Assembly: GCA_039621445.1 (NCBI GenBank)
Contig: CP154954.1
Coordinates: forward strand, 12,394,716 to 12,458,715
Origin: Euglena gracilis
Taxonomy: Eukaryota
Direction: 5' to 3'
DNA length: 64,000 nucleotides
Part shown: one piece after another, positions 1 through 64,000 of the stretch
Layout: each line of letters opens with the position of its first letter
Numbering within the stretch: the first letter of the stretch is position 1
Made by a program: the position numbers and the translations under genes
The notes under the pieces: model-generated
What the model saw: the letters and a program-made list of their open reading frames with translations, nothing else
What the model was told of the DNA's origin: nothing
Databases searched by the model: none

Positions 1-59
1 ACCCTGGTCCTCCCCTTCCCAAACACACCCCAATCCCAAACACAAACTCTCTGCTTCAG

Positions 60-3000
60 TGCATTTCCTTCGCCCCTCCGCACTTCACCCGCGTTCGCTT
101 CCGGAGTATCCCGCCAGGCATTCCAACCCCGCCACAGCAGGGCGGAACGGGAATCCTGGAAACCCCCGGGGGGTGGTGGTGGTGGTGGGTGCGGGCTGAC
201 CATGCCCCCTATCCTGGTGGCCCTGCGTTCCTCCGAAGCCTTAAGCCCACAAAGGCGTTCCAATGGTATGCAGTTAAGGTTCCATCCTTGCAGTTAAGGG
301 GTACCGCATACCGGATCAGGCTCCTGGGTGGGGCTGTACGGGAAAAGCCTGCAGGGGAGGTCGACCCCCCCCCCCGCCCCCCCCACAACCCCCACAAGGG
401 GGGGTCAACCCATATCCAATGGTGGTTCGAAAATTTTTTTTTGATCTGAGCATCGACGACCTTGGGGAGAGCAGAAAGGGAGGGGAGGGTCGAACCTGAG
501 GGGAATGCAAACACGGAAATCCCCCGCAAGGAAAGATGTCCAGTTTTGTTCAACTCTCGGCCCCTGAATATGTATTCAAAAATTTTGAAATCCATCTAGT
601 CTGTCTGGTCCATGTTCATCGAACGCAACATCCACACAACGCCCCCAACTGTCCACCATTTTTTTCAACACCATTCGGAAAGTTTTGCCGTGGAATGATT
701 TCCCCCTGCGCCAAAGAAGAGGCCTGTGTTTGTCCGACGATTGTCCCTGATGAACCGGCTGCTGCTTCTTTGCAGTCGAGTTCAGGCAGTTTTTTTTTGG
801 GGCATGGCCCACCCCCGTGGGCAGACTGTATTTTCAGTAAACTGGGCCAGAAACGAAACTAGCGCCGGCCATAAAGAGACAAGAAGCCTTAGTGCAACGA
901 ACGGGGGGGGGGGTGCATGCCTGGGCTGGCACTGCAAGGCACCAGAAACCACACCTCTCCCCCCTGAGTGAGGGGGCGCATTGTCAAAAGTTGAGCACTG
1001 GGCGTCAGCCCAGAAAGGCCCCGTTTTTATTTGGTGAATTGCTGCCCACCGCCAGGCAGGCACTAACCCCCCATGGGGGGGTTAGTGCCTGGGGGGGGGG
1101 GGTTGTTGGAGACCCGTGCCCTCCCTGGGGTTTGCGAAATTCAGCCCAGCTGGATAGGAATGGCCACATGGGAATTGGCCACAGGACTCCAAAGGGGATT
1201 TTCATCATGTGTCTCGCACGATGCCGGTCAGCAGCGCCCTGCCCAGGAGCTGAAGGAGGGAACAGTGCAGACCCTCTACAGAGAGCGGCACGCCGCATAT
1301 CGCCGGGCTCTGCGGGAATGGAAAGCACAGCGACTTGGTCACGGCTTATATTGCAAAGAGCGTTGAGCGTCACACCTTTGCCTCCTCAAAAGGAGGAAGA
1401 GTTTGCTTGTCTCACAAGCTTATTTGGCATCATAAAAGCAATTACATTTTAAAAATTTTAAAATGGGACAAAAATTCAACCAGTTGTCTATATTTTTTTT
1501 TAAAATATTGGTATCTAGCACACTGGGTGAACCCTCACCCCAAATAATCCCCCCCCCTTGGGGTCTGACTTCGCCGTCCGAGTCAATCCCCCCCCCATTA
1601 TTCGGGCAGGCGACCAAGATTTTGCCCTGAAAATGTGGATAAAAATCAACATTTCTGACGATAAATTGCAACAATATCAACTTTTCTGGATCTTCTGGCC
1701 TCCAAAAATGTTAAATTTCATGTGAAAGTAATAATGACCCCAAAGGGGGGTTTTCGGTGCTATTTTGGGTCCTCTCGGACTTCGAAAGATTTCGAAAAAT
1801 TTGAGGAGCTATCACCCCCCCCCCCCAAATGGTACCCCCCCCCCCCTCCTGCCTGGACTTCGGGCGAAAAATTAATACCCGGCGGGGTATTATTTGGGAG
1901 GTGGGTTTAGCTGTCACTGTGGTGTGTGTGTGCACTGACTGCCACGTCCAAAATGTACATGAAAATGTGAATGTGATTGTAGATGTAATGTAAATGTCAA
2001 CGTACATGTATATTTACACACAGAACATGAAACACAAAGAACCCTCCCCATTTTATCCCAAACTTAGTTCAAGCCAAACTTATTCAGCTGCGGAACTCTG
2101 CTTCTTAATAAATAGAAGTTTCAAGAAAAGCGGATTTTTGCAAAGCAGCCATTTCAGATGATATCTTCCTTCATTTTCCCCGAGTTTGTGAAGTTTTATT
2201 AAATATGTTTCAATTTATTGCAACTTATTGACCAGTCAATCACTTAGTCACTGACCAATCCTCCCCCCCCCCCCCCGGGGAGGTGGGTGACTGGTTTTGT
2301 CAGAGTGACCGACTGGTTTTTGGCCCGGACCCCCTCCCCCCCGGGGGGGGGGGAGGCAAAAAGTCTAAAGTGACCCGAAGCCGCCGGAAATTTTTTTGTC
2401 CTTTTTTTTAGGTTTTTTGGTCCATTTTCCTTTGAATTCCAGAGTGCCGAGCCCCCCCCCCCCGAGGGTAGTGACTGACTGGTTTCCCCCCAAAAAAGTG
2501 ACTGACTGTTTTTTTCGAAAAGTGGAGTGGTCCCCCTCCCCCCCGGGGGGGGGTCGGTAAAAAATTGTATGTTTTTGACCCTAAGTGACGAAGGGAATTC
2601 TTTTTTAAACAGGACCCAGAAAACGATGCTTTGGACACCCTGATCGATCAAGGTAAATATTTAAAACCCTTCCAGATTTTGCTATTATTAGACCCAAAAA
2701 TACAATTTGGGCCTTATTCTGGGGCCTTCGTCTTCTTTTGTCTTATTGGATTTGTTATGGTTTTTTTGCCTCAAAAGTAGCAAGAGACCAGAAGTTTCAT
2801 CTTTTGTGTGCTTGAAATTAGAGTTTTCTGTTAATTTCTGGCAATTTTTTTTTTTGCAACGCTATGCGCTGTCCGGGGAAGAGGGGGGCTTCAATTTGCG
2901 GGGGGGGGGGGGGGGCTTTTTTGGAAATTTTTTTGGTTGGTTTTTTGGGGTTCTTTTTGTCTGGGGGGGGGGCAGGGTTGAGTTTTTTTGGGGGTAGCAT

Positions 3001-6000
3001 CAACGTTTTCCGAAGGAACAGCAACTTTTTCTGTTCAGCCCCTCACAGCGGGGAAAGAAAAGTGTGTCGATTCTGGTCGGTCGAGGGAGTTGCTGGCACA
3101 GAAAAGGTTCCCCGAAACCCGGAAAGAAAGGAATGCGAGCGTAGGTGTGGTTTGCAGGTTCTGACGCTGGCGGCCCATTCCGTCGGATGTCAGGGCCAGC
3201 AAGGATGGATATTGATATTGGTTTTTGGGGGGATCCCGATAAATTTTGGATAGATTGACACCCCGATATCGTCGATAAAAGTCGATAAAACCGATATGAT
3301 CATTTTGCGCCCCGGTATCCTCATTTTTGTGATTGGGAGAGTCCCAAAATCGCCCCAAAACAACAAAAAGGCAGGTACCCCCCCCCAATAAAGCCGATCT
3401 TTCACGATATTTTTTCGGGACCCGATAAATTCAAGATTTTGATAAACCCGATATGGGCCAATATCCAACGTTCGAGGTGCCTCAAGCCGGGGCCGTGCGC
3501 CACGCTAGCGACCCTTCCACCCCCCGCCCTCGCTTCGTGTTCCACCCCAGCAACGTGGCGGTGCCAGAGCTGGTGGCCCTGGCGTGGGCCGTTCAGGCTG
3601 CCCCCCCCCCCCCCCCCCCAGCCAGTGACGCCGTGGGCCTCGGTCTCAGCCGGGAAATTGCTGGGAGTAGCGCCACTTTTAGAAACTTCATCGAGATTTT
3701 TTTGTGAATGTTCTTTTTTTCTGACTCTGACCAATCATGCATAAATTCAATCGTTTTCTGAATTATTTCTTATCGAGATTTAGATGATTGCCTGGGCTCA
3801 GCTGTCCCAGTTCATGTCAGAGTTCGTATCCTTTTTGTACCTGAAGATTAAACTGTAATTTGCAAATTTCTTTTGCTTCTGGCGTGGATGATGGATTTCC
3901 AGCCAGGTCAAGTTTCTCCTTTTGCCACCTCATACCAAAGTATTTGACAATTCTGACAAAATTTTTGTCAAACGCCCCCAAAACTGCATTTTGAGTGGAA
4001 TTCTTGCGGGTACATAATTTTTAGCCCGGCACTGCAACGGGCTGAAAATGGTCCACTGTGCCCGTGCCACTGTCTACAAGGGGAGATCCCTCTCTTTAGC
4101 TGGGGAGGGGGTCCGTACCCCCCACCTACCCTGAGCAACCCCCCACCTCCCAGCAGGTGAGGGCGTCCTACAAAGCAAAATTCCCTAAGGCCTAGGTCTA
4201 ACCCTGGGCCAAACAAGCGCGACTGCCCACCCGTTGCCCGGGGCATGTGGGGCTGACTCACTCGGCCGTGGCAGCGTGGGGGCATCCCGCCGGTGTCGCC
4301 GGGGGCGGTGGAGCGCCGCCTGTCGCGGCTGCGGTCGGAGGCGTCTGAGTCGCCCGCCTCGAGCCTGGGTGAGGTCTCGGACTCGGGTGGCGCAAAAAAA
4401 AACACCCAACTCATCCCCCTAACAAGGGCCCCAAGAAGCTGAATGAGTTGACTGATCCAATTTTCGGGTTTTTAATTAGCTATCGGACAATTGGGCTCTT
4501 TTCCAGTGTCCTCTCCAACCTCGTCCGCAATTGGTTGATCCCACCGCCTAAATAACCTCACCGCTGGCATTTGGTCTACAACTCATTGATTGAACTGGAA
4601 ATGGACCTTTTTATTTATTATTTGTTTACTATCATTTATTCACCTTTTTATTTATTATTTGTTTATGATTATTTATTTACCTTTTTATTTTTATTTACTT
4701 TTTTATATGTACAAAAGTAGCTACATGTGCAGAGGGTTCAAAGAAATTCCAGGGACGCTGATGGTTATCTTCACAGTGTGGTCCTTGCTGGCTGTTTGTC
4801 CAGATGAAAATCGTCCCAGACACATTTGGCTTAAAAGGGAGGGGAAAATGAGGCTGTTTGCGCGACCCAAGCCTGACGTTTGTGAGACCGATGCGAACTC
4901 CATGCCTGCCAATGGGGGATCATGTCTGGCTCCGTGCGCATTTTTTCCCTTGCACCACACCACACCGCACCGCACCACACCACACCGCACCACACCGCAC
5001 CGCACCGCACCACACCACACCACACCACACCACACCACACCACACCACACCACACCACACCACACCACACCACACCACACCACACCACACCACACCACAC
5101 CACACCACAAACAAGCCAACATTGCTTCCGATAGTTGATAGCGGATGTCAGCACAACAAAACGTTGACCCCACTTTCAGTGCAATTTGAGAACGTCAGAG
5201 AACATAAGTAGTGTTGGTGAAATAGTTCACAAACAGAATCACCTCTCATTTCTGGTCAAGCAGGGGCAATCAACTACGGACGAAACTGGCAAAATGGTGG
5301 TGAAGATGATCCTGCATTTGCAAGGTAGGTCCAGCACTGTTCATCCAGTATTGTTGTTGGAAAGATGTTTGGTTGCACAATAGAACTCCCCAAAGGGTGG
5401 GGTGGGGTGCGGTATGGTGTGGTGTGTGTGTGTGTGTGTGTGTGTGATTTGTGGTGTGCATGCATGCGTGTTTGTGTGTGCACGCACGCGTGTGTGTGAC
5501 CTCTATCTGATGAGTGCTTGCGTGCGTGGTGGTGGTATTGGTGGTGGTGGTGGTGGTGGTGGTGGTATGTGTGTGTGTGTGTGTGTGTTTGGTGTGTGGG
5601 GCACGTGTGTGTATGTGTGCAACTTGTGTGTGGTGGGATTACCAAGTCAAAGCTGATGGATCACGGATTTTTTTGGACAACCACCGGTTGTAGAATTTTG
5701 CAAACAAAATTCTCTGCAACGGGTCCAAATAACCATTTGTTAGAACGTTGTTGTTTTTTTCTTCACTGGTGGCTGCGCCGGCCATGCTTCCCAAAAATGG
5801 CGTACAATGCATCTTTGTTTCAAAAAACTTACAAACCTTTAGGCTTTGCATTCGGAATCGTCCATCGGCACGCCATCCGTCATCGTCCCAGGAAGCACAT
5901 GCCATTTGAGTGCCGTCATCGGGAGCACAGCGCCCGGGAGCCACCGCCGGCTCCTCACCGTTCCCCCGGCAGAGTGCAAACGGCGCCGGTCTGCCCCCAC

Positions 6001-9000
6001 ACGCCCCAGCACCACCGCCGCTTCCCCAGCCGCCCCACTTAGGCTTCTTTTTAATTCAGAAGACCCCTCCCCCCCAACACGGGCGGAAATTTTTTTTTTG
6101 GAAATGATGTGATCCCCTCCTCTCCCCGGGGTCTTTTAAACAACTGCTCCAGAGATTTTTTACAGCTTGGTCACCGGGGGAGTGCACCTTCCCCCCCCCA
6201 CGGCTGCGAGTCCGGCTGGTGGGCACCACCTCCCACAGGTTTCCACTATTTTTGACGTGAAGTGCCGACGTTTTGGCCAATCCCCTCACAGCGCTGCCCC
6301 CCCCCCCCCCAACCAGAGATTCTTTTTTTTTTTTTTTTTAGTTTGGTGACCCAGGGGGGGGGTGGGCCGAACGGACACCCCACAGGCGTTACACACAGGC
6401 TCCACAGGAGTTTCCATCTAGTCCCAAAATTTGGGACTCCAAAATTGACACCCTAAAAGAGGCCCGCCGAGCCCCCCCCCCCATGGGCTCCCCCCCCTGG
6501 GGGTGGGTGGGTGGGTCTGGTCCCCCCGGGTCCTAAAAAAAGACCTCTGCCCACAAACACCCAGATGCCCCCCTCAGGTTCATTGGGTGCCGACCCCCCC
6601 CCCCAACCCGGTTCCTTGAAAAGAACAAAACAAAGCCTCTGTGCCGCACCCCGGCCGCCACCGGCCAGCTCTGCAGGCATGGGGTCCGCGGTCCCGCGCT
6701 CTGCCGGCCAGTTGCCCGGCACCGGAAGGAGCACGGAGTCGCCCCCACCCCCGTCTCAGGTATTCTTGGTCTTGCAGTGCCTCTCATCTGCCTTCAGGAA
6801 CCTCCGGGAAAAGCCAACCCAACATGCAGGAGGCCAGCTGACCTCACAATCGGTCGAACCTGGACAGATTTTGGATTTTGCATTTCCGTTTTGTCTCTGG
6901 CGAACAGGGTGGACGTCCCACAGTCATTTCCTGTATGATTCTTTTCTTTATGTTGTTGGTGTCGGGGTGTGGGTTGGGCCGAGATTCTAGGGGTTTTTTT
7001 TACCAACAAATTGTGTGATACTGGAATTGGCACAATCCCAAAGTCTATCAAAAATCTATCAAAATCAGTTGCACAATGAAAAAGTTTCTCTGGAGAACCT
7101 GATATTTTTCGAAGTTATTTTGCAGCAGAAAAGTCTCCATCCTGGGGGAGCTCGTGAAGGAGTTTATATGCAACTTGCATTTATTTGTGTTTATTTCCTT
7201 TTTTTTTTGTGTTTTCATGTCGCGTTTTTGGAGGGTCCATGTTCTGTCCCCCCTCCTGGAGAGGACTTCCATTTTTTTTTTTGCGAACTGCCGAAAATTT
7301 CTTTGCCCCAATCTTGAACCCCCGCAAAGTGGTTTGGTGGGTGGGTGCCTGATCCGCAGGGCTCCAAAAGGGATTCCAAGGGATGGGTGGTGGGGGCCCC
7401 CCATCCCGGACCTTCAGGCCTTTTCGCCGCTGCATGAATTTTCACCTGCGAGGTGCCGTGGTGGGTGAGGGTCGCCCCCCCCCAAACTGGGCCTTCTCCG
7501 ACTGCCGGCTCCCCCCGGGGCGCGACTCCCGGCGCCCCGTCCCCCACCGCCGCCCCACCTCCGCCCACCCCAGTGAGCCGAGGGGGGCCCTCCCCCTGCT
7601 GGCCGTGACTCCGGCGGACCCCGCGCCCCGACGGCTGCCGGGCTTTGCGGCCCGGCTGGGCTTTGCGGTGCGGCGGCGAGCCGGCCCAGGCAGCCTCCTG
7701 GCCCCTGACTCGTCCACGGCAGACATTTTTTGTGTTGGTCTAAACCACCCCAAATAATACCCCCCCCCCCCCCTCGGAAGCTGCCTTCCCTGGAAAACTG
7801 TCATCAACGCCCTGTACTTGCTGTACTGTACTTGCTGACCTGTTCTCGGGTCCGGGTCAGAGGGAGAAGGTCTTGCAGCTAAGTCTTGGAGCAAAATGCG
7901 CCACTCGTGTCTGTGAAAAAGCGCGGAGTGAATGCGGATGTGTCCGCATCCGTGGCGCCCAGATGATGCAACGGAGGAGTCCTGTACTCTAGTCGTCCAC
8001 CGAGGAGGACAGCAAGGCTGGCAGCGTAGAACCCGGGCAGCCACTGGACAATCAGGCACCTCATTTTTTCAAGGGAGACACACAGGTTTGAAGGGGTGTG
8101 TGATCTGGCAGGTGCCAATTAGGTTGTTGGTTGCCAGCAAACAACTGTCATTGCCAATGGTGGAGCTCGAAGGGTGACAAACAGGAGGGGTCAAGTTACA
8201 CCGAAACTGTCCGGACAAGGAACTCACATATTTTGATTTCACGGCATTGTGTACCACGCATCATTTGCCTCAATCAAATCCTTCTAAATAACGATCGGGG
8301 AAACTCACCCCGCAGTCTTTGGATCTCCCGGAGGTGCGGACCAACAAATCATCCTGACAAACCCGGACAGATCCCAACATATCCCAACAACATTTCAAGA
8401 TTTTCCACACGAACGAAAAGATAGCTTCCCAATTTATTGTTTCAGTAATGCACTGAAAAGACCCCTCCCAAAATTGGCCGAAAACCCCTGATAAAATTTC
8501 CGAATTTTGGCCAGGACGTAGTGACCTGGGGTTCTTGGGTTCTTGGGAACCCACTCACCCCCCCCCCCAGGTCAACTGCGGTTGGCAGGTTTGACCCGCT
8601 GCCGTTGAATGGAGAAACGCCGGTGTGTGCCATCAACGGTGCTCCAATTCAGCCAAATGGCAGTCTTTGGTATATTTTTTCAGTGTGTACCCCCCATAGC
8701 GCACCTTCATTCGCCAGCCATTTCCCAATCTGGAAAACTGCCTCGTTCCCCACGCCCCGTGAGGTCCCTGCAGTGCGCCAAACGCCTGACCCGCGAGCAG
8801 CACGCAGCGTCACTCAGTGCGTCTTTAATCCATCGGCAGGGCTGTACGGGGGGTCAACACCCCACCCCCCTATTCTGGGAGTCCAACCCCCCTTTCATGT
8901 ATTCTGGGTGCGCCAATTTTAAGGTCATTTTCCTTTGCCGTCGAAGGCACTGAAAGAGTCTTTCCTCCGAAGTAATGTTCAAAAAGTTTCCTATGGCCAG

Positions 9001-9264
9001 GTGGTTGATTGCTGGGACACAGGGGAGCTTCGTCCCAAGACAACATCAACAAATTCGAAGGAACCCTCATCAGGGTGGGTGGACTGCTTTTCTGCCGTCA
9101 GACGGAGAACAATTCCGGCCTGCCCTGTCCACACTGGTTGCTGGCATCCCCCGATGACAGGCAGGGCTGCACTGTAAAGACCCCCCACCCATTATGACCA
9201 TGTTAATGTTGGCTTCCAGGGAAGTGCCTTTTGCTATCGTTGGAACATCGTTGGAATTGCTATC

Positions 9265-9296
<32 letters not shown>

Positions 9297-10020
9297 ATAT
9301 ATATAAAATATGTACGATATAAAAAAATAATATAAAATACAAAAATATAAATATATATGTAAAAACATAGAAAAACCCCGCCTCCGGCGGGGTACCTGCT
9401 CAGCCAACACCCCCCACCAGGGCGTTCACACTTGCTGGTGTTGGAGTCCAATTATGCCCCCCCCCCCCCCACCATTGTCGGTGCCCACTTGGCTTCCTCC
9501 GGGAGGCCCACCTGCTGCATGCTGAGCCTGTGGTGGCCGACAGCCTGGTGTCAGAGGTCCGTGTGAAGGATGGGACTTTGCTGCAGACGCTCGATAAGGC
9601 GTCGGGGTGCTACGTGCGTCAGAGTGCCAACTAGGCCACCGTGGGTGTGGATGGCGGTGGTGTGGTTGGCCAGTGGCCCGAAAGTTGGAAGTTAACGTTT
9701 GCACCCAACGTACCCTTTTTTTTTTAAATAGAGACCCCATGTCTTCTTGTGAGGTTGGGAACTTCTCAGTGTGCTCTGCCATGGAATTAACACACTACAA
9801 ACCTCGCATATAGCGTTGCAAATCTGTCTATTCTATATTCCCATTTTAATCGTTGGCACCCCATTCCCCCCCACACGTCTGTCCCGCAAAGCGTCTGAAA
9901 CCTCCACCGTGTCACAACGGTGGACTGTCACAGGTGGCGCCGGCGCTGGCCGCCCGGAGTACATATGGCACTGAGGTCATCCACCTGTTTGTCATCTTTG
10001 AACTGACTGAACTGACTGAA
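60..10020 (+). CDS. Uncharacterised multi-exon gene, 5' end outside window (paralogue A)
   Basis: Candidate exons: ~60-112 (ISFAPPHFTRVRFRSIP), ~713-779 (KKRPVFVRRLSLMNRLLLLCSR), 1247-1324 (ELKEGTVQTLYRERHAAYRRALREWK), ~3100-3201, 3474-3590 (..RFVFHPSNVAVPELVALAWA), 4212-4368 (..VERRLSRLRSEASE), ~5870-6030, ~6640-6760, ~7450-7720, ~8740-8830 (SPRPVRSLQCAKRL) and ~9880-10020. Several joins are in frame with paired intron ends, and motifs are collinear with paralogue B. The distal exon limits are approximate, and two in-frame stops need explaining (see findings). Confidence 0.6.
1325..3099 (+). other. Nonconventional intron (paralogue A)
   Basis: gcaCAGcgactt...gagttgCTGgcac forms a 9-bp stem including G-U pairs. 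The 3' boundary is uncertain by 1 nt. Confidence 0.7.
4953..5108. repeat. (CACAC)n pentanucleotide microsatellite
   Basis: Direct reading; about 30 units with CGCAC variants. Confidence 0.95.
5400..5635. repeat. Compound (GT)n/(GGT)n microsatellite
   Basis: Direct reading. Confidence 0.9.
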
Positions 10021-10768
10021 CGACGTTGGCACCGCGGGCCACACGGCTTTGCCGCTGTGTCCCGGTGGGGTCCGCTTTCCTCCGGGAGTGGCATGCTGCA
10101 GCTCAGGCATTGTTTGGCCCAAGTGAACCCCATGGCCTGGCCCAGTGGTCGAAGTGGCGGAGTGGCGGTTGGAGCGGGGTTTGTCGGCCCGGTCCCGTCC
10201 TTGAGCCTTTCTTTTTATCCTTTTCCTGTTCAGAGCCAGTGGCAGCCAGCACTTTTGAGTGACGAAGTCTGTCAAAACCACCGCTCCGCCCACCAACCAC
10301 ACATTCTTCATCATACGCTGTTATGAGGAAGATGAAGACCGGAATATTTGATACACATTATGGATGTGTTTTCTGCCCTTTGCTTAGGTGCACTGCCCTA
10401 ATTATGCCCAGAGCACTAAATGAGGGCCCCAAACATCCAACCTTCCACTGTTGGGATGAGGTCACTTCCACTCTCCTCTGGAAAGATTTTAGTCCAAAGG
10501 GGAACCCCTGACCAGTTCGGTGTATTGTTTTGCATCTGGTATTGCCTTGCAGGCGTGTTATGGTGGTGGTTGGGGTGCCAATCCTGTCCCAGGATGATAT
10601 TTCTGCAGTTCGGTTGACCTCCTGGCCTCCTGGTGGTTTCCGGTGCGCCTTTTTTGCCAGTGCGGAACAGAAATTGATCCGAGGGGGCGAAATTCCCAAC
10701 CCCTCATCTTTTTCAACCAACCTAAAGGTATCGCTTTTGAAACCTGTAGCACGGAATTACTTTCAACA

Positions 10769-40754
<29,986 letters not shown>

Positions 40755-42150
40755 CGGCCCGCGAGGCCCGAATCGCCCTTCCTCTTGTGCCGCAAGCCAG
40801 TGGTGGACGTTTCCTTGGACCGCAATGGGGGGGGGGGCTTTGAACGTTCTGTGCTCACCGGCTGGCTGGCCAACCAGGCCACCCCCAGGTGTTCGTGGGC
40901 AATTTGCCAGAAACGCGCCAAATTTTGGGCAAAAAGGTTTCGATTTTCAAATCTCTCAGAAACGAGCCACAATTATTGAACAGAATACCTGGCAACCTTA
41001 AAGTAAACCCCGAACGCCCTGTCTAATGGTATTTGGCTTTCCGTATACTTCACGCCTGGTCTTGTTTATGCCCATTTTTGTGCCATCTTAGGCCCAAAAT
41101 CCATCATAGGGAACGTCCGCTCACCTTCACCAAACCAACACCTCATTTCCATCAAATGTATATATGTGCCAGACCTGCAGACTTGTACAGAGCTTGCAAG
41201 CGCTGTGCAGCCGACGCGCCCGTCCCCCATTCTTGCTGCCATTTCGCTTCCAACGTTTTTTGTTTGCATTTGCTCTCAAGTCTCTCCGGCTATATGACCA
41301 GGGGTTATCTCAAGCCGAAAGGGATCCTACCCCCCCCCCCCCCCGGGGCGGTCCAGCCAGCCAGTACTTTTTTTTTCCAGCCAACACCTCCCAGCTGGAC
41401 TGTGGACCCCCCGGGGGGCGGGGGTTCGGCTGAAATAAAGTTCGTGGACCGAAAATTTTTTTCGGCGCAAAGCACCCTTTGTAGGAACAGCACCAACATT
41501 TGTAAGCTGTGTTGTGCAGAATGCACCTGAAAAGCACACCATGAGATGCCACACCATGCGCTGTGGATCTGCGAAGGTTTAAACAAGCAGTGCAGTGACA
41601 TCACCAGAACATGGAATTCCTGATGCTTGTTTATCCAAAATTCCAATTCATGGGTTCATCAAACCGTGACAAATTCGTACAAAAATCTTGCTGTACCTGG
41701 TGGGGTGGGTTCGGCCAAATAAAAGCAAGTTGTGGTTGCTTATATTTGGGGGACTGAGGAGGTCGCGTTGTGCTGTGCAACGGTCGGGCTGACTGTTGGG
41801 GGGGGGGGTCAATTGGGTGGACAAATCGGCTCCTGAAATAAATTCAATTTTTTCCCAATTCGAATGTTTTCAAAAGATTTTCGGCACGTCGATGCAAACC
41901 TTCGAGGAGAACATCGAAAATTGACTCCAGGTTGCTGACATTTGTAATCCGCCGACTTCTGCCGGGTTTAGATCCTTTTCATGAGAATTCCTTCCCATCG
42001 TCCAGCCAGGGGTTGCTGACATTCGTGGGCTGCTTTCCTCGCTTTATTCATTTGTTTACTTATTTGTTTGTTTTTTTGTTTATTTGTTGGGGGTTCACCT
42101 CGCTTTGTTTATTTGCGTGCCCCCCGTGGTCCGCAGCCGTCCCGCCCCCG

Positions 42151-45100
42151 ATGTCTCCCAGCCCCGGGTTGTGGCCCGGCCACCCCGACCGTATCCGCGG
42201 GGCCGGTGGTGGGCCGCTAGGGGCCGTGCCCCGGAGGTGGCTCATCCCGGTGTTAGTGCTCGCGTTCATGGCGATGGGGCTGTCTGCTGCCCATGCTCAA
42301 CAATGTTGGCCCATTGTTTGGGGATTTGCACTGGGTTTGCCTGCAAATCAAACCTCCGCTTCGCCCAGCCTGTTGGGGCCCACTTTGCTGGGGCCAACTG
42401 GGGGGGGGACAAGATGGACACCTCTTTTTCTGGGTGTGCTTAAAAAATTGGCTGTTTTGATCACCTTTCCATGAATAAAAAGGTGCAGAATCTTCCCATA
42501 AAGATTTTTTGTTTGTTCATTTACTCTGCCTAGGTGTTTTTGATGGGTTTGGGCCTTTTGGTCCTGGATCGGGGATTTTTTTGGACTTGGTTTTCAAGCT
42601 GTCGAAACAAGCCGTCGATTTGTGATATTTTGATGGTTTTGGGGGAGAATTCCTCCGCAGCGTTGCCACACTGTACGCACATCTGCACGCGCATTTGTCA
42701 ACATCCTTCAGGGTCGTCCTTCTTCCTTCTTTTACCAATATCAGGAACCTGTGTCCGTGAAACCCTCAACCCGCTCCAGTCTCGCCTTCCACGCCCTCCG
42801 CCACTGCCTGCCCCCAATATCCCCAAAGTGTCTCAGCTGGCCCGACCTTGCCCCGACCGCCATCCGCGTCGTTCTGGGCCCGGCACCACCCGGCCACCCT
42901 TCCTCACACGCAGCTGCCGCGAGCTGTTGCGTGGCCGGCGGTTGGGGGGCGAGCCGGCTGGGGCATAGGCGTGTGCTACCGCTGCTACCGCAAACTTTTT
43001 ATTTTGCACACATTGCATTTTTCCCGCAGATTTTTTATTTGTCCTCTTTATTTTTATTTATTTATGTACAGATTTATTATCTTAAAATATAAATAATAAT
43101 ATAAATAATAAATATCAATACGCGCGCCTTCTTCGTTGCTTTGTGCTTGCAGACGTTTCTGGAACCAGTTTGCCATTCAGGGGGGGGCATGGCAGGGACC
43201 AGGCGGTGGCACAGCAGGGACCAGCCGCGCCAACGGCCCGTGGAGCACAGGCGCCGCCACATCCTGCCGCTGCTGCCACCACCACCAGTCTGTGGGGTGC
43301 CTGGCGTCCCACGGTGCCTTGCGCATGTCTCTCTTTCAACCTGCAGGGCCCGCCCCTTTGGTGGTTGAATTAGACCCCCCCCCCATGTCCAACAACCCCC
43401 CTATTTGTATCCCCCCCCCCCGGCCGCAGGACACCTTTTCGAGGTTTCCAGTCCGCAGACAACCTTAAATGGCTGATTGGAAGAAAACCACCGCAAAAGT
43501 GCCCATCGATAACAAAACCGCAACAAAAAATCATTTTGGGTGCCTTTAGTCATTTTCCGGCTGTTTTTTTTTTTAAGGCCCAAATCAGTTGGTTTTGCCA
43601 CCACATCTCACCAAGTCTATGCCAATGGCCACCGCATCCCAGGGTCAAACGGGACCACAGGGCCACCGAACGTTGCCATCGTTCGGCACCAACCCCCCCA
43701 CCAGTGCACTGTGGCTGCCAGCCGGTCAGTGTCCTGTCCGTGCTGCTGCTGCTGCTGCTGCTGCCCCTGGCGGCTGTCCTCCGTCTCACGGGCCGTGGAC
43801 CAGGGCGTAGCTTGATAAATTTTGACCCCACCCACCGGGGGGGCCAGCCAGCCAGCAGCCTTTTTCCAGCCTGGACCCCCTTCCCCCCCTCAACGAGATT
43901 GATTTATTTCCAGCCGCCTGAAGGACTGCTGGACGGAAACTTTTTCAATTTTTTCGCATTCGGGGGTGCAAAAATGGGCGAAAATGCGTCAGATTTGGGC
44001 TGGCCAAGAAAAATTTGGTAAAAAAATCGATTTTTTTTGCACAATTGGCAGTTTTTGCATTTTTGATTTTTTTGGTTCCTGTTTCGACCCCAAGTCGGGC
44101 AGCTCCAGCTCGGGACCCCTTTGGGGAGGGGGGGGAGTCAGCCAGCAGCCTTTTTCCAGCCAGCCCAAACTTTCCAGCCTCTGAGCCGGACCCGGGGGGG
44201 GGGGTCGTTTGAAAACGCCCTGCCCCTGACACCGTGCGCAGTGGGGGATGGCCACTGCCACGCCGGGGTTGCTGGGCTTCAAGGTGCCATGTGCCTGTGA
44301 CCTGCAACTTGTGCACTTCGTTCCTCCCCTTCTGTGCTGGGCTTCTTTTTAAGGAAGTTCACTCCCCCCCCCAGGCAGGGGGTAGGTCACTTCCGACCCC
44401 TGGGGGTGATGTTTTGGGTGCAGGGTTTTGGTTTTTTTTTTTAGCCTTGGACCCCCTCCCCCAGAGGGGAGGGCGGGTGGGTCCCTTGGACCCCCTCCCC
44501 CCCGGGGGGGGGGGGGGGGTAGGGGCTGGTGGGTATATCTTTTTTCTCAAGCACCGTGGGGGGTGTGACATGGCACCACCCACCCAAACAGGGTTTTTTA
44601 AGACCGGGGGGAGGGCGGAGGGGGTCGGCAACCCCCCCCCCCACCCCCCTGGGGGCCCCCCCACCCCCAGGGGGGGGGGGCCCGGGGGACCCACCCACCT
44701 TTGCCCGAAAATGGCCATTTTCTAGGGAAATTTGGTTTGGCAAGCACGAAAGCCGACCCCCCCACCCCCGGGAGGTGTGCCTGGCACCCCATTGAAGGCA
44801 CGTTGGTAAGAGGCCTGCTCTGCACCCCCCAACCTGGCCAACCCGTACCTTTTGCTTTTTTTTTTGGCAAACGGTTGCCTGAAAACCACCACCCAAATAC
44901 ATTTGGTTTCACTTTTTGAAAAGTTTGGTGGGAATGCTTATTGGTTTTTTGCTCAGGTGTTGGAAGAAAACCCCTAAAATCTGGGCCTGATCTTGCCAAC
45001 CTGGCCTCATCCCAGGTATGCAGCTGGCCTCCCCTCCCCTCCACCCTGGGGGGGGGGGCAGGCAAGCCTTTTTTCAGCCGGCAGCCTGACCCTCCTCAAC

Positions 45101-48100
45101 GAATTTTGGTTCCTCTGCAGACGCCAGAGGCTGGCAGTAACTTATTCTCAGCCTTGGCGGAGAGAGGAGAACCGGAGACCCCTTTTTTGGTTTTCTTTTT
45201 CGGTTTCCCCCTTCATTTTCGACCCAAAGTGGTCGACAACGCGATGCCGACCGTTTCTGACCGTTTCCAACCGCACAAAAATTGGAAATCTGGGTGACAT
45301 TTGGTGGACGTTGAAGTGACCATGGTCATCGCACCTTGCACCTTGCTTTGATCCAATTTATGCCTTTTCTCTTTAATAGCGATGTCACATTTCTCCCGCC
45401 GAACAACCTCAGTATGGGCCATGTGGGCACAAACGGAGGGAATGGTTGACATTGTGGAAGACACAGAAGACCCTGGTGCGACGTTTGATAGTTCTCAAAA
45501 ATGCATCCATCACGTCTTGATGATTTTCCAACCCTTGCCCCAATTGCCGTGGCATACAGGCTTCTTTTTAAGGGTTCCCAGGTACACCAAAGGGGGGGGA
45601 CTAGACTCGCTCTAAGCCTTGGATTTGGAATTGGAGGCACAGGGAAGGAAATTTTGACAGAGGGACACTATGGCCATGGGTGCTTGGCGATGGGAAACGT
45701 GCCGTTTTCTGAACCCGAACCAGCGCAGCCACCCCCTCGCAGCGGAAGGGGACGCAGCCCTGGACCGGAAGGAGGAAGCGAGGCGCATTCGGATGGCCTT
45801 GCTCTTCCCACCGCCTACCGACCTGACGGGTGTGTGCTGTGTCACCGCCCCTCCTCAATCTCATGTGCACTGCACAGCATGGCTCAGATGGCGCAACACT
45901 GCCCAGGGAGGCAACACTCCAAATGCTCATTTTTTTTGTCCCCGAATGGCGGCGACCCTGTGTCTTTTGGCATTACTTACAGAAATGGTATACATCTTTC
46001 GGCCTCGGCCAAAAACACAGGATCACAATCAAAATCAAATCAAAATCAATCACAATCACAGCTGACTCCCCCCAGCTCTTTGGCCGACTCTCCACCAGCA
46101 TCCAAATGTAAAGACCCCTGACCCCTGATTCCCCTCCCCTGACTGGTTGCAATGAATTTAACTGACACAGCAGAAAGAAGAGACTCTCCGAACACAGGGA
46201 GCCCCAAAATATTAGCAACCCTGAAGCCCAACTTTCCAAAACGTTAGCAGCCGGCTGCCAGTGCTCAGGGGGCTTTAGTTTGATTTGGGGTCGCATTTTT
46301 GGCCAATGGGTAGGGACATATAATGTGAATCCTGTTCCCAATTTTTTTGGGAAATTTGGAGAATTTTTAGGGACCGAGTTGAAGTCATGGCCAGATGTAT
46401 GTGGGGTTGCCTAGACGGAATTATAGGACGAGTTTGGGCCCTGTTTCAGACCAGAGTTAGGCCGAATTTAAACAAAATCCGGGCCATATTCCCGCAAAAG
46501 GTCAATGTTCTCCCCGGCCTGGTGCTTCACGCCGGGCTGAAAATCGGTTGCCATGGCCATGCCGCTGTCCCAGACCTCTGTTTAGTGTGTATAGGCAATT
46601 TTTTTTTGTGTATCGGTGTGTATCGGCAAAAAAAATTGTGTATCGGTGTGTATCGTTGATCCACACTAAACAGAGGTCTGCACTGTCCCCCCATGAACCC
46701 CCCCACCCCGCCCCCGCCTTTGGCCTCAACTCCCACTGAGCTTGTACGACTGCTGTTAGGTGCGAATTCTGGTGGGCCCCCCACAGGGATGGTGCTGGAC
46801 GAGGCGGTGCTGCGGCACTTTGACCTGCTGGAGGTGTCCACCCCGCAGCCGGGGGTTTGCTTAATTTCCAAGCCAGGGGTTATTTTTTAGTCGTGGCCTC
46901 CCGGGGGGGGTAGGGTGGGTGGGTCTGGCCGAGCCCCCCCCCCCCCCAGGGGGTCACCCCAGGTGGGGTCACCCCAGGGGGAGTGGGATAAACTTTTCGG
47001 CGCCGAAGGCGTCGAAAATTTTTGAAAAAGTGCTATTTTTGGTATTTTTCGCGATTTTTGGATGGGTTCCCCCCGACCCCGCCCCCCCGGCCCCCCCTCA
47101 GGGGGTGGGTGTGGGTGGGGGCCCCTACCCCCCCCTCCCCGGTCTTTAAAAAAAACCACTGCTGCCAACCAGCGCCCCAACCGAAACAAGGGCGCGGTCT
47201 GGGTGACCGATTTTCGGCCCGGCGCAAGGCGCCGGGCCGAGAAGCGTTGACCCTCCAAAACGACCAAAAGTGCCATTTTGGGCACTTTTTGGCAAAAGAA
47301 TTGTGCAAAATGGAAAAAATTTCGGCGCAAAGCGCCGGAAGGAAGAATTGACCTTTTTGGGGGGTCCCCATTCCCCCCCCCCCGACCCCCTGGGGAGGTC
47401 CAGCCGGCACCCCTTTTTTTTCCAGCCGGCCTCGGGGCCCCTCGGAGTGCTTATAAGAAAACCCCAGCCCGCGGCTATTGGCGTGCCCGCAGCTTCGGAC
47501 TTGCAGCATTGAAGCCCTGCGGGCCACCCAGCGCAGGGCCGGCTGTGGAGCTGCCCGGTTGCCCCGCAGAAGCCACCCGGGAGACGGGAGGGGCGGAACG
47601 CAAACGCGCTTTTTGCATTTTTTTGCATTTTTTTGCATTTTTTTGCATTTTTTTGTGTGTTTTCAATTTCGGCAAAATGTTTCCTGCGCCTTTTGATTTT
47701 TTTTTTGTGTCGCGTTTTTCGAGGGTCTGTGTTGTGTTTCTCCCCCATACTGGGGGGGATTTTGAACAGGAAAATTTGTTGTGGGAAAAATTCTGGACGA
47801 AATTTTTTCCACGATTTCTCCCGCCATTTTTAAGGATCCACCCAAGGATTTTTCCTGGAAAATTTATGAACATCCAATGTCCTCAAGTGAATGCTCAAAA
47901 ACCTCTCTCGTCTTCGGCGCTTCGCGCCGATTTTTGGAGTATTTATGCTCCAAATCACTTGTTTAGAATGTGGTCATCCTTCAACAGGGGGGGGGGGGAT
48001 GCGCCCCCCCTCCCCGGTGCAGCAACGCCGCCCTCGCTGTCTTGGTGTGTGGGGTCAGGGCTGCAAAAAAATCCCCAAACCCCACGTTTGGTGCCTATGG

Positions 48101-51100
48101 TTGGTGTGGTTGGGGGGGGGTCGACCCCTCCCATCCAGGGCCAATTTTTCGGTCAAAGATTTTCTTTGGCACCTTGGGTGTCGAAGGAATTTTTCCTTGC
48201 TGTGCTGGGACCGGGGGAGGGTCGACCCACCCCCACCTTCTGGGTGGGAAGTCGACCACCCATGCCCACCTTTTGTTTACAGCTTTGGTGGGGGGTTGAC
48301 TTACCTCCCCGACAGATTGGGACCCCAGAGCCATCCAGGCAGGAAGTAGTAACACCGAAGGTTTGTTTTTTTTGCATTCCACAATCACCAAGCATTCGAC
48401 AGCCTGTGCGAACCCTTCGGGTTCAGCCGCAGAATTGTTGTGTGTGTGGTGTGCAACATGTCCCCCCCCCACCAACCGTTGCGTTTGGGTTTCAGGATTG
48501 TGACAGGGTCGTTTTCGTTGGGGCTTGCTTGAAATCGTACTCGTACTCATACTTGTTCAGCTGGAAGTTGCATATGTTCATTTTTGGACGATTTCACACT
48601 AGCGTGGTTCAACAATGAAAAACAAGTGCATGCACCTGGGCAAACCAACATTTCATTTTTGCGCGTTTGCACCACGCTTTTTGGTGTAACATTTTTTGGT
48701 GTTTTCCTTAGTTTTTCTGAAAACGCACTTGCACTTGTACTTGCATTTGTGCATCGCTCCGTTCAACGTTTCACCGCCATTGTCAATGTCCGGCTCCTCA
48801 TTGCATCCGGTCAGGGGTGGTCTAATCGGCACACGTTTCCGTTGGGGGAGGACAGAGCCCTGGCCAGGGAACTGCTGGAGTCCTATTTCGTGGACGTGCC
48901 GTGGGCCGCCGTGGGCCAGGCCGAGGCAGCTTCAGCCACTCCCTTGGGGCTGAGCGACACTTGGTTTTACACCCTAGATAGTTAGGCGTCGGTTTCTGCT
49001 CAACTGTTTTGAAGCTTTCCTAAACTTTCCTGGTAAATGGGGTGGTTTTCTGTTGCCACCAAGTTGGCGCTACAGCCTGAGGGGGCTCTATTCTCCGGGT
49101 AGGGGGGTCCAGCCAGCCAAGGGTCTTTTCACAGTGCCAGACACCCAATCCGGGGAGTGTTTTTCCATTTCAAGCATTTCCCGAAAGTTTCCGAGATTCA
49201 AACCGATTCAAATGTGAGATTCCTAAAAAACATTGCCTCCTAAAAAACATCCGGTTGGGTCATAAATGGCACAAACGGAAAGCACAAGCGTGCAACTGAG
49301 GCGTGATTTATGCCTAACCAGTCCCAGCCCGGTCCACCCACCGTGGGGGTCCACCTGCCCCTCGCCTTCCAGCCCGCGGAGCACCTCGCTCCTCTCGCCT
49401 CCCTCCTCGACGAGGCCGGGGTGATGGCCATGGCCTGCCGGAACCCCCAGCCTGAGGGTGGGCGAAACAGCTGTGGGGATGCAAATGGAAATTGCGATGA
49501 TACGTATAACTGCGTGCGCATCGCACCCCCGGAATTTGGCCTTTGGACTGGTCTCGCCAATTTGACCCCCCCCCCCCCCCGTGAGGTTCTCACCGATCAT
49601 GATGATGTTGTCTCTTTGGGCCCGCAACAGCTGACTTGTCACGTTGTAAGGTCCACCACTCGGCCTTCTTCGGTTGACAACGAGGCTTGTACCAGCTGAC
49701 TCTCTGGGGAGGGGGGGGGCAGGTTGGTGCGTAGTTGGCCCTTTTCGGCTAGAATATGCCCAAGGATTGCTGGCTAACTTTTGTGCTGCTTTTTGAAATA
49801 CCAGTCAGGGTCCCTGACTGAATTTTTAATGAATTTTTGAAAATTGAAAAATGTTCCACTCTTGTCCTCAGGGTTATTATTTCTATATTATTTTGAGAGT
49901 TTTGTACAGGTCTGAGGGGGTCCAAACCCCCCCTCCAGGTCCCCACTCTAAGTTGTTGAGCCGTATCCGCCGGCAGTTGGTTTTGTTTCCCAAAACTGGT
50001 TCCCGACCTCCATGGTGAGCATTCCAAATTTTTTTTTTGGCATTGCCTGCACTTTGTTTTATCAAAAAGATTTCCTGGCGCTTTGTGCTGGAAGATTTTA
50101 TTCAAAAAGTCATGTTTCCACGCATTTTTTTAATTCGAAGAATGGGCCCAAAACATACAAAATTTTTCTCCGAAATTTGTCCAACGAAAAGTGCGGTGAA
50201 AATTCTTTTTGTCACCAGGGAGGTTCCGGATCCCCGCTCGGGTTTGAAGGGGGCAGGGCGTGGGGCAGCCCAGAGGCTGGAAGCTCTGGGCTGTCTCTAT
50301 GTCTGAAAATGCTGCTGGCTGCGCCCCTCCCCCCCTCGCCCCCCCAAAAGGTCTTCCAGCTGGTGCTGGCCCCATGGGGTTCAAATGAACCCGGAACTCA
50401 AAAATCGAAACCGAAGAGATTTCCCAAAATGGCCAATTATGAAAAATGGATTTTGCACCCAAAATTTGAGCCGGCGAGCCCTTTTCCAACCCATTTGATC
50501 CCATACTTAACCCATTTTTACACCCCTGCATGGCAAAAATTTGTTGCCATTCAGCCGCCCTTTGTGCGGCTGCAAAATAAATTAAACTCGTTGATGGGGG
50601 AGGAGGGGTTCAAAGCACGAAAAAGGTGGTTCAATAATTTTGGGATCAATTTTTCGCTTTTTTGCTTTTGCATGTTTGAGAGAAGCTTTTTTTTGTAGTC
50701 TGTTGGGGTGACCACCATAAAATGGTTGAAAATGTCAAAATGGCGTTGAAAAAGGCCAATGGCCCCCTAAAATGGTTTTTTAAACAGTCCAAAATGAATT
50801 ACAATTGATGCTAGATATTGATTTTGACGATGCGGCAATAAATGGACAAAAGTTGATAATGCTTGGCCAAAATGGTCAAAAAAATGGACCGAAATGGCCG
50901 ATAAAAGGGGGGAGGAATGGGGTCCCAACTCACCCCCCTCCCTGTCATCTAATATCCTGCCAGTCCTGCCCGAAAGTTGGCCTCTGTGCCTGTACTCACC
51001 AACCTGGCTTTATATTTTTATTTAGCAGGTTTGCCTCCCCCTCTGTACTCGCCAACTGTATGGGCGCAGAGTACGTGTTTAGGTACACCTGTCAACGTAT

Positions 51101-53997
51101 GCACACACAGAAATGAACGTGGGCACACAAATATGTGTTCCCCCCCGCCGAAACTGTGATCCCCGAAAACCTGTTCGGCGACGACTTGCAAGTGGGGGGG
51201 GGGGGGGGGGAAGAGGTCGACCAGTGGTTAGGGAGCCCATGGGAATGGTCCACCGCGCTCTGTTCGCCATCCCGCGGCTGTTCGACAAAGACGCGGGGGA
51301 GGTACGGCGCCTGCTGGAGGTGCTGCGGACCGACCAACGGAGGGCGTTGGGTAACGGTGCCGGGCCTTGCATTGGGACTCCTTGGTTTGTGTCGTGTGGC
51401 GGATATTTTACGAACAAGGCCTCGTCCTCACCCTGCCTTTTGAGGAATTTTTGATGCCTCGACTATTTTTTGGGCGGGCGAATAATCTGGGATCATAACT
51501 CGAAAAGGAACGTTGCTTCCCTCCAGGCGAGCTAAATGATGGGGGTTTTTGTTTATTTGATTGATTTTTAGAATCGGCAACAATAATAGGAAAAAGCGTT
51601 CCAGTTTGCAATTTGGCTGTCAGCGCGAGGTTTTATTGATTTTGACCTTCTGTCCCCAGAAAATTCACACATATTGGCGCCGACCAAACCATCTTCACAC
51701 CCCTCTTTGCCCCGACAATAGGCAACCGTTTGGCATTTTTTGTCCTCTTTTAAAGTTAATAGGAAAAAAGACACTGATATTTCCTTTGCTGTTGACATTG
51801 GCCGACCTCGTCTTGTGCCCTGCAGACACTCTCCTGCAATCCAATGGAATCCGGGTGGGCGACGCCCTCAACGAGGTTCCCCACATCCTGAACGTCGAGC
51901 TGCCGACGCTGCAGCAGCGCCTCAAGTACCTGACCGACCTGGGGGTGGACGTGGCGGTCCTCAATGCAACTCCAGTGGTGTCTCCATGCACACATCCCGC
52001 CATCGTTCACCCCCCGTTCAATATCCATCTTGGAAAAGTCAAAAAGCACGCTTCCCATCAAAATGGCAAATTTTTATATTATTCTTTATCTTATTATTAT
52101 TAGAATTATTATTTATTAGTATTATTATTTTATAATTATAATTTTTGTTGTTGTTGTTGATGTTGATGTTGTTGTTATTGTTATTGTTGCTACTGCAGCA
52201 GCTGTTGTTATTATTGTTATTATTATTGTTAGGTTCGTTTGTTTATTTGAGAATCAAACCGAATCGTATTGGACCCGAAAATCGGCCACCAAAAGTGGTC
52301 CCCCCTCCTCCCTCCTCCCCCCAGTGGGTGGGTGAGTGGGTCTGGACCCCCCCCCTCCCACGGGTCCCACAAAAAACTTATGTCTGCAAGTTGATTTGGG
52401 GGGTCGGCCGTATCTGCCTGGGGCCCCCCGGTCAACGGCGCTGCTGCGGCCCAGCTACTACGTGGCGGCCGTCGCCCGGCGCCTAACGGAGCTCGGCCTG
52501 GCCGCGCCGGCGGTGCTCGCCGCGTCGCCGCAGGTGCTGGTGGAGGACTGGGAGGCGGGCGTGCTGCGGCGGGTGCGGTACCTGCCCGGGCCCCCCGCCA
52601 TCCCCATCTGCCTGCCTGGGTGTGGGCCCCTCCGAGTGCCAGCGCAGAACGGAAATTGGCCAGACACCCAGCCCAGCCCAGGGTGGTGGGCCCCACCTCC
52701 CATATATCCGGGAGCACCAATTTTCGACCTCCCCAAAATTTTTTCCCGGCGCCTTCGGCGCCGGGTGGACTTGTTAAAGAAATCTGTGAAAATGCTGTGG
52801 TGGGAGGTGGGGGGTGGACCCCACCCCACCAGGCCTTCCCGTTCTGCCCTGCCGAGCGGTTTGGTGCCTGTGGTCAGGGGGGCGAGGGTGCTGCATGTTC
52901 AGCCTCAATTGAAGTGCGGGTGCGCTCTTAGCGGACCTCCGCCTCCAGCACCACCTGTCTGATTTTTGTTGATTTCCTTTCAGAATTACTGTCAAAAATG
53001 GGGTGTGCTTGAGTGGGCCGTTGCCTTCGGTGGCGGGGGGGGGGTGTGCTTTTATTTTGACACTGCCCATGCTTCTATTATGAGGGGCGGGTTTATGAGT
53101 GGCATTTTGCAGCTTTGTGTGTTGGCGCGTTGGACATTTGTGTGTTGCGTGACACATATGTTTGTACGCATGTTGCACACAGGGAAAGCAACGTATTCTC
53201 AAATGATGGTTGCAACACATGAAACCATTGAACGACACGAGATGTTTGAGGGCAGCTGAACAGCGTTGCCTCCGGTTTGCTGACAAACAAATGGGGTTTG
53301 GGGAAAAGAAGCGGCGGCCTGCGTTCAACAAAGAAAATCGGGGCCCCCAGTCAGAGGCCTCCTGTGCAAAGGAATTCTCCCCGCAGGAGACTGCCACGCA
53401 AAGCCCATGCACGTCCCCTGTCATTTTCCCCACGCATGCCACCCAAAGTTTGGCATTGTTTATTGGTTGCAGTACTTCATAACCTTGCAGTATTTCCCAC
53501 ATTTCCCCAAAATCAAAGTTGTTTCTGTTTTTTCTTCCCTTCCCAACTGTACCCCATCCCATTTACCCCCCCCCCCCTTTGCCCACTGACCACCCCTGGA
53601 CAACGACCACCCCCGGTCGAGGGTTGCATGTAAGGGGGTGCCTATGACCACCCCCTTGGTCGGGGGTTGTAGGAACCCGGTCGGTAGGCAAGGGGGGGGG
53701 GTAAGTGCACGGGGTGTGCACATTATTGGACCGACGTTTCGGACCCTCATGGGTGTGATACTTATTTGGGCAACCGCACACCAGTTTGGGCACCGCGCAA
53801 TTAAATGGGGCAGTTCACTCCCAAAGGAAGATTCCAAACACGGAGTGGCATATTTTTTTGTGTATTCATATAAGTCGTATTTGTGCACACATAATTTGTA
53901 TTTGGAGCCTTCACCAAACGTGTGGTTTTTTTGAAGTGCAGTTACTTGACTGCTTATGGAAGGTGGCATCAAAGTGGCAACCTGCGTAATAATAATA

Positions 53998-54032
<35 letters not shown>

Positions 54033-54033
54033 C

Positions 54034-54068
<35 letters not shown>

Positions 54069-55945
54069 AATAATAATAATAATAAATGATGCTGCTGCTG
54101 CTGCTGATGATAATAATTATAATAATCAGACTCGGCTTTTAGTCTCCATCAGCCCTGCACCTCACCACAAAGAATCATGCCGACAAAACGTTGCCCTTTT
54201 AGAGAGAAACAAATCGATAAACTGCCAAAACTGGTTGAACAAAAAAAATGGGGAAAAAAAGGGTTGAACATTTGAATTGTTCAAGGATTGAACGGACTCT
54301 CCCAAAAGGCCCCCACAAAACCAACCGCGATGCGCATTCCAGGGGAAGATTAAAGCGTTCCGCAATTTTGAGGATTTTTGCGATTTGAGGATTTTTTTGA
54401 AATTTGCTATTTTTGCATTCTTTCATTGAAATATGAGGCCCAAAAACTTCGAGATTTGCCAAACTGATCTCAATTATGCCGGGGAAAAAATAATAAAAAC
54501 TGGTTGACAGAAAAAATGAAAAAAAAGGGGTTCATTTGTAAAAAGGATTGAAGGACTTTGAAAAAGGCCTCCCCAAACAAAAAAAAAAAAATCGATTGAG
54601 GGAGAATAACGTTCCGTTTTTGGGATTTTTTTTTTGGTTTTTTTGATTTTTTTTTTTTTGCATTTTTTTTTGTGATTTTTGGATTTTGTGTTTGCTGAGG
54701 GTGTATGATGTACATGGTTGTTACGTTTTTTTTTCTGTTAGTTGGTTTTTCTGGGGTGTGGAGTGTTTCAAAAGGATGGGGGGGGATGGGTTTTGTGGTG
54801 AGAATGATTGATTTGGCGACTGGGCTGGTCTTTGAGAACAGATTTAAATGAAATCCTTGCAATTAGCGCCATTGACAGTAGCAACCCCCTCCCCCCGATG
54901 GACACAGCACGTTTCTTGCTACATCTGATGACTGAATTGCCGAACTTGGCACCCGAGGCCCTCTGACCTTGTCTCTGCCATCAACGGCTTCCCGGCCTAT
55001 TTGGGGCTGCCGTTCCGGTCCGTCATCCGAGCGCGGTACGAGTACCTCCGGCACCTCGGCCGGCCGGGCCCCCTCCCCCTGCGGACAGTGCTCCAGCCCG
55101 CCGACCTCGAGTTCGCGCGCCGGGTGGCGGAGTCGACGTTCACCCAGTCTGTGCCTGTCCCTCTGTGTCTGAAGTGCCGATATGCATTCTGTTGTGAGAC
55201 GGGGCTGAAAGGTGCTGGTGGATGACACTTAATCCACAATCAACAGGGCTTCGACGCACCTATTGTGGTTAGACCTGTGGCTTGTTTTTTAGTATCCTCA
55301 CACCCACATTCCTGCACCCTCTCCCCCCCACCCACCCACCCACACAGCCCCCCGCGCATTCACCCGCCCAACCCCCCCCCCCACAGACTTGCATGAGTGC
55401 GCAGGCACGCATGCATGAGGGCGTGCACACGCACGCACGCACGCACACACACACACACACCTGTGCACATGCACAAACACAAACATACATGCGCGAATGC
55501 AAACACACACGTATGCAATATGTAATATGTATATAAAAGAATGTGCATTATTTTTCATACCTCCAAATTTGTGGGTCATACCCAGCCCAAAGCCCAATTT
55601 TACACTATTTTTGCCGTTTATTGCCCAAAATGTCCGCTTTGACAGAGTCACTGCCACCACAACCACCGTTGACAGCTCCACCATGTGTCGCTCCATCCTC
55701 CATGCTGTACGGTACATATTGACACCCAGTCCCACATACGCACCCCACCCGTATTGCACACAAAGCACACTATCGCGGCTTGGCGCACTGTGGCCGAGGC
55801 GTACATGACGTGGCGGTCCAAAAACGCACGTGGCTGGAGGAGGCGCCGCCCGCCCCGCCCCAGAAGCAGCGTGGCCGGCCCCCGTTTGCACTCGTCGCGA
55901 GCCTGTCCCCCCGCTGACGCGTTCCACTGCCAGCATGGGCCTTGA
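42151..55945 (+). CDS. mTERF-family protein with euglenid-type plastid-targeting presequence, ~20 exons
   Basis: Exons: 42151-42294, 42703-~42907, ~43723-43797, 44228-44283, 45121-~45169, ~45299-45317, 45429-45475, 45743-45829, 46787-46846, 47473-~47570, ~48024-48044, 48815-48907, 49343-49425, 50267-50282, 51230-51350, 51826-~51967, ~52434-52583, 53353-53395, 54977-55141, 55796-55945. The spliced protein has repeated P-x-x-L...L..lG motifs (EVPHILNVELPTLQQRLKYLTDLGV; ASPQVLVEDWEAGVLRRVRYL) and a typical mTERF C-terminus (FPAYLGLPFRSVIRARYEYLRHLG...VLQPADLEFARRVAESTFEAY). The family was recognised by eye, without an HMM. Confidence 0.8.
43798..44227 (+). other. Nonconventional intron (mTERF gene)
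   Basis: gacCAGggcgt...acgccCTGcccct forms an 8-bp perfect stem, with CAG at +4..6 and CTG at -8..-6. The join is in frame: GRG-HRAQWGMATA. Confidence 0.8.
46847..47472 (+). other. Nonconventional intron (mTERF gene)
   Basis: agccgggggttt...aaaccccagcccgc has paired ends and c|a, c|g junctions. The join is in frame: EVSTPRLLACPQL. Confidence 0.75.
53988..54126. repeat. (AAT)n/(ATG)n/(GCT)n trinucleotide array (intronic)
   Basis: Direct reading. Confidence 0.9.
55142..55795 (+). other. Nonconventional intron (last intron of mTERF gene)
   Basis: accCAGtctgtgcc...ggcgcaCTGtggcc; removal gives VAESTF-EAYMTW. Confidence 0.8.
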
Positions 55946-57167
55946 CGCCCGCACAAAAACATGGGTCCTATTGAGGGTCTGCCTCGCTTGCCACGTTTGG
56001 CACAAATAAAATTTCTTTCACTGCCAGCTCGTGACTGCAGACGAAACACCTGGTCCGTGCATGTAACCAGACAAACAAAATCTGCATTCATTTTTAACCT
56101 TTGAAAGGGTCCCCATTTTTTATTTTTTCTGAAAATTTTCAAAATAAAAATACCCATACCGTGCTGAATTTACAAGACTGAATGTCAAGGCCCCCAGATG
56201 CAGCATGCCTCTGTTTGGCCTCACAAAACCCGGGTAAAATGGTTACAAGGCAAGTGCGTGGCGGCGTGGTGGGTGGGCTGGGTTTGGGGATTTGTGGGTG
56301 GGTTGTGGGATGGGTGGGGTGTTGGGGGTTTGTGTTTGTTTTGTTTTGGGGTTTGTTTCAGTGATTTTGTGGTGGTGGGGGGTGTGGGTGGGCTGGGATC
56401 TAATTTTTTTGGGAATGGTATTTTGGGACTTGGGATCGTGGACTTTTTGGGATGAGGAATTCGAAAAGGCAGTTTCCCACCGGTATGTGCCAGTTCGCCC
56501 AACGCAGCAACCTATATTTGGCTGAGCGAAAGGGGCACAACACTTCCCCAAAGTGAACCAAACGTTTTTCTTTTTTGGCTTCTTGGACCAAAAGCTATGG
56601 GCAGGGTGATTGTATCGGCAACGTCAGCAAAAAAAAAAAAAAACGCTGCAACGACCGGAAAAACACTTTCCTACCCTCAAATCATGATTGGATTAAACAA
56701 TGGAAGGAATGGACGGGAAATAGCAAATTCGTTTTGTGGCCTGAATTCTGTATCCAGAAACATATGGATGGAAATTTTTATATTATATATAATAATAATA
56801 TATAATATCAGATATTAATTTTTATAAAAACATGGAAATTTCTGACAAATAACATTTGCATTCATACCCCGAGGTCCAGGTGCCACCCCCTCCCTCGGCA
56901 AGGGATGGCAAGCAGAGGTTTTAAAAAAGAAACAACAACAACTCTGGTCTGAACCAGAAATGCTACGGGCGAAAGCAGAGCCCTCAACACGCATGGGCGG
57001 TACTCTCCGACCCCAGCTGTGGCACCGCAGACCACCTCACATCACCGTGGTGGTATCTGTGGAGGACAGGGGTTTTTCTTTTTAGTCTTGGACACCCGGG
57101 GGAGAGGGGGGTAGGGTGGGTGCGTGGCCGAGCCTCCCCCCTGGGGGGTCCGCACAGGGGGGGGATA

Positions 57168-57573
57168 TACCTCCCCCCCCCCTTGTCTAAGCACCACCCT
57201 TGTCTAAGCACCACCCCCCCGGTTCTTACCCATCTTTTTACAGGTCATCGTCACGGGGAGGTTTATTTTGTGTGCATTTTTAAGGGAAATTTCTCAAAAA
57301 TTTCGAAATTTCTGCAACTTCTGAGACCTGATTTGGTGAGGTATTGTTGATTTCTGCATCCAAATGTGTGTAAGTTCAACAGTGCACCTTCAAATTAAGG
57401 GGAATTTTTCCTTTTCGGCGCGAAGCGCCGGATTTTTTTTGCAGTCAAATTTTTCCCCCCCCCTTGTCTAAGCACCGCCCCCCTGGTTCTTACCCATATT
57501 TTGGCAAAATAAGCACCACCCCCCTGGTTCTTACCCATCTTTTCCGGTTCTTAGACAAGGGGGGGGGGAGGTA
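57168..57573. mobile_element. TA-bounded MITE family D
   Basis: Ends tacctccccc..ttgtctaag / cttagacaag..gggaggta. Homologous copies lie at 17916-18307 and ~58330-58706. Confidence 0.8.
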
Positions 57574-58057
57574 CTTTTCGGAAAGCGCCGAAGGCGCCGA
57601 AATTTTTTTAAAAAGGCGCTATTTTTAGTATTTTCCCAACTTTTTGGCCATTTTCCAGGAAAATTGAGTGGGTCCTCTGGGACCCCACGGGGGGGCCCCA
57701 GGGGGTGGGTGGGTGGGTGGATGTGGTCCCTTCCACTCCCTGCATCCGAGGCCCTTGGCAGAGACGGCTGTTCTGTGTGGCTGTTGACTGACCCCTCCTG
57801 TCCATGTCGACACGGCTCGAGATGAACACACTCCGCCGCTCCCCGGACCTTGGGACAGTGGACCTGCCTGCCTGTTTCTGGGCTGCTTGCATTGTCCCCA
57901 GAACAGCTCTCCCGCAGTCCTTTGCCTCAAGTTTCGCATTTAATTAATTAAATTTTTTTTACTGTTTTATGTGGATGGATAATGGAACAGAATCCCAGAG
58001 AGTGGAGACGCCCAGTGTGACCCCCTGGTTGTTTTAAAAGTCATGCAACTTACCTCA

Positions 58058-58283
58058 CAGGTTGCAGGTCATGGGGGTGTTATGACCCCCCCCCCCCGGT
58101 CAAAGGTTGCAGGTCGCGTCCCCCTCCTTCTACGACCCCGCCCCCCCCCCCCCCCCCCCCCGGTCTACACAGGGGGGGGGCGGGTAAGGACCGCCCTCGC
58201 AGGTTGCAATTATGGGGGTGTTACGCCCCCCCCCCCCCTGTCACAGGTTCCAGGACCCCCCCCGGTCGTACGACAAGGGGGGG
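58058..58283. repeat. Tandem duplication of a ~130-bp unit
   Basis: caggttgca..atgggggtgttat/c..Cn..Gn cgggtaaggaccgcc occurs twice. Confidence 0.75.
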
Positions 58284-59306
58284 GGGGCGGGTAAGGACCG
58301 CCTTGGTGTGTGTGTGTGTGTGTGTGTGTCCCCCTCCTGTCTAAGAACCACCCTTGTCTGAGCACCACCTCCTGGTTCTTACCCGTCTCTTTAAAGGTCT
58401 TCTCGGGGAGGCTTATTTTGTGTGTGTGTTTTTAGAGAAATCTCTTGAAAATTTTGAAAATTTTAGAAATTTCTGAAGCCTGATATGATGAGATTTTGTT
58501 GATTTTTGCATCCAAATTCCTATGAGTGCAACTGTGGACCTCCGAATTAAGGGAAATTTTTCCTTTTCGCCGCGAAGCGTCGGAGTTTTTCGCAGTCGAA
58601 AATTTCCCTCTTGTCTGAGCACCACCCCCCGGTTCTTACCCATAGTTTGGCAAATATATTTTGTGCTTACCCATGTTTTCCAGTGCTTAGATAAGGGGGG
58701 GGGGAGGCAGGGTTCGATATAAGGACGGCACACGGGGTTTAGGTGGGGCTGTCACCCTCACCCCTCCCCTCCTGGACCGGAGGGGGGTCCGGACCACCTC
58801 CCACCTGCCAAGTGCGGACCACCCCGGGGGGTACCCGGACCCCCCCAAAAGGACTTTTCCGCGGAAAATTTTTTTTGACAAAATTTTGCCCAAAAAGTGC
58901 CCGAAATGGCACTTTGGGCTGTTTTGGGGGATCAAAATTATAGGCCCGGATCAACGCACCGTGCTGAAAATCAGTCACCCGGACCGCGACACTCCCCCCC
59001 CCCCTGGACCGGAGGGGGTCTGGACCCCCCACCTGCCCTTTTATCGAAGCCTTGGGGAGGTACACTTCTTATTCCAGTGTATGAGCCCCAAACAGCCAGA
59101 GTCATGGGTCAGGGAATCGGCTGGGCACATGTTTTTCTGACACGTTTTCCAAGTGGTGCATATCTCCAGTCTCAAATAGCACCAGAGCAGATAATTGCTA
59201 AAACTTTGGCTTTCAAGGTTCCGGGGGGGGGGGGTGGGTGAATGGGTTTTTTTGGGCTGCTCACCTCTCCCCAGGTGAAGCGAAGTTGAGGGTTTGAGAT
59301 TGGGTT

Positions 59307-59606
59307 CAGGGGTTTTTTTAAGACCGGGGGGGGGGGGGGGGGGGGCCCCCCCAACCAGCCCACCCCCGGGGGGGCCCCGCCGGGGGGGGGGGGGGTCCCA
59401 GGGGACCCACAAAAAATGGGCGAAAAATCGCGAAAAGTGCTAAAAATAGAATTTTTTCGGCGCCTGCGGCGCCGAAAACTATATCCCACCCCCCTCCGGG
59501 GGGACACCCCCCCCCCCCCCCCCCCCCGGGGGGGGCTCGGCCGGACCCACCCACCCTACCCCCCCCTCCCCCCCCCCCCGGGGGTCCACGACTAAAAAAA
59601 CCCCTG
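59307..59606. mobile_element. hAT-like MITE family B
   Basis: Ends caggggtttttt / aaaaaaacccctg; TSD attgggtt on both sides. Inverted relatives lie at ~46874-47161, ~33998-34210 and ~57067-57720. Confidence 0.85.
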
Positions 59607-59991
59607 ATTGGGTTGTGTTTCCCCCAAAAATGGTCCCGGTGCGAAGTGCGGAACTTTTTTTTCGGGCCTTTTTGTCTTCCTTTGTTTGCACGTTCGTCGT
59701 TTTCGACAGTGACCCTCCTCCCAGGGGGGATGAGGAGAGTGCCTGACTGGCTTTTGGAAAGTGACTGTCCAATTTTTTTTTTCAACATGGAAAGTGGGAA
59801 CCTCGTCCTCCCTCACCAGCAGAAAGCTCAAACGATTGCCTGCACCAGGGTCGCCAGTTCTCCCTCAGAAACTGCCATATCCCATATGCCCCAAAACCCG
59901 CCGGTGTCCGTCAGCGTCCCCCGGGTACCGGCCAACCCCCGCACAAAACTGTGGGTGGGCCCAGCCCTCCCCGTGCCCCAGGCCGCCACAC

Positions 59992-60157
59992 ATGCCCGGC
60001 TTCGCGCCGGCCGCCCCGCCGCTGGCCCCCGAGGCCGTGCGTGCGCTGACAGCCCTCCTCGGGCAAGTCCGCCGCCTGCTGGTCGTGACGGGGGCGGGCT
60101 GCAGCACGGAGTCCGGCATCCCCGACTATCGCTCCCCGTCTGGCAGCCTGTCCCAAG
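59992..60157 (+). CDS. SIRT4: SIRT4-type (class II) NAD-dependent sirtuin, first recognisable exon
   Basis: MPGFAPAAPPL..RRLLVVTGAGCSTESGIPDYRSPSGSLSQ contains the Sir2 GAGxSTESGIPDYR motif. The GT donor is at 60158. A pyrimidine tract and CAG at 59979-81 lie upstream, so an earlier exon or a trans-splice site is possible. Confidence 0.92.
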
Positions 60158-60293
60158 GTGTGGTTGGACTGCCGTGCCCCTGCAGCGTCTCCCCCCCTGA
60201 GTGGTTTACGTGTGGCCCTTCATCAATAAGTACCCCCCCCCCCCGGAAACTGTCACCTGGCACGTTGGTGAGTACCAGGGACCTTATACCTGA

Positions 60294-60711
60294 TAAACCC
60301 CCCCCCAAATAAGACCCCCCCATAAAATGGACCCCCCCCCCAAAAATAAGACTCCCCCTGGCCGGTCCAAGCAAAAATCCATGAAATGGACCCCCCCCAT
60401 GAATAAGACCCCCCCTGCCGGCGCGAAGCGCCAGATTTTTGAAAAATGGTACATTTTTGGGGGGAAAATCTGCTATTTTGGGACTGTTTTCACACAATTC
60501 AGCATATTTTACCCTATTTGTCTGGCGCGAAGCGCCGAATTTTTCGAAAAGTGGTATTTTGGGGTGTCATTTTTGGACATTTGGGGGGTCGAAAATTTTT
60601 CCAGCAAAATCCATAAAATGGACCCCCCCCCCATGAATAAGACCCCCCCTTGGGCTTTCCAGCAACCGACCCATGAAATGGACCCCCGGTCTTATTTTTG
60701 GGGGGGGTTTA
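60294..60711. mobile_element. TA-bounded MITE inside sirtuin intron 1
   Basis: Ends taaaccccc..aaataagacc / ggtcttattttt..ggggttta; subterminal aaatggaccccc and aataagacc repeats. Confidence 0.7.
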
Positions 60712-61131
60712 GTTTCTGAGACATGACAGTGTCCCGGAGGGGTTGTTTGGGTCCCCAGAAGAAGCTTGCGATCCAGTTGCCACCACCCTTACAATTTTAA
60801 ACCTTACATTTCCCATCCAAGTTGGTTTGTGTTTCCTGACACTTTCAGCAAATTGTGCCTATCAGCCTATTGTTCTTTTTCATCATTATTTATGTGTGTA
60901 TGATTTTTTATTTGATTATTTTGTGTACGATTCTTTCGTCTGATTTGTCAACGTTCATGTCAATGAAATTCAAAGCTGTCATCTGTCGAAAAAGCCCGAT
61001 TGATTTTGCTTCCAGGCCCCGATGCTAAAACGAGAGGGTTGCCACATGACTGAAAGTACCATCCTGTCCATGGAGTTGTCTCCTGTCTGGAAAAGTCTTC
61101 TTCGGAGGACAGTGGTGCTGCTGTCTCTCAG

Positions 61132-61235
61132 GCCACAAGCCCACGACGTACCAGGAGTTTGTGAAGTCGCCCGAGAAGCGGCAGCGATATTGGGCGAGGG
61201 CATACCTCGGCTGGGACCGGTTTGCCCAGGCAAAG
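61132..61235 (+). CDS. SIRT4: Sirtuin exon 2
   Basis: GHKPTTYQEFVKSPEKRQRYWARAYLGWDRFAQAK contains RxRYWAR..GW, typical of SIRT4-class proteins. It is flanked by ctctcag and gttttc and joins in frame. Confidence 0.92.
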
Positions 61236-61476
61236 GTTTTCCCCCCCTGTTTCCTTTCTTGAAAATATAGTCCCCAGCTTTTTTTTGGCCTTCTTTTGCA
61301 ACCTACTTGGAGGGTTGGAACCGCCGAGTGAGGTCGGGCTGGCAGTGCACGGTTGGCTGCTTACATGACAGGGGATGACAACTCTTTGATGACAATGCCG
61401 AGCCACGGGACGACGATAGCAAGTGCTTTGTGGTCCTCTGATGTGAGCCGGCTCTCCCCCCCCCCCCCCCCCACAG

Positions 61477-61533
61477 CCAAACGCCATACACTTCGCTCTG
61501 GCCGAGTTGGAGGCCCGCGGACGCGTCCACCAC
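61477..61533 (+). CDS. SIRT4: Sirtuin exon 3
   Basis: PNAIHFALAELEARGRVHH follows a C-run and CAG acceptor and matches the PNxxH motif. Confidence 0.9.
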
Positions 61534-62059
61534 ACCCAACGCTGCCGCTGGACGACAGAACCGTGGCCATCCAGTCCCACCCGCCGTCCTGTGAAATTCC
61601 CACCCCCACAAAACGAGCACACAGCGCAGAAGACACTGTCGGCCCAACATGGCAGCTTGGCCACTTTGGAAAGCTCCACAAATTTGTCACCCGGTTTGCA
61701 CTCGCTGCCTCATGGACCGGGGGGGGGGGCTGTTACGTAGGTCGTTTCCCCCGCCGCCATGGGAAGTTCCCAGTGAAGGTTTGCGCCGTGCATTTTAAGC
61801 TGAGCGGTTTTTTGATTTTTCCCAGACCCAGAACTGCACGTGAAATTGTTTTGGTTTTATATGGTTGTGTGCGTGCTATTTTTTTTTTGTGTGGTGCTTT
61901 TCGACGGCCGTTGCACCTGAAGCAGAAGCGAACGTACCTGTTCGGTGACCACTTCCCTGGGGGGGGGGGGGTGAGCAAACCATGGCTGCCAGCCCCGGAA
62001 CGGACACACGGACCAGCTCACTCTCCCGCCGGCCGCCGTGGCGCGGCAGCGGTGGCGCC
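61534..62059 (+). other. Nonconventional (non GT-AG) intron in the sirtuin gene
   Basis: The intron runs acccaacgctgccgc...gcggcagcggtggcgcc. Its ends form a stem with 12 of 13 pairs in the +4/-6 register, with Y|R junctions. Removing it restores conserved RVHH-VLTQNVD. Confidence 0.9.
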
Positions 62060-62155
62060 GTGCTCACGCAGAACGTGGACGGGCTGCACGCGGCGGCGGG
62101 CAGCCGGGCCGTCACGGAGCTGCACGGCAACGCCCGCTCCGTAGTCTGCCTCCAG
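62060..62155 (+). CDS. SIRT4: Sirtuin exon 4 (catalytic His); the rest of the gene was not found in the window
   Basis: [32 protein letters not shown] contains the TQNVDGLH and ELHG motifs and the first Zn-ligand Cys. GT follows at 62156. Confidence 0.93.
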
Positions 62156-62827
62156 GTCCCTTGCCCCATCCCTCACCGCTGTGATGGGGGGCCAGGACGT
62201 CTTAGCAGGACCTTTAAGCTGTAGGAACCCATCCCCCCCGGGGGGGGGGGTGGCTTTTCCAGCCAGCCCATATTTTCCAGCCTCTGAGCTGGACCCAGGG
62301 ATATGAAGGCGGTCAGTATTGGGTATGGGGGGCGACCCCCCCCCCCCGGGCGGGCGGTGAGGTGGGGGTGTAAGGGGTACCTGGCCACTCACCATACAGC
62401 AAACTGGGCCAGAAGCAAAGTTACCGCCGGCCATGAACAGAGACACAGCCATAGTGCAACTAGGGGGGTGGTAAAGTGATAGGGGGGATCTGGATCCCCA
62501 TGTGTTGGAGGGGGATCTGGATCCGGACCCCCCCTCCTCGGCAGGTTCCAAAAGCGTGAACTTTTTTCCAGTGCTGCCACCGGAAAATGAGCAAAAAAAA
62601 ACACGTTTTGCTTCACTTTTGAGCATATTGCCTATCTTTTGATGTTTTTGTGTTTTCCAAGTCAGAAGTGTTCAATTTTTTAAAAAAAAACATTTCAAAG
62701 AAAAATCAGGGGTGTCCAACAATTTTGGCCTTGTATCTGGCCCTTTGCCTGTCCACAAAACCAAAAAAATTCCGGCCATATCAGTTTCGATGTGGGGGGG
62801 GGGGGCTACCCCCCCAAGGCTTCCCAC

Positions 62828-63266
62828 CAGGCTTTTGCTTAAGGGATTGCAGTACCCCCCGGGGGGGGGGGTGGACTGCAGCTTGTCCAAATTTGGCTGG
62901 TGGGTTTTCTAGCAGACCCCCCCACCCCGGGGGGGGCTGCTAGCAGGGCTAGCTAGTGGAAATTTTTTTTCCAGTGACCGGCGCGAAGCGCCGAAAATTT
63001 TTTTTGGACCCCCAAAAATGGCCAAAAATGCCCGTTTTTGGCCATTTTTGGGAATTTTTGGAACAAAATCAGCCAAAAACCTGTTAAAAACCTCATTTTT
63101 CCTCCAGCGCGCAGCGCCGGAGGAAAATTTTTTTTCCAGTCCGGGGGACCCCCGGACACCCCCCCCGGGGGGGAGGGGGGGTCTAGCTAGTCCACTTTTT
63201 CCAGTGTCCAGCCGATTGGCTAGCCAGTACCCCCCCCCCCCGGGGGGGGCCTTAAGCAAAAGCCTG
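62828..63266. mobile_element. hAT-like MITE family C
   Basis: Perfect 17-bp TIRs caggcttttgcttaagg / ccttaagcaaaagcctg; TSD cttcccac. Confidence 0.9.
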
Positions 63267-64000
63267 CTTCCCACACATCCCCCAGAGGTACGCTTGAGCC
63301 CTGTGGGGGGCCTCTCAGATCTGGTTGGGTCGAGCAACGACATGAAACAGGGCAGTGTCCATGGGTTTGGTGGCAATTCGTGCCCCAAGGCAAATGCGAC
63401 CGGATTGACACGAGAGGGCACCCCTTCAGGTCGACCCTTCCACCACCCTTTGCACTTCACCCAACGCCAAATCCATCCACTGCGCCCTGACCGAATCGGA
63501 AGCACGCGAGCTCCGTCGGTGTCCAATTGCCCGATGCCGCCGTCGGCAGCCACATTCCAAGTTGCTGCATCCCCTCCCTTGGCTGCACCCACTTATCGGG
63601 CCACAAATTGAAGGTCGCCGAAGGTCACAGGCCACCCCAAAAAGTTTGATTCCCCCCCCCCCCAGTTTAAAGCCCCACCTGAGGGTTTTGAAATCCTGTC
63701 CAAATTTGAAGCCGGGGGGCTTTTGTATTTGGGGGGTATTTAGGCATGCCGCGATTTCCAGTGCGTATCTTCTTCCCACGGGGGGGGGGGAGTGACCTTT
63801 GGGTGATAAGGTGGGCATCACAGAGGAGGGGGACAACTGCCCGCCCCGAAGTGGTCCAGAGCTCCTGGGCACCCCAAGACCCTTCCCAAAGGATCAGGTT
63901 TTTTTCTTCGACGCTCCAGCCGAAGGAAGCTCAGGGTTCTGGCATATTTCTACCAAATAATCATCCGTGTTATCTTTTTGGTCGATTTTGAAGGGTGAAC

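Follow-up and report, generated by a model that had tools for sequence, protein, structure and literature searches.

Most introns of an mTERF-family gene and one intron of a sirtuin gene in Euglena gracilis very probably belong to the euglenid nonconventional class

The DNA considered here (the window) is a stretch of 64,000 nucleotides from Euglena gracilis (contig CP154954.1, forward strand, positions 12,394,716 to 12,458,715), and it raises the question of what defines the ends of introns that, for the most part, lack GT-AG borders. An earlier note had proposed that these introns are delimited by pairing of their ends in a fixed register. Two genes on the plus strand bear on this question. 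The first (42151..55917) consists of 16 exons and 15 introns and encodes a protein of the mTERF family, to which P0001 (EG_transcript_8533) maps colinearly. The second, a sirtuin gene of the SIR2 family, is represented by exons 1-4 (59992..62155), with the rest beyond the mapped part, and corresponds to P0002 (EG_transcript_17989). Pfam identified mTERF in P0001 and SIR2 in P0002; both proteins bear transcript names and are 92-100% identical to the exons of the window. The spliced mTERF model is an open frame of 458 amino acids, of which 447 (97.6%) are the same as in P0001, and exons 1-2 of the sirtuin gene are 100% identical to P0002. Both identities are to EG_transcript_* proteins in EukProt, and they point to a euglenid host. 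It is very probable that both genes are nuclear genes of E. gracilis and that the majority of their introns belong to the euglenid nonconventional class and are removed via end-pairing.

The intron boundaries were placed at the protein level by using P0001 for the mTERF gene and P0002 for the sirtuin gene, and all of the mapped introns are segments that these transcript-derived proteins skip. The transcript of P0001 represents an allele or a paralog of the copy in the window (97.6% identity). The segments removed from the mTERF gene are 250-1821 nt in length, and every one of them would, if retained, introduce an in-frame stop after 14-126 codons. A homolog that is 44% identical, P0062, is colinear with residues 176-465 of P0001 with a single gap of 1 aa. 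It conserves, as VKKIGGV, the 22-nt micro-exon at 53327..53348, whose peptide TKKIGAP is an exact match to residues 387-393 of P0001. Compared with the transcript, the last mTERF exon is shifted in frame by 2 nt, and thus the copy in the window may be a defective allele or may carry an assembly error; an A-run lies near 55820. A word-based search for mTERF relatives with residues 225-460 of P0001 returned P0001 itself as the sole match. P0102 was considered as a second transcript and rejected; it proved identical to an ORF of the window that continues from exon 11 into intron 11 by read-through, and is therefore uninformative on splicing. Pfam found no domain in three long intronic ORFs (45352-45612, 49952-50695, and 47251-48615), which leaves the additional exons of the earlier note without support.

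Thirteen of the mTERF introns were found to be nonconventional, one is GT-AG, and one combines GC-AG ends with a CAG/CTG stem, for a total of 15. Among the three complete introns of the sirtuin gene, two are GT-AG and one is nonconventional. The best-scoring boundaries include no GT-AG or GC-AG pair for 13 of the 15 mTERF introns and none for sirtuin intron 3. The earlier note had counted about 14 of 19 mTERF introns without GT-AG; the majority stands and the count does not, there being 15 introns, 13 of them with no GT/GC-AG option. Its single sirtuin intron without GT-AG (61534-62059) is borne out. The proposed alternation with GT-AG introns is not seen in the mTERF gene, which has only one intron of that type.

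Pairing in the register was evaluated for the 15 nonconventional or hybrid introns of the two genes, with position +k opposite position -(k+2). At a transcript-compatible boundary, positions +4 to +6 are wholly paired with -8 to -6 in 10 of the 15 introns, a statistic in which the register is favored because each boundary was picked partly by register from 2-8 compatible positions. An in-register helix of at least 6 bp is present in 10 of the 15 introns, compared with 9.5% of 210 cross-paired controls. The paired triplet or a helix of at least 6 bp is found in 12 of the 15; neither occurs in mTERF introns 1, 11, and 12. The offset profile has its peak at offset 2 (10 introns), with 0-2 introns at odd offsets; the 6-7 introns at offsets 0 and 4 reflect the freedom of the boundaries to slide, which most of them have owing to short direct repeats. 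When sliding was taken into account, the best in-register helix fell on an allowed boundary in 10 of the 15 introns against 1.59 expected (P = 1.9e-7), and the fixed +4/-6 register put forward in the earlier note is thus far above chance. The folding of the intron ends agrees, with a mean terminal energy of -15.2 kcal/mol versus -10.0 kcal/mol for cross-paired ends (P = 2e-5). Two features that were unused in the choice of boundaries, a purine at intron position +1 and a purine as the first base of the next exon, are each present in 14 of the 15 introns.

The published code for these introns, N3-CDG/CH'G-N5-6|R, is matched in full by five introns of the mTERF gene. These are intron 4 (43798..44227; 8-bp helix, CAG/CTG), where 3 residues near the junction differ from P0001 and 6 boundaries tie in score; the hybrid GC-AG intron 8 (47531..48867; 6-bp helix from +4, CAG/CTG); intron 13 (52584..53326; 6-bp helix, CGG/CTG); intron 14 (53349..54970; 8-bp helix from +2, CAG/CTG); and intron 15 (55142..55795; 4-bp helix, CAG/CTG). 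Intron 7 (46847..47472) matches it partly, with CGG/CAG mismatched in the middle, a 7-bp helix from +6, and 6 slidable boundaries. The fraction of 5/15 compares with the 61.2% of nonconventional introns that comply genome-wide in E. agilis according to excerpts of Nomura 2025 (PMC12501133) (binomial P = 0.027). Other introns keep the register with other triplets, namely TGT/ACA, CCA/TGG, GGG/CCC, GTG/CAC, and CAT/ATG. The helix of mTERF intron 2 (42969..43218) is 12 bp long from +4 (TGT/ACA), and 8 boundaries tie in score, since the residue at the junction is a different one in P0001. Intron 3 (43306..43719, borders GT..CC, 2 compatible boundaries) has a 9-bp helix from +4 (CCA/TGG), the 1479-nt intron 5 (44262..45740) a helix of 5+4 bp from +4 (GGG/CCC), and intron 9 (48908..49342) a 7-bp helix from +4 (GTG/CAC). 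The longest, intron 10 (49426..51246, 1821 nt), forms a 6-bp CCATGG helix from +3 and has 6 slidable boundaries; the P0062 alignment shows no gap at its junction.

Pairing is less regular in the remaining introns. The in-register helix of mTERF intron 1 (42299..42854, borders AA..CC) is interrupted (+3-5, +7-11, and +13-15), with 4 compatible boundaries at 42296-42299 and an MFE of -11.2. The atypical intron 11 (51331..51841) has no in-register helix, its best helix lying at offset -1/+1; there are 3 possible boundaries (51330-51332), and the RT|NG junction is colinear in P0062. An overlapping in-frame GT-AG candidate at 51351-51825 was rejected, as it adds 12 residues that are missing in P0001 and P0062. 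End-pairing is weak in intron 12 (51974..52433), at whose junction P0062 has its 1-aa gap. Sirtuin intron 3 (61534..62059) pairs in register at +3-5 and +7-15; its boundary is ambiguous by 1 nt, as the Met of the transcript is exact with 61535-62060, at which the 9-bp helix moves to offset 4. The three conventional GT-AG introns, mTERF intron 6 (45830..46786, with a C-rich tract), sirtuin intron 1 (60158..61131), and sirtuin intron 2 (61236..61476, also with a C-rich tract), have terminal MFE values of -8.5, -4.1, and 0, respectively, and no end-to-end helix.

The nine introns listed in the earlier note provide a measure of what can be deduced from stem and reading frame. Five of the nine are compatible with the transcripts (43798-44227, 46847-47472, 48908-49342, 55142-55795, and 61534-62059, the last perhaps shifted by +1), and four have wrong coordinates. 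The proposed introns 45318-45428 and 50283-51229 sit within the transcript-defined mTERF introns 5 and 10, respectively. For 52584-53352 the 5′-end is correct and the 3′-end is not (53326 by the transcript), and for 53396-54976 the transcript gives 53349-54970; both pass over the true 22-nt micro-exon. As written, six of the nine have a complementary triplet. That a stem restores the frame is by itself no evidence, since in-register pairs are too many: mTERF intron 5 alone contains 23,196 (s,e) pairs with an in-register Watson-Crick triplet and 4,758 whose helix reaches 7 bp or more. In this locus, deduction from stems and frame in the bare sequence thus misplaced the boundaries in 4 of 9 cases. 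The assignment to the euglenid nonconventional class is nevertheless backed by the transcript-based boundaries, the controls, and the published definition.

An alternative is that the spliceosome removes these introns, that their borders are degenerate, as in diplonemids or tunicates, and that the terminal helices are incidental or auxiliary. GT-AG introns do share these genes, mTERF intron 8 combines GC-AG ends with a stem, and the text of Gao 2024, as excerpted, states that the dependence of nonconventional introns on the spliceosome has not been experimentally excluded. We regard this explanation as very unlikely because the helix register follows the splice sites far more closely than chance predicts, and the three GT-AG introns have little or no end-to-end pairing. 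Moreover, the knock-in experiments described in excerpts of Nomura 2025 (PMC12501133) demonstrated that the helix, the 3-nt spacer, and a purine as the opening base of the next exon are required and that wholly synthetic introns built from the code are spliced.

It could also be argued that the window holds a nonfunctional copy, either an unprocessed pseudogene with P0001 coming from an allele or paralog, or that the apparent introns result from template switching of reverse transcriptase across hairpins. The identity to P0001 is 97.6% rather than 100%, three substitutions bunch at the mTERF intron 4 junction, the last exon bears the 2-nt frameshift, and slidable boundaries with short direct repeats are a signature of template switching as well. 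This is slightly less credible still, given the size of the removed segments (250-1821 nt) with in-frame stops in all of them, the colinearity of the spliced protein with the 44%-identical P0062, and the 100% identity of sirtuin exons 1-2 to P0002; in genomic knock-ins protein function was regained only upon removal of such introns (Nomura 2025, PMC12501133, in excerpt). The segments might, finally, be transposon-like (MITE-like) insertions that are excised from the DNA in some cells and not from the RNA. The intron ends are inverted repeats with short direct repeats at the junctions, TE-like repeat families are present within these introns, and a MITE origin of nonconventional introns is already a published hypothesis. 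The probability of excision from DNA is close to negligible, as each of 15 DNA-type runs contained roughly half of the words sampled from the intron-containing stretch, and removal at the RNA level is documented in the literature together with RNA circles, as which nonconventional introns can exit (Guminska 2021, as cited in excerpts of Nomura 2025).

Removal via end-pairing would begin in the pre-mRNA, where the 5′ portion of the intron, starting at about +4, would pair with the 3′ portion, starting at about -6, and the resulting helix would allow the two splice sites to meet. On one strand the cut would lie 3 nt upstream of the helix and on the other 5 (or 6) nt downstream of it, with the exons joined afterwards. 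We infer that a structure-measuring endonuclease and a ligase may act independently of the spliceosome. A tRNA-endonuclease-like enzyme has been proposed and the analogy with tRNA introns drawn by Milanowski 2013; among the literature matches listed there is no other such proposal, RNase III and RtcB included. Nonconventional introns leave later than spliceosomal introns (Guminska 2018).

The intron class and its spacing rule were published and tested beforehand, and the locus is therefore an ordinary example. Excerpts of Milanowski 2016 (PMC4770533) already contain the register of +4,+5,+6 with -6,-7,-8, the bringing together of the splice sites, and the argument that complementarity matters over sequence. 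Excerpts of Nomura 2025 (PMC12501133) contain the majority status and the code, and report that the tested intron required C at +4 together with G at +6 and that compensatory pairs were functional in only some cases. These mutants argue for some sequence constraint. The earlier note had held that geometry matters more than sequence; the varied triplets agree with this, and the knock-in results qualify it.

Ten of the 15 introns lack the CDG/CH'G triplets, and most of these still have the 3-nt/5-nt helix distance. A tentative and rather doubtful reading of this is that the excision machinery may take its distance from a helix of nearly any sequence with a fixed 2-nt stagger, like a ruler-type endonuclease that recognizes double strands. 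If so, CAG/CTG would be no more than the most frequent form, perhaps a legacy of a transposon. Beyond annotation, the locus has little weight, as class, register, majority status, and tested code are all in print. In the mTERF gene, introns 2, 3, 5, 9, and 10 are natural introns outside the published code and introns 11 and 12 are atypical, and these could serve as substrates in the published knock-in assay.

In the tRNA-type bulge-helix-bulge introns of archaea and eukaryotes, a 4-bp helix lies between two 3-nt bulges that are cut by the EndA/TSEN endonuclease, and an RNA ligase does the joining. There, as in the introns described here, the cut sites are known by structure and distance and not by border sequence, and circular intron products have been reported in the literature for both. 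The introns described here differ in that a single helix has loops of 3 and 5 nt on one side and in their lengths of up to 1.8 kb; the analogy is a mechanistic one. The noncanonical introns of diplonemids, which are also Euglenozoa, are reported to be likewise without GT-AG and to have ends that can pair. Conventional Euglena introns, for which a C-rich tract is described in excerpts of Gao 2024, are matched by the three GT-AG introns of these genes, two of which carry the tract. Intermediate or hybrid euglenid introns are matched by mTERF intron 8, the one such case in these genes, in which GC-AG ends occur alongside the N3-CAG...CTG-N5|G pattern and a helix of 6 bp. With euglenid nonconventional introns (Milanowski 2014/2016; Gao 2024; Nomura 2025), the remaining introns share variable non-GT-AG borders, the helix of +4..+6 with -8..-6, slidable direct-repeat junctions, purines at +1 and at the 5′-end of the following exon, GT-AG neighbors, and majority status; apart from the lower fraction that conforms to CDG/CH'G and the lack of clear pairing in introns 11 and 12, they differ from that class in nothing in kind.

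The intron boundaries were determined by using tblastn to map two transcript-derived proteins onto the window, a eukaryotic region in which short exons alternate with long introns containing many G/C runs and repeats. The 55-residue translation of the exon at 54977-55141 matches a single longer protein, P0001 (eukprot:EG_transcript_8533; 490 residues, Pfam mTERF), and the first sirtuin exon matches P0002 (EG_transcript_17989; 288 residues, Pfam SIR2) at 100% identity. From their names, we take the EG_transcript entries to be proteins translated from a Euglena gracilis transcriptome. At each junction, all donor/acceptor pairs within 20 nt were enumerated, and those with the fewest protein mismatches were kept.

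The mTERF gene was found to span 42151 to about 55917, with 16 exons and 15 introns rather than the 19 introns of the earlier note. With the chosen boundaries, the spliced model is an open frame of 458 residues, 447 of which are identical to P0001, and retention of any of the introns leads to an in-frame stop within 14-126 codons. The identity is 97.6% and not 100%, and thus P0001 derives from a different allele or copy; three of the substitutions are clustered at the intron 4 junction. The homolog P0062 is 44% identical to P0001 and colinear with it over residues 176-465 with a single 1-residue gap. This colinearity supports the 22-nt micro-exon TKKIGAP at 53327-53348 (VKKIGGV in P0062), which is flanked by two nonconventional introns (743 and 1622 nt), as well as the RT/NG junction at intron 11 and the reading of the last exon in the KRTWLEE frame. 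In that exon (55815-55830) there is a run of five A where P0001 and P0062 need three (SK/RTWLEE), and the resulting 2-nt frameshift is either a homopolymer error of the assembly or a defective allele. The C-terminal tail (55890-55917) is out of the frame of P0001.

The claim that the majority of the introns are nonconventional holds, with 13 or 14 of the 15 mTERF introns in this category. The share exceeds the 14 of 19 proposed previously, because that model contained four introns too many. Intron 6 (45830-46786) is GT-AG. Intron 8 (47531-48867) combines GC-AG ends with CAG/CTG and a 6-bp stem, and for none of the remaining 13 does an allowed boundary give GT/GC-AG. The sirtuin gene has GT-AG ends at introns 1 (60158-61131) and 2 (61236-61476), and its intron 3 (61534-62059 or 61535-62060) is nonconventional. 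Sirtuin intron 4 begins with GT immediately after exon 4 (62156 onward); neither its 3' end nor the other 147 residues of P0002 could be located in the window.

The pairing of intron ends is denoted here as +k with -(k+d), so that the proposed +4/-6 register corresponds to d = 2. Each junction allows 2-8 transcript-compatible positions, since boundaries slide along short direct repeats or synonymous codons, and a slide of 1 nt shifts d by 2. Choosing among these positions by register, which biases toward d = 2, we found +4 to +6 fully paired in 10 of the 15 nonconventional or hybrid introns and a continuous helix of 6 bp or more that begins at +2 to +7 also in 10 of 15; one or the other is present in 12, and neither in mTERF introns 1, 11, and 12. 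When the ends of different introns were cross-paired (210 pairs), such a helix was obtained in 9.5% (binomial P = 1.2e-7) and the paired triplet in 28.6% (P = 0.002), the latter rate being inflated because CAG/CTG is common to many of these introns. At d = 0 and at d = 4 the same procedure returned 6-7 introns, whose helices are the identical ones seen through boundary sliding; odd offsets returned 0-2 introns. When each intron was slid along the diagonal over at least 31 positions, 10 of 15 introns had their best d = 2 helix at a transcript-compatible position, against 1.59 expected (P = 1.9e-7). Folding of the intron ends (16 nt + U7 + 16 nt), suggested earlier as a check, gave a mean of -15.2 kcal/mol versus -10.0 kcal/mol for cross-paired ends (Mann-Whitney P = 2e-5); for the three GT-AG introns the values were -8.5, -4.1, and 0 kcal/mol. 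A purine, which was not used in choosing boundaries and fits the class, is found at intron position +1 in 14 of 15 and at the first base of the next exon in 14 of 15. The observation is real in substance and statistically solid with independently determined boundaries.

Not every intron conforms. The only helix in intron 1 is interrupted, and the end-pairing of intron 12 is weak. Intron 11 (51330-51842) is absent from the transcript and has no in-register end helix, its best helix being at offset -1/+1. Nested within it is an in-frame GT-AG candidate (51351-51825) whose use would add 12 residues, and the two may represent the kind of overlapping alternative introns described by Gao et al. 2024 (PMC11170887). 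The 71-residue entry P0102 (51239-51454) is identical to the open reading frame running from exon 11 into intron 11; it was rejected as a gene-call artefact on genomic DNA and illustrates how such introns mislead ORF-based annotation. Taken as 61534-62059, sirtuin intron 3 has an in-register helix of 3+9 bp but yields Val where P0002 has Met, whereas 61535-62060 restores the Met exactly but places the helix at d = 4. An allelic difference at this junction is plausible because the same exon has a second G-to-A-type difference.

Nine introns had been placed in the earlier note by an in-register stem that restores the frame. As written, six of them have complementary triplets, and five are transcript-compatible: 43798-44227, 46847-47472, 48908-49342, 55142-55795, and, with the Val/Met mismatch, 61534-62059. 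The other four have wrong coordinates. 52584-53352 and 53396-54976 enclose an incorrect 43-nt exon and should read 52584-53326 and 53349-54970, the latter with a textbook 8-bp CAG/CTG stem. 45318-45428 and 50283-51229 lie inside introns 5 and 10, respectively; the exons proposed to flank them match no residue of P0001, and a Pfam search of the ORFs there gave no match. The triplet alone has almost no specificity: within intron 5 by itself, an in-register Watson-Crick triplet occurs for 23,196 start/end pairs and a helix of 7 bp or more for 4,758. The ends of the 111-nt segment 45318-45428 can pair in register over 6 bp (CATGGT/GCCATG), and both diagnostic positions hold a purine. This segment could be a nested element resembling a nonconventional intron, or a chance match, given the thousands of such pairs in intron 5.

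Several families of repeats, in direct or inverted orientation, recur across the mTERF introns, sirtuin intron 4, and the intergenic region. The pairs include 44152-44197 and 62255-62300, 57194-57580 and 58348-58716, and 44591-44661 and 59311-59381, with 46883-46966 inverted relative to 59324-59599. Many have G/C-run flanks and GGCGCC-type palindromes, and the families resemble dispersed elements of a transposon-like kind. Microsatellites are found in intron 14 ((ATG/ATA)n, about 150 nt, 53971-54132) and intron 8 ((TTTTGCAT)n, 47591-47683).

The most conserved elements of nonconventional introns were reported to be the pairing nucleotides +4, +5, +6 and -8, -7, -6 (Milanowski et al. 2016, PMC4770533). 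For E. gracilis, Gao et al. 2024 (PMC11170887) gave 11,527 GT-AG, 659 GC-AG, and 16,151 nonconventional introns, with the consensus CCAGG at +3 to +7 and CCTG at -9 to -6. In E. agilis, 71.8% of introns are nonconventional, the E. gracilis share being comparable, and 84.4% are slidable (Nomura et al. 2025, PMC12501133). A tRNA-endonuclease-like enzyme has been proposed for excision and a MITE origin for these introns (Milanowski et al. 2013, PMC3935182); they are removed after the spliceosomal ones (Guminska 2018, PMC6221363), and circular intron products were described (Guminska 2021, as cited by Nomura et al. 2025, PMC12501133).

Using genomic knock-ins, Nomura et al. 2025 (PMC12501133) defined the splicing code 5'-N3CDG-/-CH'GN5-6 followed by R, in which the spacer must be exactly 3 nt long on the 5' side and 5 nt (6 tolerated) on the 3' side, and pairing past the triplet is required; 61.2% of nonconventional introns carry it. 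Here, mTERF introns 4, 8, 13, 14, and 15 match fully (5 of 15) and intron 7 partially. The probability of 5 or fewer of 15 given 61.2% is 0.027, a mild deviation in one gene of a species other than that of the code, which we do not count as a finding. The locus is an unremarkable example of a known intron class that has already been published and dissected by experiment.
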